Of a DNA stretch of 64,000 nucleotides, positions 1 through 64,000 are shown one piece after another. Each line of letters starts with the position of its first letter. Positions within the stretch are counted from its first letter, which is position 1. The DNA comes from a virus. Lineage: Duplodnaviria; Caudoviricetes. The position numbers were made by a program, and so were the translations under genes. Where the stretch lies: positions 64,001 to 128,000 of the IMG/VR virus record IMGVR_UViG_3300010346_000241, one strand, 5' to 3'. The notes beneath the pieces are model-generated. The model was not told the DNA's origin, made no database searches, and saw nothing but the letters and a program-made list of their open reading frames with translations.

Positions 1-2
1 GA

Positions 3-3000
3 AAGAAGGATTATGCTGACCTGATCGACAGAATCCTTAATCTCAAGATCAATCAGAAGCTTCTTGGTGAGGCTGAGAAGTACTTCGATACTAATAAACC
101 TGTAGAGGGAGACGGTGAGGTTCACACCAATGCGTTCCTCTCAGATGGATTCCATCCTATTAGAGCTGTCAAGAACTTCTTCTCAGGCAACAGGAACTCA
201 GAGAAGGGTTCAAAGGATGCTCAGGACAATGAAAAGAACAGCGTATTCTCTAAGATGCTTACAGAACTTAAGGGTATCAAGGATAACACCAAGGAGAGCC
301 TTAAGGATAAGATAGGCAATATCAAGGAGAAAGGTGGTTCTCTGATTCAGAAGATCATCAAGGGTGCCGTTAAGGTTGCTATCTTCGCTCCTCTGTTCGC
401 TGGAATCTATAAGCAGTTCGTAAAGCCTTGGGTTAAGGAACACCTTATGCCTTTCTTTAAGGATAAGCTTGGTCCTCTCTTCCTGGGCAAGAAGAACACA
501 TATCAAGATGAAGATGGAAACACCGTAGAGAAGTGGGAAGGTGGTATGTTCAGCGGTCTAGCTAACATGATATCTCCAGCACTTGCTAAGGTGAAGAACT
601 TCTTCAAGGGAGCTAAAGACTGGATCTTTAATAAGGGTGAATACTCCTCTCCAGATAAAGGAAGTTCAGGACTCCTTCATTCACTCGTAGATCTCTGGAA
701 AATTGGTGCGGATTCTATCATGACCAAACTTCCTAAGGTACTGGAAGGAGTTAAGAATGGTGTTGGTAGCGTAGTAACTAAGGGATTTGAAATCGTAACC
801 ACTAATGCTATCCCTGCTCTCTTCAAGGGTGTAGGATATGCTGTTAAGGGTGTAATCAATGCCATCAAGAAGCCTAATAGTACGGAAGTTGGACAGGGTG
901 ATCCTTCTAGCTTAGTCGACGTGGCTAACAATATTGATGCATATAACCAGCTCAATGCTGCTGATCAGGCTATAGTATCTGGTGCTAAGTCGGTTCATAC
1001 TGTGACTAACCCATTCACTGGTGCTAAGAATATCTTCGCGGTATCCAATGAAGGCGAAATCAATCAAGTAGGTTCTGGTTCAGGTTATCAGATTGGTTCT
1101 GATATGGCTAAACTTAATAGTTCTCTCGGTGTTCTTAACGGTGGAAACAAAGTTACTGCTGTAGGAACTTCTGAAACAATTAATGCTACTAGCACAAGAA
1201 CAGATATAGCTGGCGATGCTGTATATTATGCTGATGACGATACCGAGCACAAGAATCCTCTCAGAATGGATGCTAATGGCAACTACTACAAGGCTAAAGA
1301 CCTTATAGAAGCTCAGAATTCAGACTATAGAACCAATAATGTATGGAACAGCATGCATGCTGAAGAGAATCTCATCAATGCTGAAGAAGCAGATGCGTCA
1401 AACGTAGCTCAAGCTAGTCTTGGTAATAGACTTGTTACAGGATATGGCAAGAGAGCACTTATAGGTAATAAGAGCTATAAGGGTCTCTATACACTTAGCT
1501 CTAGACTGTTCGGTAAAGGAACTCAGAAAGCTGCTATCGGAGTTAAGAAAACTCTTGGTAGGATACCTGGAGTTGGCGGTAAAGTCTTCAAGGGTGTTGG
1601 CACTGTAGCTGAAAAGGAAGGTAAGGCAATCGAGAAACTCACCGATAAGGCATCAAACAGAGGTGCTAAGATGGGTTGGAAGAACAAGCTCATCAATAAG
1701 CTTGCCGACAAGATCGAAGATAAGGGTCTCGATAAAATTCTTAGTACAAACGTTAAGGACCTCTTCAAGAAGAATGCTAAGGAAGCAGCAGAAGAAGGTA
1801 TTGAACAGGGTGCTAAGGGTGCAATTACCAAGATGGAGAAAGAAGTAGCTGAGAAGGCTGCTAAGGAAGTAGCTGGTGAGGCTGTAGAGAAAGTTGCTAA
1901 GGAAGGCGGAGAGAAGGCACTTAAAGAGATGGCTGAAGAAGCTGCCGAGAAGGGAGCTAAGAAAGCTATTACGGAGGGTGCTGAGAAGGCTGCTAAGAGC
2001 GGTATACTTTCTAAGCTTACTGGTTTCATCAAGAATGCATTCAAGAAACTCTTCGGAGACGGTTCAGTACTGAAAGAGTTCATCGAAGGTATAGCATCTA
2101 AGTTCGGTAAGAAAATCACATCTAAGGGTGTCGAGGAAGGTATCGAAGAAGGTGCTGAGAAGGCTGCTAAGGAAGTAGTAGAGCAGTGTGCTAAGAAGAG
2201 TGTTACTATAGCTGGAAAGATTATAGGAGCTGTCATAGAAGTAGCTGTTATGCTTATAGATTACTCTAAGGGTAAGACTCAAGCTGCAGACATTCTCCAA
2301 GTTACTCCAGATGAAATAGACAGTGTAGATAGACAGCTTGCTGGTCTTGCTAAGGTGCTTAGTGGACTTGTAATCGTTCTCACACCTACTCAGTGTGTAG
2401 GAGCAGTTATTCACTTATTCGAAGCTATAGCTAAGTGCGGTCTTGAAGATGAATACATTCAGAGACAGCAAGATGCTAAGGAATTCATAGCTGCTTACAA
2501 CAAGGAGCATGGTACAAACATGTCTCTTGAAGAGTATAACTACTCTAGAGAGAAGAACAAGCTCGACCGTGTATTATGGAACTATGCTGACAAGGCTGGT
2601 AACGGACTCGTTGGTGCTGTTACTAATATACCTGGAAGGATCAAGACTCAGATCAAGAACCTTAAAGAAGGTGGCATCAAGAAGGCATGGGCACAAACAG
2701 TTGATTGGGCTGGAAAAGATACTAAAGCTATCGGTAACTGGTTCAAGGATGCTGGTAAGGATATCTGGAATACCGATGCAGTTAAAGGCGTTCGTAAGGG
2801 AGCTAGAGCTGCAGGAGACTGGATTGTAGAGAAAGGCGCTGGTGCTGGTAAGGCTGTAAAGGGTGCTGTTAGCAAGGGTTGGAATACCGTAAAGGGTTGG
2901 TTCAATGCTCGTGCTGATCAGAACATGTATCCAATTCCATCTGCTTTACTTAACGGACTTGGCCTGGATCCATCTGGTGTTACTGGCACTATTCAGGACT

Positions 3001-6000
3001 CTATCAAGAACGGTTTATCTAATGCATTCGGAAAGGTATCTGATATCGGCAAGACATTCAAGAGCCTTATCTCTAAGAACTCTTCTGTTGATAAGAAGAT
3101 AAATGATGGTACACTGACACCTTTCGATTCTAAGTTCTGGGAAGTAAGAGGAGACTCTAAGGGCGGTATAGCTGACTCTATGTTCTCTCTGAAGGAGCTC
3201 ATGGAAAGAGTAGTTAAGGCACCATTCGCAATCGTATCAAACACAATGAAGAATGTTACTGGAGCTATGAGTAGCGACAAGGGTGATATTAAGACAACTA
3301 AGGTGTCTAATGGTACAAACTCCAAGTCAGACACTTCATTCACATCAAAGCTCACTTCGTCTATCAAGACTGGTATAAGTAAGATAAAGAGCATCTTCGG
3401 TATGGGTAGTGATGACAGTTATGGTAATGGTACATATGATCCAGATCATATTTATCAGAGAGACTATAACGGTTCTTACTCTACTAAGGGAGACTCTACA
3501 AGACAAACACTTGCTGATTCTGGTTGTGGTCCTGCAGCTGCTGCTACAGTAGCTAGAAAGTTTGGTATCAGAGATGCCAATATAACAGAGGCTGGAAAGT
3601 ATGCTATGGCCAACAACTACAAGGAAGTCAACGGTGGTACATACCCTGCATTCTTTACAGACTATCTGGCTAAGAAGGGTATACCTGCTAACGTTACATC
3701 TAGCAACAAGAATGTTCTGAAGTCACTGCTTAATGGTAATCCTGTCGTACTGATGGGTAACGATTATAGCAATAGCGGAAACACTCCTTACGGTAGCCAG
3801 GCTCACTATGTAGTAGCTACAGGTATTGATAAAAACGGTAAAGTTATTGTTGAAGACTCTGAGTCAAGAACAAGTGGCGACCGTTACGACCTTGCTTCTA
3901 CACTGGCTAACAGTTCTGTCAAGATTACTACGGGTATGGGTAAAGAGACTCTTCTCTCGATGTTCATCTCCAATACAGCTAATGCTATACTTGTACCTTA
4001 CGGTAAGATTCTCAAGAACGTACTCAATACTTCTAGCACTAAGAAGGGCAGCACATCTGGTTCTGTTGGAGGAAATCCTGGTGATGCTTCTAAGATGAAG
4101 GGTAAGACACTTACTCTGTCAGATGATGCTGGCAATACACATACAATCTCCATTACCGATGACGAGGTTGAGCTCTACGCTATGCTCACTGGTGAATGCG
4201 GACTTAGTCCTGCTGCAGCTTGTGGTGCTATAGGTAACTGGGAGCAAGAGTGTGGTATCAACTCTATCAGAAGCGTTGCTACTAAGGGCGTAATATACTA
4301 TGGTGGCGGTATCATGCAATGGACTCCTGGTTCTAAACACGAGAACTGGGCTAGAGATAATGGCTTCGCTGGCGACGTATGGAGTTGGGAAGCAAACCTT
4401 GAACATGCTAAACACGAGATCATGAACGGCGGTAACTGGGCTAATCCTGCTAACGCTAGTCCTTCATTTGCATCTCAGGGACTTACACCAGTGGGTTCCT
4501 TCGAGGAATTCAAGAAGCTCTCAGATCCTGAATCTGCAGCTGCTAACTTCGAAAGAGTATTCGAAGTTTCAGGTGACTGGAATGGTAGAAACTCTGAGGG
4601 AGTTCACTATTCTGAGAATATGATCTACGATCGTCTCAGAAGACTGAATGCTAAGATACTGTATGAGCTTATCGTCAATGGTAAGAGCGATACAGACAGC
4701 ACAGGTAAGGGTAGAGCTAACAGAATACTCAGCAGATTCGGTAAGGGAACAGATGGTTATGACTACATGGCTTATTATGATGACGCTAAGGCAGCTTATG
4801 ATAAGCGCATGAAGGAAATGAACGATCTTAAGAACCATAGGGGTACATTTAAGAACTTAAGTGGACCTGGTTACGATGCTGCTTGGGAGAGAGTCAACGA
4901 CGATCTCCAAAGATCAAAGATACAGTTCGATATGGCTGAAACATTCAGAAACCTCAAGAAGGTTGGTAAGAGTGATGCTGAAGCTTTTGAGACTGTATAC
5001 AAGAGCCGTACAAATATGGGTAACAGATTCCCAGATAAATACGGTACAGTTATCCAGGATTCTAGATCACATAAGGAAATCAGTGAGAATGCTAAGGCTG
5101 ATGAAGCTGCTAAGTCTGGTGCTACTACATCGACAGCATCTGCATCGTCTGGCAAGCAGTCACTCTTTAGTATTATTTCTAATGATATCATTACTGCATC
5201 AAAGAAACTCTTCGGACCTCTGTATGATGCTCTCTTCGGAGACACAGCAGAAGAAGAAGGAGCAAGTTCTAGCAGTGGTGTACCAGGCGACGTTAATACT
5301 AACTTCAATGGACAGATCGTTGCTCCATTCAGAGGTAAGTTTAAGTGCTCATGTAGATATGGTTGGTATAACGATGGCGTTCATCCTAATGGACATAATG
5401 GTACTGACCTGCTTTCATGCGGTTCTTCAGACGAAGACTGGACAGTATACTCTCTTTGTGATGGTGTCGTTACACACGTTACAACTGGATATACTCCTAA
5501 CACTGGTTGTCTTGGTTCTAGCGATGGCGGAGGATTTGGTAACTATGTAGAAGTTACTGGTACTGACGGATATATCTATCAATTCGGTCATCTTAATGCA
5601 GTTCATCAAGACATCAAGGAGAATACTCAAGTTTATATCGGTTCACCAATCGGTATAGGTGGTCATACTGGTTCATCTACAGGTAGACATCTCCACTTCG
5701 GTATCAAGAAGTCTGATGGTACATTCATCAACCCTGAAGTTTATATCATGGGCTTCCCGAATGATGATATCGTAGAATATCAGGAATACGAATCACACCT
5801 CTTCACTGGTCAGGGTAGAAAGGCTCCTAAGATTAGCATGTCTGAATTCAAGTTCGGTACAGCTAGAAGTCCTAGAACGGTTAGCCAATCTAGACAGGCT
5901 GAGCTTGCTATGAGAATGAAGTCTGCTAATAAGAAGATCTATAATACTCTTGGTGCAGAGAATCAGAGCTATAGACGTAAACTTCTGAAGACAAGAGCTG

Positions 6001-6443
6001 AGGATAACAGAAATCCACAGCTGATTCAGACAGGTATCTATGCAGATGCAGTACACAATGCCGCTAGACGTAGTGTTATTCCTCAGACTAACATCAAGAT
6101 CAACGGTAGTGATGCTGTAGCTATACCAGCTAACTCTGGTATGGGAATGGGTAGAGGTTCTGAATCTACAATCAATTTGGAACTTACATCAGTAGTAGAA
6201 ATCCTCAAGACTATAGCAGATAACAGTGCTAGAAATGAACAGATAGTTCAGCTCCTTGCTGCTATCGTAGCTAACACTGCTGCTAAGAATGGAGACACAA
6301 CAACTGCTGATCTTCTTAAGCTTATCACTACAGCAGGTGGAAGACCAAGTACATCAGCTCCTATCACAGCACTCAACTCTATACTCAACAACTCCACAAG
6401 TAAAGACATATCATCTGCAGTGTATCAGATAGCTAAGAATTAA
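3..6443 (+). CDS. Tape-measure / tail-associated lysin (5'-truncated, >2140 aa) with C39-like peptidase, phage tail lysozyme and M23 peptidase domains
   Basis: The frame is open from base 3, so the gene starts upstream of the window. Long Ala/Lys/Gly-rich helical region. C39-like motifs YQRDY..SGCGPAAAA..HYVVATG (~3445-3930), lysozyme-like GAIGNWEQE..GIMQWT..FERVFE (~4160-4680) and M23 HNGTD..GHLN..STGRHLHF (~5310-5750). Confidence 0.85.
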   Translation, partial: KKDYADLIDRILNLKINQKLLGEAEKYFDTNKPVEGDGEVHTNAFLSDGFHPIRAVKNFFSGNRNSEKGSKDAQDNEKNSVFSKMLTELKGIKDNTKESLKDKIGNIKEKGGSLIQKIIKGAVKVAIFAPLFAGIYKQFVKPWVKEHLMPFFKDKLGPLFLGKKNTYQDEDGNTVEKWEGGMFSGLANMISPALAKVKNFFKGAKDWIFNKGEYSSPDKGSSGLLHSLVDLWKIGADSIMTKLPKVLEGVKNGVGSVVTKGFEIVTTNAIPALFKGVGYAVKGVINAIKKPNSTEVGQGDPSSLVDVANNIDAYNQLNAADQAIVSGAKSVHTVTNPFTGAKNIFAVSNEGEINQVGSGSGYQIGSDMAKLNSSLGVLNGGNKVTAVGTSETINATSTRTDIAGDAVYYADDDTEHKNPLRMDANGNYYKAKDLIEAQNSDYRTNNVWNSMHAEENLINAEEADASNVAQASLGNRLVTGYGKRALIGNKSYKGLYTLSSRLFGKGTQKAAIGVKKTLGRIPGVGGKVFKGVGTVAEKEGKAIEKLTDKASNRGAKMGWKNKLINKLADKIEDKGLDKILSTNVKDLFKKNAKEAAEEGIEQGAKGAITKMEKEVAEKAAKEVAGEAVEKVAKEGGEKALKEMAEEAAEKGAKKAITEGAEKAAKSGILSKLTGFIKNAFKKLFGDGSVLKEFIEGIASKFGKKITSKGVEEGIEEGAEKAAKEVVEQCAKKSVTIAGKIIGAVIEVAVMLIDYSKGKTQAADILQVTPDEIDSVDRQLAGLAKVLSGLVIVLTPTQCVGAVIHLFEAIAKCGLEDEYIQRQQDAKEFIAAYNKEHGTNMSLEEYNYSREKNKLDRVLWNYADKAGNGLVGAVTNIPGRIKTQIKNLKEGGIKKAWAQTVDWAGKDTKAIGNWFKDAGKDIWNTDAVKGVRKGARAAGDWIVEKGAGAGKAVKGAVSKGWNTVKGWFNARADQNMYPIPSALLNGLGLDPSGVTGTIQDSIKNGLSNAFGKVSDIGKTFKSLISKNSSVDKKINDGTLTPFDSKFWEVRGDSKGGIADSMFSLKELMERVVKAPFAIVSNTMKNVTGAMSSDKGDIKTTKVSNGTNSKSDTSFTSKLTSSIKTGISKIKSIFGMGSDDSYGNGTYDPDHIYQRDYNGSYSTKGDSTRQTLADSGCGPAAAATVARKFGIRDANITEAGKYAMANNYKEVNGGTYPAFFTDYLAKKGIPANVTSSNKNVLKSLLNGNPVVLMGNDYSNSGNTPYGSQAHYVVATGIDKNGKVIVEDSESRTSGDRYDLASTLANSSVKITTGMGKETLLSMFISNTANAILVPYGKILKNVLNTSSTKKGSTSGSVGGNPGDASKMKGKTLTLSDDAGNTHTISITDDEVELYAMLTGECGLSPAAACGAIGNWEQECGINSIRSVATKGVIYYGGGIMQWTPGSKHENWARDNGFAGDVWSWEANLEHAKHEIMNGGNWANPANASPSFASQGLTPVGSFEEFKKLSDPESAAANFERVFEVSGDWNGRNSEGVHYSENMIYDRLRRLNAKILYELIVNGKSDTDSTGKGRANRILSRFGKGTDGYDYMAYYDDAKAAYDKRMKEMNDLKNHRGTFKNLSGPGYDAAWERVNDDLQRSKIQFDMAETFRNLKKVGKSDAEAFETVYKSRTNMGNRFPDKYGTVIQDSRSHKEISENAKADEAAKSGATTSTASASSGKQSLFSIISNDIITASKKLFGPLYDALFGDTAEEEGASSSSGVPGDVNTNFNGQIVAPFRGKFKCSCRYGWYNDGVHPNGHNGTDLLSCGSSDEDWTVYSLCDGVVTHVTTGYTPNTGCLGSSDGGGFGNYVEVTGTDGYIYQFGHLNAVHQDIKENTQVYIGSPIGIGGHTGSSTGRHLHFGIKKSDGTFINPEVYIMGFPNDDIVEYQEYESHLFTGQGRKAPKISMSEFKFGTARSPRTVSQSRQAELAMRMKSANKKIYNTLGAENQSYRRKLLKTRAEDNRNPQLIQTGIYADAVHNAARRSVIPQTNIKINGSDAVAIPANSGMGMGRGSESTINLELTSVVEILKTIADNSARNEQIVQLLAAIVANTAAKNGDTTTADLLKLITTAGGRPSTSAPITALNSILNNSTSKDISSAVYQIAKN

Positions 6444-6453
6444 CGTGAGAAGA

Positions 6454-6486
6454 CCAGTAGAGGGAAACCTCTACTGGCTCTCTTTT
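6454..6486 (+). terminator. Intrinsic terminator
   Basis: CCAGTAGAGG-GAAA-CCTCTACTGG hairpin followed by a pyrimidine/T tract, just after the stop codon. Confidence 0.8.
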
Positions 6487-6494
6487 GCCTCTGG

Positions 6495-6506
6495 AACATT
6501 TCTATA
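6495..6506 (+). promoter_or_regulatory. Late promoter AACA-N6-TA
   Basis: AACA-tttcta-TA upstream of the RBS of 6533; matches the AR9 late promoter consensus. Confidence 0.75.
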
Positions 6507-6532
6507 ACAACGACTAAGAAGGAGGTAACGTT

Positions 6533-8620
6533 ATGGCTAATACATTCTATGTAGATCATAAAGACATGATATCCATGTTAACCAATGTCCACTTTGGCGC
6601 CTGGCTGGTTATAGATAGTCCTACTATAGCAGCATATGGAGATTTCTCTCATATACCAGATTCATTCATTGGTAATATCAGTGGTCCTATCAAGGTTATA
6701 ACGAATGATTATAAAGCTATAGATGGAAAGCACTACGTATTAGTATTGGTACCATCAGATACAGTAGGAAACAACTGGAAGAAAGCTCAGTATGTATGGA
6801 TCAATATAGGAACTGATGATAGTGGTATAGCTAAACTCTATACAGGAGGAAATAACAATAGCTACATCAAGAAGACTAGGATAACTTCATACACAAAGCA
6901 TGATGCTGGAAGAGATCTTGCTTCTACGCCTAAGTTCGTAGAGTGTGGTAGAGCTGATCTCAATAGAATCCAAAACATATCTGAATGGTCAGCTAATATA
7001 AGTGTTATGCAAGGAGACGCTAGTGCTGCTGGAGGAGAAGACGCTGTAGCTAGAATAGAGGCATATGCTGTAGATGAGTTTTGGATTACAGATCCTACTG
7101 CTACTGCCGCAGACTACAGTAAAGCTATAGATAGTATGAATGACCTTAAGAAACTTAGATTTGTCTTCGGTCTTCCTTATCAATTCCTTCCAACCGCAGA
7201 TATGAGAGTTCAGAATAGCAATCCTAACTCTGCTGGAGAAGATGAGATCTTTGGTGTAACCTTTGCAGAGAAGATAGCATCTAGAATGCCTCTCTTATAT
7301 CTAACTCCAGGTAACTCAAGATTCCTTGCTGACAATACATCATCAGAACGTCAGGGTGCTATCTCTAATATCATCGACCACATGTTTGGAGGTAATGATG
7401 GTAATCTGAATGACCTTCTTGACGGTTACTCTGGTAAGCTGTATTCTATACAGCCTGCTTACAATGAATACTTCCAGTATGTTAATCCTATGTGTAGAAT
7501 AGGTGCAGTTCTATTAGGACTCGATCACCTTGCTACAGGCCAAGATAAGAGAGCTATAGCAGATGATTTCGATACAGAAGCAGAGTATAACGAGTATAGA
7601 ATGCTTGATGGACGTGCTTGTTCCGACTATAACTGGGCTTGGGCTGATAATAGCGGAGAGGACGATTCATTCAAGGGAGACAATGAGACTAATTCTGCGT
7701 TCGAAAAGGTTGTAGAGTGGGCTGAAGATACTTTGTCTTGGATATACTATCGTCAAGTTATCCCATTTTATATCACATCTGAGGCTCAGTTCTCAGATAA
7801 CTTCTCGAATGAGACTACAGAATCTAGTCTTGCATCTAAGATCAATGGTTTCTCTGATGCAGCAAGAGAGATGCAGTTCCTTATGGGAAGTACATCATCT
7901 ATGATAGCAGAAGACTTTGATGCTTTGGGAGATGTATTCGCTAACTCTCGTAAGGCTATAGACGACTTCACCTCTAAGCTCGCTGGTAATGGTAATATCT
8001 TCTCTAGCTTACTTGGTTCACTGAAGACTGTAGCTACTGGCGGTAGACTTCAGTTCCCTAATATCTGGTCTAACTCTTCATACAACAAGAGCTATCAAGT
8101 AAGTATCAAGCTTACTACACCATACTATGACGTCAAGTCGTGGTGGTTAAATATCTATGTTCCGTTGTGTCATCTTATAGGTCTTGTTATGCCTAGAGGT
8201 GAGTACCACAATGGCTATTCAGCACCGTTCCTTGTAAAGGCTTTCTATAAGGGATCGTTCAATATAGATATGGGTATCATCACTGAAATGACAGTCAATA
8301 AGGGTAAAGAAGGTGGATGGACAAAGGATGGTCTTCCTACAGTAGTAGATGTATCGTTCACTATCCAAGATCTCTATTCTTCAATCTCTATGACTCCTAT
8401 TACACTTGCTAAGAGCAACACTTTGGAGAATATTCAGGAGCTTGACTATCTCTGCAGTCTCTGTGGTATCAATATCAATGAACCTGAGCTTACGAGAATC
8501 GTTAAGCTGTATGCTACACTCAATATCACCAGCAAGTGGGTAGACATTCCGTTCAATCTTACTGCCAATATAGGTCAGAAACTGTCTACGAAGATCTCTA
8601 ATATCTTCTCTGCGTTCTAA
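6533..8620 (+). CDS. Putative baseplate / tail-tube initiator-like structural protein (695 aa)
   Basis: AAGGAGG RBS and late promoter. The C-terminal region (IWSNSSYNKSYQVSIKL..GIITEMTVNK..GLPTVVDVSFTIQDL) resembles the tube/gp48-gp54-like fold. Adjacent to the tape measure gene. Confidence 0.55.
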   Translation: MANTFYVDHKDMISMLTNVHFGAWLVIDSPTIAAYGDFSHIPDSFIGNISGPIKVITNDYKAIDGKHYVLVLVPSDTVGNNWKKAQYVWINIGTDDSGIAKLYTGGNNNSYIKKTRITSYTKHDAGRDLASTPKFVECGRADLNRIQNISEWSANISVMQGDASAAGGEDAVARIEAYAVDEFWITDPTATAADYSKAIDSMNDLKKLRFVFGLPYQFLPTADMRVQNSNPNSAGEDEIFGVTFAEKIASRMPLLYLTPGNSRFLADNTSSERQGAISNIIDHMFGGNDGNLNDLLDGYSGKLYSIQPAYNEYFQYVNPMCRIGAVLLGLDHLATGQDKRAIADDFDTEAEYNEYRMLDGRACSDYNWAWADNSGEDDSFKGDNETNSAFEKVVEWAEDTLSWIYYRQVIPFYITSEAQFSDNFSNETTESSLASKINGFSDAAREMQFLMGSTSSMIAEDFDALGDVFANSRKAIDDFTSKLAGNGNIFSSLLGSLKTVATGGRLQFPNIWSNSSYNKSYQVSIKLTTPYYDVKSWWLNIYVPLCHLIGLVMPRGEYHNGYSAPFLVKAFYKGSFNIDMGIITEMTVNKGKEGGWTKDGLPTVVDVSFTIQDLYSSISMTPITLAKSNTLENIQELDYLCSLCGININEPELTRIVKLYATLNITSKWVDIPFNLTANIGQKLSTKISNIFSAF

Positions 8621-8640
8621 TTAGATCTAACTAGACCCAA

Positions 8641-8652
8641 AACAATAGAGTA
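8641..8652 (+). promoter_or_regulatory. Late promoter AACA-N6-TA
   Basis: AACA-atagag-TA. Confidence 0.7.
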
Positions 8653-8693
8653 AGGTGGAACACACCTTACTCTATTATAAAGGCGGTGAACGT

Positions 8694-9395
8694 GTGGCTT
8701 CTTTCAAACAAATGCAGAAGCAATACCAAGCCAAATATGGTGACATTCCACTCGACTATAAAGAGAGATTAGAGTGGATGTATGATCAATATAAGATAGA
8801 TGATCAACTTGCTAAGCAGATTCTCTCTGAGAAAGCTAGACGAATGGAGAATCTGTACTATAATCGGATATCATTTGTACTGTATATGGTACCAGAAGGT
8901 GCTAAACGTCCTAGATATAGGCTAATCAACAGATCTAACATCACAGAGTTCGCTAAGAGCTCTGACTTTATTCATGTGTACTCCCCTGGAGCTTCACAGA
9001 ATAATGCGTACATGAGAAGAGTAGTAGATTCTGGAGAGCTAGATGAGCTCAATCAGATCATCTGTACACCATGCGATGTAACGTATAGAGCTTATTTCCC
9101 AACTCCTAGCTACTATAACAGAGTAGAAAAGTTCATTGCAGAAATAGGGTTAGATCGTCATATCTATAAACCAGACTTCGACAACATTGCTAAGCTATAT
9201 GCAGACATGTACAATGCGAATGTATGGATCGACGATATGCTCACTATAAGAGGATTAGTTGAAAAGTACTACTCTATTCTCCCTAGAGTAGAAATAGACC
9301 TCCTCTATATGAATGCAGTATATAACAAGCATCAATACAAGAGCATCACTGCTCGTAAAGACTTTATGGAAGGAATGAATTTGACTTATGTATGA
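8694..9395 (+). CDS. rusA: RusA-like Holliday junction resolvase
   Basis: KPDFDNIAKLYADMYNANVWIDD matches the RusA KPDxDN..K...D.......DD motif. Likely GTG start at 8694 after AAGGCGG. Confidence 0.8.
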   Translation: MASFKQMQKQYQAKYGDIPLDYKERLEWMYDQYKIDDQLAKQILSEKARRMENLYYNRISFVLYMVPEGAKRPRYRLINRSNITEFAKSSDFIHVYSPGASQNNAYMRRVVDSGELDELNQIICTPCDVTYRAYFPTPSYYNRVEKFIAEIGLDRHIYKPDFDNIAKLYADMYNANVWIDDMLTIRGLVEKYYSILPRVEIDLLYMNAVYNKHQYKSITARKDFMEGMNLTYV

Positions 9396-9747
9396 TAAGA
9401 AACTGAGTGAAGATATAGATAAGATGACTTACGGAAGAGTACATCTCTGGGATAAGCTGTATTGTGATGAGAAGTGTGGTAAGGATTTCGCAGAGATACT
9501 TAATAAACGCTTCGAAGCAGATATACGACAGGACACTGCTACTAGTACTTATACCTTCGAACTTGATACAAGACTTGATATAAATCTGGTATTGGAGACT
9601 GTTAAGGAATGTGTAGTAGAAGCTATTGAGAGTATGCATAACAATAACGATATCACTGACGAAGAGTATAATGACTTCAAGTCATTAGAAGACAATCTTT
9701 TCATAATCACTACACGAATCGAAAAGAGATACTTCATAAAGGTATAA
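9388..9747 (+). CDS. Hypothetical acidic protein (119 aa)
   Basis: ORF overlaps the rusA stop and is followed by a terminator. Confidence 0.7.
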   Translation: MYDKKLSEDIDKMTYGRVHLWDKLYCDEKCGKDFAEILNKRFEADIRQDTATSTYTFELDTRLDINLVLETVKECVVEAIESMHNNNDITDEEYNDFKSLEDNLFIITTRIEKRYFIKV

Positions 9748-9751
9748 GAAA

Positions 9752-9775
9752 GTGGGTAGGGAAATCCCTACCCAC
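9752..9775. terminator. Hairpin between convergent genes (likely bidirectional terminator)
   Basis: GTGGGTAGGGA-AA-TCCCTACCCAC inverted repeat. Confidence 0.7.
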
Positions 9776-9780
9776 CCTTA

Positions 9781-10710
9781 TTAACCTTCTTTAAGATCAG
9801 CAATGAGCTTCTCGATGTAAGACTCATCAATCTTAATAAGTTTCAGTGTGTTGAGTGTCTCGAGGAATGTATACATAACCTCGCAGTGCTCAACTACTGC
9901 ATCCATATTCAGACTGGAATTCTCGATGAAGATCTTCTTAGCATCTTCGTTCTTGAATGCAGACTCAGATACAGAGTATACCATAGCTTCGAAGACTCCC
10001 TTAGTCTTGCCAGCTCTGATGTCTGTAATCTTTCTCTTAGCGTTCATCGCATAAGCTTCCTTAAGGTTCTCATCCTTGTCATTCTTCTCGATCTTCTTCT
10101 TAGTAGAGTCGAGAATAGACTTGATCTGTTCCTTAGCAGCATTGTTGGAATCGATGAACTCTGCCGTAGCACTCTTAACCTTAGTTCTGATAGCTGTGAT
10201 AGCGGAGTCAGCGTTAACTTTATCGATATCCTTGAAGAACTTCTTCTTCTGGTCATCCTTTATCTTCAGAGTAGCCTGATTCTTGGGATCAGCCTTCTCA
10301 CAGATAGAGTCGATATTGTTCTGAATGATGTAAGCAAACTCGCTCATGATATAAGAAGTGCCTCTCCACTTTCTAAGAAGATTCTGAGAACCGTTCTCAT
10401 TCACGAAATTTGTAGAGAGTACTCTGAGAAGGTCTTTGTTATAACCATTCTCAAGTATCATAGAGTCAGTACAGCTTGCTGCAAGGCAGTATACAGTTTC
10501 TGCTACGAGAGTATCTGTAACTTCCTGCTTGAATCTACCGTATGCTGCTGCAGCTTCGTCATTTGCGTAGCGGCGAGCATAGTAGTTCTCTCTGTCAGAC
10601 TGTTCAAGGATTGCTTTAGCCTTAAGTCTTTCACTAGGTATAGCTGCTTCCTTAACAGCTCTTTCCTTATATGCTAAAGCTTCCTGTATTTCGGTCTCTC
10701 TATAGTTCAT
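9781..10710 (-). CDS. Putative virion (head) structural protein (309 aa)
   Basis: AAGGAGG RBS, late-promoter variant at 10739-10750, and many [ILV]xE putative prohead protease sites. Confidence 0.55.
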   Translation of the reverse strand: MNYRETEIQEALAYKERAVKEAAIPSERLKAKAILEQSDRENYYARRYANDEAAAAYGRFKQEVTDTLVAETVYCLAASCTDSMILENGYNKDLLRVLSTNFVNENGSQNLLRKWRGTSYIMSEFAYIIQNNIDSICEKADPKNQATLKIKDDQKKKFFKDIDKVNADSAITAIRTKVKSATAEFIDSNNAAKEQIKSILDSTKKKIEKNDKDENLKEAYAMNAKRKITDIRAGKTKGVFEAMVYSVSESAFKNEDAKKIFIENSSLNMDAVVEHCEVMYTFLETLNTLKLIKIDESYIEKLIADLKEG

Positions 10711-10738
10711 TAGTTTTACCTCCTTCTAGGTATAGTTT

Positions 10739-10750
10739 TATTATAAAGTT
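10739..10750 (-). promoter_or_regulatory. Late promoter variant AACT-N6-TA
   Basis: AACT-ttataa-TA on the minus strand, upstream of 10710. Confidence 0.55.
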
Positions 10751-10752
10751 CA

Positions 10753-13700
10753 TTACGAAACTATCTCGATACTGATGAATGAAGTACCAGTACTGTCGTC
10801 AGTATTGACATTGAGGAACTCTGGGACTATATTGAGCAGCTCCATATTCTCATCCGTAATGATATGCTGCATTGTAGCATTGTACTTGTTGAAACCAACG
10901 TACTCAAAGAATACGATATACTGAGAGAACTTAGACTCGATCTCTGTAGTGAGGTTCGGGAAGTGGATGTCATTAAGCTCTTCGATATTCTCGATGTATG
11001 TCTTGATAGTATCTTTGATCTGAGGAATGATAGTAGCAGCGTCGTTGTCTTCATTATAGAACTTAGTTCTAAATGTGAGTGAGAGAGCAACATTGTCGAT
11101 AGCTTCTTCAGATTTTATACCGCCCTCGGTAGTGTAGTACATATTACTTGGACCATAAGTATTGAAGAACTTGTAGTCAAGACCGAATGTAGTCTCTAAG
11201 GGCTCTATGGCATCAAGCACATAAAGTATCTTTCTCTTCATCTCTCTGATGAAGTCTCTGATCTTGTACTCTTCGTTGAGATAGAAGTATCTGATGCAGG
11301 GAATTCTATTGATGATATAGCCATAGTTATGTCTCTTATTATCCGATTCATCGTATATGTCTTCTCCAAGGTCTGCCATATGTACATATGAGTTCATGAG
11401 ATTGGAGTAGTTATACATGAGATTGATTCCATCGCTGCTGTCGTACACATTAGTCAGAACCATATCCTGCATGAGATATGTCTCTACAGGATCGTCTTCT
11501 CCCTGATTCTCATAGAACTGGAAGTCAGGAGGTATGATATCCTTAAGAGGAGTTCCTACTATAGAAACTATGCTCTCATCAAGTCCAGTACCATAGAAGT
11601 AGCTCTGAGTGAGCTCATCCATCAGCTTACCAGGATTGCCGTCATGAGGAGTATAATTTGCATACTTGTAGAGTGTATAGATTCTCATATGAGTATTGAG
11701 ATCCATACGAATACCAAGATCGTCTATGACATCATCCGTATGAGGTCTATATCCGAAGTTAGTACATCTATAGAGTTCGAGAGTTGCTTGAGCGAGTTCT
11801 CTAGCAAGCTCTTCCTTTCTAGGAGTTCCAGCAGGTTCTGCATCGTATTCAGCCTGTTTTGCGTTTCTCTTAGCAGTAAGAGTATCTAAGTAAGGATTCT
11901 GTCTTCCTATATAGAGACGATCGTTCTGATCGATTATTATATGATCAGTCTCACTAGTTCTTTCCTTAAAGGGTTTAGTGTAGAGATAGAATCTGTATGT
12001 ATCTACAGATCCACTTGAAGATATACGTTCACCTACTGACCAACAGATAGGATTCTTCATATCATCATCTCTGTAGTATACTGCTACTACCTGAGTACGC
12101 TTCTGGATCTCTTCAGTTAGCTCACCGCCGATATTTGGAGTGATATCAACGTCGATAGTATATCTATAGCGATTATAAGAAATCCATGATGGTCTTATGA
12201 CTTTGGTATATGATGCGATATACTGGAAAGGTGAACGAGTATTGATATGAGTGTAGTCAAGATAACGAGTCTCATTGATCATATCAAGATAGAATGAAGC
12301 ATCTACTCTATGTGATCCAGCAACTGCGCTGTCTCTAAGAAGAATATTCAATGGTGATGTATATACGAAGTCTGTAAGAGGCTGAATGGCTATGATGTCA
12401 TTTGTATCCAGAGGTCTACCATGAGACTGTCCTGCAGAAGGAGGCGGGAAGTTGAATGTGTGCTGCATGAAACTGAGATTGGTTTCGTCTATATCATCCA
12501 TAGGCTTAAGATAAAGCATAGTGATACTGTTTATAGAACCAAATCCATTAGTATACGATCTCGATACTCCAACTACTTCTCCTATGTACCAGTAGTTATC
12601 GTCAGCAAGGGAATCATATACATCGTTTCCATTATAGACACAGAATCTGATATGGCTACCCTGTACAAGATCCTGAGTATACATTGGACTATAGCGAGCA
12701 TTATATTTGTATGTCTCATAAGCATATATGATAAAGCTAGCTGTTCTTACGACTGGAAAACTCCAAGTGTTTACATAAGGAATAATAAACATAACTTCCT
12801 CTAACTCACCGTTATCGTTCTTAGCACATACTACAAGCTTAAGTTGTGCGAACTGTGTAGAGTCCGTCCAGTCTGAAGGTTTGTAATTGTCCCTGGTATC
12901 GTCGCTACTGTCACCATAGTAGCCAAAGGATACTACAGTTCCTTCATAGCTATCCTGTAAGCGGAAATTGTTCTCTTGCGTGTATATGTCAGATGGAGTG
13001 AATCTGATCACTTGACCAGGTTCGAAAGGATATACATCAGGATAGTATATGCTAAGCTGATCTTTAACGAACTTGGTGAAGTTATTATCGAAGAGAGCTG
13101 CTCCTTGTCTGAACTCATTGATAGCCGTTGCTCTGATACCATCGCTATAGCCATCACCAGTTCTAGCCCATTCACTTGGAGTATTCTGCTCTCTAAGTCT
13201 TCCTACAACTTGAACATTGGTTATATCGATTGCGTCGTTAGAACCAGTATAGCCAATAAAGTTCTTTCTCATGTAGGAAATGCCCATATTCTTATTCTTG
13301 TAGAAGTATATAGGCTGACCTGCTTCCACATACATATCTCCAACTGTCTCGTCAGTATGCATCGGAGGAAGTGGCTCATATATAGGTATAGTGTTAGTAG
13401 GAATAACGTTATTCAGTTCGTCCTTCATCAGCTGATAGGTGTAGTATATACGTCTAAGAGTATTGTCTTCCTTTCTGAAGATGTGAAGAACTGAGTCTTC
13501 ACTGTTGATAGAATTAAAGTAGTTCTTAAGATCAGTAACAGTCGTTACACTACCTCTACTGAGAGCTTCCTTAGGAATGATCTTCTGAAGTTCTGGTACA
13601 CTCTTACGGTCTATACCACCATAAGAACCCTCATCTCCACGCTGCTTAACTGTCATGTAGAGATTAGTATAATTATCTGAAGAGAGACGAACAGTAATGT

Positions 13701-14742
13701 CGTCTTCGTAGTTGAAGTTTCCTCCAGCACCCTGAGAGGTCCATACAGTGATAACTACATTAGCATTCGTTCTAGGCTGATAAGACTCGGGGTCGAATCT
13801 TATACGGATAGTGTTAGAGTTGATGTACTGATAGTAACAGTACTTCTCTTCCTGAACTGCCGTAGTTCCAGTAATTCCTGTATGACTCTGTACAATGAGA
13901 TCATTCAGAAGAGCTCTGGATTCATCATAGTTTCTTGTAGTGTATGGATTATGATAGAGACCGTCATAGTATGGAACAAGATTGATAGGAGTATCGTTAT
14001 TGTTCTCAAATACTGTGACTGTGAAGTGACTAAGCTGATTCTCGAATGTGAAGTTAAGTGTCTTGTTCGCAAGGTTATCATTACCGACTATCTTGTTCTC
14101 TATAGTATGATACTCAACCTGATGGATAGTGGTTGTTACCACTATCATATTGTCTGTCTCATCTGCGTAGACTCCTATCGGAGGGAGATATGCATTGTTT
14201 ATAGGAGACTCAGTGTTCATGATGCTCATATCATAGACAGCAGTATAGACATAGTCCATAGTTCTGCTACCCATAGTAGATGAGTCAAGCTTAGTCTTGT
14301 TGATTACAATATCATAGTCTGTATGGAACTCGATATCGTCAAAGTATATCGGAGTAGAAGCCTTCAGAATAAACTTGTCGTTGACCATGTTATTGAGAAG
14401 AGCTTTCTCTGGGAAGATGAGCAATACTTTCATAGAAGCCGCTGTAGCTTGTACCTTCTTGATACCAAGAGATAAAGCGTGAGTGATAACGTTTCTATCA
14501 AACTTAGCTCTTGTAGGGATAGCTTCGTTTGCTAACTCAGATGCTACGACTATAGCGTTCTGAAGCAGAGACGCAAACTCGTATCCAAGATATCCATACA
14601 TACCAACCTGTAGTGTTTCGGTTGGGTTATCGACACCGTCAATGGTAGTTTTCTTAATGTCATCCACGAATGCTGTAAGGTCATAGATGTCCGAATTAAG
14701 AATCTTGTCAGCAGTATTCTGTACTGGTATTTTAACTGACAT
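10753..14742 (-). CDS. Baseplate wedge protein (T4 gp6 / baseplate J-like) with large insertions, 1329 aa
   Basis: N-terminal EAIPTRAKFDRNVITHALSLG..ATAASM and central GGIDRKSVPELQ..VTTVTDLKNYF match gp6/J motifs; C-terminal IKDTIKTYIE..HFPNL region. Confidence 0.75.
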   Translation of the reverse strand: MSVKIPVQNTADKILNSDIYDLTAFVDDIKKTTIDGVDNPTETLQVGMYGYLGYEFASLLQNAIVVASELANEAIPTRAKFDRNVITHALSLGIKKVQATAASMKVLLIFPEKALLNNMVNDKFILKASTPIYFDDIEFHTDYDIVINKTKLDSSTMGSRTMDYVYTAVYDMSIMNTESPINNAYLPPIGVYADETDNMIVVTTTIHQVEYHTIENKIVGNDNLANKTLNFTFENQLSHFTVTVFENNNDTPINLVPYYDGLYHNPYTTRNYDESRALLNDLIVQSHTGITGTTAVQEEKYCYYQYINSNTIRIRFDPESYQPRTNANVVITVWTSQGAGGNFNYEDDITVRLSSDNYTNLYMTVKQRGDEGSYGGIDRKSVPELQKIIPKEALSRGSVTTVTDLKNYFNSINSEDSVLHIFRKEDNTLRRIYYTYQLMKDELNNVIPTNTIPIYEPLPPMHTDETVGDMYVEAGQPIYFYKNKNMGISYMRKNFIGYTGSNDAIDITNVQVVGRLREQNTPSEWARTGDGYSDGIRATAINEFRQGAALFDNNFTKFVKDQLSIYYPDVYPFEPGQVIRFTPSDIYTQENNFRLQDSYEGTVVSFGYYGDSSDDTRDNYKPSDWTDSTQFAQLKLVVCAKNDNGELEEVMFIIPYVNTWSFPVVRTASFIIYAYETYKYNARYSPMYTQDLVQGSHIRFCVYNGNDVYDSLADDNYWYIGEVVGVSRSYTNGFGSINSITMLYLKPMDDIDETNLSFMQHTFNFPPPSAGQSHGRPLDTNDIIAIQPLTDFVYTSPLNILLRDSAVAGSHRVDASFYLDMINETRYLDYTHINTRSPFQYIASYTKVIRPSWISYNRYRYTIDVDITPNIGGELTEEIQKRTQVVAVYYRDDDMKNPICWSVGERISSSGSVDTYRFYLYTKPFKERTSETDHIIIDQNDRLYIGRQNPYLDTLTAKRNAKQAEYDAEPAGTPRKEELARELAQATLELYRCTNFGYRPHTDDVIDDLGIRMDLNTHMRIYTLYKYANYTPHDGNPGKLMDELTQSYFYGTGLDESIVSIVGTPLKDIIPPDFQFYENQGEDDPVETYLMQDMVLTNVYDSSDGINLMYNYSNLMNSYVHMADLGEDIYDESDNKRHNYGYIINRIPCIRYFYLNEEYKIRDFIREMKRKILYVLDAIEPLETTFGLDYKFFNTYGPSNMYYTTEGGIKSEEAIDNVALSLTFRTKFYNEDNDAATIIPQIKDTIKTYIENIEELNDIHFPNLTTEIESKFSQYIVFFEYVGFNKYNATMQHIITDENMELLNIVPEFLNVNTDDSTGTSFISIEIVS

Positions 14743-14762
14743 AAGTGTCCTCCTTTCCAGTA

Positions 14763-16007
14763 TTAACTGTTATAGTTATAGATCCATGTAAGTCTATAGA
14801 ACTGTTCCTCATCAGGTGCTCCCTTTCTAGCAGCACCTTTATCCTTAACAATGTATGGGAATCCTCCCCATCTTGTGTCTGCAGATCCAGTATAGCGATT
14901 ATACAATGGCATGATTCCATCAGTGATACCTGTGCCACCGCTATTACCATCATAATACGACATCCGTGTTATACGATTCAGTTCATCAAGTATGATAGGA
15001 TCCATATCACAAACGAACTGTGCTTTCATAGGAACAGTAATCTTTATAGTACCATCAAAGTTACTCATAGCTTCTCTTGGTACGCCCATAGGATATACTC
15101 CAGTAGCTTTACCATAGAAGATGATAGTGTTAGTTTCATCTACGATAAGCTTATAGATAGAAAACTGTTTACAGTTTACTCTATCAGTAATATATGAAAG
15201 TTTAGGCGGTGTAATGTTTCTATAAAACTCTTGTCTACAGTATTCATCATATGCCTTAAACAACATGTACACATCAAGATATCTGGTATCCCAGAATTCA
15301 AGAGAGAAATCGAAACCAAAGTCTGACTGCTCTGAGCTATCTCTATAGGTTGTCTTCACTTGGAAGAGTGAAGTATTGTTCTCTGTCTCTGTAGCTGCTA
15401 TTGCAGGGAGATCGAGAGAACTAGTTACATGGTTAGAAAGAAGAGGTATAAACTTAGATGCTGGGTCGAAATGGTGAGGGTAGAGACCACTACCTCTCTT
15501 CAAAGTCTGCTGTAATGCTAATAGACTCATAGGATACTGTTCTATAGCATTCTTAAAGAATGTGACGTCCTTAAGCTGCTTGTTGATCTCAAAGCCATTA
15601 GTACTAAAGATATGAAGATCTGGCTTTGTGAAGAACAGATACTCTCTAGAACCAGAATGGTTATGAGCTATATCCAGAACTCCATACCTAGCAAAGCTAT
15701 TGAATCTCAGATTGTTCAACTGCTCTGGAGACTTGATGTTTGCACTATTGATGATTGCTTGCATAGTAGCTTCATCAATATCAAATGCCTTGGCATCAAA
15801 TGGGACAGATCTTTCTTTAAGAGTTTCTCTCCACATTCTATCCTTATGAGACATAAGACTATTTGCAGCAGTTGCTATAGTATCTACTGTACTAGCAGCT
15901 ACCTTATCTGAATTGTTTCCAGTGTTGTTCATTCTCTGGGAGTTAGTATAGTCTGGATCAGAGTTAGGACCAGGCACATTACTATTATCGAACATACTAT
16001 CTGCCAT
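14763..16007 (-). CDS. Virion structural protein, tail-tube-like fold (414 aa)
   Basis: YLFFTKPDLHI and FSLEFWD..IIFYGKATGVYP motifs typical of jumbo-phage tube/baseplate proteins; late promoter and AGGAGG RBS. Confidence 0.55.
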   Translation of the reverse strand: MADSMFDNSNVPGPNSDPDYTNSQRMNNTGNNSDKVAASTVDTIATAANSLMSHKDRMWRETLKERSVPFDAKAFDIDEATMQAIINSANIKSPEQLNNLRFNSFARYGVLDIAHNHSGSREYLFFTKPDLHIFSTNGFEINKQLKDVTFFKNAIEQYPMSLLALQQTLKRGSGLYPHHFDPASKFIPLLSNHVTSSLDLPAIAATETENNTSLFQVKTTYRDSSEQSDFGFDFSLEFWDTRYLDVYMLFKAYDEYCRQEFYRNITPPKLSYITDRVNCKQFSIYKLIVDETNTIIFYGKATGVYPMGVPREAMSNFDGTIKITVPMKAQFVCDMDPIILDELNRITRMSYYDGNSGGTGITDGIMPLYNRYTGSADTRWGGFPYIVKDKGAARKGAPDEEQFYRLTWIYNYNS

Positions 16008-16034
16008 GCGTAATCCTCCTTTCTTGGGATCAAT

Positions 16035-16046
16035 TATAGAGATGTT
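16035..16046 (-). promoter_or_regulatory. Late promoter AACA-N6-TA
   Basis: AACA-tctcta-TA on the minus strand. Confidence 0.75.
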
Positions 16047-16072
16047 CCACCCTCCAATTTTGTTCTCAGTTG

Positions 16073-16080
16073 TATAGTAT
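16073..16080 (+). promoter_or_regulatory. Candidate early promoter motif (TATAGTAT)
   Basis: YATANTAT motif that recurs upstream of small non-structural genes; similar to the phiKZ early consensus TATATTAC. Confidence 0.4.
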
Positions 16081-16167
16081 AGGTGTGTCTATGTACAAAT
16101 AATATGATGAATCTCCACGTTCAAACATAGGTCAATCGCATTCAACTAACGAACGGAGGTTTTCATC

Positions 16168-16500
16168 ATGAACGGAAAAGACGAACAGTTATTAGCCGAC
16201 TACTATCAAGAAGTTGAGCAAAGACAAAACGATGCTATGTTTGCTTCTATGGCACATCATCTTGGAGAGGCTTTAAGAGGAGCAGGCAATGGCAACTATA
16301 ACCCAATAGTAGAGAGAGCTCTACTGGACTTACAATGTGATATTAGAGTAATAAAAGAAGAGCTGTGTAAACTTACTGGTCGAGTTGACAGGATAGAGCA
16401 GAAGCAACTCTTCAATGTCATCGAGAGAAAGCCTACTAACGAAACCAACTATAGCACAATAAGAACAGAGTCTAGTGGTGGAGTATTGGTAGAACTTTGA
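16168..16500 (+). CDS. Hypothetical coiled-coil protein (110 aa)
   Basis: GGAGG RBS; has its own terminator. Confidence 0.75.
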   Translation: MNGKDEQLLADYYQEVEQRQNDAMFASMAHHLGEALRGAGNGNYNPIVERALLDLQCDIRVIKEELCKLTGRVDRIEQKQLFNVIERKPTNETNYSTIRTESSGGVLVEL

Positions 16501-16513
16501 TTCTTTCGATGAT

Positions 16514-16550
16514 AAGAAACAGATGAAGGCGTCTCATCTGTTTCTTTTTT
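16514..16550 (+). terminator. Intrinsic terminator
   Basis: AAGAAACAGATGA/TCATCTGTTTCTT stem plus T-run. Confidence 0.8.
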
Positions 16551-16573
16551 GGTCTGATACGCTAAACCAATGA

Positions 16574-16585
16574 AACATCACTATA
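16574..16585 (+). promoter_or_regulatory. Late promoter AACA-N6-TA
   Basis: AACA-tcacta-TA. Confidence 0.75.
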
Positions 16586-16612
16586 AAAATACTAGGCAAG
16601 GAGGTAATATAC

Positions 16613-17902
16613 TTGAACGGTAGAGAATACTTTCACGAATCTGTAGTGAGAGATATCGTAGACATCGTGACAAGCATGAAGGACTATGATGAAGTTCAGT
16701 TCTATCTGAGCAATATCAATCGTCGTTCATTCAAGTCCGTTGCATCTGCTACAAAAGATCTCATATTAACATTCCCTATGCTGGCTTCAGCTGACCTCGA
16801 CCCTGATTCAGTAGCTATGGCTGCTAAAGCTCATGAGAAGAAGTGTGCTGCTATGCTGCACGTTCTTTTCACTGCTATCTGTGTTGGAGAGAATGAAGAT
16901 GTGTATGACTATGTAAGAAAGTTCCACAGCAATCTCGGAACTCTTGATGCTACACTCGATGACTATTCGGATGCTCTCGACAGACTCGTGCTCAAGTTCG
17001 ACGAGAACGCAAACACACTTAAGATAGACAAGAATCTTATCAACGCTGTGCTTGAGGATCTCAAAGAATCAAACTATACACTTCCCGACGATATCAATGA
17101 GTCGGCAATCTCAGACTACAAGATCGTTCCTGGCTATAGAACTGGAATGAAAGAAATGGTAGTTATGGAGGGTCCTAACCAGGATGCAGAGGCTAGAGCT
17201 AAGAGAGTTCTTGACTATACTGATATAGAGAATAAGCGTATGCTTAACTCTGAGTATAAGAAGGCTAATGAGCTCATGCCGACCATGATGGTAGTTAATT
17301 TCATCGGTAAGACTGAGGATGGTAAAACCTATACTCAGACTTGCACCATAGGAGTAAAGGTTAAGGTATATCCTGTTTCTACAGGTGATATCATCAACCG
17401 TGTTACTTCAAAGGTACAGGACCGAAATGTACTCAACAGCTTCATCAGAGCTACAACTAACGAGATAGCTTTCTTCCGTGACTTCATGTTCGCAGTCGAT
17501 AAGGCTAAGCTCGATGCTCTTTCTTACGGCAAGGACGCTACATCCAGCAAACTCTGGAAGGTTCTTGAGAGAAGAGCTGCAAAGTCTAAGTTCAGACGCA
17601 ATCTTAAGCAGTACAATGACGCTACTGCTATCACTGCTCTCTGTATCTCAGACAACGTTGCTAAGACAATGAAAGAAACATCTGGTATCGATATTCTGAA
17701 TGTATCGACTGCTAGAAAGATTCTTGATGCTTACAACTTCATTGCTATTATCGTACTCAATGAAGCAGTAGAAACTGCTTCGTTCCTCTACGACAGTGGC
17801 GACGACAACTATGAGAGACTTACATTCTCCAATATGGAGAGAGAAGCCTCTGACAATACGTATAAGAAGATGGTAAATCTTCTTACCAAAGTTTCTCGAT
17901 AA
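16613..17902 (+). CDS. Putative virion structural protein (429 aa)
   Basis: TTG start with AAGGAGG RBS; late promoter; xxE sites (FHES, INES, VMEG). Confidence 0.6.
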   Translation: MNGREYFHESVVRDIVDIVTSMKDYDEVQFYLSNINRRSFKSVASATKDLILTFPMLASADLDPDSVAMAAKAHEKKCAAMLHVLFTAICVGENEDVYDYVRKFHSNLGTLDATLDDYSDALDRLVLKFDENANTLKIDKNLINAVLEDLKESNYTLPDDINESAISDYKIVPGYRTGMKEMVVMEGPNQDAEARAKRVLDYTDIENKRMLNSEYKKANELMPTMMVVNFIGKTEDGKTYTQTCTIGVKVKVYPVSTGDIINRVTSKVQDRNVLNSFIRATTNEIAFFRDFMFAVDKAKLDALSYGKDATSSKLWKVLERRAAKSKFRRNLKQYNDATAITALCISDNVAKTMKETSGIDILNVSTARKILDAYNFIAIIVLNEAVETASFLYDSGDDNYERLTFSNMEREASDNTYKKMVNLLTKVSR

Positions 17903-17917
17903 GGAGGTGTAATCCAT

Positions 17918-19981
17918 ATGGCTATTTTTTCTAATGAGCAGCTTGCCAAGATACTCAATGAGTCTAAGGAAAAGTCAGTTGCTCAGACAGTATCAGATAA
18001 CATCGACGAGCTCGGTGCTAAGATCGGTGAGGGTAAGGAGAAACTCAAGAACAACGTTAAGGAGAACCTTAAGAAGTCCAGGAGAACTCTCCATATAACC
18101 AAAGAGGGTTACACCATCACTAACGAAGAGACAGGTAAGTCTACTCAGGGATCTCTTCTTGAGGCTGAGATGATTACTAAAGACGGTTATACATTCCAGA
18201 GACTCTCTAAGAAGAAGACATCTGATAAGGACTTCATGAAAGCAAACTCTGATGTAATCATCGATGTCGACGGAGATAAGTATATCCTTATCAGTGGTCC
18301 CAACACTGGAGGTAAAGCTCTTGCTGGAGCTATCGGTGGTGGCGTTATAGGCGGTGCTTTAGGTACTGCTATTGGCGGAACTATCGGTGGTGTAACTGGA
18401 GAGAAGATCGGCGGTGTTACTGGTGCAGTTCTTCTTGGCGGCAAATGGGCTGACAAGGGTGCTAAGAAAGGCCAGAAGAAGGACAGAAAAGAATATACTT
18501 CAGAAGAGTTCCATGCTCTTGATACAGAGGGCTACATAATTCTCACTGAAGCTGACAAGCCTGTTCTTCTGAAGAACGGTATGCTCAAAGTCGGCAAAGC
18601 AATTCTTCGTCCTATAAAGAAGGGTGAAGAGAAGACTATGGAGTTCGGCCAGGGTGTCGTATTCCACGGTAAGAGATATGTATACCAGTCTGCTGAAGAT
18701 GCAAGAGACGCTATCCGTCATCCTGCAGGAGCAGTAATGGGTGCACTTGGTACTGCTGGAGGATCAGTTGGTGGAGCCATGATTGGCGGATCAGTTGGTG
18801 CTTCTGTAGGTGGTGCTATCGGTGGTGCTGCTGGTAAGATTGTCGGCGATGCTATAGATACTACTCGTACTGGTTCTAAGATAAAGAAGGGCTACAACAA
18901 AGCTCTTGATACTGAGTATCAGAAGATCAGCAAGAAAGTTAAGAAGGAAGACTTCGACTTTCGCTCAGTGTACAGAACACCTGAGTACAACAAAGCGATC
19001 ACAGTGTACTTCGATCTCGATGACCGCGAAACACGTAAGATTCTTCTCGCAGTTAATGAAGATGACCAAACTAAGGTACTTGTCTCTTTAACTTCAAAAC
19101 TATACGATAATGTAGTTGAAAGAGTTGATGATGTAGATTTTGGAGAGATACCATCTACTAAGGGTGATATCACTAAGCTCTCTAACTATCTCCGTCTTAT
19201 GGACTCTCTTGACACTATGAAGAATCTTCTTCTCGAGTATAAGCAGGACACTAAGCCTGTTGATACTATAAGAACGGCTATCTCTAACATCATCGATTCC
19301 ACATCGATCTGGAAGAGAGCATATGCCCTCAGTGTAGAACTTCCAATCGTGTTCTACAACTCAATCGTCCTGAGCATTATAGAGAGTACATCATATCTCA
19401 TCTCCATGTGTGTACAGTATATAAAGCTCCCAGGAACAGATACATTCCAAGCTACTATCGATAAGTCTGCTCTTGTCAAGACTAAGGATCATATGATCTT
19501 TGAGACTCTTGAGAAGTTCAACCAGGCTTACGATAAAGGACAGGTTACAAACGCTATGGAGTATGTAATCAAGTCCAACTCTAAGAACTTCATGGGTGAG
19601 CTTACAGTAGCAGGATCGGCTGTCGGCGTGATCGCTATCCTCTTTGCTATTGTACCTATACTCAGAGAAGTGATATTCCTGTTCTACTACAATAGAGTAA
19701 GGATATCAGAATACTTCGATATGCAAGCTGACATGCTTCAGATAAATGCATATAACGTAGAGCACTCTCGTTCTGATCTTAACAATGAGCAGAAGAAGAG
19801 CATCTCTACAAAGCAGATGAAGATTGCTGAACGCTTCCGTAGGATTTCATCTCACATCTCTATAGAAGTTAAGCAGTCTGAAGTCAAAGCAACCAAAGAA
19901 CTTACCAAGGAAAACAAGAAGTACCAAACCAAAGAAGTTCTTGATGAACTTCCTGACTCCGCCTCATCTGCCCTGTTCTAA
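17918..19981 (+). CDS. Virion protein with two glycine-zipper modules and a C-terminal TM/coiled-coil domain (687 aa)
   Basis: GGxxGGxxG repeats at ~18310-18440 and ~18730-18850; hydrophobic AGSAVGVIAILFAIVPIL segment near the C-terminus; co-transcribed with 16613. Confidence 0.65.
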   Translation: MAIFSNEQLAKILNESKEKSVAQTVSDNIDELGAKIGEGKEKLKNNVKENLKKSRRTLHITKEGYTITNEETGKSTQGSLLEAEMITKDGYTFQRLSKKKTSDKDFMKANSDVIIDVDGDKYILISGPNTGGKALAGAIGGGVIGGALGTAIGGTIGGVTGEKIGGVTGAVLLGGKWADKGAKKGQKKDRKEYTSEEFHALDTEGYIILTEADKPVLLKNGMLKVGKAILRPIKKGEEKTMEFGQGVVFHGKRYVYQSAEDARDAIRHPAGAVMGALGTAGGSVGGAMIGGSVGASVGGAIGGAAGKIVGDAIDTTRTGSKIKKGYNKALDTEYQKISKKVKKEDFDFRSVYRTPEYNKAITVYFDLDDRETRKILLAVNEDDQTKVLVSLTSKLYDNVVERVDDVDFGEIPSTKGDITKLSNYLRLMDSLDTMKNLLLEYKQDTKPVDTIRTAISNIIDSTSIWKRAYALSVELPIVFYNSIVLSIIESTSYLISMCVQYIKLPGTDTFQATIDKSALVKTKDHMIFETLEKFNQAYDKGQVTNAMEYVIKSNSKNFMGELTVAGSAVGVIAILFAIVPILREVIFLFYYNRVRISEYFDMQADMLQINAYNVEHSRSDLNNEQKKSISTKQMKIAERFRRISSHISIEVKQSEVKATKELTKENKKYQTKEVLDELPDSASSALF

Positions 19982-19996
19982 GCGACTGGGCAGACC

Positions 19997-20008
19997 AACA
20001 TATTAGTA
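19997..20008 (+). promoter_or_regulatory. Late promoter AACA-N6-TA
   Basis: AACA-tattag-TA, followed by a 5'-leader hairpin. Confidence 0.75.
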
Positions 20009-20093
20009 AATCTTACGGTCTTATCATTAAGACCATAGGGAACTACTAATATACCATTAGGTAAAGAATACTACACAAAGGAGGAAACCATTT

Positions 20094-21347
20094 ATGGGTA
20101 TCTATTCAAATACTAGATACGATAATTTAGGCGACTACAACGTAGATGTAGCTGCTAACGAGTCATACAACTGTGTAACTGGTTGTGCAATGGCTCTTAT
20201 CGAAGGTTATCAGAATGACTTCGCACTCTTTGAGTCAGCTATCCACAGCGACATGGCTGAGATCGCTGCTGTAAACGAGGGTGTTGAGGTTATCAACGAA
20301 GGTGCCAAGGAAGTATGGAACAAGCTCAAGGAGATCTTCACCAAGCTTCTCGCTAAGATCAAGGGTATCTTCAAAGCATTCATCGCAAGAATCGGCGGCG
20401 TGTTCGCTGATAGCGCTAATCTCTACAAGAAGTACAGTCCTGTTATCTCAAAGAACAGCAACTGGAAGAGCTTCAAAGCAAAGGTAAGACCTTTCAAGGG
20501 CGATGGTTCGAACATCGTCGAGAAGATCAGCTCACTTGGTGAATATAAGTTCAAGTCAAACTATGCTATGAGCGGAATAGCTAATGTTCCTGGAATCGGC
20601 GGTTATGATAAACTCACTGATAAGGACAACGACATTGATCAGGATGATCTTTGCTCGGCAGTTTGCAATGCTTCACTCAACTCTGAGCTTGCTAACAATA
20701 TCTCAAAGCTTGATGACATAAACAAGGAGTTCACAGATCTTCTCTTCGATGATGAAGAGACTAAGGATGAGTGGACTACTGGCGATATTCTTCATTCTTA
20801 CATCGGCGGTCTTCTCAAAGACGCAACCAAGAATGAGACTACTATCAAGAAGTACAACGCAAATATGGAGACAACTATCGAGAGAATCATTAAGCAGATC
20901 AACAAGGAAGCTGAGAATGTTACTAAGGCTCTCTCAAACGTTAATCTCCAGAACGGCAAGACACCTAACAGCTATGCTCAGGGTTCTGTAGGAGTGTCAG
21001 ATGCCGATTCTACTGGTAAGACAAGAGGATCCGCTGCTAAGAAAAATGACACTATTGGTAAAAACGGTAATACCGTTGACTGGAATAAGAAAGAAAGCCT
21101 CGAGAAACTCGAGCGTCTTGCTGGTTTCTGGCAGCGTTATGCTAACATGGAGCAGGCTGTAATCAACAAGCTTACTGCAGCTCGTCTCGGTGCTTACAAG
21201 TTCGCTATCACACAGGCTCGTCGTGTGTTCTCTTCTGCAGCTGCTTATGCTTCTGTAGATCACAAGAACGAGTCTTATGACTACTACACAGCAATCGGAG
21301 AGGCTGTAGAGTACGATACTCTGTCAGATCTCCAGGCTGTATGCTAA
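20094..21347 (+). CDS. Inner head protein paralog 1 (phiKZ internal-protein-like)
   Basis: Acidic propeptide ending VINE, followed by amphipathic helix GAKEVWNKLKEIFTKLLAKIKGIF. Confidence 0.65.
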   Translation: MGIYSNTRYDNLGDYNVDVAANESYNCVTGCAMALIEGYQNDFALFESAIHSDMAEIAAVNEGVEVINEGAKEVWNKLKEIFTKLLAKIKGIFKAFIARIGGVFADSANLYKKYSPVISKNSNWKSFKAKVRPFKGDGSNIVEKISSLGEYKFKSNYAMSGIANVPGIGGYDKLTDKDNDIDQDDLCSAVCNASLNSELANNISKLDDINKEFTDLLFDDEETKDEWTTGDILHSYIGGLLKDATKNETTIKKYNANMETTIERIIKQINKEAENVTKALSNVNLQNGKTPNSYAQGSVGVSDADSTGKTRGSAAKKNDTIGKNGNTVDWNKKESLEKLERLAGFWQRYANMEQAVINKLTAARLGAYKFAITQARRVFSSAAAYASVDHKNESYDYYTAIGEAVEYDTLSDLQAVC

Positions 21348-21366
21348 GGAAAGGAGGACACACATT

Positions 21367-22599
21367 ATGGGAATCTATTCTAACTTCAACACTTCATCTA
21401 TAGATGATGGTAGCTTCACACCTAGAGATCTCTTCGCAGAGTGCGGTGAGACTGCTACATATGAAGAGCTTGCACTTGCTATGGTAGCTGAGAGCGAGCA
21501 GAATTACATCTCTATCATGAAGGCTATTGCTATCAATGAAGTAAACTACTTCGCTCAGAACGGCGAGGAGATCGTTTACGAGGCAGGCGGTGTGTCTGGC
21601 ATCTTCAACAAGATCAAGGAGTTCTTCAAGAAGCTCATTGAAAAGGTTCGTCAGATTCTTCACTCATTCATCGCTAAGCTTTCTTCTTTCGCAAGCAGCG
21701 ACTCTTCTTTCGTACAGAAGTACCAGAAGGAGTTCTCTGAAAAGTGGAACAAGATAAAGAGCGACTATGAGTTCAGCGGATATAAGTTCACTGTAAAGAC
21801 AGACGCTGCTCTTGATAGAGCAAACATCAAGAGCGGTGCTGTTGAGGCAGTTGCTGCATGCTGCGATAACTCTGCTGAGGCTGCTGTAAAGGCTGCTGTT
21901 GGCGTAACAAGCCTTAACGATATTCTCAATGTCAGCGGCGATCTTAAGAAGATCCTTGACTCTATAAGAGATAACAAGGACGATATCCAGGAAGCTATGA
22001 GAGGTAAAGTAGCTAATGTAGTTACTACTAGCTTCTCATCTGGTACAGCTACAGCTTCTGGTTCTAAGTTATCTGCTTCAGAGTTCTCAAAGGAGCTCTT
22101 TGAGAAATTCCGTGGCGGTGAAGAGAACAAGCAGAGCCTCGAGCTTAAGAAGGAGTTCTCAGTTGCCGACATCGTTGGTGACGTAAAGAACACTGATAAG
22201 TTCAAGAAGGCTGCTCAGAAGTTCACTGATGCTGTTGTTAAGGGCCTCAACGACGAAATCAAGGTTCTTGATAAGCTCGAGAAGGATATCGTTAAGATTC
22301 AGACTGGCGATGATATTAAGGCTAAGAGCGGCAACGACAAGACAGCTGCTTCTAATAGCGCTTCAAATGTTCTCGGTCTCGTATCAGAGGCAAATGGCCT
22401 TATCAAGGATTACTCTTCTTACTATGTACAGGCTAACGGTATCTACCTCCAGGCTATAGCTGACAGAAATCGTCAGGCTAAGGCTATCATGGTTAAGGTT
22501 ATCGGCAGTACAAAGAAGATGACAGAATCTTACGACGAGGATGAACACGAGGGAGTTGCTGAGTCAGTTAACTACTTCGACAAGATCGTTCTCAAGTAA
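21367..22599 (+). CDS. Inner head protein paralog 2
   Basis: Same MGIYSN start as paralog 1; IVYE then GIFNKIKEFFKKLIEKVRQIL; FSGYKFT motif. Confidence 0.65.
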   Translation: MGIYSNFNTSSIDDGSFTPRDLFAECGETATYEELALAMVAESEQNYISIMKAIAINEVNYFAQNGEEIVYEAGGVSGIFNKIKEFFKKLIEKVRQILHSFIAKLSSFASSDSSFVQKYQKEFSEKWNKIKSDYEFSGYKFTVKTDAALDRANIKSGAVEAVAACCDNSAEAAVKAAVGVTSLNDILNVSGDLKKILDSIRDNKDDIQEAMRGKVANVVTTSFSSGTATASGSKLSASEFSKELFEKFRGGEENKQSLELKKEFSVADIVGDVKNTDKFKKAAQKFTDAVVKGLNDEIKVLDKLEKDIVKIQTGDDIKAKSGNDKTAASNSASNVLGLVSEANGLIKDYSSYYVQANGIYLQAIADRNRQAKAIMVKVIGSTKKMTESYDEDEHEGVAESVNYFDKIVLK

Positions 22600-22640
22600 T
22601 CGGCTCTGATCTACATCACAATTATACACAAGCAATATAG

Positions 22641-22676
22641 AGTCGGGAGGGCCAATAGACCCTCCCGATTTTCTTT
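22641..22676 (+). terminator. Intrinsic terminator
   Basis: TCGGGAGGG/CCCTCCCGA stem plus T-rich tail. Confidence 0.75.
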
Positions 22677-22681
22677 GTCTT

Positions 22682-22693
22682 AACTTTATAGTA
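22682..22693 (+). promoter_or_regulatory. Late promoter variant AACT-N6-TA
   Basis: AACT-ttatag-TA upstream of 22718. Confidence 0.6.
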
Positions 22694-22717
22694 ATACATA
22701 CGAAAGGAGAGAAGTCT

Positions 22718-23950
22718 ATGTCACTTTTCAAAGTTGACTTTGCTGCTCTGTCCAGTGTTCCCAATAGATCCCGTTCAGAGGCTTCTGGAGACACTACTAT
22801 TCACGAGCATGCATTCTCAAGTGCTTTAGCTATAGACAACCTGGCTACTGCAGAAGCAGAAGCTTCTTACGACTATATGTCTGAGTGTTATGCATTCCTC
22901 TCAGGCTATAACCGTTCATACTTCGATGCTTCTAAGCAGCTTTACAAAACTATCATGGAAAGCTGTGACTCACCTGAAGTGATTCATGAAGGCTTTGGTG
23001 ATTTCTTTGGTAAGGTCAAAGAGATCATCAAGAAGTTCCTTGCTTGGATCAAGAAGATCTTCAACAAGTTCATTGCTAAGATGAACAGTATGTTCAAGGC
23101 TGAAGGATATCTTAAGAAGAACAAGAATGAGTTCTCCAAGTTCAAAACTGAAGATGAGTTCGAGTTCGAAGGATATAAGTTCACCAACCTCTACGATGGT
23201 GGTAATGTCCCAGTAATCACTACTTTGGGTCTTGATATGGATAACACCAACAATACTCTTAAAGATGCTTTCGGTAGTGGTACACTCAACTATGATGTAC
23301 TCAAAAGCAAGTATGATGCTTTTGATGATACTAAGGAAGATTTCTTTGATGCTTTCAGAGGTAAGGTTCTCGGCGACAATACAGACATTCCCGCAAGTCA
23401 GTTCGAAGAGGAGTGCTTCCTCAAGTTCAGAGATGACTCTAAGGATAAGAGTAAGTTCACTATCACTTCATCTGAAGTAAGTGCGGCTTATACGAGATTC
23501 GATGGTTATGAGAAGCTCAAGAAGTCTGTCGAGAAGACAAGGAATGATATCGACAAGGAGTATGGTGCTCTCGAGAGATACTTCGAGAAGTCATATAAAC
23601 TGTCTAAGGATTCATTCAAGATCACAGATTACAGTGGTTCTCATGCTTCATATGTCGATGCCCAGAAGACACATCTTGGTATGGATGGATATGACGATGA
23701 GAAAAGGTATGCAGATACTCTTGCAAATGGAAATCCTGGTACTAAGACTAAGGCTACTGCTGCTGAACAGAAGGCACTTATCGAATCGTTCCTTAGAGCT
23801 CGTGCTGCTCAGGTAAACCAGATGAGTAATATCCACGGTATTGCATTCTCTGCTAAGCTGACTGCTGCTAAGGATTGCTTCAATCAGGATAAGGCTATTC
23901 TGTACAAGGCCCTCTCAAAGATTAAGGGCCATAAAGCAGATACTATATAA
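22718..23950 (+). CDS. Inner head protein paralog 3
   Basis: VIHE then GDFFGKVKEIIKKFLAWIKKIF; FEGYKFT motif shared with paralog 2. Confidence 0.65.
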   Translation: MSLFKVDFAALSSVPNRSRSEASGDTTIHEHAFSSALAIDNLATAEAEASYDYMSECYAFLSGYNRSYFDASKQLYKTIMESCDSPEVIHEGFGDFFGKVKEIIKKFLAWIKKIFNKFIAKMNSMFKAEGYLKKNKNEFSKFKTEDEFEFEGYKFTNLYDGGNVPVITTLGLDMDNTNNTLKDAFGSGTLNYDVLKSKYDAFDDTKEDFFDAFRGKVLGDNTDIPASQFEEECFLKFRDDSKDKSKFTITSSEVSAAYTRFDGYEKLKKSVEKTRNDIDKEYGALERYFEKSYKLSKDSFKITDYSGSHASYVDAQKTHLGMDGYDDEKRYADTLANGNPGTKTKATAAEQKALIESFLRARAAQVNQMSNIHGIAFSAKLTAAKDCFNQDKAILYKALSKIKGHKADTI

Positions 23951-23967
23951 GAAGGGAGGATAAGACT

Positions 23968-25431
23968 ATGTACGAAAGTAGATATACTGATATAATAGCT
24001 CATGAGTACTATCTCTTAGATCTTGAGCTTCAGCAGGCTGACATGACAAGATACGTTAACGAGTGTGTAATCCTCTCTGGTACTGATAAGAGAAAGGCTA
24101 TCGAGGAGATGGCTATCTTCAACGAAGGAGCACTCGGCGACAAGTTCAAGAAGGTATGGGCAAGAATCAAGTCCTTCTTCGCTAAGATCTATCAGAAGTT
24201 CCTTGAGAGTCTTCAGGCTTGGGCGAGTGATAATATTACTTATCTTAAGCAGTATGGTAATATCATTCTCGAGAAGAAGTGTAAGATCGCTAATGCTAAG
24301 ATGCAGAATCACTTCAACGGAATGAAGCTTTATGAGCAAAAGCTTCTGCCCAATGTAAAAACTATCTTCACAACAATACCAGACTTCACTGAGTTAGAGA
24401 AGATATCTAACACTCTTGCTAATATCACTAAAGAGACCGACAAAGTTGCTAAGGGACAGGAAGCTGTAGATGCATATACATTACAACAGCAGAATGTCGT
24501 AGCAAAAGCTCTTACAGGAAACGATAACGATTCGGATCTTATAGATTCTAACGATACAGCTGGCTTCGGCGGTCGTATTCGTAACTGGCTGAATGGAGGA
24601 GAAACTGTAGAAGACTTCTCTGGTTCAGATCTTGAAGAGCATATGGAGACTATGTACAACTTCCTCTACAGATACGACGCTACAGTAGAAGGTCTTAAGA
24701 AGATTAAAGACGCATTTGACCAGGGTATGACTAACATCGAAACTTCATATAAGAAAGGTTTCGATGAGATGAAGAAGAAGGTTAAGGACGATCTCAACAA
24801 TGGCGATAATGCTAAAATAGCTAAGTCCAAAGCTGCAGTGGATGCCGACAATGTCAAAAAGAGTGATACTCTTGGTCAAGAGCTCAAAAATGTTCAAGAT
24901 GACGCTAAGAAGGCCTCTGCAGAACTCAAGAGACAGCCTCAGAACTCAGCGTACTCATATGTGTACGGTAGAGTCATATCGGAAGCTGAGACTACGATGA
25001 GTACTGGATCTAACAGTACAACTAGCACAGTATCTGGAGGAGGTGCTGGTAAAGATACTAAGAATCTTGACACTGCTAATAAGTCTGATAGACAGAGCAG
25101 TTCAGAGACTTCTAAGACAGTGAAAGCTGATGCTACTACTGGAAAGACTGTAGGAACTGGTGCAGGAGCAAGTGCTGCAGTTAATATTGCTGGACAGACT
25201 GGCGTAAAGAATGAGGATCTTGAAAATTACGAAACTAACGCTTTATCTATGGTGAGAGCTTGGGGTAATGCAAGATCTATCTGTATGGGTGCAGCACTCA
25301 ACATGCTTTCTGATACCCGTAAAGATTACATGGACATCATTAGAGCTCATGTAAGATCATGGGTAGGACAGACTGCTGGTCCTGATCAGAATGTCGAAGC
25401 CAAACCTAGTGGTAATGTTAATAGAGCATAA
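23968..25431 (+). CDS. Inner head protein paralog 4
   Basis: IFNE then GDKFKKVWARIKSFFAKIYQKF; Ser/Thr/Gly-rich C-terminal insertion. Confidence 0.6.
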   Translation: MYESRYTDIIAHEYYLLDLELQQADMTRYVNECVILSGTDKRKAIEEMAIFNEGALGDKFKKVWARIKSFFAKIYQKFLESLQAWASDNITYLKQYGNIILEKKCKIANAKMQNHFNGMKLYEQKLLPNVKTIFTTIPDFTELEKISNTLANITKETDKVAKGQEAVDAYTLQQQNVVAKALTGNDNDSDLIDSNDTAGFGGRIRNWLNGGETVEDFSGSDLEEHMETMYNFLYRYDATVEGLKKIKDAFDQGMTNIETSYKKGFDEMKKKVKDDLNNGDNAKIAKSKAAVDADNVKKSDTLGQELKNVQDDAKKASAELKRQPQNSAYSYVYGRVISEAETTMSTGSNSTTSTVSGGGAGKDTKNLDTANKSDRQSSSETSKTVKADATTGKTVGTGAGASAAVNIAGQTGVKNEDLENYETNALSMVRAWGNARSICMGAALNMLSDTRKDYMDIIRAHVRSWVGQTAGPDQNVEAKPSGNVNRA

Positions 25432-25436
25432 ACTTT

Positions 25437-25461
25437 TCGGAGAGGGAAGTTCCCTCTCCGA
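25437..25461. terminator. Bidirectional terminator hairpin
   Basis: TCGGAGAGGGA/TCCCTCTCCGA between convergent genes. Confidence 0.7.
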
Positions 25462-25465
25462 TTCT

Positions 25466-26656
25466 TTATATCTTCTTGAACAACAGTATCGTTGTCATTA
25501 CGAAGTACTCATTCTGCTTTACGAAGAACTGTTTCACTGCACTCAGAAGGTATCTTCCACTATACTCTTCATGGTCTTCATCCATAGTGATAATGTACTC
25601 CTTGTTCATAGTGAAGATGCTGGCATCAAGGTCGTTCTTAGTGATACTGAGGAAGACATTGTTCAGCTCGTAATCTGCAGTGATATTGTTGATAGCATTC
25701 TGGTCATTATTACTCAGATTCACTATCTTGTTCATCATAGTGGTCACGTTAGTATCGTTACCCTCTATCAACTTCTCCTTCACATTACCGCTGCTATCTA
25801 TGGTTGTGATCTTGTTCACCATCTTGTTAGTCACGTTATTTTTTGTGAAGTTGATGTTTGCTAATGGTACATCCATGATATACTTACCATTCCTTGCATC
25901 TACTACCATACCAGACTCAGAGTCTTCATCAGGTATAATATTAGTCACATTGATCTCAACCGTAAAGATGTTCTGGTTCTTTGTCTGTATAGGCTTTCCC
26001 TTACTAGACACTATGTATGTCATGTCGAAGTCTATGAAGAACCTATATCCAGTATCATAGAAAACTGACAGGTTGTTGTTGAGGAATGCTATGTACTGAG
26101 CTATGCTATTTGTAGGAGGTATGATAATCTGGTCATACTTATTATCATAGTCTACTGGCTCTAGTACAGTGTTTCCCACATAATCGGTTATCTGAAGTAT
26201 CAGTGAGTTTGTAGTGGCATTCTTGAAGATACCATTGATAACCTTGCGGTTGTTGTTCACTGCATCCTGCTGAATCAGCCACATAGTAACCTCTTTATAC
26301 TTCTCTCTTGTATGCTCTTGTCCATTGCCATAATCTATCTCTGCAGTTTGAGAGATGTCATCTCCTAAGAAGTAGATGAAACGATCATGGAAGTACTTCT
26401 TAGTGATATTGTCGTTTTGGTTAGAGGCATCATATCTGAAGATACCCAACTCTACGATGTTCTCATTAGTATTCTGTATCATCATGTCCAGTATATCTCT
26501 TTCGATGTTGCAGTTCACTGCTATGACAGGCATGTTGTTACTATCGAAAGTTCTATCTATACCTACATATTGTATCTGCTGTGGGTCTATAGCTATCTCA
26601 TATCCGAAGTGGATGTAGCTAAGAGTCACTTTGTATCTATACGATTCAAGTGCCAT
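25466..26656 (-). CDS. Putative baseplate hub protein (T4 gp27-like)
   Basis: Start refined to 26656 (AAAGGAG RBS). Beta-rich; ends YSGRYLLSAVKQFF, like the hub GxYLIxxVxH motif. Late-promoter variant TACA-N6-TA at 26677-26688. Confidence 0.55.
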   Translation of the reverse strand: MALESYRYKVTLSYIHFGYEIAIDPQQIQYVGIDRTFDSNNMPVIAVNCNIERDILDMMIQNTNENIVELGIFRYDASNQNDNITKKYFHDRFIYFLGDDISQTAEIDYGNGQEHTREKYKEVTMWLIQQDAVNNNRKVINGIFKNATTNSLILQITDYVGNTVLEPVDYDNKYDQIIIPPTNSIAQYIAFLNNNLSVFYDTGYRFFIDFDMTYIVSSKGKPIQTKNQNIFTVEINVTNIIPDEDSESGMVVDARNGKYIMDVPLANINFTKNNVTNKMVNKITTIDSSGNVKEKLIEGNDTNVTTMMNKIVNLSNNDQNAINNITADYELNNVFLSITKNDLDASIFTMNKEYIITMDEDHEEYSGRYLLSAVKQFFVKQNEYFVMTTILLFKKI

Positions 26657-26740
26657 GAGATCACTCCTTTCATACTTATTAAGATGTACACGGATAAGAA
26701 AAAACAAAGCGTGAGAGGGCACAAGAGTGCCGAGACAGGA

Positions 26741-26986
26741 TTAACCTGTCCCAGCAATTCTTGTATATACATAATACCCCAACACTATCAGCAGGAATGC
26801 TGCTATGAAGAATGATATAGAGATAATGATAAGTATCCTCCATCCATGAAGTCTTTCCTTCTCACTCATAGCATTCTTCTTACACTGGAATGCTTTCTTC
26901 ATGTTATCCATCCCTATATAGATACATGATCCAGCAATCACAAAGAGTAGAGTCTTAATGACTCTAAGAATAACATCATGAGTCAT
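26741..26986 (-). CDS. Small two-TM membrane protein (81 aa)
   Basis: Two hydrophobic segments; GAGGA RBS. Confidence 0.65.
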   Translation of the reverse strand: MTHDVILRVIKTLLFVIAGSCIYIGMDNMKKAFQCKKNAMSEKERLHGWRILIIISISFFIAAFLLIVLGYYVYTRIAGTG

Positions 26987-27025
26987 ATAATCTTACCATC
27001 CTCTCTATCATCATCGTTTTCTTCC

Positions 27026-27499
27026 TTATTCCATATGTTTTTCGATTACATCGAGAAGTGGATGCTGATAACCAAAGCCGAACAGACTCTCTAGATCTTT
27101 GTTCTCTTCACTATTACTAAGAGCTTCAACGAATGTGGGCTCACCAATCGAAAACACAGGATGCATGTTTCCTTCTACACTCTCATGAGCGATTCTAATG
27201 AAACGCTTATACATTACTTCTACCATAAGCTTAGCAAGCTGCTCATGTGTAGAATCTACACAGAAGATTACATGAAGAGTACTTCCGTCATACTCATCAT
27301 CACTAGGAGCATTGTTACAGTAAAGCATAAGAGCAGCTATATCATAGTGCTCCATAATGTGGTACTTAACCACATTAAAGTAGTGTCCCTTAAACTGGTC
27401 GATCATAGCTTTCATTCTCTTATCGTCCAGATTGTTCACAGTTTCTATAGCAATAGTACTTGTGAATTTGTCCTTCTTATCTTCGTTGAATAAGTTCAT
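27026..27499 (-). CDS. Hypothetical protein
   Basis: Start refined to 27499 (GGAGGA RBS). Confidence 0.7.
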   Translation of the reverse strand: MNLFNEDKKDKFTSTIAIETVNNLDDKRMKAMIDQFKGHYFNVVKYHIMEHYDIAALMLYCNNAPSDDEYDGSTLHVIFCVDSTHEQLAKLMVEVMYKRFIRIAHESVEGNMHPVFSIGEPTFVEALSNSEENKDLESLFGFGYQHPLLDVIEKHME

Positions 27500-27515
27500 A
27501 ACTATTCCTCCCATC

Positions 27516-28604
27516 TTATGCGTAGAACAAGTGTATGATATCAATCGGATTCCGAGTGAAGTACTCATTATTGATACTCTCTACACCTGCTACATCTGAT
27601 AACTGAGTCTTAAGCGTGAATGTAGACTCAGGCTTTGTCTGATAGAAATTCGCCTTGTAGAAGAGATCTATTATCTTGTATCTCTCATACAGGTTCATCT
27701 TATCCTTCTTAAGACTAACCTCTTTCAGTATGCCTTCAATAGCATCTGGAGAGTTGTAGCCGTTAAGAATTCTATTGTCTCTTACCATTCCAGTTATCAA
27801 AGATACTGCTCTGGAAGAGCTGAAGTATATCGGCAGATCTAATTCACTGTAACTGGTCATCGCCATATATAACGGAAGTAGTCCAGGAACTAAAAATGCC
27901 TCTAGCGCCGTTTTCATGTGCCTTCTCTGTGTTCTGTACACTGAAACAACGTTGCGTTGATGTACGCAAAATGACGTGTCCCCAGATGACGTTTTGCGTG
28001 GTCTGAAGACAGCCACATTTTCATATTGGCAAGGGATTTGCCACATCATATCATTCTTAGAGATGATTATCGCAGGGGTGTTTATCCCTGCGTCTCTGTG
28101 CTGTTTAATGTCTGTCATTGTTACTATAGAAGAATCCCAAGTTCTTTCCATAAGATATATACCTGGAATATAGGGACAGAGTGTTCGCAGCATCTTAAGA
28201 TTGATGTCAATGATTTTATCGAGGTGTTCATTGTGACAGTAGTGGTTGATAGTAACCCCTTGAGGCTGTTCACTGAACACCAGATAGAACTCTGTTCTTA
28301 CATGATAGCCGCTCCAATAGAATGATCTAAGATGAGCAGCCAGATTCAACAGGGCTGATGTGAGGATATTGGATGAAGACTCAAAGAGTCCATCTGGTCC
28401 TAACAGCGATCTGTTATATATAGACTTGATAATATCATAGCAATCTATATACACAATCAGATTGTCTGAATCCGATCCTGAGAAAGCCTCACTAGTGAGC
28501 TCCCTCAGATTATCATACTTGATGTAGTAAGAGTAGAGTATAGCTTGTACAGGGATATACTCTGAGTTAAAGCCTCTTTTGGCGGGAACGAAGTACATAC
28601 TCAT
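27516..28604 (-). CDS. Conserved-looking protein, possibly a degenerate 5'-3' exonuclease (FEN/PIN-like) fold
   Basis: The pattern IVYIDCYDI..FYLVFS..IIISKNDMMWQI resembles the T4 RNase H/FEN layout, but acidic residues are partly lost; AGGAGG RBS. Confidence 0.4.
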   Translation of the reverse strand: MSMYFVPAKRGFNSEYIPVQAILYSYYIKYDNLRELTSEAFSGSDSDNLIVYIDCYDIIKSIYNRSLLGPDGLFESSSNILTSALLNLAAHLRSFYWSGYHVRTEFYLVFSEQPQGVTINHYCHNEHLDKIIDINLKMLRTLCPYIPGIYLMERTWDSSIVTMTDIKQHRDAGINTPAIIISKNDMMWQIPCQYENVAVFRPRKTSSGDTSFCVHQRNVVSVYRTQRRHMKTALEAFLVPGLLPLYMAMTSYSELDLPIYFSSSRAVSLITGMVRDNRILNGYNSPDAIEGILKEVSLKKDKMNLYERYKIIDLFYKANFYQTKPESTFTLKTQLSDVAGVESINNEYFTRNPIDIIHLFYA

Positions 28605-28900
28605 CCCTCCTTGAGAAGCTTATTGATTATACGACTCATACAGTCGATGCAGATGTCTCCACGAAGGTTTGTGAAGTCCTTATCGTTTCCACATATTGCG
28701 CAGTTATGCATGAAAGTAGCATGCTGTTTCGGCAGAATGTCTGCTTTAAGTACACACGTTTCGTATCTACAGAATCCTCTTGAATCGTGGTTGATACAGG
28801 AAGCATCATCACACTTCTCTATGTAAACACCATCGTCAAGCTTCTTATGTTCGTCATCAGTATTAGATACAATACTGATATCACTTTCATTGTATCCCAT
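28601..28900 (-). CDS. Cys-rich zinc-binding protein (99 aa)
   Basis: C-x4-C..C-x4-C and CxxC..CxxC motifs. Confidence 0.65.
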   Translation of the reverse strand: MGYNESDISIVSNTDDEHKKLDDGVYIEKCDDASCINHDSRGFCRYETCVLKADILPKQHATFMHNCAICGNDKDFTNLRGDICIDCMSRIINKLLKEG

Positions 28901-29136
28901 TATTTGTAACCTCCTTCAAGATATCCGAGATAAATCTCTTGGGCTACATTGACAGCTTCTACTACGCTATCTTCACAATTGAGGTAGATAGCAAGTTTTC
29001 CGCTGTCGTTCTTGTCAGGTATTATGATTGGTTGTTGATGAGAATCAAGGTTAGATTTGATAAAGTCGAACTTAGTGGGGGTGATTGATATCAACTCCCC
29101 ACGTCCGTTCGTTTCGATGCATACTTTCCACCTCAA
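28900..29136 (-). CDS. Hypothetical protein (78 aa)
   Basis: Overlaps both neighbours, suggesting translational coupling. Confidence 0.6.
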   Translation of the reverse strand: MRWKVCIETNGRGELISITPTKFDFIKSNLDSHQQPIIIPDKNDSGKLAIYLNCEDSVVEAVNVAQEIYLGYLEGGYK

Positions 29137-29528
29137 AGTTTCATTAACTCCGATGGATCATAGTATTCATCATCAACCTCTCCTGCTTTTTCGTCATAGA
29201 GCTCATCGCCCTTTCCAAGAACAGTGTTAAGACTTCTTCTGAAATCGTCTCTGTCCTTAAGGCTAGAAATGATATCTTTTGTCTTACCGAAACCAAGGTT
29301 AACAAGTGTTTCAGCAAGAGTGTTGGGTCCTTCAGGTGTCATGAAAGTTACACCCTTAAGAGGGAACTCTCCACCATCAGGCATATTTCTCCAACGACGA
29401 AGCTCAAGGTTTGAAGGTCTGTCTCCCCATTGAACTTCTCTGAGAGCTGTAAACTGGTTCTCTTTCTCTTCGATTATCTCGTCGATACCAGTAATATCGA
29501 AAGTAATCTTAGTACCTGTTTCAGTCAT
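29133..29528 (-). CDS. PC4/YdbC-like single-stranded DNA-binding protein
   Basis: LREVQWGDRPSNLELRRW..KGVTF matches the PC4/YdbC pattern; acidic C-terminal tail; start refined to 29528. Confidence 0.7.
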   Translation of the reverse strand: MTETGTKITFDITGIDEIIEEKENQFTALREVQWGDRPSNLELRRWRNMPDGGEFPLKGVTFMTPEGPNTLAETLVNLGFGKTKDIISSLKDRDDFRRSLNTVLGKGDELYDEKAGEVDDEYYDPSELMKL

Positions 29529-29547
29529 TACATTTCTTCCTTTCATG

Positions 29548-29579
29548 AAAAAATAGTGGCGGAGTTAAACCCCGCCACT
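29548..29579 (-). terminator. Intrinsic terminator
   Basis: AGTGGCGG/CCGCCACT stem with a T-run on the minus strand. Confidence 0.7.
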
Positions 29580-29600
29580 TTGTTGTTGCCGCTAGAAAGA

Positions 29601-30623
29601 TCAGATGAACTTTCTCTGCATCGGGATTCCAGTAACGATGACTCCCTGGTTCATGATTGAGTTCACATTTCTCGCTGCAGGATTGTTCTGAAGGATAGCC
29701 TTCATTCTAATAACGTTGATGTTCTGGTAGTCGCCGTTATCGTAAAGGTCAGTACGGAGTTCGCCCTGCCACTCTCTGATGAGCTGTACAGTCCAGCCAT
29801 CATACTTGGTCTTACGAACCCAGATTCCTTCTTTGTTCTTGTGCCAGTCCTCAATTATTGAGTCTTCGCCGTGCTTGAGGATCTCCTCATACAGCTTCAG
29901 ACCATCGAGTGTAACGAGCACTTCATAGATCTTCTGGTTAATGTTATAAGGGTGATTTACCACGTTTACAGTAGTAATCAGATCCCAGTTAACCTGGCCT
30001 TTGTTGTTCTTGATCTGCTTAACGGTGATAGAGCCGTTCTGCGGATTTACAATGCCGACGCAGTCAGGAACATAGTCTTTGATAACTTCCTTGAGGTTAT
30101 CTGTAATGAATACCTCGTTATTCTTAGCAGCCTTGCCGAACTTCATAGCATTGTAGATGCTGAGAGCATCTGATGCTGATGACTCCTTAACGGAACCAAG
30201 CTTAGACTGTACTGCTCTGAACTTAGTGTCATCGTCGTTTTTCTGTGTGTAGATGAAACGAGCAGTTACACTGAAAGTTCCCTGCTGATTGTTCGAATTG
30301 ACGTTGTCATGCCAGTCGCATGCACAACCCTCAAAGTCGAAGAAGATTCCTCTAAGGAACTCCGATGTTTCCTTAAGGACCATGTTGCTGTTCACAGGTA
30401 CAGCATACTGTACGGGAACAGGCTTATAGTCACCCTTCCACTTGATCTTGCCGATCTTCTTTTCTGCGGGTGTATCCTTTGAAGTAGATGATGTATCTAC
30501 TGTTGTAGCTTCGTCCGAACCTGTTGATGCAGCTGTGGGATCTGCTACGGGTGTGTCACTGTCGTCGATATGATCCTTCAGGATCTCATCGAGTACTGTG
30601 CTTTCCATTGACTTAATGCTCAT
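29601..30623 (-). CDS. Hypothetical protein (340 aa) with an acidic, disordered N-terminus
   Basis: AAAGGAGG RBS; has its own terminator. Confidence 0.75.
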   Translation of the reverse strand: MSIKSMESTVLDEILKDHIDDSDTPVADPTAASTGSDEATTVDTSSTSKDTPAEKKIGKIKWKGDYKPVPVQYAVPVNSNMVLKETSEFLRGIFFDFEGCACDWHDNVNSNNQQGTFSVTARFIYTQKNDDDTKFRAVQSKLGSVKESSASDALSIYNAMKFGKAAKNNEVFITDNLKEVIKDYVPDCVGIVNPQNGSITVKQIKNNKGQVNWDLITTVNVVNHPYNINQKIYEVLVTLDGLKLYEEILKHGEDSIIEDWHKNKEGIWVRKTKYDGWTVQLIREWQGELRTDLYDNGDYQNINVIRMKAILQNNPAARNVNSIMNQGVIVTGIPMQRKFI

Positions 30624-30713
30624 ATCAAGTCCTCCTTTAGTTATTTTTATTATAATGGAGTTGTCCCTGAAGTAAGAAGCTACCCAAGGACACTCCTATT
30701 ATATACATTCAAT

Positions 30714-31457
30714 TTATCTTTTAGCAAGCTCATCCATGAAGTCTGCTATTCCTTTCAGATTCTTGTCATCTTCATTGTTGTCTGGATCTAAATCTCTGCT
30801 CTTGCTTGTATAGGTGATCAGATAGAAGTGATCATCTTTATCTACTATCACCTGATATTCCTGAACGATCTTTGAAAGGTTTATAGAGAAGTCATAGTCA
30901 AAGAGCTTATAACCGAGCAGTTCTATATCGAACTGCCTCTCAAACTCTTCGATGAACTGCTCAGCCTCATATTTATCTGTTATGAGATTACAATGCTGAG
31001 TCTCAACGATGCCTGTTTCGATGTGAAACAGCGATAAGATGTTGTATGCTACGACATCATTGCTTATTCCGAGTCTCTTAAGAGTAGTTACATCATCGTT
31101 TACATACAGAGCAAAGACATAGTTATCTTTAGCTTCAATAGCTTTGATCTCTTTCTTGATATGTATAGGCCTCTTTATAGACCATGCATTGTACGCTCTG
31201 ACAACTTTACCATTATCATGTCTAAGCACGAAGTAGTAATCACCCATTACCTTATCTATAGCAAGTGTCATGATAGGCACTAACTCTATACAAGTTTCAG
31301 GTATACCGAGCGAAACTTCGTGTGTCTCAACGTTTTCGTATACTGGTTTGTCTCCATATACATAATCTATATGACGATAGAGCTCATACTCATCATCACT
31401 TATCTTATTGTACCAATAGGTTCCTACCAGTTTCTTGTTATCTGTTTCCTTACTCAT
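30714..31457 (-). CDS. Hypothetical protein
   Basis: AGGAG RBS before ATG 31457; follows dcd. Confidence 0.7.
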   Translation of the reverse strand: MSKETDNKKLVGTYWYNKISDDEYELYRHIDYVYGDKPVYENVETHEVSLGIPETCIELVPIMTLAIDKVMGDYYFVLRHDNGKVVRAYNAWSIKRPIHIKKEIKAIEAKDNYVFALYVNDDVTTLKRLGISNDVVAYNILSLFHIETGIVETQHCNLITDKYEAEQFIEEFERQFDIELLGYKLFDYDFSINLSKIVQEYQVIVDKDDHFYLITYTSKSRDLDPDNNEDDKNLKGIADFMDELAKR

Positions 31458-31470
31458 GGTTACATCTCTC

Positions 31471-32040
31471 CTACTCATCTTTTTTCTGTTGTTCTACATA
31501 GTGATAGCCCTTGATAGTACGGCTATCGATTTCGATCCTACTTTCAGTAGGTGTTACCTGATGCTGATATCTTCCGTTGTAGAGGAAGTCTACATCACCA
31601 TCAGGTTTCTCAAAGTACAGCTGTCCTATGAGGTCATTAGGATAGACTCTCACTGGAACAGTAGCAATCATCTCCAGAGTATAGTGTCCATCAAATCCTA
31701 TATCTCCGAAGCCTGCTGTTGCATGTATCTGCAGACCAAGTCTTCCTATAGAAGATCTTCCGTCGATTGCAGATATATAGAAGTTACTCTTGACTCTTTC
31801 TACTATCGAGCCAATGTACAGCTTACCAGGATAGAGTATGAATCCTTCTTCTGGTATTGTACGTTCATAGTCAGGTTTGTTCTTCTCCCTAGTGTCCAAA
31901 ACTCTATGCTCCTGATATATCTTAATAGTATCAGCGAGATGGACATTGTAACTGTTTGGGTTGATACAAGATATGTCGAACGGCGTTATCTGTATCTCCT
32001 TGTTCTTGATCGCTTTAATAATAGCTGATCCTGTTAGCAT
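31471..32040 (-). CDS. dcd: dCTP deaminase
   Basis: INPNSYNVHL and GRSSIGRLGL..TAGFGDIGFDGHYTLE..YNGRYQ motifs. Confidence 0.92.
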   Translation of the reverse strand: MLTGSAIIKAIKNKEIQITPFDISCINPNSYNVHLADTIKIYQEHRVLDTREKNKPDYERTIPEEGFILYPGKLYIGSIVERVKSNFYISAIDGRSSIGRLGLQIHATAGFGDIGFDGHYTLEMIATVPVRVYPNDLIGQLYFEKPDGDVDFLYNGRYQHQVTPTESRIEIDSRTIKGYHYVEQQKKDE

Positions 32041-32087
32041 ATGAATGCCTCCTTTCCAAAGTATTAAGACTTCTTAGTCTCGACATG

Positions 32088-32114
32088 ATAATATATAACC
32101 TAGTTACATATTAT
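32088..32114. promoter_or_regulatory. Divergent pair of candidate early promoter motifs
   Basis: TATATTAT on the minus strand (32088-32095) and CATATTAT on the plus strand (32107-32114), between divergent genes. Confidence 0.45.
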
Positions 32115-32164
32115 TGTGATGTACACCCAAGGGTATACATCAATCTATTAAAGGAGGTAGTTCT

Positions 32165-32560
32165 ATGATCATGAAGAATGTAACAGTTTGCTTTACAGAT
32201 GCTACAGTGGCTGCTATCAGAGACAAGAATGTCGACTTCGATAGAAGAGTCAATCTATGGGCGACTGTGATGTGCATGGCTAACAAAGCCTACAACGAAC
32301 ATGACAAGAACAAAAGAAACATAGGAGGGAAGTACGATTACTCTATGGGTTATGTACTTCTCTGCGAACTGAACAATGAGTGTGAAGAAGCTATACCTGG
32401 TATGGCGCTTCTGAATGCACTCGACACATGGACCGATGGAGAGAACGAAGCCAAAGCTGTCGATGAGATGTGTAAAGACTTCTTCGACGAAGTTGGCTTG
32501 TTCGAAACAACCAGAATCTTCGAGTATAATAAGGAGGAAACTAATAATGGAAAACAGTAA
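32165..32560 (+). CDS. Hypothetical protein (131 aa)
   Basis: AAAGGAGG RBS. Confidence 0.75.
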   Translation: MIMKNVTVCFTDATVAAIRDKNVDFDRRVNLWATVMCMANKAYNEHDKNKRNIGGKYDYSMGYVLLCELNNECEEAIPGMALLNALDTWTDGENEAKAVDEMCKDFFDEVGLFETTRIFEYNKEETNNGKQ

Positions 32561-33350
32561 GAGACTCAAGAAACAACTTATAGCTCTTCAGGAGGAACTA
32601 TATAGAGACTATCCTGGTATATACAGCTTCAAGGCTATCATGGAAAGTATAAAGGATTTGATTGATCCTATATCCATGAGAGCATATGACGAAATATGGA
32701 ATCTCTATAATGAAGCACCTGACTTCTGTACTAATGACGGAGAACCCTATTATAAGGACTTCAATCAGTTCATCTGTAATGATACTAGAAATGGTACAAT
32801 CAGAGATGGTATCATTAGCCAAATCTATACTATAACAAGAGAGAATAAGATTGAGCTAAAAGACGACTCGCTCGATAAAGTCAACAAGACAAACAAGTCT
32901 AAGTTGTACTTTATTCTTAGATACTTATACAATGATATCACTATGGCTAAGATAAGCTTCAACCTTCCAGATGGAACATGGATGCCAGTAGATACAAGTT
33001 ATCTCTTCAACTTAAGAGACATCTTTGAAGATCTGAAAGATGATGAAATGATAAGTATATTCAATCGTCTGTTGGGTTCTGTAGAGATGAAGACTCCACC
33101 AATTTCTAACAATGTCGATGAGGTAGTAGCTGCTATATGCCAACCTCCAGCAATGCAGTGTGTTAACATGGATCTCATAACTGGACTTGAAGCAACCATC
33201 AAGACTAGAATAGATGCTGAGACAGATACTACTCTTATCAATGCAGTTAATGGTATGCTTGATATAATGAGTTTTGGTAGCTATAAGATTGTAGACATCA
33301 AACGTATGATCGATCTCTGTGAAATCCCACCGTGTATAAGAGGTGAATAA
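32547..33350 (+). CDS. Hypothetical protein (267 aa)
   Basis: Start refined to ATG 32547 after AAGGAGG. Confidence 0.75.
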   Translation: MENSKRLKKQLIALQEELYRDYPGIYSFKAIMESIKDLIDPISMRAYDEIWNLYNEAPDFCTNDGEPYYKDFNQFICNDTRNGTIRDGIISQIYTITRENKIELKDDSLDKVNKTNKSKLYFILRYLYNDITMAKISFNLPDGTWMPVDTSYLFNLRDIFEDLKDDEMISIFNRLLGSVEMKTPPISNNVDEVVAAICQPPAMQCVNMDLITGLEATIKTRIDAETDTTLINAVNGMLDIMSFGSYKIVDIKRMIDLCEIPPCIRGE

Positions 33351-33351
33351 T

Positions 33352-33501
33352 ATGGATAAGAAGTTCATCGACAGATCAGACTGCAAATATCTTGTCAACT
33401 ACAACGAATGCTGTTTTGGACTGTTCGAGTGTAATGGTTGTATGGAATGTGAAGATTACGAACCTAGACCTTCTATTGAAGATCAGGCCGACCAGGAGTA
33501 A
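33352..33501 (+). CDS. Small Cys-rich protein (49 aa, absent from the ORF track)
   Basis: GAGGTG RBS; MDKKFIDRSDCKYLVNYNECCFGLFECNGCMECEDYEPRPSIEDQADQE; ends just before a terminator. Confidence 0.65.
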   Translation: MDKKFIDRSDCKYLVNYNECCFGLFECNGCMECEDYEPRPSIEDQADQE

Positions 33502-33511
33502 GCAAAGATAG

Positions 33512-33544
33512 AGAACGGACCAGTTAAGGTCCGTTCTTTTTTTT
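33512..33544. terminator. Terminator between convergent genes
   Basis: AGAACGGACC/GGTCCGTTCT stem plus T8. Confidence 0.8.
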
Positions 33545-33545
33545 G

Positions 33546-36389
33546 TTATCTAACGATTCTCTTCATTGCTTCCAGTCCGTATCTTAACGTGTTGTTGGTG
33601 ATCTTAACACCGTTGTCTGAGAAAGGTGTGCTGTTGTAGTATGCTGCGAAGTTGAAGTTCTTGTCGAGACTGCTCATGTGTTTGAAGTTGGTCTTAAACA
33701 CATTCATAGCTATGCTTCTCTGTCTAACAAGTTTGTTGTACTCGTCTACAGGAACGTTTCTCTTCTTCATTCTCTTCTCAAGCTCTGCTATGATGTACCA
33801 CATCTTAGCAAGCTCATACTTCATACCCTCTTCGTTGTTGGTGTTTCTATAAGTCTCAAGAAGAGTTACACTGTTGTCTATTTCTTCATCGAAGTCTATA
33901 TTTCCAGTAGAACACTTATAGATGATCAGATTGCCTTCTTTATCAAACTCCACAGGAAACTTCTTCATCTCATTGAAGATTGATACCGATTCATGGAACC
34001 TTTCTTTTTTAGCGATCTTATGATACCAACGCCACTTATACGAATACTCCATAACAGTCATCTCCTTGTTGTTGGTGAACTTCTTCCTTCTCTTAGCAGT
34101 AACCTTGTCTACTACTATAGAGCCAATGAACTTCACTTTACAAGGTTCGAGTATCCACATCTCATTCGTTACGTTAGCATCGAAGATATCACCATTCTTC
34201 TTGATAACTTTGTTGCTTCTGGTCTTGTACTCTGAGATAGGTTTCTCTGGTACAAAGACATAGATCTGCTTTCCAGCAAGATGAAGTCTCTTGTTAGGAT
34301 TGATGATAGCATTGAGTGCACCCTCTATAGAGTTAGAGAAGCAGATTCTGGGAGTCTTAGGGTCTTCATATCCATATCCGTCAGGATTGTTTTCAGTCTT
34401 GAACTTCTCGAGTTTCTTCTCAAAGTCCTTATCCTTCTCTTTCATACCTTTGATCCACTCTGGCACTCTTGGAGTAAGAGTCTTTTCATCGAGGTCTTCA
34501 TCGAAGGATAGATGATAGAAGGTCTTATTACCGTATGGATTAACTCCGTTCTTAAGGTCGTTCAGAGCCTCAGTAACATAGACATTCTCAACCACTGCTT
34601 CAGTAGTATCTTTGTTGAGAAGGTAGTCAACTTTCTTTTTTATCTTATTGCCGTTATACTGACCCGCTGGACCATCATACACTTTGAAGATAGTGTTCGC
34701 TCTTGTCTTGATACCATCATAGATGTCTGCTGGACTGGGCATATTGATATCCCTTACGAGATTGATGTTTCCAGCTTTCAGAATAGTATCTACAAATGTA
34801 CTGCATACCTGATTGTATTCATTGTCGTCAGGCTTGACGTCTTTCTTTCTGATGAATCTGGGGAGCATTCTGAAGTCGTAGTGGGTATCATGAGTCTTAA
34901 AGTCATAGACCTTCTTCTTCATGTTCTCTACTACTTCACTCTCAGCAAAGAAGCACCATACAGTAATCGGTACGTCCTTTATAGTCTCAAGCTTCTCCAT
35001 AACGAATCCAAGATTCTCTTTACGGAAGTTGTACGAATAGAGTTCCTTGAGATTGGGGTCAAATGATATACTAGCATGACTATACTCACTCTTAGTAACC
35101 TTCTGTATACCAGAAGATATGATAGGTGTCTTTCCTTTAGTGAGTACTATGAAGACAGGCTTATGTGTCTTCTTTGAAACTGCCTCTTCGACAACATCGG
35201 GAAGGTCATCTGGTACTATATCATCCATATTGATGAAGATATCTCTTGGTACACAGTTGTCTATGTAGTCGTTGATTCTCTTAGCAGCCTTAGCTCTGTT
35301 CTCTGGTGTGAAGGGTACTTCGGGATTCCATCCAAGGTCAAGTATACTCTGCTTTCTAGCAAGCAACTCTTCTTCAGTACCACTCTCTTTGATATCATCA
35401 TAATCCAAGTAGAGTTTGTTAAGAGTATTGATCCATTCAGGTGTGAAGTCTTCATAGACATGCTGAGCTATCATATTCTTATAAGAGTCAAACCAGGTAG
35501 TCGAAGAGATGTCTTTGGTAAGACCATCATTGTCAGCCTTCTTAGAATAGTAGTTATCGTTACCATGAACACCCATGTCTATCAACTCTGTAGGAGTGAA
35601 GTATGGAGTGTTGTTGAGTCTGCTCTTTATAGGTTTATCAACTTTCTTGCTCTCTTCAAGAGATTTAAGGAAGTGCTGTCCTACAAAAGTATTAGGGTCA
35701 TGGAACATCTCATCTACTATATTAGCTTCATCACTTTGAATGTCTGGTTCAAGTTTGCCGACTACATCACTATCTTTTGAAGTGTCAATATCCTTCAGAA
35801 GCTCACCCTTGATCTGGTCGTATCTCTGCTGATTGGACAGACCGTACATCATTCTTGAACCATCATCACTGAGCTTTCTCTGATGTACTGTAAGAGACAT
35901 GTAGTTAGCATAATGCTTCTCAAGGTCTTCAAGCTGTTCTTTAGCAGTACCACCTTCTATATCTGGTATAACGTAGATACCACTACCAGAAAAGTATGGT
36001 CCATCAGAACCCTCAAAGATAAGACCTTCAAAGTCAGAATCAGTATCTGTAGTGAAAGAATCGTTCTTAGCATTAACGATACTATCATCTGGGAATATCT
36101 TGAGACTGAGTTCTTGGTTGTTTGGTCCAAAGTCTCTTCTTTTGGCTTCTCTAGTATGCTTGATAAAGTCGGCTTTAAGAGCCTCATAGTGCTGCTGGTT
36201 TGTCATTCCATAGATCTGTATGGATCTATCATCACATAATCTCTGCTGTCTGATAGTCATTGTGGAGAGGAACTTAGTCCACAACTCTTCAAGTTCTTCA
36301 AGATTATTCGTGGGGGTTATAATCACATAATTAGATTCCCTAGCATACTTCTTCGCTAAGATTTCTTTATATGTATCTTCTCTCATCAT
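33546..36389 (-). CDS. Multidomain virion protein: N-terminal tandem repeat, permuted papain-like (YiiX/C92) domain, ADP-ribosyltransferase-like domain
   Basis: YSHASISF..YDF..QVCSTFVDTIL (permuted NlpC/P60 with His before Cys); FYHLS..LTPRVP..RICFSNSIEGAL..EMWI (ART-like). Late promoter at 36417-36428; start refined to 36389. Confidence 0.6.
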   Translation of the reverse strand: MMREDTYKEILAKKYARESNYVIITPTNNLEELEELWTKFLSTMTIRQQRLCDDRSIQIYGMTNQQHYEALKADFIKHTREAKRRDFGPNNQELSLKIFPDDSIVNAKNDSFTTDTDSDFEGLIFEGSDGPYFSGSGIYVIPDIEGGTAKEQLEDLEKHYANYMSLTVHQRKLSDDGSRMMYGLSNQQRYDQIKGELLKDIDTSKDSDVVGKLEPDIQSDEANIVDEMFHDPNTFVGQHFLKSLEESKKVDKPIKSRLNNTPYFTPTELIDMGVHGNDNYYSKKADNDGLTKDISSTTWFDSYKNMIAQHVYEDFTPEWINTLNKLYLDYDDIKESGTEEELLARKQSILDLGWNPEVPFTPENRAKAAKRINDYIDNCVPRDIFINMDDIVPDDLPDVVEEAVSKKTHKPVFIVLTKGKTPIISSGIQKVTKSEYSHASISFDPNLKELYSYNFRKENLGFVMEKLETIKDVPITVWCFFAESEVVENMKKKVYDFKTHDTHYDFRMLPRFIRKKDVKPDDNEYNQVCSTFVDTILKAGNINLVRDINMPSPADIYDGIKTRANTIFKVYDGPAGQYNGNKIKKKVDYLLNKDTTEAVVENVYVTEALNDLKNGVNPYGNKTFYHLSFDEDLDEKTLTPRVPEWIKGMKEKDKDFEKKLEKFKTENNPDGYGYEDPKTPRICFSNSIEGALNAIINPNKRLHLAGKQIYVFVPEKPISEYKTRSNKVIKKNGDIFDANVTNEMWILEPCKVKFIGSIVVDKVTAKRRKKFTNNKEMTVMEYSYKWRWYHKIAKKERFHESVSIFNEMKKFPVEFDKEGNLIIYKCSTGNIDFDEEIDNSVTLLETYRNTNNEEGMKYELAKMWYIIAELEKRMKKRNVPVDEYNKLVRQRSIAMNVFKTNFKHMSSLDKNFNFAAYYNSTPFSDNGVKITNNTLRYGLEAMKRIVR

Positions 36390-36416
36390 GAGTCCTCCTT
36401 TACACGTTGTATAGAT

Positions 36417-36428
36417 TATAGTGATGTT
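36417..36428 (-). promoter_or_regulatory. Late promoter AACA-N6-TA
   Basis: AACA-tcacta-TA, identical to the one at 16574. Confidence 0.75.
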
Positions 36429-36434
36429 TCCGAC

Positions 36435-36471
36435 AAAAAATAAGGTGGCCGTGGAGTTACTCACGGCCATT
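36435..36471 (-). terminator. Intrinsic terminator after thyX
   Basis: TGGCCGTG/CACGGCCA stem plus T-run on the minus strand. Confidence 0.75.
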
Positions 36472-36483
36472 ATATATATATCC

Positions 36484-37854
36484 TTAACTTTCTTTTGTTG
36501 CTATCACTTCTGCGTCGTCATCGTACTTCACCAGTACAGAATTGTAGAACTCCTTCAGTCCAGGAATCCAGAACGGGCTGGTGATATCGATACCCTGATC
36601 AGCTGCGAATTCTTCTGTATATCCCTTAGCCTTACACTCCTGAAGTCTGAGAAGAGTATGAAGAAGTTCCCAAGCATACTCTCTTATCTCAGCCTGAGCA
36701 TGAGGCTCACAACGAAGCTCAAAGAACTTCAGAAGTGAAGAGAATGTGAATGTCATGTAGATAGCATGGCACTGCACATTGCTAGGAAGGTATGCACGAG
36801 CATCTTCCTTCTTTATACCCTGCTTTCTGAGCTGGCCGTATATTTTACACAGCTCAGTACCAAGTGATTCCAGTGAGCACTTTTTCTTGATTCCGTAAAG
36901 ATCAATTTCGAACATATCCTCCTTAGGAAGATACTTGGCTACTGGAGGAACAGTGAAACCAGCATTGTCATAATTTACGTAACGCTGACTCTCCTGAGTG
37001 ATCGCATTACGATGTCTGACGAGCTGGTGAGTTGCCGTACGTGACATATTCTTGAAGAGTATGGTAATCGTACAGCATTCTCTCAATCCTTCACTGTCCA
37101 GCAATCCATGAGGCACCAGATAGCTTATTGCCGCAGCATTGTCGATATTCACTATTTCGAACTTGTCATTGTTCTTATATGATACAGTGAATGGTTTATC
37201 GATATCTCCAGCTTGTTCTTTTACCTGTTCTTCATCTTCGATGTCAAGTTCAGGATCAAGATCAAGCTGATTGATAGCGATGTTATCGATGAACTGGGTA
37301 GGATCCATGATCTCTGGTGCTACATTGCTCCAAAGTTCCTTTACAGTGCACTGGTAGAGTTGTCTACGGATATGCTCCATGAAGCAGTTCTCTTCTTCAT
37401 TCCAAGGGAAGTTGATGATGAGGTGTTTGAATCCTCTTATACTTCCCTGGAATATAGTATCGAATGTGTTTGTGTCTCTATTGGGGTCTGCTGCATTTGA
37501 AGAGACTTTAAGATACTTACACAGGTTACGTCTGTTAGTAGTTAATCTCAAAAGGTCTGGAAGATAGTCATCACTTGTACCATGTATAGCAATGATGATA
37601 TTGTTGTGCTCTACGATAGAGTCATGACCTGCCTGGACTCTCTTGCCGATATAAGTTTTAATCTCATCATAACTCTTGTTGTTATCTTTGATAGCATAAC
37701 AAGAGCGACAAGCATCATAGATGATGTGGATGCTGTCATTATAATAGAGAGGCTCACTTACTCCTGTAAGTGAGTGTCCCGTATTACTAAAGGGAAGACC
37801 CTGCGCTCCGTAGAACGCATTGAGTCTTGCCTTTTCTTCAGGTGTCTTCTTCAT
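36484..37854 (-). CDS. thyX: Flavin-dependent thymidylate synthase ThyX (long form)
   Basis: GHDSIVEH, SRTATHQLVRHR..QESQRY, DARAYLP and LRCEPHAQAEIR motifs; start 37854 overlaps the upstream TAA. Confidence 0.92.
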   Translation of the reverse strand: MKKTPEEKARLNAFYGAQGLPFSNTGHSLTGVSEPLYYNDSIHIIYDACRSCYAIKDNNKSYDEIKTYIGKRVQAGHDSIVEHNNIIIAIHGTSDDYLPDLLRLTTNRRNLCKYLKVSSNAADPNRDTNTFDTIFQGSIRGFKHLIINFPWNEEENCFMEHIRRQLYQCTVKELWSNVAPEIMDPTQFIDNIAINQLDLDPELDIEDEEQVKEQAGDIDKPFTVSYKNNDKFEIVNIDNAAAISYLVPHGLLDSEGLRECCTITILFKNMSRTATHQLVRHRNAITQESQRYVNYDNAGFTVPPVAKYLPKEDMFEIDLYGIKKKCSLESLGTELCKIYGQLRKQGIKKEDARAYLPSNVQCHAIYMTFTFSSLLKFFELRCEPHAQAEIREYAWELLHTLLRLQECKAKGYTEEFAADQGIDITSPFWIPGLKEFYNSVLVKYDDDAEVIATKES

Positions 37855-38921
37855 TAGTAGTATACCTCCTCTGGCATATAGTCTGCACATGTCTGGAACC
37901 TGTACTGTTCGTTACCTTTGTAGCAAAGCCCAGTAAAGTTATTGGTAGATAAGTAGTAGTTCCACCAGCTTACTATATCTCTGTTGATATCTATTGGCTT
38001 TCGCCATCCGATCTCTCCATTGATAGTCTGCGAAGTGTAGACTTTGATAATGTATCCGATGAACGGATTTACATAGTTCATGGCATCTAACTTTGGTAAA
38101 CAGTATGTCATGAAAAAGTTGTATATGAGGTTAACGTTCTTACGGAATACTTCATTTGTTTCGAAGATCTGCTCGTACTGTTTGCTATCGTCATTAAGAA
38201 TGTGTCTTCTTTCGATAACCTTATCAGAAAGTTCTTCAGCACAGCATACTGCAATAGTGATGTCAGTATGTAATGCTTCAGTTAAAGCTCCGATATCGAT
38301 ACCGTTGTGATTGATATGAACATCTACATCGTCATAGTCATCTTCGCAGTTGTACTTAAACTGGATTGACTTATCTTCAGATGAGTTGAGAAGAACTTTA
38401 AGTCTGTCTCTTATAACAGATTCAAACTTGATGTATCTTGCAACGAGTCTATCAGCTATCTCATCTCTGGTAGCAGTGGATACCAAAGTAGTCTGAGACT
38501 TCTTTGTCTTTGAAGCAGGTTTTATAGTAAGTTCTTCCTTGATCTTCTTAGCATAGTCATAACCTCCGTCGTCATGGACGTATGCGTAAAAGAATGTCGA
38601 CAGAAGTCCTCTGTCGTAGATCTTAATAACTGGCTTTCTGATTGTTTCAGATAAGAATTCTCTTGAATGCATATCAGTATTGTAGAGTCTTCCGAGAAGA
38701 AATGCATCCATGTATTCGTACATGTTGTTCTCATACTCGTCGGTCTTATCATCGTCTACTGTTGCCAGCCTTGTTGCTGGTCTAGTAGAAAATATGTGTA
38801 TGTGCTTTTTGGGTTCTGATGGAGTCTTATGATAAAGATTTACATCAAGCTCATCAAGAATAGTTCCTTTACCACAAGCGTCTGGTCCGTCAATGACGGC
38901 TCTGAATGAATTGTAGATCAT
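37854..38921 (-). CDS. Divergent thymidylate/dNMP kinase-like P-loop protein
   Basis: AVIDGPDACGKGT P-loop and IYDRGLLS motif. It has its own AAGGAGG RBS before ATG 38921, although the frame stays open further upstream to 39332. Confidence 0.7.
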   Translation of the reverse strand: MIYNSFRAVIDGPDACGKGTILDELDVNLYHKTPSEPKKHIHIFSTRPATRLATVDDDKTDEYENNMYEYMDAFLLGRLYNTDMHSREFLSETIRKPVIKIYDRGLLSTFFYAYVHDDGGYDYAKKIKEELTIKPASKTKKSQTTLVSTATRDEIADRLVARYIKFESVIRDRLKVLLNSSEDKSIQFKYNCEDDYDDVDVHINHNGIDIGALTEALHTDITIAVCCAEELSDKVIERRHILNDDSKQYEQIFETNEVFRKNVNLIYNFFMTYCLPKLDAMNYVNPFIGYIIKVYTSQTINGEIGWRKPIDINRDIVSWWNYYLSTNNFTGLCYKGNEQYRFQTCADYMPEEVYY

Positions 38922-39456
38922 AGTGTGATCCTCCTTTTGGTTGATATTATGATGTCGATGGAGCTGTAAGACATTACGCCCTCCAGAACCATTATACTTT
39001 TCAAAGTACTTACTTTCTTTATAGTCTACCAGCCATTCTGGAAGAATGTATGGTATGGTAGCTTGTACTACTACATTTGGTTCATTAGCATGCACTCCGC
39101 TAAGAAAAGTCTTCTCGCTATACTCAGATAAACTATCTGGTTGGTCTCCCCATTCGTCGGGATGCTTCATGAAGTATATCAAATCTGTCCACCAGTAGTA
39201 GCACTGCAGTTTGACTTTGTTATCTGGAACTTCCAGTATTAAGGCTACGGAATCATCTTCAAAATTTAGCTCCATAGAATTCTGAATGCTTTCCTTCAAC
39301 GCATCCGAATATTGGAGTATCTTGCCATCCATAGTAATCCATCATATCCTTATAAGGACCTACAAGATTGGATGCCTTTGTTGGTCTTGCAAAGTAGGGT
39401 TTCCAGTCTTGTAGTATACGTAAAGCTATTTGGTTTTGAATAGTAACAAGTTTCAT
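38922..39456 (-). pseudogene. DUF3841-like gene split by a +1 frameshift (programmed shift, mutation or sequence error)
   Basis: The ORF from 39456 (AAAGGAG RBS, MKLVTIQ..) stops at AAA TTT TGA. The +1 frame continues LILEVPD..VVQATIPYILPEWL. Together the two halves recall DUF3841. Confidence 0.45.
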
Positions 39457-39493
39457 GTTATCACTCCTTTCGTAAGAATGAGATATCTCATTC

Positions 39494-41119
39494 TTACGAT
39501 TTGTTTATGAGACGTCTGTCGATAACGAACAGCTCCCCACATATTTTGCATCTGCACTTTATTACAGTGCCGTTATCGTATTCGATGTTCATATCATTAG
39601 CAGTATCGAAGTGTACTATTTTCTTCACGTCATTCCTCCATTCACTTGTAATCTTGGTTATAGCCTTATTCATTCCACTTGAGTCAAAAGTCTCAATGCT
39701 TATTTTAGGAATGCCATTCTTGTAGATATATGAGACTAATGCGTTATGAGCACAGCGATAGCAGTCTTCTTTATCACTCTCCGGGATTGATGATTGCTCT
39801 TTAGAAGCATACAAAGCTTCAAGCTTATCCAATCTATTCTTAAGTTCAGCATTCTCTCCAGCTAAAGAAGCTACAGTAGTCTCTAACTGATTGAATCTCG
39901 TATTAAGATACGGTGGATACGGTGGTTGTATAACTGGATTATTCAGTGTCGGATATGATGGTGCTGTACAGAAAGGAATATTGTATGGCATCGGATTAGT
40001 AGGTGCAGGAGTTCCCAGTTTTGTAAAGAGATCATTTATACTACACTGAGTTAACTCCACTGCAACTCTGGATATTTCAGTGCTATATCTAATCATAGCT
40101 TCATCAATTCTAGCGTGCTGATAGATGGAATAGATATAGTCTACAATGCAGTCTGGATAGAACCAAAGATGCTCAAGCTGATCTCCCATGAAGCTGTTAT
40201 AGATTGCTATACCATAGCTCATAAGAGCATGGACATAGGATAATATATTCATAGAAGCTATCTTTATAACCTCCTCCTCGAAAAGAATGCCTATGCTGCT
40301 GTCTTCTATAAGAGGATCGTTAATAAACTGATTGATCATACAAAGCGCTCTTAATGTAGTAGTATCACTATCGAATATAGAATCATCATCTACTTCGTCC
40401 CATTCTAACACTGTTTTACCCATCGATGTTGCTGTGGATGAAGTAAAGTTCATAAGCCAATCTGGAATAGTTCTTTCAGCGATCTTCAGACTAGTATCAT
40501 AGTCTTTCTCAAGTACACTATAGACATACGATACTACAAACTTTACTAAGTCTCTAGGGTCATATTCCTTTATACCGTTTTTGAATGATCTTGTGTTTTC
40601 AAGATCTTCACGCATCATTGCCATGTGGTTTATTGCTGGTAGAGTTCTAAACTCATCCGATGTAATGAATCTCCTATCGAAGTCTTTATGATCATTATAG
40701 TATGCAATCTTGTCAAACTGTTTATGATATAAAGAATCATAGGATGTCTTATATATCTCATCGTCTTGTAAGCTGTTCACAAACCAATCTAACAGATAGA
40801 TTAGTCTTGCTGTTGCTTTCATGTTCTGGCTTTCGAAATAACTGTTTGACATAAACTCTCTAAAGAGATCTAATGTGAAACGGTCATATAAGAAACCGTG
40901 TATACCAAGATCATTTGTGTTGAGAGAAGCAAGTTTGTTTATCTCATCTACTCCTTCTGAAGTGGTATAGATTTTAGAGTTCGCTTCTTTAGTAGTACCG
41001 ATTCTAGTGCTTCTTAGTACTCTCTTCTGTTTAATCACAAAAGAGTCTTCATCTGCAATAAAACTTTCAAGTGATTTAATCCAAGGTTTCTCATTCATAA
41101 TGATTTCTACATTGTTCAT
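39494..41119 (-). CDS. Hypothetical protein (541 aa) with Pro-rich linker, coiled coil and C-terminal Cys motifs
   Basis: AAGGAGG RBS; CYRC..CKIC; candidate early motif at 41204-41211. Confidence 0.75.
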   Translation of the reverse strand: MNNVEIIMNEKPWIKSLESFIADEDSFVIKQKRVLRSTRIGTTKEANSKIYTTSEGVDEINKLASLNTNDLGIHGFLYDRFTLDLFREFMSNSYFESQNMKATARLIYLLDWFVNSLQDDEIYKTSYDSLYHKQFDKIAYYNDHKDFDRRFITSDEFRTLPAINHMAMMREDLENTRSFKNGIKEYDPRDLVKFVVSYVYSVLEKDYDTSLKIAERTIPDWLMNFTSSTATSMGKTVLEWDEVDDDSIFDSDTTTLRALCMINQFINDPLIEDSSIGILFEEEVIKIASMNILSYVHALMSYGIAIYNSFMGDQLEHLWFYPDCIVDYIYSIYQHARIDEAMIRYSTEISRVAVELTQCSINDLFTKLGTPAPTNPMPYNIPFCTAPSYPTLNNPVIQPPYPPYLNTRFNQLETTVASLAGENAELKNRLDKLEALYASKEQSSIPESDKEDCYRCAHNALVSYIYKNGIPKISIETFDSSGMNKAITKITSEWRNDVKKIVHFDTANDMNIEYDNGTVIKCRCKICGELFVIDRRLINKS

Positions 41120-41343
41120 ATAGATTCCTCCTTTTGAATCTAGGTTTTGTTGTTTACATGTGTATGAATACCAGTAGTCTGACCATTCTACTGATACATC
41201 TATATAGTATATAACACACTCTTATATTGAGTAGACCTTAACAGGTTGGGAGGTTAGAGATTAAAGAACCAGGTTGAAGGTAAGATATAACTACACTACA
41301 GTCAGTCTTTTGTAGTAAAATATTACAGGGGGAACACCTAAAT

Positions 41344-41608
41344 AAACATCTGATGGTGATACCGACGCGGGACGAACGGAGCAACGAAAGGGAGGGCTCA
41401 GGTGGAAACAAGCCAGTCGCGAGGGCGCGACTGGTTCCAGGAAGGACAACCAGGAAGGACTCTTAGGAGAGAGCAACCAGGAAGAACTAGACAAGGGTAC
41501 AGACGAGAAGAGTCAAAGAAGAGAGAAGCAAGAGTCCAACAACGCGCAGAACGCGATATATAATAGAGAGGAGAGAGGAGAATATCGTTTCGTTTTCATT
41601 TCGGATGT
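41344..41608 (+). ncRNA. Candidate GGA-rich structured non-coding RNA (alternatively an origin-like element)
   Basis: AACA-cctaaa-TA at 41333-41344; complementary 5'/3' ends ACATCTGA/TCGGATGT; GC hairpin 41411-41436; three CCAGGAAG repeats; 13 GGA motifs. Confidence 0.4.
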
Positions 41609-41649
41609 CTAAGATCAACCAAATCTAGCGAAAAGAGGTATATTACATC

Positions 41650-42066
41650 ATGATCAATCACAAGACACCTAAGAATGTACGTTATGGAGAGCCCTATTAT
41701 ACTAAGAGAGACAACTTTGGTAATAAGTTGAGCTATGTAGTATATGAGAGAGGTAAGAATAACAAGGCAGTTCCTATAGAGTATAAGTACGAATACGATT
41801 CCGATGGTCATAAGATTGCTTACTATAGATCTGATGGAGTCTTCAACTTATATGAATATGATAAGTATGGAGACTTGATATATGAAGTTGAGGGTAGTGT
41901 ATATACAGGTATCACTACAGAGCACTGGTATAGTGGAAAGAGAGAAATATTCAGAAGAAGAGTGGATGCTGAGACTATGCTAGTCCGCGAACATCGCAAT
42001 GGTGTACAGACTACTGAGTACTACAATCCCTTTGTGAGAATGTATAATAATCCACTCTGTCGTTAA
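41650..42066 (+). CDS. Small YD/RHS-like repeat protein (138 aa)
   Basis: YEYDSDGHKIAY and YEYDKYGDLIYE repeats; GAGGT RBS; TATATTAC at 41639-41646. Confidence 0.6.
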   Translation: MINHKTPKNVRYGEPYYTKRDNFGNKLSYVVYERGKNNKAVPIEYKYEYDSDGHKIAYYRSDGVFNLYEYDKYGDLIYEVEGSVYTGITTEHWYSGKREIFRRRVDAETMLVREHRNGVQTTEYYNPFVRMYNNPLCR

Positions 42067-42196
42067 CTATATAGTATGGAGTGAATCCACTTCATCATAC
42101 TCGATGTATATCATAATGATTCTCCTTGTTCATATATGATAACCGAACCTCCCCTAGGGTGTGGGACCCTAGGGGAAACTTAGTGTTTATAGAGAT

Positions 42197-42208
42197 AACT
42201 TTACTATA
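42197..42208 (+). promoter_or_regulatory. Late promoter variant AACT-N6-TA driving the tRNA
   Basis: AACT-ttacta-TA, 10 nt before the tRNA 5' end. Confidence 0.55.
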
Positions 42209-42217
42209 ATCAAGCGA

Positions 42218-42292
42218 TAGGGTATAGCAAAGAGGAAATGCATCGGGCTTTGACCCCGTAATTCGTGGGTTCGATCCCCACTACCCTAACCA
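42218..42292 (+). tRNA. tRNA-Gln (anticodon TTG)
   Basis: Acceptor stem TAGGGTA/TACCCTA with U1-A72; anticodon arm CGGG-ctTTGac-CCCG; T arm GTGGG-TTCGATC-CCCAC; encoded CCA. Confidence 0.92.
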
Positions 42293-42328
42293 AACGTTAC
42301 TGTTATATGTGATATACCTTCTAAAACG

Positions 42329-42359
42329 AATGTGGAGTACCGTAATGGTACTCCACATT
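42329..42359. terminator. Bidirectional terminator hairpin
   Basis: AATGTGGAGTACC/GGTACTCCACATT 13-bp stem between the tRNA and the convergent RNAP gene. Confidence 0.75.
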
Positions 42360-42367
42360 TGTCGTGT

Positions 42368-45300
42368 TTACTTAAGTTTATCCTCTATCTCCTTACGATG
42401 TACGGTGTAGTCTTGCTTGATTCCCATAATATCCTTAACCTGACGGTCAAGTTCTACAAGGAACTTGTTAGCCATACCATGAAGAAGTGGTGTAGCACAC
42501 ATACGAGCATCAAATGATCTCATAGAGAAGAGTACATCGATTGGTTCATCTGGTCTGTATTCAGATTTAGGCTCCTTGCCCTTGGGGAAGACTTCTTTAC
42601 ATACACCCTTTTGAGCTCCGAGTGCGATAAGCTTGTCTCCTGTAGCAAAGTCATCCTTATACTTAACGTAGATCTCTATCAATACTCCAGATTCAAGGCC
42701 CTTGAGCTTTCCTGTGTTTGAGAGCTTCTGGTCATTGGTGTAAGACTGAGCCTTTACCTTGTCGTACTTCTCAATAGTCTTACGTATATCACTCTGCTTC
42801 TTCTCATACTCTTTTACTATCTTCTGGAGAGATGGAGAGAGTTCTGAGATTTCACAAGTTCTATACATCTTGATGTCTTCTACATAGCCAGTGTTATGTG
42901 ACTTGATGGGTATACGACCAAGAGAGGTTACTGTCTCTTCATCATCTACAAGGTTCTTAAGAAGCGTATTGACATCGTCATCTTCATAAGAGTTCTGTAT
43001 AACGAGAAGAGGATCACCCTCCTGGATAGGCTGACCAACCTTAACGAGATTGAACACATTGGTTCCCTTCTCAAGGTTGATATCAACCTGAGTGATGATA
43101 TCTGAAGACAGAGCTTCACATACATAGCTAGATACAGCAGTAGAATCCTCAAACCCTTCATCTGTAGTCATGATACCTACCTTAAGCAGAGCACCCTGAA
43201 CGTATGTAGGATTATCATCATATCCCATATGCTGATCATAACTCAAAGGATCATAGGCAATTACCTGTCCAGCCTTTACAGTACCGCCAAGCTTGTCTGA
43301 TGCCTTAAGCTTAACAGATGCATAGAAACCACCATCTGAGTTCTTGTAAACCTTGTTACGAAGATCTACATAGTCTATAGAGCCATCCTTGTACTTGACT
43401 ACTATATACTCATCAGTTCTCTCTACTATCTTACCGTCCTGCTTAGCACAAACTGAGAAGACATCTGGAGTGAAGTTAGCGAGAGCATCATCGGCACCGT
43501 TAGTTACGAGCAGAGGATCACCACCCTGTACACGCATACCATGCTTAGTTCTCTGAGTGAATGACATAGCAAGTCGGAATGGGTCATCATGTGTAGTACA
43601 GCCAGGAACAAGAGCTTCGTTCATAGCCATAGTATTGACATCATTCATGATATCTGTATTACCAGCAGTATCCTTAATGTATCCTCTCTTGCCAGCAATG
43701 TTGGCATTGACTGTAGTCTGTCTTACTGTACCAACTGTAGAAGCAAATCCAGTAGACATACCGAGTATACCATTCATAGAATCATCAAAGGTTCTCTTAT
43801 CAAGTGAGTAAGAACGTTCTGAGTTCATACCAGAGAGTCCCTTGAATGATACAGTGTTTACAGCCTCTGCGTAACAAAGATCGTTGATTGTAGAAGCATC
43901 TCCAGTAGTGTTGTCGAGAAGGATAAGGTCTATGATAGCAGACTGCTTGAGTGACATACTACCCTTACCCGTCTTCTTAAGACGAGTCCTATATTCGGCA
44001 TATGCCTTAGCAAGAGCCTTGTATGTATATCCAGCAACAAGTTCATTAGTTCTGAATCTGTTGCCTCTGATATCAGTATGCTTATTGTACTTAGAGTCAA
44101 CCAGCATATTTGAAGCATAGATAAGAGCAGAACAGAAGTCTGAAGGAATGTCGTATGCCTCACAAGTTCTCTTAGAGATAGGATCAAACATGAGGTCATA
44201 GAAGTTATCCAGACCGTCTGCCTTGATACGTCCACCAAACAGATCCAGAGCTTCTGTCCACATCTGCTTAGTATTGATATCCTTGATAGAGTATGTGTCT
44301 GTAGGAACTCCCTTAAGACCATTCATGAGCATAGATGATGAGTAGTTGATCTTGTAGATGAGATATGCATCAGAGAACTTGATGATATCCTCTGTTGTTC
44401 TATCATAAGAACGAGTCTCACTGATTCTGTATTCTACGTTAGCCTTAGAGAGAGTCTTAGTAAGTCCCTCACAGTAACAGCAGATTACAACTACAGGGAT
44501 AGTAGTAGTCATAATCGAAGCATCTGAGTAGGAATATCTTACACTAGCCTTACACTCATCGTAGATAGCCTTAAACTCAGGACACTGACAGAGGTATTCT
44601 GCTATCATCTGAGCACAGATGACATTGGTGTTGGGATGATAGATAATCTCTCCCTTAAGTGAGTCGTATCCTATAGGAGTACCCTGCTTAAGATCAAGCT
44701 TATCCTTATACTTCTCTCTGATTACATCCTGGTCGAAGTAGAATGTATAGTGTTTATATGAAAGCATAGAGTAAGTTGTACCAAGATCTATATAGTCTAT
44801 AGGAAGATCATACTTCAGTGAGCCGATGTAGTTGTTACCCAGCTTTACATTGATATGCTTTCCTTCAAGCTTACTGAGTGTCTTACAGATCTTATCAGCA
44901 TACAGATTACTCTTACCAAGTGAGGAGCCATATACTCTGAAGAAGATCTTGTTATAGTTAGTAGTGATCTGACAAACGTCCTTCTCGGTCTTTATGATAG
45001 GAAGATTCATGAGCTGAGCATTGATAGTTTTATCATTACCTCTAAGTCTCATGAAACGATTGTTGATGAACTTAGGGATATCGAACTTGAGAGTGAAACG
45101 AGTACCGTGTATATCTTCCATGTGAGCAGTCCATGTCTCTATGAGATCTTCTGATGTAGAAGTATCCTCAACATTGACATCTCTTACAGCTACAGGTACT
45201 GTTCTAGTACCGAAGAAAGAAAGGATAGCCATGATATCTTCATCTACATCATACTCCTTATTGAAGTTGATATACTGAAGATTAGACCACTGATCCTTGT

Positions 45301-47668
45301 TTATAGAGTTGATACTGAGTGAGGTCTTAGGAAGCTCCTCTTCAAGCTCAGTATCCTGTGACTTCTCGATGAGTTCCTTAACAGACTTACCCTTTACAGA
45401 CTGAGTCTTGAAGTTATCATTCAAAGTATTGATACGTGCTGTACGAGCACTAGATACCTTTATACCATTAGACTCTTCATCTGCGATGTCCTTGATAAGG
45501 TTAGCTATATACTCATCATTGTTGAGCTTCTCTATAGCTTCATCAGTAGAAGTGGATGTAGAAGCAGCATCGGCTATAGCCTTAGCTACCTTAACCTTCT
45601 TCTGAAGAGTGTCCTCTGTTTCAGCCTGCTTATCAGACTTAGCGGGTCCTACTTCCTTAGGAACTACCTTCTCCTTATCTTCCTTAGGAGTCGTAGTTTT
45701 AGTGGTAGTCTTAACTGCCGTTTCTGTCTTCTTAGGTTCTTCCTTCTTTACTACAGGCTTCGGAGTAGTCTCCTTCTTTTCGTCCTTAGAAGATTCTGGG
45801 AGTCTAGCCAGCTTGTTAGCAAGACCAGAGAGTGTACCCTTATTGCTAGCACCCTTAGTACCAGTAAGAGCATACATCTGGATACCCTGACTCTTCTCCA
45901 GCTTATCTACAATGTCTGTTACTATAGCATCTGGAGTATCCTGAACCATCTCATCGTCCTCTATAGGAGCCTTAGAGATGAGTGTACGGATATTGTTCAT
46001 GAACTTAGACAGAACATTCTTATCTAAGTCCTTGAAGTTGATCTTGAAGTATCCTGTAGCACCGAGGAAGATAGTATCCATATCTCCGAAGAGGGTACGA
46101 AGTTTACCTACCTTATTGGTTTTGAGAAGACGTATCATGATAGAGATAGGATTGATATTCTCTCTATAGTCAAGTACATCTCCAGTCTTCTTGTTCCAAT
46201 CAATAACTGGGATTATAAGGGTCTTCTTAGTGTAACCAGAGTTAACGAAAGCCTTGTTGTTGAGCAGTCTACCGATGAGATCGTAGTAGAGGTCAACAGC
46301 CTTATCGTTAACAAACGTGTTGTTCTTGTTTTCGAAGAATGCCTTGTTGTAGTAAGATGTATCTACATAGAGATTCTTCATCTTATAAGCAGGATAGTTG
46401 AAGTACGTAAACTTGATAGAAGGACACTGACTCTTTACAGCCTTGTAGATAGCAGTGATATCCTTCTGATTACGAATTCTCTCTGGGTAGAGTATCTGCT
46501 TGAGCTTAGCACTGTTACGAGCAACAGCATCTTCATTGAAGATATCGTCGCATATGATAAGCTGATTACCACACTGAAGTCCAAGCTCTGTCATAGCAGC
46601 TTCGCTGACTCTCTCTACCTTGTAGCTCTCTTCAAGAGGTACGGTTTCTTCCTTAAGAACAAGCTTGATGCTCTTTCTGGAAGCCTTTCTGTTGTCTATA
46701 CCAGTGAGTGCTTCACCCTTGAGAAGAGTCTTGTACTTTGTAGCTATACGAGTCATAACCTGAGTCATGTCTTCATCGTAATAGATTGTAGCGTACTCAT
46801 ACTTACCCTTCATGTTTGTCATGATATGACTTCTCATACCATAGATGAGCGCATTAGTACAGTACTCCTGATACTCTTCATTGGGATCTACATAGATAGT
46901 ACACTCAAGAGTCTTACCTGATGCGGACTCCTTACGACCGTAGATAAAGCCGACAAGCTCATTCTCGCCCTCGTGATATGCTTTCACGAGGATCTTAATG
47001 TCGTTTACGCTTCCCTTGAGGGTTATATCTCTACCATACTCCTTAGAGTAGAGCGCATCACACTCCTTGAACTCCTTAGTGATTGTAGCAGTATCCTTGA
47101 AGAAGTAGATATCGTAATCGTCAAAGGTCATCTCTTTGATAGGATGGTAGTACTTATGGAAGCGATTACCTTCTCCTACTTCGAGATCGGTGATATTATA
47201 CTTCTTGATAGCCTTTACGATGTTGTGAGCAAGAGTCTTCTCGTCTTCGGGATGTACATGGTTGAACATCCTTACTGCAGCACGCACATGGGCTTCATCA
47301 TTCAGAGGATACTTCCTCTTACTAGGAATGCCGAACTGCTTATCATCAAGTTTGTTTCTCTTGTCAGAGGGGAGCTTAGCCTCTACGAAGATATAGTCGA
47401 GGAATCTATCGGTAGAGTCTACAAAGCTCTGTATGTAGTTCTCTTGAGTAAGGATAGTATTGATACTCTTCTCAAGATAGTAGGACTGGAACCATGCTCT
47501 GTTGATGAACGTTTTAGAGTTGATTATTCCTATAGAAGATTCGAGGTTAGGGGTGAGAAGGATAACAGCACTACCCTTCTTGTTAGAGTCTTCATTCAAC
47601 GGTAAGTATAGCTTGTTGTTAGAGCTATACAGCTTATAGGGCTTAAGCTCATGTATATGAATACTCAT
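42368..47668 (-). CDS. RNA polymerase beta-like subunit (probably virion RNAP) with a long N-terminal extension
   Basis: HDDPFRLAMS, GFEDS, GDKLIALGAQKGVC and PIDVLFSMRSFDARM correspond to beta conserved regions. Late promoter at 47694-47705 and xxE sites suggest it is packaged. Start refined to 47668. Confidence 0.85.
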   Translation of the reverse strand: MSIHIHELKPYKLYSSNNKLYLPLNEDSNKKGSAVILLTPNLESSIGIINSKTFINRAWFQSYYLEKSINTILTQENYIQSFVDSTDRFLDYIFVEAKLPSDKRNKLDDKQFGIPSKRKYPLNDEAHVRAAVRMFNHVHPEDEKTLAHNIVKAIKKYNITDLEVGEGNRFHKYYHPIKEMTFDDYDIYFFKDTATITKEFKECDALYSKEYGRDITLKGSVNDIKILVKAYHEGENELVGFIYGRKESASGKTLECTIYVDPNEEYQEYCTNALIYGMRSHIMTNMKGKYEYATIYYDEDMTQVMTRIATKYKTLLKGEALTGIDNRKASRKSIKLVLKEETVPLEESYKVERVSEAAMTELGLQCGNQLIICDDIFNEDAVARNSAKLKQILYPERIRNQKDITAIYKAVKSQCPSIKFTYFNYPAYKMKNLYVDTSYYNKAFFENKNNTFVNDKAVDLYYDLIGRLLNNKAFVNSGYTKKTLIIPVIDWNKKTGDVLDYRENINPISIMIRLLKTNKVGKLRTLFGDMDTIFLGATGYFKINFKDLDKNVLSKFMNNIRTLISKAPIEDDEMVQDTPDAIVTDIVDKLEKSQGIQMYALTGTKGASNKGTLSGLANKLARLPESSKDEKKETTPKPVVKKEEPKKTETAVKTTTKTTTPKEDKEKVVPKEVGPAKSDKQAETEDTLQKKVKVAKAIADAASTSTSTDEAIEKLNNDEYIANLIKDIADEESNGIKVSSARTARINTLNDNFKTQSVKGKSVKELIEKSQDTELEEELPKTSLSINSINKDQWSNLQYINFNKEYDVDEDIMAILSFFGTRTVPVAVRDVNVEDTSTSEDLIETWTAHMEDIHGTRFTLKFDIPKFINNRFMRLRGNDKTINAQLMNLPIIKTEKDVCQITTNYNKIFFRVYGSSLGKSNLYADKICKTLSKLEGKHINVKLGNNYIGSLKYDLPIDYIDLGTTYSMLSYKHYTFYFDQDVIREKYKDKLDLKQGTPIGYDSLKGEIIYHPNTNVICAQMIAEYLCQCPEFKAIYDECKASVRYSYSDASIMTTTIPVVVICCYCEGLTKTLSKANVEYRISETRSYDRTTEDIIKFSDAYLIYKINYSSSMLMNGLKGVPTDTYSIKDINTKQMWTEALDLFGGRIKADGLDNFYDLMFDPISKRTCEAYDIPSDFCSALIYASNMLVDSKYNKHTDIRGNRFRTNELVAGYTYKALAKAYAEYRTRLKKTGKGSMSLKQSAIIDLILLDNTTGDASTINDLCYAEAVNTVSFKGLSGMNSERSYSLDKRTFDDSMNGILGMSTGFASTVGTVRQTTVNANIAGKRGYIKDTAGNTDIMNDVNTMAMNEALVPGCTTHDDPFRLAMSFTQRTKHGMRVQGGDPLLVTNGADDALANFTPDVFSVCAKQDGKIVERTDEYIVVKYKDGSIDYVDLRNKVYKNSDGGFYASVKLKASDKLGGTVKAGQVIAYDPLSYDQHMGYDDNPTYVQGALLKVGIMTTDEGFEDSTAVSSYVCEALSSDIITQVDINLEKGTNVFNLVKVGQPIQEGDPLLVIQNSYEDDDVNTLLKNLVDDEETVTSLGRIPIKSHNTGYVEDIKMYRTCEISELSPSLQKIVKEYEKKQSDIRKTIEKYDKVKAQSYTNDQKLSNTGKLKGLESGVLIEIYVKYKDDFATGDKLIALGAQKGVCKEVFPKGKEPKSEYRPDEPIDVLFSMRSFDARMCATPLLHGMANKFLVELDRQVKDIMGIKQDYTVHRKEIEDKLK

Positions 47669-47693
47669 ATGAACTCTCCTTTCCAATTTAGAT

Positions 47694-47705
47694 TACTAAA
47701 ATGTT
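47694..47705 (-). promoter_or_regulatory. Late promoter AACA-N6-TA
   Basis: AACA-ttttag-TA. Confidence 0.75.
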
Positions 47706-47790
47706 CAACAGCTCAATCAAGGCGCTTCGTAAAGGTGAATAGTTTTAAATACATACTATTGAGGTAGATCATTTGAAAGGAGGTCTTCAT

Positions 47791-48129
47791 ATGAAGACTA
47801 TAAACAACTACGTAAAAAACAGAGAAGCAAGGACCCTAATAAAAGCAATAGCCTTTGTAGGCTATATTGTTCTGGGTGTGATATGGTGGGGTGCATATAT
47901 CACCATATCGGTTATCTACCATTTCTTATGTGATATGGTAGAAGCTATACTCTATTGGCTAGAAGAAATCGCAGCTGCTAGATATAAACTACAGCAGTTG
48001 CATAAGAAGCTCTCGTATTTTGAGATGCTTGTGATCGTAATGGGTACGATCGCTATTCTTGCAGTACTAGGCTGTATAATGTACTTTTTGATGTTCTCGT
48101 TCACTGTCATTATCCCAACTGGATATTGA
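47791..48129 (+). CDS. Two-TM membrane protein (112 aa)
   Basis: AAAGGAGG RBS before 47791; two hydrophobic helices; candidate early motif CATACTAT at 47752. Confidence 0.7.
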   Translation: MKTINNYVKNREARTLIKAIAFVGYIVLGVIWWGAYITISVIYHFLCDMVEAILYWLEEIAAARYKLQQLHKKLSYFEMLVIVMGTIAILAVLGCIMYFLMFSFTVIIPTGY

Positions 48130-48137
48130 TAGGCGAC

Positions 48138-48176
48138 AAATAGGGGGTGGCTGTTACGCCACTCCCTTATTTTTTA
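48138..48176. terminator. Terminator between convergent genes
   Basis: GGGGGTGGC/GCCACTCCC stem plus T-run. Confidence 0.7.
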
Positions 48177-50927
48177 TTCAAAGCTCCAGATTACGTTACC
48201 TGCTTCTGTGATGTGCTCCTTGTTTCTCAACCAGATAACATCACACTCATTCTGTGTATACTCACTGTTGTGAGAGATAAGTACACTCTGACTAGCATTG
48301 ACCATATCCATCAGACCTAAGAGAATGTCGAAGAAGCGTCTTCTGTTCTCTGTATCCAATGAAGCATCTATCTCATCACCTACTATGATATTCATCCTAG
48401 TAGAGACCTGACTAAGCATACTGATGCTAATGATCATACTAATCAATGCTACCTGAGCAGATGACATAGAAGTTATATCATCGTGATTAAGTCCGCCCTG
48501 TACTGCTATAGGAATACGGAACTCATCTTCTGTGATGACGAATGGAAGTATGTTAAATGCTCCCCCGAAGAGTCCTGAAAGCATCCAGTTAGCCTTCTCG
48601 AGTATCTTACTCAGATACAGTGTAGCGAATACCAACTGTATACCAGTAGTAGGAGAAGTATAGTACTTGATGACCTCTATCTTATCAAGCATCTCTTTGT
48701 TGGCCTTGAGATCGTCTATGTATGAGCCATAGAGTCTTCTAGACGTCTCCAGATCGGCCAATTCTTTTTTCATCGGAATGAGCTTCTCTTCGATTTCATT
48801 GATGCTTCCTTCACACTCATATATAGTCTTCTTAGCCTCAAGTAACTTAGACAAAGAGGACTCTAAAGTCATAACCTCAGCAGCAATCTCTTTGGCCTTA
48901 TCATTGAGTAGAGATAGTTTATTCATCTCTTCTATGTAAGCATGAACTTCTTCAAGCTTTCTTTCATCGGCCGTTATAGCCATATCGAGTTGAGCTATCT
49001 CATATCTATTGTCTTGAGTCTTCTTAAGAGTAATATCAAGCTCATTCTGAAGTTTGTTGATATCTTCAGTAAGCATGTTGATAAGCTGTTCATTAGACTC
49101 AAGTCTATCGATGTCACTCTGTATCTTTGAGAGGTTGTCTTGAATGTCCTTATACTCCTCGAATGAGTTAGCTACATAGAGATGATTGTAGAGGAAGTCT
49201 ACATACTGATTGAAGATCTCCATAGTCTTTACTACCTTACTATCTGAAGTGTAGTTGAAGTTGACAATGAAGTTGTATGCAGGCATGAACTCCTTAGGAG
49301 TGATAAGCTTGAGAGTAGATGAGATGCCGTTCACTTTAGCCTTAAGCATCTGAAGTTCACGGAAGCCATTCTCTACCCTTTCCATCCTCTCATACATAAG
49401 CTTAGCACCATTATACTCAGCAGTAGCGTTTCTGATGATAGACTCGTAGTCTTCATCACTACGATAGCTATCATACTCACGCTTCTTTCGTATAGCATTA
49501 GCGATGAAGTGACAATCATCAAATGTGCAACCATTAGGTCTAAACTCAAGAAGACCTTCAAATGAACTCTTAAGAGCTTCTTTAGTCTTAAGATCCTGCT
49601 TAACAGCATTGATAGTTTCTTTATGTTCCTCCATAGCTTTAGATGCAGCTTTCATGATAGAGAGTGAAGATAACTCTCCATCTCTTTCATGACCGAACTC
49701 TGATACACACTCTACAAGGAACTCTATATCAGCAAACTCTGATGATGAGAGTCTGTCTCTTACTTCACATAGAGTGCTGATACACTGCACAAGTGCGTCC
49801 TTAGTGAATGGAATCTCTAGAGTGTTGATGTTAAGCTTACTAAGCTCTTCTCTTATCTCACTGAACCTAGTCTGGAACTTCTTCTTAAGCTCTCTAAGAT
49901 ACTCAAGAGACTCACCATTGTTGACATCCTTAAGCTTCTGTCTCTTCTGGTTAATCTCTATAGTGTCAATCTCAGTCTTAGACATAAGAGTACCAATCTC
50001 TGTATTGAGTGAACTCTTCTTCTGTTTAGCAAGTTCTATCTGAGTAGTAAGATGAGCAGGATCAATCCTACATACATCTTGTCCTCTATACTTACGGTCG
50101 ATTACCTTTTTGGTCATTTCGATGTCACTCTCACACTTAGTCATCTCTGACATAGTATCAAGATACTTCTGGTTCTTAGTACCGTCGGGATCAAGAGTAA
50201 GAATAACTGCTTCTGCCTTAGACTTAAGGTCTTTCTCATCGTTGAGAAGCTCATCAGCCTGCTTAACTGCTGATGTGAGGTTCTGTATTCTAAGGTCAAG
50301 CTTACCTACATCACCTATAGTACTGAGACGACTCTCGATGTTCTTGATGACTCCCTTATACATGATACTCTTCTTGCTGAGAACTTTATACATGTCATTA
50401 TAAGCATCCACATTGTTAAGGATACTATTGACGAACTTCTTTCTCTCAGCAGGCTTCATATCTGCCATACCTCTCTTAGTACTACTAAGCTGAGTAAGAG
50501 ATAAGTAACAAGGATCAAGACTGAACTTGTCATAGATGATTTCCTTAGCAGAAGATACATTTCCACTAGGATTGAGATCAATCGCTGATGCTGGAGTAAT
50601 CTCATAGATGTGACCCTTAGGAGTAGCTCTATCTCCCTTAGAGTTCACTTCATAGACATACTCTATCTTATACAAGATACCAGTGTATTCGTCAAGATAT
50701 ACGATACACTTGTATGCTACCATTCCTGGGATGAATGCTGATGAAGGTTCTGGAAGAGGATTGAGTGCTTTCATGATTGTACTCTTACCAGAACCATTGT
50801 CTCCCTTAATGAGACAGATCTTGTGTTGGCATTTGGAGAAGTCGATAACAAGCTCGTTGAGCTCCATGCCATTGTATATACCTGCATAATTACGCAGTTC
50901 CAAGTAGTTTATACGCATAACGTTCAC
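48174..50927 (-). CDS. sbcC: SbcC/Rad50-like SMC ATPase (recombination nuclease subunit)
   Basis: Walker A GDNGSGKS, long coiled coils, central CTFDDC hook-like motif, signature MSSAQ, Walker B IIVGDE, LISH. Confidence 0.88.
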   Translation of the reverse strand: MNVMRINYLELRNYAGIYNGMELNELVIDFSKCQHKICLIKGDNGSGKSTIMKALNPLPEPSSAFIPGMVAYKCIVYLDEYTGILYKIEYVYEVNSKGDRATPKGHIYEITPASAIDLNPSGNVSSAKEIIYDKFSLDPCYLSLTQLSSTKRGMADMKPAERKKFVNSILNNVDAYNDMYKVLSKKSIMYKGVIKNIESRLSTIGDVGKLDLRIQNLTSAVKQADELLNDEKDLKSKAEAVILTLDPDGTKNQKYLDTMSEMTKCESDIEMTKKVIDRKYRGQDVCRIDPAHLTTQIELAKQKKSSLNTEIGTLMSKTEIDTIEINQKRQKLKDVNNGESLEYLRELKKKFQTRFSEIREELSKLNINTLEIPFTKDALVQCISTLCEVRDRLSSSEFADIEFLVECVSEFGHERDGELSSLSIMKAASKAMEEHKETINAVKQDLKTKEALKSSFEGLLEFRPNGCTFDDCHFIANAIRKKREYDSYRSDEDYESIIRNATAEYNGAKLMYERMERVENGFRELQMLKAKVNGISSTLKLITPKEFMPAYNFIVNFNYTSDSKVVKTMEIFNQYVDFLYNHLYVANSFEEYKDIQDNLSKIQSDIDRLESNEQLINMLTEDINKLQNELDITLKKTQDNRYEIAQLDMAITADERKLEEVHAYIEEMNKLSLLNDKAKEIAAEVMTLESSLSKLLEAKKTIYECEGSINEIEEKLIPMKKELADLETSRRLYGSYIDDLKANKEMLDKIEVIKYYTSPTTGIQLVFATLYLSKILEKANWMLSGLFGGAFNILPFVITEDEFRIPIAVQGGLNHDDITSMSSAQVALISMIISISMLSQVSTRMNIIVGDEIDASLDTENRRRFFDILLGLMDMVNASQSVLISHNSEYTQNECDVIWLRNKEHITEAGNVIWSFE

Positions 50928-50947
50928 AACGTCCTTTCTCGCTAGAT

Positions 50948-50959
50948 TATAGTATTGTT
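50948..50959 (-). promoter_or_regulatory. Late promoter AACA-N6-TA
   Basis: AACA-atacta-TA upstream of sbcC. Confidence 0.7.
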
Positions 50960-50997
50960 AACGTACGTGTTTGGATTGATTATGGAGGATGCACTAA

Positions 50998-51030
50998 AGA
51001 AAAAAGGAATGGAGTCCCTTTCGGGACCCC
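50998..51030 (-). terminator. Intrinsic terminator
   Basis: GGGGTCCC-GAAA-GGGACTCC hairpin followed by a T-run on the minus strand. Confidence 0.75.
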
Positions 51031-51122
51031 TGAGTATTAAGATGTTGTAAACCATGAGTAAGGACAAGGTCTACTAAAGGCTAGAAGTTATAGTGGGTTT
51101 ATTTTGGAATAGTTTGTTATCC

Positions 51123-51316
51123 GACGGAGCGGACACGATAGATAGCTTCAAGAATGCTTTAGCAGTGACTGACAATCAAATACTTCCTACATCTGTTACA
51201 AGCTGCTCAAACAGGACGATTTACTCGCAACATGTATCGGTAAGCGCAGAGTGGTAACTCTAAGGGGATTAGAAGAGAAAACCCTGACTTGAAACTATCT
51301 ATCCTATCCGTCCGTC
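51123..51316 (-). ncRNA. Candidate 194-nt structured non-coding RNA (6S-like architecture)
   Basis: ~28-bp closing stem; second long apical stem; G-U wobbles favour the minus strand; the predicted +1 of AACA-tatcat-TG is exactly the first paired G (51316); no ORF. Confidence 0.7.
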
Positions 51317-51327
51317 AATGATATGTT
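51316..51327 (-). promoter_or_regulatory. Late promoter AACA-N6-TG
   Basis: AACA-tatcat-TG immediately 5' of the structured RNA. Confidence 0.7.
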
Positions 51328-51342
51328 ATACTATGTGTAACG

Positions 51343-51576
51343 TTATACATATGCATTCAAACCTCTTAGACATATATTAGCATACAGTCCCATTGACAGA
51401 GGTCTAGGAGCTTTAGGATTCTTCCAATCTATATCGAACTCAGCACCACAGTTCTTACACCGCATACACCGAGCTTCTTTACCTTTACGAGTACTTACTA
51501 CTATGATCGCTAATCCATCAGTACCACAATTCGTACAGTACTTAGGTCCAGCTATCTTGAAAAGTGGCTCTGACAT
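51343..51576 (-). CDS. Zinc-ribbon protein (77 aa)
   Basis: CTNC..CKNC; start refined to 51576 (AAAGGA RBS); similar layout to 56751-57167. Confidence 0.7.
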   Translation of the reverse strand: MSEPLFKIAGPKYCTNCGTDGLAIIVVSTRKGKEARCMRCKNCGAEFDIDWKNPKAPRPLSMGLYANICLRGLNAYV

Positions 51577-51680
51577 ATTATCACTTCCTTTCATCAGATA
51601 GTTACGCATACTGTAAAAGACGAGAATGACGCCCGAGGGAGCGCTCCCTCGGGCACCACTTATGTTCATATTCACCAGGA

Positions 51681-52115
51681 TCATGTTTTCGCATCGTCTT
51701 CGGATTGATCGATTGGGGTATCGATCTCCTCTGATGTGGTAGCATCCAGGAGAACGTCATTGGAATCTTCGCCAGTCTTAGGGTCACTGGCAGACCCATA
51801 GTGAGATATGATCTCGGCAATGTCTATATCGAACCGTTTCTTCACAATTACACAGAGAGACTCATAAAGGCCAACAGAGGACAGTCCCAGGAATGCCAGT
51901 ATAATCACCTTTGACACTGGGTCTTTATCGTCAAAAGTTCCTGGTATCGCGAATCCAGCAATAATGGCGACTACGACATTACTAAAAGGGATATACTTGT
52001 TAGGGAACTTCTTGAAGGTACCTTTAAGAAACATACCTACTGTGAGACATGCTAATGATATGATTATACTATTGCCAAGAAATAGTTCGGAGACAGACGT
52101 TATGAAGTTATCCAT
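51681..52115 (-). CDS. Putative holin (Hol44-like) with an acidic C-terminal tail
   Basis: Three hydrophobic segments; PNKYIP..GLSSVGLYE motifs; late promoter at 52134-52145. Confidence 0.65.
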   Translation of the reverse strand: MDNFITSVSELFLGNSIIISLACLTVGMFLKGTFKKFPNKYIPFSNVVVAIIAGFAIPGTFDDKDPVSKVIILAFLGLSSVGLYESLCVIVKKRFDIDIAEIISHYGSASDPKTGEDSNDVLLDATTSEEIDTPIDQSEDDAKT

Positions 52116-52133
52116 ACGATTCCTCCTTCCTAT

Positions 52134-52145
52134 TACATAGATGTT
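52134..52145 (-). promoter_or_regulatory. Late promoter AACA-N6-TA
   Basis: AACA-tctatg-TA. Confidence 0.75.
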
Positions 52146-52151
52146 TATGAC

Positions 52152-52183
52152 AAAAAAGAAGAGTGGATATGATCCACTCTTCT
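52152..52183 (-). terminator. Intrinsic terminator
   Basis: AGAAGAGTGGAT/ATCCACTCTTCT stem plus T-run. Confidence 0.75.
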
Positions 52184-52195
52184 CTCTGTAGTAGT

Positions 52196-52525
52196 TCAGA
52201 GCATATGTCTTATGACGATGCTACTTATAAAATCGTCACTTTCGATGTCGAACTTATTCCCATTAAGCACCAAGTAACCAATCGTATTGCAGAAGTATGT
52301 ACCTTCCCATGTAGTATTTGTGAGCACTACTACATCAGTGGCGTATAATGGCACTATGGAATAGAGACAATCGAGTGGGCCTTTAATCTCATCATAGTTC
52401 TCTTTATAGTTTTCTTGTTCGTCGACATCTTTGAGTTCAGTTAAGAACTCATACTTACTCATTCGTACATCGCCGACATGTAAGGCATTGTCGTCTGGTT
52501 TTACTCTATAGATCTTAGCATCCAT
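52196..52525 (-). CDS. Hypothetical protein (109 aa), paralog of 52774-53151
   Basis: KDVDEQENYKENYDE motif; GGAGG RBS. Confidence 0.75.
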   Translation of the reverse strand: MDAKIYRVKPDDNALHVGDVRMSKYEFLTELKDVDEQENYKENYDEIKGPLDCLYSIVPLYATDVVVLTNTTWEGTYFCNTIGYLVLNGNKFDIESDDFISSIVIRHML

Positions 52526-52739
52526 TATAGATTTCCTCCCTAAATAAGTATCCGTCTGAGGTTCTTACAGTTTCGCCTGTCTCACGTTCTATATAATCTA
52601 TTATTTCTTCTATAACAGATTCTTTAGCCGCAACAATCGGTCTTGTTACTTCATTGCCGTTAATGAAGTCTGTCCACAAATCCGCCTTGAAAGCTTCTAG
52701 ATAATTAAGTATGCAATTTAGCTTATCACGGTCGCTCAT
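52515..52739 (-). CDS. Hypothetical protein (74 aa)
   Basis: AAGGAGG RBS. Confidence 0.7.
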   Translation of the reverse strand: MSDRDKLNCILNYLEAFKADLWTDFINGNEVTRPIVAAKESVIEEIIDYIERETGETVRTSDGYLFREEIYNGC

Positions 52740-52773
52740 TATTTCCTCCTTGATGTGTAAGAAGAAGGGTGGA

Positions 52774-53151
52774 TTACCTCCACCCTTCGGTTATTCTTAG
52801 GCACTGTACAATATCACATACAAGCTTTTTAGAGTTGATATCAAACTCGTCTCTTTTCAGTTCGTACCAACAATAAGATCTGTAGTAGTACACGCCATCA
52901 CATGAGTTCGAGTTTGTGATTTCTACTATGTCTCCTGTAGTTATCTGCAGCATTTTGGAGAGGATATCAAGAACACTAATCGATTCGTCATAGTTGTTCT
53001 TATAGTCTTCTTGTTTCTCTACGTCTTTGACCGACAACACAGGTTCGTAGTAGTTAAGATGGATCAGAGCATTCCAGACTATATTAGCAGTACAGATCCT
53101 GTTGAAATACTCTGGCTTGTCCCTGTAAATAGTAATGTCCATTCTTATCAA
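52774..53151 (-). CDS. Hypothetical protein (125 aa), paralog of 52196-52525
   Basis: KDVEKQEDYKNNYDE motif. Confidence 0.7.
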   Translation of the reverse strand: MIRMDITIYRDKPEYFNRICTANIVWNALIHLNYYEPVLSVKDVEKQEDYKNNYDESISVLDILSKMLQITTGDIVEITNSNSCDGVYYYRSYCWYELKRDEFDINSKKLVCDIVQCLRITEGWR

Positions 53152-53858
53152 CCCTCATCATTGTCCTGCTGAATCTTCGAGTTTGCTCTTATTGTAGGTG
53201 AAGTGATTATCATAGGATCGTTTATTTCCGTACACTTGATCTTCTTGATAGTGTCTTTACCTATGAGACGATCCATACATCCATTCTTAACTACGCTATC
53301 GAGAAGAGACTGATCACGAAATGTGATATAGTTAGTAGCTATAGAAGCCGCTTCCTGCTTAGATATGTAGTCGGAATCAGGATCCTTCTCGTTGTAGCAA
53401 TTGATGATATTTGCATAGTCCTGAAGATTAGTAACTGGGACAGAGTTTGTGTTGTCGAGAATCTGACTGACTGGAGTGCCGCCATTAGTAACAGCAACGT
53501 ACTCGTTGTCGCATACTCTTATGCCAGATGAGAAGTTCACTCCAGTAGGGAGATATACGTTGTTCTGTTTCATCATGTTTGATGTCAGTATAGAGTTTGT
53601 GAGAAAAGCTCTGGCTATCACAACGTTAGCCTTATCTCTTTCACGCTTCATGTCTGAGTAGTACTTACGAAAGTCTACCTGACATTCAATCATTTTTCTT
53701 TTGAGAGGATCTTCTTCCTCTATTACTTCTACAGATAATGCCTGTTCCGTTTCCTGACCAGGCTCATCTTCGAAGAAATCTGTTGAGTCGCTTGGACGTC
53801 CTATTCTCTTCTTGAAAGAGATCATACGGTTGAAGTCGATGTTGTTTGTGTCGTTCAT
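53148..53858 (-). CDS. Hypothetical protein (236 aa), paralog of the C-terminal domain of 54045-56651
   Basis: Shares TNSVPVTNLQDYANI and EAASIxTNYI; AGGAGG RBS; AACA-N6-TG at 53933-53944. Confidence 0.75.
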   Translation of the reverse strand: MNDTNNIDFNRMISFKKRIGRPSDSTDFFEDEPGQETEQALSVEVIEEEDPLKRKMIECQVDFRKYYSDMKRERDKANVVIARAFLTNSILTSNMMKQNNVYLPTGVNFSSGIRVCDNEYVAVTNGGTPVSQILDNTNSVPVTNLQDYANIINCYNEKDPDSDYISKQEAASIATNYITFRDQSLLDSVVKNGCMDRLIGKDTIKKIKCTEINDPMIITSPTIRANSKIQQDNDEG

Positions 53859-53990
53859 AGTGTTAACCTCCTAATTACTTTTAGATGAATGGTTTATGTG
53901 GAAGCTTTCACGGGTGTTTATTCACTTCCTCTCAATATAATGTTATTTCCTTATCCTAATTTACAATTAAATTAGGATAATCGAAATAAT

Positions 53991-54018
53991 AGGCTCGGTG
54001 ATTCTACTCACCGAGCCC
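53991..54018 (-). terminator. Terminator hairpin
   Basis: GGCTCGGTGA/TCACCGAGCC stem. Confidence 0.65.
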
Positions 54019-54044
54019 ACCATTCATCGAAAGTAATACTAATA

Positions 54045-56651
54045 TCACTTCTTGCTGTCCTCTTCTGCAGGTTCAATAGTGATATACTTCATTACAGTAG
54101 GAGATGTAGTAATCAAGAGATTACTGAACTCAGTCTTCTCAATCTCCTTAACAGTGTCCTCTCCTATAACCTTCTCAAGGCTGTTAGTATCCTGGAGCAT
54201 GTTCAGAAGAGCCTGATCACGACAACCTATATAGTTAGTAACTATAGAAGCTGCTTCTTCAGCTGTAAGGCCGTGATCTGGAGTCTGTTCTTTAACCATA
54301 TTGAAGGTTCCGAGAATGTTTGCATAGTCCTGAAGATTGGTAACAGGAACAGAGTTTGTTGTTGTAAGTACCTGATCTGATGCCGACTTACCATTAGTGA
54401 CTACAACAAGCTCACCATCAAGCATTCTTGTAGCATAAGGATACTTAACGTCCTTTGGGAGAAGGAAGTTTCTTGTCTCCATAGAACTATCTGTCATAAT
54501 ACCGTGAGTGAGAATAGCTCTAGCCATTGTAGCATTAGCTCTTGCTCTGTCACGTCTCATATCTTCAGCGTACTGAGAGATGTCTGCCTGGCATGCGCAC
54601 ATAGCATCCATGATAACTTTTGCCTGCTCTGGAGTAGGCATAGCAGGGTTGTTGGCTTCCTTCTTAGGAAGGTTGTCGTTGTTCTTCTTGTTCTTGAATA
54701 ATGGGAATTTGTCAAACATAATGTTTTCCTCCTTGATTGGGTTGGGATTAGGGTTTGTGTTGTTGAGTCCGAGAAGATTCTTCTCGTCTACTACGGGTAT
54801 ATTGAGAAACTCTTCTATAGCACTAACTGAGTTAAAATGACATAGATGAGCACTACAACCTATCTTAGATACGATCCTTGCTTTGGTAACGAGCATATCT
54901 TCCATAACTGCATCGAGTGCATTCCAAGCAGCTATCTCTATAGAGAAGAAGTATATGTCGTTATGTGCAGTAGTAAACCTCAGGATCTTACATCTTTCAC
55001 CTCTGACTTCGTCTTCGTATATGTTCTCCATAATTATCGTGTCATTGTCTGTGACGTAGAAAGTTGTTCCATTGAAACCGCCTATCATAGTATCCGATCC
55101 TTCCGATTCTGGTATGATCTGTTCTGGTTTATGTGCACTAAACTCTCCACAGTTATAGTATAATGTATCACAAAAGCCATAATCAGGATCAAATTTTAAA
55201 AGTCTTTCTTTATCACTGAGCATAGCGATATTCTCCATCTTTCTGTTTAAGATCGACTTAGAAGTATCAGACAGACAGTTATAGAAGCTGTCTGTACCTA
55301 TGACGAAAAGTAATGACTTAACGGAACAAACCATAAAGTCAAAGACTATCATACGCACAGATACTTTGCCGCATGCCGTATACACATCCCTATCAATCAA
55401 TACTCTATGAGTAAGATTTAACGGATCTTCGACAGCATACTTAATGAAGTAGTCTATTGAATCAGCGTTTGTTAAGTTCCAGCAGAACTGACGATATATC
55501 TTGGCTTCCTTGTGTGCATTGAGCATATATTCGAAAGCCAATATAAAGTTTGATTGTTTGCCTTGTTGTAAGTCCCATGCGGGCTTCAGTATATTAACCT
55601 TCAAGCCACTGATGCTTGAGTTAGATATAAAAGAGATCCAGCCTTCACAACTTGTATCTACTTTATAAAGCATACCATCGTTAGTTTCACGCTCTATAAG
55701 CTGTTCCATAGCTCCAGGACCGTCATAATGCTTTCTTTGAGTGAAAGGGTATCTGGTCATGCATGCTATGATGTCATCCCATTTGTAAGTGAAACTTGCG
55801 GTGCTATTGCTCTTAGGCTGATTAGGATCGGTAGCAATATGATTACATATATCGTAGATATTGTCCCTACAACTATCTTCCAGGTTCTCGAACCATTCTG
55901 GAAGAACGAATACGTATGGGAACGGATTCAATACGTATTCACCAGTCTTAGGATCTTTGAATCCTCCTCTACACTCCACTTCTTCGACAACAGAGTTTCT
56001 TCTATAGTTTGGCATCACATCGAAGATTATAATGTTGAAGAAGTTTATAAGATCACATTCGGTGTCGATAACCCATTCATGCTTATCGCAACCGCTGTAA
56101 CCTATATAACCGACAAGATCGGCTATCTTGTCAGTTTGCTCTTCATTGAGAGTCTCATATATAGCTTTGTGTATGTATATACGGTACTCACCAGATTTTT
56201 CCATTGTCTGAATGATCAAATGATATGGGACGTCATTGCGTAACGTGTCGAACTCTTCTTCATTCGTATCTCTGTCAAGACTGATATCGACCTTAAGTAT
56301 TATTGGTGGAAGAAAGATACTATGAGATATCGCTACGAGGTCATACATGTCAAATACAAATTTGTCATCGTCGTCCTTCTTAGTGTCATTTGTTATACCA
56401 TTGGCTATTACATAGTCTATGGTATCCCATATAGTCTTTCTGTCTATGCTTCCAAGCTTGTCAAACTCCTCTTCTGGGAAGAGGAATAAGTGCTTACCTA
56501 TGTTTACGACGTACAGATGGGAGGATTCATCCCTGAATCCTCCTTTATCTATTACTTCGTTTTCGGGATCAAAGTTTGGTTTATTTACATCCATGGTGGC
56601 TAGTCCTCCTTCTGTAGGTGCTCCGAATGTGGGTGTTGAATTGTACATCAT
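54045..56651 (-). CDS. Multidomain hypothetical protein (868 aa) with internal repeats and an internal in-frame start
   Basis: AAAGGAGG RBS; AACA-attgta-TA at 56720-56731; internal AAGGAGG-N8-ATG at 54719. Confidence 0.7.
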   Translation of the reverse strand: MMYNSTPTFGAPTEGGLATMDVNKPNFDPENEVIDKGGFRDESSHLYVVNIGKHLFLFPEEEFDKLGSIDRKTIWDTIDYVIANGITNDTKKDDDDKFVFDMYDLVAISHSIFLPPIILKVDISLDRDTNEEEFDTLRNDVPYHLIIQTMEKSGEYRIYIHKAIYETLNEEQTDKIADLVGYIGYSGCDKHEWVIDTECDLINFFNIIIFDVMPNYRRNSVVEEVECRGGFKDPKTGEYVLNPFPYVFVLPEWFENLEDSCRDNIYDICNHIATDPNQPKSNSTASFTYKWDDIIACMTRYPFTQRKHYDGPGAMEQLIERETNDGMLYKVDTSCEGWISFISNSSISGLKVNILKPAWDLQQGKQSNFILAFEYMLNAHKEAKIYRQFCWNLTNADSIDYFIKYAVEDPLNLTHRVLIDRDVYTACGKVSVRMIVFDFMVCSVKSLLFVIGTDSFYNCLSDTSKSILNRKMENIAMLSDKERLLKFDPDYGFCDTLYYNCGEFSAHKPEQIIPESEGSDTMIGGFNGTTFYVTDNDTIIMENIYEDEVRGERCKILRFTTAHNDIYFFSIEIAAWNALDAVMEDMLVTKARIVSKIGCSAHLCHFNSVSAIEEFLNIPVVDEKNLLGLNNTNPNPNPIKEENIMFDKFPLFKNKKNNDNLPKKEANNPAMPTPEQAKVIMDAMCACQADISQYAEDMRRDRARANATMARAILTHGIMTDSSMETRNFLLPKDVKYPYATRMLDGELVVVTNGKSASDQVLTTTNSVPVTNLQDYANILGTFNMVKEQTPDHGLTAEEAASIVTNYIGCRDQALLNMLQDTNSLEKVIGEDTVKEIEKTEFSNLLITTSPTVMKYITIEPAEEDSKK

Positions 56652-56750
56652 TGCGATGTCCTCCTTTAATTAAAATTTTGTGTATATACAAGAGGGGAAC
56701 CTCTCGTACCCCTCTATTGTATACAATTGTTGATTGTTTTACTCCTTATA

Positions 56751-57167
56751 TTAGAAGTATGATACTTCTGCCATATGCTGTCTGGCTTCCTCGGCCGCCT
56801 CTGCTTCAGTCATGCTCGTAGTCACTAATGGATTCTCTCCATCAGCTTCGAACTCATCCTTAGCATAGACTTTGAGGTAATCTAATGCGACATCCTTGAC
56901 ATACTCTAATGGTACTACACGTATCACTCCAGGAATGCCAATGAGATCACTCAGATTGATTGCACCAAATCGCTGCATACATGCACCACAGAAAGCGGTG
57001 CCGATATGGTTCTGTACATTAGTCCATCTCTGCACTCTTCCGTTCTTGTTGAGTGTTACATATTCAGTGTTGCGGAACTTAACGGTTAGCTTACCGTCCT
57101 TACCGCAACACGGACACTCTCCGATATTGATTACTTTGAATAAAGGTTCTGTCTTCATAGTAATCAC
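56751..57167 (-). CDS. Zinc-ribbon protein (138 aa)
   Basis: CPCC..CGAC; EPLFK N-terminus like the 51576 gene. Confidence 0.7.
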   Translation of the reverse strand: MITMKTEPLFKVINIGECPCCGKDGKLTVKFRNTEYVTLNKNGRVQRWTNVQNHIGTAFCGACMQRFGAINLSDLIGIPGVIRVVPLEYVKDVALDYLKVYAKDEFEADGENPLVTTSMTEAEAAEEARQHMAEVSYF

Positions 57168-57406
57168 TCCTTTACAGGATCAGTATACTTAACCTTACGG
57201 ATATCTCCTACTAGTACAGTCCTAGCATCTCCGTATACTTGAGTATACTTCTCTGGTCTGGTCTCCATAGCAGTGAAAGCCTTATAGTGTCCTCCCACTA
57301 ATACAGTACCAGGCTTATAGTTTCGGTTTCCTGCTTTTCTCTCAATCTCCTTGACCTTATCATAATGAGACTGAGAGAAGAGGAAGTAGCGTGTAAAGAT
57401 ATCCAC
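57164..57406 (-). CDS. Hypothetical protein (80 aa)
   Basis: GTG start with GAGG RBS; overlaps the next gene. Confidence 0.7.
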   Translation of the reverse strand: MDIFTRYFLFSQSHYDKVKEIERKAGNRNYKPGTVLVGGHYKAFTAMETRPEKYTQVYGDARTVLVGDIRKVKYTDPVKE

Positions 57407-57425
57407 TTCCTCTTCACCTCCTTCT

Positions 57426-59222
57426 TTAAGCTGCTATTGTTCCTATAGATATAGAGCCGTCGTCGACTAATGGAAGTTCGTTGACGACATCCACTACAGG
57501 ATCGTTGAGTTTCAGAGCTGCATTAGAGATAGACTCAATGAGCTCTTTATATGAGGTTAATTCCATCATAGTATCTGAGTTGGTTCTTCCAAGCATTGCA
57601 CTCTTAGCAAACTCAACTTCAACGATACTATTCATCTGCTTATACTCTTCATAGAGCTTATCCAGTTCATCACGACCCTTACAAGGTTCGTGGAAGTCAC
57701 TGAGATATCCGCCATCATAGAGCTTTGCATAAGGTACAAGTGTGCCAGACATTCCAGGATCACTGTTAGAAGAGTCAGTCATATCCAGACGACCAAGATG
57801 ACTTGGGTTAACAAGTTTATACTTGGTCTGTACTGCAGATGTCTTGTTCTCTCCAATACCTGAGATGCCCTTGAATGAATAAGAGAGTGGTACTATAGCA
57901 TCGTCATCATTAACCATGTTGTTGTAGGTGACGAGAGTACAACTACTCTTAAGCTGATCTATAAGATAGTGGTGTTTGATACCGATGATCTGCTTGAGCT
58001 TCTTCATTGATACCTTGTTAGCTGCATTGGCTACACGCTTGATGTTGTTAGCAAGCTTTCTAGCATAGTGAACAGCGATATACTCACCAAACCTTATTCG
58101 CTTAGCAGCAATGTTTGTGTTGTCCTTGAGTAACAATGCTGCATGGTTCTGAAGGATCCATCTGAGAACCGTATAAGCATCTCTCTTCTTATACTCATCT
58201 GTCACTCTAAGGTGATCATAAGTATTGTTATCGATAGAAACTTCGAACGATTCTCTGAATGATAAACCCTTGAACTTTGTTCTAGTCTTCAGCTCAGCTC
58301 CCTGAGCCTCCAGCCAATAGTCTTCCGTATAGAGATCAGCCCATGAATATCCCTGAGTAGCGCTCTTCACGAGACAATAACACATGCTCTGATACATGTA
58401 GTTGTTATCATAGAGATACTTCGGACAATATACATAGACCCCTGTAATCTCTGTAGGGAAGTAATAGTACTTTTCATCAAGCACTTCTGTACCTTCTATC
58501 TTCGTATATCCGATATCGTGCAGATTGAGGAACTCTATACCTCTATTAAGACCAAACTTACAGAGTATAAACTTCTCAGCAGATATCTTGTTAGCGAAGA
58601 TGTCACATACAAACTGCATACAAGGTATGGTTTCCTTATTGATAGTAGTAAGTTTCTTCTCCATACGATGTACAACAGTTCTTGAGAATGCTGACTTCAT
58701 GAATACAGCAGGGACCTTTGCAGATCCCATGCTAGTATTGTTGTAGGTCGATGCATCAACGATCTGATACATCGCAGAGTACTTACAGCCGTTGATTCTG
58801 AAGTAGTACTTATCAACGACTATCGGTACCTGAATGATAACCGAAGTGTCACACTTCTCTTCTTCAGTCTCAAGGTGATAGAAGACTTCAAGAAGCATAA
58901 CACTTGATGGTTTGAGATTGATATAGTCATACTCATTGAATCTCTTTCTCTTGTTATTAGAGTTAGACTCAAGTTCTCTAAGACGTTCCTGTACTTCGGC
59001 ATAAGAGGTTATCTCTTTGAAGCCAGTAACTTCTATCTTAAAGAACTGATCTCTCTGAGCTGAGAGTATGATATTCTTGAGGCATTCTATGATGTCACTG
59101 ACATCTCTTTTGAATAAGTCCTCGTTGAAGTGAGCTCTATGTGTTTCGTTATACACAGCAATGAAAGATCGCTGGTTAGGATACATCTGATAGGTCTCAC
59201 CATTTATCACTATTGGTCTCAT
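57426..59222 (-). CDS. RNA polymerase beta subunit, N-terminal part (probably non-virion RNAP)
   Basis: YFRING..YQIVD and VNPSHLGRLDMTDSSNSDPGMSGTL correspond to beta regions (FxING; HxSHxGRxCPxET..G). Confidence 0.85.
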   Translation of the reverse strand: MRPIVINGETYQMYPNQRSFIAVYNETHRAHFNEDLFKRDVSDIIECLKNIILSAQRDQFFKIEVTGFKEITSYAEVQERLRELESNSNNKRKRFNEYDYINLKPSSVMLLEVFYHLETEEEKCDTSVIIQVPIVVDKYYFRINGCKYSAMYQIVDASTYNNTSMGSAKVPAVFMKSAFSRTVVHRMEKKLTTINKETIPCMQFVCDIFANKISAEKFILCKFGLNRGIEFLNLHDIGYTKIEGTEVLDEKYYYFPTEITGVYVYCPKYLYDNNYMYQSMCYCLVKSATQGYSWADLYTEDYWLEAQGAELKTRTKFKGLSFRESFEVSIDNNTYDHLRVTDEYKKRDAYTVLRWILQNHAALLLKDNTNIAAKRIRFGEYIAVHYARKLANNIKRVANAANKVSMKKLKQIIGIKHHYLIDQLKSSCTLVTYNNMVNDDDAIVPLSYSFKGISGIGENKTSAVQTKYKLVNPSHLGRLDMTDSSNSDPGMSGTLVPYAKLYDGGYLSDFHEPCKGRDELDKLYEEYKQMNSIVEVEFAKSAMLGRTNSDTMMELTSYKELIESISNAALKLNDPVVDVVNELPLVDDGSISIGTIAA

Positions 59223-59914
59223 TAGAAGCACCCCCCGTTTATACCTGAGTTGAGATCATAGGTTATCAGGGACTGCATCGGATAGACCGCAGAATTGATC
59301 GCATTGTCTGCTGTAGCTGTTATCTTCACATCAATACAGTTGAGTATCTCAACCGCTTTGTTGTATGAGATATCATTCTTGTTCTTAAGCAGACGCATGT
59401 TGTTGTTGTAGTTGTTACCCATTCTGTTCTCAAGGAACTTCGAGGTAACGTACTTGCTGTTAATGATGTTCTTACACAGTATCATCAGAGGTGTATCAGA
59501 CACCTCATCAATAGTGAGTCTTACCACATCATCTGGCTGATCCGACAGAAACGCTTTTCTCTCCTGCTCAACTAACTCTGCGTTAGCTGCAAGATACTCT
59601 GCCATTGTCGTCACATTGGAGAAGTCTACGATGTTTGATTTGGAGTATATTCCCATTTCATTCTGAGTAGGTGGTACTATAGGAATAAACGGACTACCCC
59701 CAGGACCATAGACTCCTGGCGTCATATAGAAGCCAGGAACACTAAGATCTACATTAGTAGTACGAACTGGAAGGATGTAATCCACATCCTCCATCATGAT
59801 ACATGTAGTCTTAGGGTCATACAACTCTGAGTTGTTCATATATTCTGTTGGACTTACGACATCGACTCTAACGCCATTGACGTAAGCCTGGTTGATTGGT
59901 GTCTTCGGTAACAT
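59222..59914 (-). CDS. Hypothetical protein (230 aa) coupled to the RNAP beta-N gene
   Basis: GAGGAGGAG RBS; TAATG overlap with the RNAP gene. Confidence 0.75.
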   Translation of the reverse strand: MLPKTPINQAYVNGVRVDVVSPTEYMNNSELYDPKTTCIMMEDVDYILPVRTTNVDLSVPGFYMTPGVYGPGGSPFIPIVPPTQNEMGIYSKSNIVDFSNVTTMAEYLAANAELVEQERKAFLSDQPDDVVRLTIDEVSDTPLMILCKNIINSKYVTSKFLENRMGNNYNNNMRLLKNKNDISYNKAVEILNCIDVKITATADNAINSAVYPMQSLITYDLNSGINGGCF

Positions 59915-59935
59915 CTTATCTACTCTCCTCCTCTT

Positions 59936-59966
59936 AAAAATAATCGGGGAGAGAACTCCCCGATTA
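59936..59966 (-). terminator. Intrinsic terminator
   Basis: TAATCGGGGAG/CTCCCCGATTA stem plus T-run. Confidence 0.75.
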
Positions 59967-59992
59967 CCTTGATTCCGCCTAGTAACTTCTTA

Positions 59993-64000: not shown

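Follow-up and report, generated by a model that had tools for sequence, protein, structure and literature searches.

Known leaders and non-coding RNAs

Strong Shine-Dalgarno (SD) sequences that are not followed by a start codon are described as stabilising the transcripts in which they occur (PMC7509114, PMC3997798). The examples related in these two articles include an SP82 phage mRNA with a polypurine stabiliser that resembles a ribosome-binding site (Hue, Cohen & Bechhofer 1995) and the STAB-SD of cryIIIA (Agaisse & Lereclus 1996). Transcripts of phage AR9 carry 5' UTRs of 26-491 nt, and the authors suggested translation control by the long leaders; the late promoter consensus of AR9 is AACA-(6N)-TA/G, in which the last base is the start site, and its early consensus is the A+T-rich AAATATATATTAT-N6-G (PMC5312081). 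The Staphylococcus phage vB_SauM-515A1 (Kayvirus) produces two highly transcribed non-coding RNAs of approximately 0.5 kb, lncRNA1 and lncRNA2, which are encoded beside tRNA genes, and lncRNA2 has its own promoter and is located ahead of tRNA genes (PMC7698491).

The element described here is located in the 229,448-bp genome of an uncultured giant (jumbo) phage that is a relative of Bacillus phage AR9, although its RNAP beta subunit shares only about 31% identity with AR9-type phages. The hosts of the nearest cultured relatives are Bacillota. In the window, the 64,000-nt stretch of this genome that was analysed, a gap at 41120-41649 separates divergent genes, and it corresponds to the gap of about 530 nt that the first-pass annotation had reported, all of whose feature coordinates were found correct on re-check. 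The gap harbours a protein-free plus-strand element of about 265 bases (approximately 41344-41608), located 3' of a late promoter and 5' of a small gene and a tRNA gene. Its description as a purine-skewed and GC-richer tract holds, and the skew is extreme: with a purine content of 71.6% (z = 4.2) the element is the most purine-skewed 250-nt window of the whole genome, and its G+C content is 51% versus 41% for the genome. The element is probably a functional leader RNA that carries look-alikes of ribosome-binding sites, and not a sponge for CsrA. The features of the locus are as follows.

41199-41215, plus strand: candidate early promoter of the virion-RNAP type, TCTATATAGTATATAAC, directed toward the element
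41312-41326, plus strand: inverted repeat GTAGTA-AAA-TATTAC, immediately next to the late promoter
41333-41344, plus strand: late promoter sequence of the AR9 type AACA-N6-TA, AACACCTAAATA (AACA-cctaaa-TA), predicted +1 at A41344
41346-41353, plus strand: 5' strand of the terminal stem P1, ACAUCUGA, pairing with 41601-41608
41379-41399, plus strand: hairpin GAGC/GCUC of the consensus fold, 13-nt loop with the SD-like GAAAGGGAGG
41411-41436, plus strand: 11-bp G+C-rich hairpin with loop AGGG, predicted in 14/14 homologues
41437-41484, plus strand: three CCAGGAAG repeats (at 41437, 41450 and 41477), exact in the window
41458-41536, plus strand: 7-bp long-range helix GACUCUU/AAGAGUC of the consensus fold (41458-64 with 41530-36)
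41543-41555, plus strand: small hairpin CGCG-CAGAA-CGCG in the MFE folds of 12/14 homologues
41562-41583, plus strand: polypurine tract AAUAGAGAGGAGAGAGGAGAAU, almost invariant and stronger than the other SD-like sites
41584-41608, plus strand: U-rich tract with the 3' strand of P1, UCGGAUGU (41601-08), the sole long pyrimidine-rich piece of the domain
41609-41649, plus strand: conserved linker with the true ribosome-binding site AAAGAGGU of the 138-aa gene
41650-42066, plus strand: 138-aa gene (ORF138), adjoining the element in all loci
42218-42292, plus strand: tRNA-Gln(UUG), identified by ARAGORN and Rfam, last gene of the presumed unit
42326-42362, plus strand: 17-bp terminator-like hairpin that ends the unit

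Promoters and presumed transcription unit

The perfect AACA-cctaaa-TA with a start site at 41344 that had been annotated is indeed present at 41333-41344, fits the extended late consensus of the genome (AACA[TC][CTA][TAC]N[AT][AG]TA[AT]) and is kept in all 14 homologous loci. It thus has the sequence of an AR9-type late promoter, from which transcription would start at 41344. The extended consensus occurs at 33 sites of the genome versus about eight expected by chance (a rough hand estimate), of which approximately 28 are located 19-37 nt ahead of an SD-led ORF. Leaders of about 25 nt are usual in jumbo phages that encode their own multisubunit RNA polymerases; the promoter at 41333-41344 is located 306 nt before its gene and is the sole site with such a leader. 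Further upstream, the candidate early promoter belongs to a family of about 14 genome sites (TATA[AG]TATATAA[CT]), the majority of which lie upstream of ORFs, and 12 of 13 homologues keep it unchanged, the exception being L013 with TAATAATATATAGC. By analogy with the AR9 early consensus it may function as a promoter, and it would probably also feed the transcript. The locus shares with AR9 the promoter grammar of late AACA-N6-TA/G and A+T-rich early sequences, both of which precede some AR9 units, but there is no sequence similarity to any cultured phage, and a purine-rich structured leader is not described for AR9 in PMC5312081. The inverted repeat that abuts the late promoter occurs only once in the genome and is kept in 14/14 loci including L013; in L005 and L006 the left arm reads GTAATA, which makes the repeat perfect. 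It could serve as an operator or form a hairpin of the early transcript.

The first terminator-like site on the plus strand downstream of 41344 is the hairpin at 42326-42362, with none in between. The proposed transcript would thus initiate at the late promoter (+1 at about 41344), continue through the 138-aa gene and tRNA-Gln and end at 42326-42362, so that the element would form its non-coding, conserved 5' domain. The tRNA gene is kept downstream in 8/8 of the homologous loci that reach far enough, and the linkage of element, ORF138 and tRNA-Gln is also retained in a relative that does not have the 541-aa gene. ORF138 is predicted to fold into a YD/RHS-repeat-like beta-sheet (pLDDT 91) and matches no Pfam or PHROG family; a role as an RNA-binding autoregulator was considered, to which the beta-sheet model lends no support. 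Logan contigs of RNA libraries, which do not show ends, strand or level and may include DNA carry-over, cover 41378-41609 at a depth of 17.3 and then 41580-42148 at 9.4 in an activated-sludge run (X3) and 41390-41891 in a run from another study (X10), both without cover just upstream; run X1 covers the whole area evenly, and in run X5 the flanks are covered and the element is not. Like the Kayvirus lncRNAs, which belong to a large phage of Bacillota, the element is a non-coding region near a tRNA gene. Unlike them it is separated from the tRNA gene by a protein gene, there is no detectable similarity between the two, and the phages belong to different families and use different RNA polymerase systems.

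Conservation of the element

Conservation in related phages, on which the earlier proposal of a plus-strand non-coding element behind a late promoter could be judged, is evident from 14 homologous loci, and together with the conserved promoter and the absence of a kept frame it supports that part of the proposal at the sequence level. No conserved reading frame is present in the element: stop-free stretches shift frame, indels break the frame and there are no conserved starts, and ORFs of 37 and 53 aa have no Pfam match. The RNA shares 82-93% identity with the window versus 56-84% at the 4-fold sites of the adjacent gene in five out of six comparisons (for instance 82% versus 56-59%), the exception being L013 with 64% in the RNA and 62% at synonymous sites. 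In searches for more distant homologues, an exact hairpin pattern has no match in IMG/VR, and only L036 is real among the 85 matches of a degenerate version. A pattern of the promoter plus upstream sequence retrieved five loci from metagenome contigs, two of them by chance, and only L036 from IMG/VR, and 12 matches of a 5'-end pattern were rejected as chance. Scans of IMG/VR and GTDB genomes guided by the 541-aa and 138-aa protein families returned no new loci, and blastn against GenBank phages, cultured phages included, found no match to the element.

Mosaic exchange is suggested by L009, L011 and L014, in which similarity to the window is uniformly higher for the gap and ORF138 than for the 541-aa gene. 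This opens the view that the gap has no function of its own beyond accommodating promoters and a minus-strand terminator hairpin, and that the module was spread recently by recombination; the 11-bp hairpin does have a terminator-like score when read on the minus strand, and the RNA of L013 is no better conserved than its synonymous sites. Such an explanation is improbable given that conservation of the RNA clearly exceeds that of 4-fold sites in the other five comparisons, that the extreme purine content is kept despite differences in sequence and length, that compensatory changes are present in the helices, and that the 306-nt leader is a clear outlier against the late leaders of about 25 nt in this genome.

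Predicted RNA structure

The ends of the element had been noted to be complementary (41346-53 and 41601-08), and this holds: ACATCTGA and TCGGATGT form eight pairs, one of which is U-G, and a terminal stem of at least eight pairs has a chance probability of p = 0.013. P1 is found in the individual MFE folds of 12/14 homologues and in the consensus fold, with single mismatches in L013 and L014; covariation is uninformative because the stem is almost invariant. The 11-bp hairpin, likewise anticipated by the first-pass annotation, is predicted throughout the homologues, and two of its pairs show compensatory A-U/G-C changes, one differing in four sequences including the window and the other in L013. 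In the long-range helix, which clamps a purine loop of 65 nt (41465-41529), one pair changes in a compensatory manner from U-A to C-G in four sequences; changes to U-G at two pairs are of a kind that only the plus strand tolerates. The clamped loop is 54-65 nt long and variable in sequence across the 14 homologues, and it is 77-87% purine in every one of them. A local CUCUU-AGGA-GAGAG hairpin that had been proposed to present AGGA in its loop is present at 41460-41473 (AGGA at 41465-68) and its CUCUU/GAGAG stem fits about equally well as the long-range helix, but it is found in few homologues and its pairing register slips. In the small hairpin at 41543-41555 the stem is invariant and the loop variable. 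The U-rich tract is predicted to pair weakly with the polypurine tract through many G-U pairs and does not form an intrinsic terminator.

The fold energy of the element is lower than expected on both strands (z = -3.6 on the plus and -2.4 on the minus strand), and among the homologues it does not separate the strands, with z of about -3 to -4 on both. The compensatory and U-G-type substitutions in the helices, which represent few independent events, suggest selection on the RNA fold.

A domain whose ends are joined by a stem might also work in trans, as a decoy or sponge released from the transcript by processing or partial termination near 41609. Candidate partners would be the anti-SD of free 30S subunits, Hfq-like or other A/G-binding proteins, or C-rich regulatory sRNAs of the host. 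The 8-bp terminal stem with its low chance probability and its prediction in 12/14 homologues, the clamped loop that stays at 77-87% purine while its sequence drifts, a CCRRGAAG motif present three times and the strong conservation would all suit a released RNA, but there is neither a terminator nor a recognisable processing site at the 3' end, and the element always occurs in cis with ORF138 and tRNA-Gln. The phage genome contains no antisense target, the best complement being 14 nt in the variable loop (E = 0.18). Release as a sponge is thus rather unlikely. If it did occur, host translation would be reprogrammed late in infection and perhaps early, and the working part would be the helix-clamped purine loop, constrained in composition and free in sequence.

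The same genome encodes a second RNA in which a conserved stem clamps an exchangeable loop, and building RNAs around a clamped loop could be a general design in this group of phages.

GGA content, repeats and strand skew

The first-pass annotation interpreted the element as a sponge of the CsrB/RsmZ type that would titrate host CsrA via repeated GGA. The likeness to CsrB, RsmY and RsmZ consists in a length of a few hundred bases, the lack of coding and the presence of several GGA purine motifs, some of them in predicted loops, and the reported count of 13 GGA in 41344-41608 is accurate, including the three CCAGGAAG repeats and the one AGGA in a possible loop; homologues contain 8-16. GGA is however not enriched over composition-matched controls: mononucleotide-shuffled sequences contain 9.9 ± 2.4 (p = 0.14) and dinucleotide-shuffled ones 11.2 ± 2.1 (p = 0.27), and against the latter AGGA reaches p = 0.10 and CAGGA p = 0.06. 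Only two GGA columns are invariant among the 14 loci. The three repeats are exact, as had been stated, and one 8-mer in three copies has a chance probability of p = 0.028, but their GGA is not kept. The core retained across homologues is CCRRGAAG, and the most distant homologue, L013, has CCGAGAAAG, CCAAGACG and CCGAGAAG at the positions of CCAGGAAG in the window, with GGA gone from all three; the variant CCGAGAAG constitutes copy 2 of L009, L011 and L101 and copies 1 and 3 of L013. Rfam at gathering score gives no CsrB/CsrC/RsmX/Y/Z-type match to the element in the window, and at E values up to 10 the region 41100-41700 has only a chance match to leuA-Halobacteria. The phage does not encode csrA (PF02599). 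Furthermore the element is no stand-alone gene and has no plus-strand terminator. Since GGA is unenriched and poorly kept, the AGGA loop is unconserved and no Rfam family matches, the element is not CsrB/RsmZ-like, and titration of CsrA is highly improbable. This removes a false lead: where a tract is rich in purines, numerous GGA triplets do not constitute evidence for a CsrA sponge.

Repeats and strand skew could also mark a replication origin. Two kinds come into question, an origin with iterons and, with greater plausibility, one that an R-loop primes; in the latter, a promoter-driven purine-rich transcript would form an unusually stable RNA:DNA hybrid with its pyrimidine-rich template and prime DNA synthesis. 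ColE1 RNA II and T4 oriF/oriG are R-loop primers of replication of this kind. The element resembles them in being an intergenic, structured and promoter-driven transcript whose purine richness would favour a stable hybrid: the most purine-skewed 250 nt of the genome immediately follow one or two promoters within a gap between divergent genes, the central part keeps its purine content rather than its sequence, and three short direct repeats are present. It differs from them in having a late-type promoter and in that its transcript would continue into a gene and a tRNA gene, and there is no skew signal: the extrema of cumulative GC/AT skew, which had been suggested as a check, are located at about 28, 88 and 226 kb and none is found at genome position 105.3 kb, a weak test because skew in the phage mainly tracks gene orientation. 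The G+C content of the tract also exceeds that of the genome, no A+T-rich unwinding element is present, the repeats number only three of 8 nt with a core that varies between homologues, and the U-G-type substitutions indicate selection on an RNA fold. An origin at this site is decidedly improbable.

Shine-Dalgarno-like sites

The ribosome-site consensus of the phage is AAGGAGG, and with the anti-SD sequence assumed from these sites the domain contains nine anti-SD-pairing sites of -6 kcal/mol or stronger versus 2.0 ± 1.5 per genome window, which places it in the top 0.2%. Two of the sites are strong and comparable to real ribosome sites, for which the genome median is about -11 kcal/mol. The 5' site GAAAGGGAGG in the hairpin at 41379-41399 has -11.8 kcal/mol (-9.4 to -14.7 in 11/14 homologues), and the 3' site in the polypurine tract at 41562-41583 has -12.8 kcal/mol (-10.1 to -12.8 in 14/14). 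Neither is followed by a start codon that is kept: there is none after the polypurine tract, and GTG 41402 behind the 5' site is lost in L008, L012 and L013. The leader sequence thus has the hallmark of a STAB-SD, namely SD-like sites with no used start codon behind them. By comparison the true ribosome-binding site of the 138-aa gene, AAAGAGGU, has only -8.4 kcal/mol and is weaker than both strong leader sites and the genome median. Measured from the predicted +1, the first strong site is at 40-57 nt and the strongest at about 220 nt. The earlier suggestion of an SD decoy gains some support from the rank among genome windows and from the two strong conserved sites, but not from GGAG, which occurs five times versus 4.4 in dinucleotide shuffles. 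The excess of SD-like sites is largely due to the purine-rich composition, and selection may act on composition rather than on the motif.

A proposed cis-acting leader

It is tentatively proposed, at somewhat less than an even chance, that the element acts in cis as a ribosome-binding leader RNA by analogy with STAB-SD and polypurine stabilisers. The domain would be closed by the 8-bp stem and organised by the 11-bp hairpin, the 7-bp helix that clamps a near-pure-purine loop, and the polypurine tract. At about 68% purine most of it cannot pair with itself and would therefore remain single-stranded A/G-rich RNA with SD-like sequences. These sites may bind 30S subunits or ribosomes without a start of translation, and the bound ribosomes would shield the message against 5'-to-3' and endonucleolytic decay. 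They might also stand by for the weak true ribosome-binding site downstream.

The likeness to the known stabilisers lies in the SD-like purine tracts within a long leader with no start codon behind them, in the strong usage of AAGGAGG-type ribosome sites and in one precedent, SP82, being phage-borne; by analogy, the binding of ribosomes or 30S subunits would be expected to block decay here as well. Known stabilisers are however single short sites near the functional 5' end, whereas the element is a 265-nt domain with 6-13 such sites that is conserved at the nucleotide level; its helices are defined, a stem closes its ends and the clamped loop is purine-only. Some of these differences argue against a cis-acting leader. 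A stabiliser alone should not require conservation this strict, a terminal stem that joins the ends is found more typically in stand-alone stable RNAs or aptamer domains, and the strongest SD-like tract lies far from the 5' end near which known stabilisers act.

Implications for AR9-like phages

In place of the usual leader of about 25 nt, this clade keeps, under purifying selection, one of 306 nt that surpasses every other piece of the genome in purine content. If the element does act as a cis-acting leader, the Gram-positive principle of stabilisation by an SD without a start codon would extend to a large, structured and phage-specific RNA domain. It would also provide a handle on post-transcriptional control in AR9-like phages, of which only the promoters have been studied so far.

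Genomic setting

The purine-rich element at 41344-41608 lies between two divergent genes of a phage that codes for split multisubunit RNA polymerase subunits; the window covers positions 64,001-128,000 of its 229,448 bp IMG/VR record. At ~31% identity in RNAP beta, the closest cultured relatives of the phage are jumbo phages of the AR9/PBS1 type, which infect Staphylococcus, Listeria and Bacillus. The locus is organised as follows:

Minus strand, flanking the gap on one side: 541-aa gene, function unknown
41120-41649: intergenic gap of 530 nt that holds the element
41141-41154, minus: late-promoter-like site 5' of the 541-aa gene
41163-41184: inverted repeat CAGTAG-N10-CTACTG, flanked by the promoter region of the 541-aa gene (minus strand) and the early-type promoter (plus strand)
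41650-42066, plus: 138-aa gene (ORF138), the other flank of the gap
42218-42292, plus: tRNA-Gln(UUG), downstream of ORF138
42326-42362: 17-bp terminator-like hairpin after tRNA-Gln

The ORF138 protein is predicted to fold (pLDDT 91) into ten beta-strands in a run, for which the top Foldseek matches are RHS/YD-repeat shells, weakly (E about 3e-3); no family was found in Pfam, PHROG or NCBIfam. Its C-terminal third (TGITTEHWY, FRRRVDAETM, VREHRN, EYYNPF) is nearly invariant. The inverted repeat at 41163-41184, whose arms are retained in relatives at 5-6 bp, may serve as an operator or as a hairpin that insulates.

Promoters

In AR9, a Bacillus jumbo phage, late promoters have the form AACA-(6N)-TA/G, in which transcription starts at the final base, early promoters that of AAATATATATTAT-(6N)-G (PMC5312081), and genes with both types are expressed throughout infection. 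In the window the late motif by itself shows hardly any enrichment (103 versus 87 ± 9 expected). Late sites immediately 5' of genes led by a Shine-Dalgarno (SD) sequence share a longer consensus, AACAT(C/T)T-N-(A/T)(A/G)TAA, which a T-rich tract (TTTTTTGT) often precedes by 3-6 nt; examples are found at window positions 6495, 16035, 16574, 47694 and 52134. This pattern occurs at 33 genome sites, where a rough hand estimate puts chance at ~8, and about 28 of them lie 19-37 nt ahead of a gene start, the usual leader length. The site at 41333-41344 is among the 33, yet the next real gene is 306 nt away. It is kept in all homologues, as is a 15-nt inverted repeat just 5' of it that is unique in the genome, and as a late promoter the site is credible.

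Further upstream on the same strand, TCTATATAGTATATAAC at 41199-41215 belongs to an A+T-rich family of ~14 genome sites that match TATA[AG]TATATAA[CT], usually with (C)TC in front and mostly 5' of ORFs (window coordinates 32087, 41203, 65830, 77453, 97755 and 100027, for example). By analogy with the AR9 early motif these are probably the early (virion RNAP) promoters of the phage. If both promoters are real, expression of the unit would span the whole infection. The late-like site of the 541-aa gene is a canonical AACA-N6-TA in relatives (AACAAACACCTA); in the window an indel in a T/G-rich run has left it with a spacing of N5 or N8.

Conservation among related phages

Relatives of the 541-aa protein in public assemblies range from 93% down to 46% identity, and their contigs, together with pattern searches, yielded 13 further loci with the element. 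The order of 138-aa gene, gap (523-555 nt) and 541-aa gene holds in all loci, with an extra ORF in between in L013, and tRNA-Gln is downstream in 8 of the 8 loci long enough to show it. An extra ORF directly upstream of the 541-aa-family gene is present in the most distant relatives (L013:1137-1445, 102 aa; L105:2-409, at least 135 aa), so the divergent-gene arrangement is not universal. In a close relative, a contig from a wastewater RNA library, position 39397 is joined directly to 41085 in window coordinates; this relative therefore has the gap, the element and the 138-aa gene without the entire 541-aa gene.

Between +1 and the start codon, columns of the alignment are on average 88% identical. 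The element is 82-93% identical to that of the window, compared with 56-84% at 4-fold degenerate sites of ORF138 (five comparisons); the most distant locus, L013, is the only comparison without an excess (64% versus 62%). Across the homologues the frames of stop-free stretches shift, indels of 1 and 2 nt occur frequently, and conserved start codons are lacking. Because conservation exceeds that of 4-fold sites and neither frame nor start is kept, sequence comparison identifies the element as non-coding and under purifying selection. Between the window and L009, L011 and L014 the module at 41120-42066 is 86-93% identical at the nucleotide level and the adjacent 541-aa gene (39494-41119) 64-74%, which points to mosaic recombination of the gap, element and ORF138 as a module, with a breakpoint near 41120.

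Composition and rejected identities

Over the 250 nt that begin at 41332 the purine content is 71.6% (z = 4.2), the maximum among 250-nt windows on both genome strands, and the G+C content of the element is 51% versus 41% for the genome. The features listed by the first-pass annotation are all present at the coordinates given there, including an 8-mer in three copies (p = 0.028) and 8 bp of end-to-end complementarity (p = 0.013), both moderately unusual. Its headline claim, a GGA excess marking a CsrB/RsmZ-like sponge for CsrA, did not hold: the 13 triplets compare with 11.2 ± 2.1 in dinucleotide shuffles (p = 0.27). With GGA at composition level, just two invariant GGA columns, an AGGA loop that is not conserved and no terminator, the sponge is rejected. 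L013 has CCGAGAAAG, CCAAGACG and CCGAGAAG where the window has three CCAGGAAG, no csrA was found in the phage genome, and an Rfam search of the element returned no family match even at E = 10.

The replication origin suggested as an alternative finds no support in its usual form, as cumulative skew has no extremum at the element and the tract is G+C-rich; an origin primed through an R-loop is a small possibility, since a purine-rich RNA behind a promoter is how it would be expected to look. An antisense regulator of phage genes was dismissed because no complementary target occurs anywhere in the genome.

RNA structure

The fold energy of the element beats that of shuffles (z = -3.6), and in the homologues this is true of both strands. 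Present in the consensus fold are the terminal stem P1 (41346-53 with 41601-08; 12 of 14 individual folds), an 11-bp hairpin at 41411-36 (all 14) and a small hairpin with a CGCG stem (12 of 14). Compensatory A-U/G-C changes occur at two pairs of the 11-bp hairpin, and a long-range helix (41458-64/41530-36) has one compensatory pair (U-A to C-G) and two pairs changed to U-G; this covariation is thin, comprising 3 pairs and few independent events among closely similar sequences. G-U cells exceed A-C cells in the three best helices (27 versus 6), which favours a plus-strand RNA over DNA or minus-strand structure, with the count biased by a fold predicted on the plus strand. The neighbouring GAGAG is, in several registers, an alternative partner of about the same quality for the CUCUU segment, so this part of the predicted fold is tentative. 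The loop inside the long-range helix (54-65 nt) varies in sequence and length and is 77-87% purine in each lineage; selection in this clamped loop appears to act on composition rather than sequence.

A putative leader domain

As ~68% of the element is purine, most bases are unable to pair and long A/G single strands are presented. When successive 9-nt stretches are scored for pairing with an anti-SD tail of the Bacillota type, chosen on the basis of the AAGGAGG ribosome sites of the phage, the element holds 9 SD-like sites at <= -6 kcal/mol versus 2.0 ± 1.5 per 265-nt genome window (top 0.2%). Two of them equal real ribosome sites in predicted pairing strength:

41383-95: loop site GAAAGGGAGG, -11.8 kcal/mol, kept in 11 of 14 homologues
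41563-85: near-invariant polypurine tract, -12.8 kcal/mol, kept in 14 of 14 homologues

With these strong, conserved sites, the SD decoy also proposed in the first pass is better supported than the sponge. GGAG is not above dinucleotide shuffles, so the SD-like excess is largely a composition effect.

The ribosome site of ORF138 itself is weak (-8.4 kcal/mol versus a genome median of about -11). Messages stabilised by strong SD sequences that lack a start codon are established in Bacillota, with STAB-SD and the RBS-like polypurine stabiliser on phage SP82 mRNA as examples (cited in PMC3997798 and PMC7509114), and the AR9 authors suspected long leaders of translation control (PMC5312081). Given these precedents, the strong, conserved SD-like sites and the weak ORF138 site, the element is most likely a cis-acting leader domain of the ORF138-tRNA-Gln transcript. 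A released, trans-acting RNA would suit the closing stem and strict conservation at least as well.

The element is real and conserved. Similarity to cultured phages was sought and none was found, and the element fits no RNA family described so far. The proposed principle is already known; the combination of a 265-nt domain closed by P1, a clamped loop made of purines only and a late promoter of the AR9 type in front is not. As a cis-acting leader, the domain would load or park ribosomes, and the ribosome-bound leader would protect the ORF138-tRNA-Gln transcript.

Follow-up and report, generated by a model that had tools for sequence, protein, structure and literature searches.

The intergenic interval that separates a zinc-ribbon protein gene from an sbcC-like ATPase gene in an uncultured jumbo phage, probably of rumen origin, is very probably a real, selected, strand-specific RNA element. 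It combines a constant frame with an exchangeable part: a closing helix maintained by compensatory changes begins at the predicted first nucleotide of a late-type transcript, and the segment enclosed by this helix is unstructured beyond chance and is exchanged between phages as a cassette. The interval would be the 5′ domain of a non-coding RNA (ncRNA) that is transcribed late and as a unit of its own, and it belongs to an uncatalogued phage ncRNA family that is not 6S-like. As for the function, we tentatively read the element, with a probability of roughly 0.45, as a natural paired-termini RNA with a swappable specificity loop, which most probably is antisense to a host RNA or to one from a competing mobile element.

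The window analysed here is a stretch of 64,000 nt from the IMG/VR record IMGVR_UViG_3300010346_000241 (positions 64,001-128,000), and the virus record as a whole comprises 229,448 bp. The genome is of the 229-kb AR9-like jumbo phage type. A nucleotide search of cultured phages gave no relative, and the cultured matches of the SbcC-like neighbour, AR9/PBS1 and Staphylococcus jumbo phages, are just 23-27% identical to it. The features of the region are collected in Table 1.

Table 1. Features of the RNA element and its neighbourhood, in coordinates of the window.
Feature	Position	Strand	Basis or remark
Zinc-ribbon protein gene, 77 aa	51343..51576	(-)	Upstream neighbour
P1, late-type promoter match AACA-TATCAT-T-G	51316..51327	(-)	Sequence; predicted +1 G51316
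5′ arm of closing helix, 29 nt	51288..51316	(-)	Folds, pair counts; begins at predicted +1
Loop cassette, allele 'A', 135 nt	51153..51287	(-)	Hypervariable; no structure beyond chance
3′ arm of closing helix, 30 nt	51123..51152	(-)	Bulged C and G/G mismatch
Conserved G-poor single-stranded 3′ extension (CAAACUAUUCCAAAAU...)	51075..51122	(-)	35 distinct tails aligned; unpaired in full-length fold
Small tail hairpin GUAGACC / GGUUUAC	51047..51074	(-)	Folds, alignment
P2-like motif AACATCTTAATA, good late-consensus match	51035..51046	(-)	4 nt before terminator hairpin
Intrinsic-terminator-like hairpin (51030-51011) and U-run	51000..51030	(-)	Predicted RNA 3′ end
sbcC-like ATPase gene	48174..50918	(-)	Downstream neighbour; own promoter AACAATACTATAA at 50959-50947

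The downstream neighbour is annotated through phrog_77 as a palindrome-specific endonuclease subunit. Its true start is ATG 50918 and not GTG 50927, because an indel parts the two codons in relatives. About 80 nt located 5′ of sbcC (50916-50995 (-)), including the promoter AACAATACTATAA and the 25 nt before it, are nearly invariant across 35 distinct versions, while the coding flanks diverge by as much as 15%. On the other side of the element, a 16-bp terminator-like hairpin at 51625-51660 (-) parts a holin-like gene from the zinc-ribbon gene, for which no recognisable late promoter of its own was found. A palindrome (TATGTGTAACGTT / AACGTTATACATA, 51332-51351) overlaps the zinc-ribbon stop codon just upstream of P1; its arms vary among relatives with some compensation, and it has AACGTTAT(A/G)C(A/G)TAT in common with the sbcC start region (50911-50924). 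In Bacillus phage AR9 (L071, 115107-115748), the same order of the Zn-finger protein followed by SbcC is found, without a long spacer in the syntenic slot and with a YbiA/NADAR-family gene filling the place of the RNA, which suggests that the slot between the two genes is an accessory or counter-defence position.

A sequence-only reading of this DNA had proposed that the two ends of a minus-strand RNA pair with each other over about 28 bp, and the folds bear this out: positions 51316-51288 form 28 pairs with 51152-51123 (-), interrupted by one G/G mismatch and one bulged C. The minus strand of the 205-nt stretch (51123-51327) has a minimum free energy (MFE) of -74.7 kcal/mol (z = -6.8), a stability attained by 0 of 200 dinucleotide shuffles, and the plus strand of the same stretch reaches -59.6 kcal/mol (z = -3.9). 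The closing helix is the best and cleanest long-range inverted repeat in the 229-kb genome, and the element is present in a single copy in the virus record.

Relatives were gathered by means of the 77-aa zinc-ribbon neighbour, which falls into one 90% cluster of 41 members, and the contigs of these members were searched. This gave 58 element copies in 27 distinct versions, most of them from metagenome assemblies; one related record is labelled 'bovine metagenome'. Across the 27 versions the closing helix is kept by compensatory changes, so that a conserved, covarying stem is indeed present. Pairing is retained in 97.3% of the 742 cells of the helix alignment, with both-side changes in 9 of the 28 pairs, while slid controls show 28-40%. 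Four of five pairing measures were reached by none of 500 shuffles and the fifth by 5 of 500. The bulge and the G/G mismatch are conserved in position, and the bulged base is C, U, or A depending on the version, with co-variation at the paired positions.

The helix extends well beyond the close family. Three more distant relatives, L059, L060, and L062, whose SbcC proteins are 78%, 71%, and 52% identical, respectively, carry a G·U-rich helix of 23-29 bp with a different sequence, and synteny with sbcC is conserved down to the 52% level of SbcC identity. At 45% (L063), sbcC is present and the element is absent. The earlier assignment of the RNA to the minus strand, which had been argued from G-U pairs, also stands: two U·G pairs are found in the minus sense, and the plus strand folds worse. 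Within the close family, G·U occurs at 8 stem positions and A·C cells are rare; the stems of L059, L060, and L062 contain 3-7 G·U pairs. The gene-sense strand folds better than its complement in 5 of 5 lineages, with values in the other four of -51.0/-32.2, -61.5/-39.5, -51.1/-43.1, and -58.6/-54.6 kcal/mol (sense/complement); in L062, both the strand margin and the z-score are small.

The late promoters of AR9 have been mapped, and their consensus is AACA-N6-TA/G, with the last base being the transcription start site (TSS) (PMC5312081). P1 fits this rule with the less common G as its last base. The placement of +1 on G51316 by a phage late motif, as read from the sequence before, was upheld: AACA (51327-51324) is followed by N6 and T-G, and the predicted +1 coincides with the first paired base of the helix. 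The genome has its own promoter class, AACAtctnaGTAA, located about 25-35 nt 5′ of start codons, and its upstream regions bear a strong AAGGAGG ribosome-binding signal. TA occupies the last two motif positions in 41 of 54 promoter-like sites of this genome; P1 departs from the dominant ...TAA form, a G being found at that position in just 5 of the 54. P1 itself is invariant in the 27 versions of the close family, one N6 change being seen in L047, and AACATAT..TG is kept in relatives with 52-78% SbcC identity. Moreover, the coupling between the promoter and the helix survives changes of the stem sequence: in L059, L060, and L062, three lineages whose stems differ, the G of this motif is the first base of the helix, and L047 is similar, with the predicted +1 one base before the first pair. 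Some late motifs of the genome lie in the loops of terminator-like hairpins (G000:C1:32490-32560 and 83985-84030, outside the window); a transcript starting from such a motif would hold the 3′ half of the hairpin only, which would amount to a compact terminator-promoter arrangement.

A late motif with its last base as the TSS and a terminator downstream is the organisation of an AR9-type late unit, and transcription of the element is predicted on this ground. The unit looks autonomous because terminators precede P1 in L059, L060, and L062, where an extra one lies just 5′ of the promoter, and because, in every copy, the tail is followed by a hairpin resembling a terminator. Unlike these three relatives, the window phage has no terminator between the zinc-ribbon gene and P1. 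Judged from these signals, the element would be transcribed late and on its own as an ncRNA of ~310 nt, beginning at G51316, the predicted +1, and ending at the terminator near 51000; this full-length unit folds at -104.3 kcal/mol. The 3′ extension is kept in L059 and L060, i.e., down to 71% SbcC identity; the terminator hairpin of the same two relatives differs in sequence with its pairing kept. The P2-like motif is unchanged in most relatives, including those at 71-78%, and deletions of 1-2 nt disrupt its spacing in L015, L032, and L047-49. A transcript from this motif (predicted +1 at 51035) would begin with a complete terminator.

The part of the RNA enclosed by the helix behaves differently from the frame. 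An apical helix and small hairpins had been drawn there, and they do appear in the MFE structure, where the interior is multibranched; yet on its own the 135-nt interior folds with z = -0.57, a stability matched by 50 of 200 shuffles. The loops of four other alleles folded alone give z = +0.17, -0.09, -0.26, and +0.93, and RNAalifold applied to the A/B alleles yields a different interior fold with one compensatory pair only. No motif common to the loop alleles was found. The interval had been described as ORF-free, and in agreement with this no ORF is conserved among the alleles on either strand. A 73-aa database 'protein' (P0172, L002:3653-3900 (-)) corresponds to the antisense reading of the tail, the 3′ arm, and the loop in B-type copies; it is most likely a gene-calling artefact, since the ORF is interrupted after 7 codons in the window.

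The loop alleles (A, B, C, D, those of L059, L060, and L062, and the mosaics L065 and L068) are about 60-165 nt long and are mutually unrelated or only partly related; none of the alleles C, D, E, F, and G is related to allele A. How they are distributed is best seen by comparing individual phages. L012 and L013 share 95% identity in their flanks (1.5 kb per side), and their loops have no similarity, whereas L039 and L012, with flanks just 86-87% identical, carry loops that are 96% identical. Loops thus move independently of their flanks, in the manner of a cassette that comes in discrete alleles and sits in a constant frame. Swapping of alleles could also stem from recombination at the inverted repeat, without selection on the loop.

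Comparison with catalogued RNAs gave no name for the element. No Rfam family matched the window region (E <= 10) or five relatives (E <= 1), and neither a tRNA nor a tmRNA was found at the element. The fallback offered by the sequence-only reading, a new phage RNA class, is therefore tenable in the sense that Rfam has no match, while nothing points to the packaging or virion RNA it had given as examples. Domains of reverse transcriptase (RVT_1), TROVE, RNase III, and dsRBD are all absent from the phage genome. An integron attC-like site was considered and set aside, as relatives do not preserve the R-box consensus. In the literature, we found no natural paired-termini RNA described for phages. 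Few jumbo-phage ncRNAs have been characterised, and to our knowledge none of them joins a constant, covariation-supported clamp to a loop exchanged as a cassette.

A search for RNAs with which the loop might pair was carried out at several levels. The phage's own 229-kb genome holds no site complementary to the loop, and loops or their antisense peptides gave no genuine match in phage records, plasmids, or IMG/VR. One 20-nt exact IMG/VR match (L072), located within an ORF of 519 aa in an unrelated phage of high GC content, is a chance one because the alignment does not extend. An allele-C pattern, a back-translated motif, and a peptide-based locus search retrieved nothing or only the phage itself; the antisense peptides had no match among the Pfam, NCBIfam, and PHROG families or PDB sequences. 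Among 1.8 billion protein representatives, only the phage's own antisense ORF and one weak repeat-protein match, which was discounted, were recovered. Mimicry of a template-strand promoter by UGUU motifs of the loop was considered as well and dropped as numerology. On the antisense strand, the A/B loop core has protein-language-model neighbours in the HTH_17, Tn916-Xis, and AlpA clusters, with scores of 0.83-0.89 that fall below the 0.9 lead threshold of the tool. The antisense strand of this core thus bears a weak resemblance to the C-terminal half of an excisionase-type HTH, and the target of the A/B alleles may be an excisionase-type gene.

The reading of the element as a natural paired-termini RNA is drawn from the clamp that starts at +1, the unstructured exchangeable loop, the 3′ extension, and the terminator, all of which match the design of engineered paired-termini antisense RNAs (PTasRNAs). 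Selection keeps the frame, that is, the promoter with +1 at the first base of the helix, the helix of 25-29 bp, the G-poor 3′ extension, and the terminator. The 60-165 nt inside the helix have neither structure nor sequence of their own to preserve and pass between phages as a cassette. According to this proposal, the helix would clamp the ends of the RNA and display the loop in single-stranded form, so as to act by base pairing, and the target would lie outside the phage genome, in a host RNA or one from a competing mobile element. A more specific version, which we consider possible but rather doubtful, is that the element serves as a programmable weapon against mobile elements: loops would be captured in antisense orientation from genes (e.g., excisionase) of islands, satellites, or prophages that reside in the host and hamper the phage, and these genes would be silenced late in infection.

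Several other explanations account for parts of these observations. The conserved tail may be the active part: the 3′ extension would then work on a phage mRNA or protein, the helix would guard the RNA against 5′-dependent nucleases, and the loop would be a neutral filler. Conservation of the tail down to the 71% relatives and its unpaired state in the full-length fold speak for this explanation, and so does a perfect 15-nt complementarity between the loop and 3′ half of the tail hairpin (51064-51050) and positions 31446-31460 (-) (BLAST E = 0.012), which covers -4..+11, i.e., the ribosome-binding/start region, of the gene 30717-31457(-). This gene encodes an unannotated protein of 247 aa without a Pfam or PHROG family, in which MSK[E/D] is kept at the N-terminus throughout the close family; in a second complete genome (L069), both sides have one change and still pair, through G·U, a comparison that spans two genomes only. 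However, L059 and L060 lack the complementary tail loop and carry UUCUCAA instead, and a global duplex scan does not single out this gene (-31.7 vs. -31.6 kcal/mol for the next candidates). Action through the tail also leaves unexplained why a loop of 60-165 nt is retained and why a 96% identical loop recurs across backgrounds differing by 13%, and on balance it is unlikely. We regard it as improbable that double-stranded RNA as such is what matters, the 28-bp helix serving host RNase III or another dsRNA-binding factor as substrate or decoy (a processing stem or a nuclease/defence sponge) and the loop being irrelevant. The helix is the only strongly conserved structure, with its bulge and G/G mismatch fixed in position, which would suit such a role, but the phage has no RNase III or dsRBD protein, and intact cassette alleles together with a conserved tail would remain unaccounted for.

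The inverted repeat might instead function in DNA, as a cruciform or hairpin hotspot of recombination, a protein-binding repeat, an invertible segment, or a MITE-like insertion. Inverted repeats do flank a variable segment here, binding of a single protein would also make the arms co-vary, the adjoining sbcC as a hairpin nuclease gene (phrog_77) might matter, and ssDNA could form G·U pairs too if the phage DNA contains uracil as in AR9. A MITE or an invertible segment would be recognised by several copies or by both orientations; the element is single-copy, and all 58 loci are collinear, with no allele flipped. The wobble pairs are strongly biased to one strand, the unit lies between terminators, and the helix opens at the predicted TSS in three lineages and one base away from it in L047, all of which makes a role in DNA very improbable. 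There is still less reason to see in the element a cis-acting leader of sbcC, in which read-through from P1 past the terminator would place the 5′ helix on the sbcC mRNA to stabilise or regulate it. The location directly 5′ of sbcC in the same orientation and the synteny maintained to 52% SbcC identity would fit this, but a terminator lies between, sbcC is served by an invariant consensus promoter of its own, the element is missing next to sbcC in the 45% relative, and AR9 has a protein gene in the slot. Least credible of all is the 6S-like decoy put forward in the sequence-only reading, i.e., an RNA that mimics an open promoter and sequesters the RNA polymerase (RNAP) of the host or of the phage. 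Similar length and paired 5′ and 3′ ends are what the two have in common. The layout of a closing stem, bubble, and apical stem is not a property of the element, because the interior is unstructured beyond chance, with a differing RNAalifold fold, and other alleles have unrelated interiors; those of 118-142 nt differ in layout as well. The cmscan check gave no 6S model at E <= 10, and the wholesale replacement of a non-conserved interior between near-identical phages is hard to square with a precise RNAP-binding fold.

If the loop of the proposed paired-termini RNA indeed base-pairs, the element would be a natural version of a design that was engineered independently, and it would give a lytic phage a new means of targeting RNAs of its host or of parasites without a protein partner. 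The loops would then point to the rumen hosts or competitors of the phage, and phage-borne knock-down tools could be built on the scaffold. Should the use against mobile elements prove true, loop swapping would be the trace of an arms race, and the element would be an RNA-only counterpart of a phage-borne CRISPR array. Even with a neutral loop, the element is a clean, well-bounded new RNA family that provides a testable promoter/5′-end rule for the RNA polymerases of AR9-type phages.

Among known systems, 6S RNA (Rfam RF00013 and related models) resembles the element in being non-coding, about 190 nt long, and paired at its 5′ and 3′ ends, and differs from it in that the element has no conserved bubble or apical stem, a hypervariable interior, and a long 3′ tail past the closing stem. 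The c4 RNA of phages P1/P7 and the CI RNA of P4 exemplify the natural antisense RNAs that act in trans in phages and plasmids to determine specificity or immunity; they are small untranslated RNAs whose specificity resides in short complementary stretches that differ between related elements; they are processed from longer transcripts and target sequences in the same element. In contrast, the genome studied here holds no site complementary to its own loop, and the variable part is the whole loop of 60-165 nt within a constant clamp. Y RNAs and adenovirus VA RNA are rods with a terminal stem formed from both ends, conserved bulges, and a variable interior. Unlike in Y RNAs, the stem sequence of the element is not conserved as a Ro-binding site would be, the genome has no TROVE domain, and the element has no match in Rfam, which should contain the Y RNA models. 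In the msr-msd ncRNA of retrons, inverted repeats (a1/a2) likewise close a variable interior, but no RT gene follows the element and RVT_1 is absent from the entire genome. A phi29-type pRNA is equally not indicated, given the lack of an Rfam match, the AR9-like genome of 229 kb, and the interior that is not conserved.

The closest likeness is to the engineered PTasRNAs (Nakashima, Tamura & Good 2006, PMC1635301), in which paired termini of 21-57 bp enclose an antisense loop of 29-147 nt; pairing of the ends makes the RNA more stable and presents a long single-stranded loop for base pairing, and a 3′ extension is helpful. The element has the same parts, namely a strong promoter, a dsRNA clamp, a large modular loop, a 3′ extension, and a terminator. 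Its helix around the payload exceeds 21 bp (28 pairs, and 23-29 in distant relatives), and its loop is both unstructured (z from -0.6 to +0.9 in five alleles) and exchangeable as a cassette. Paired-termini antisense RNAs constitute a design class and not a homology family, and the likeness is to be understood accordingly: PTasRNAs are synthetic and have a designed target, whereas the element is natural, with an imperfect stem and a late-type phage promoter.
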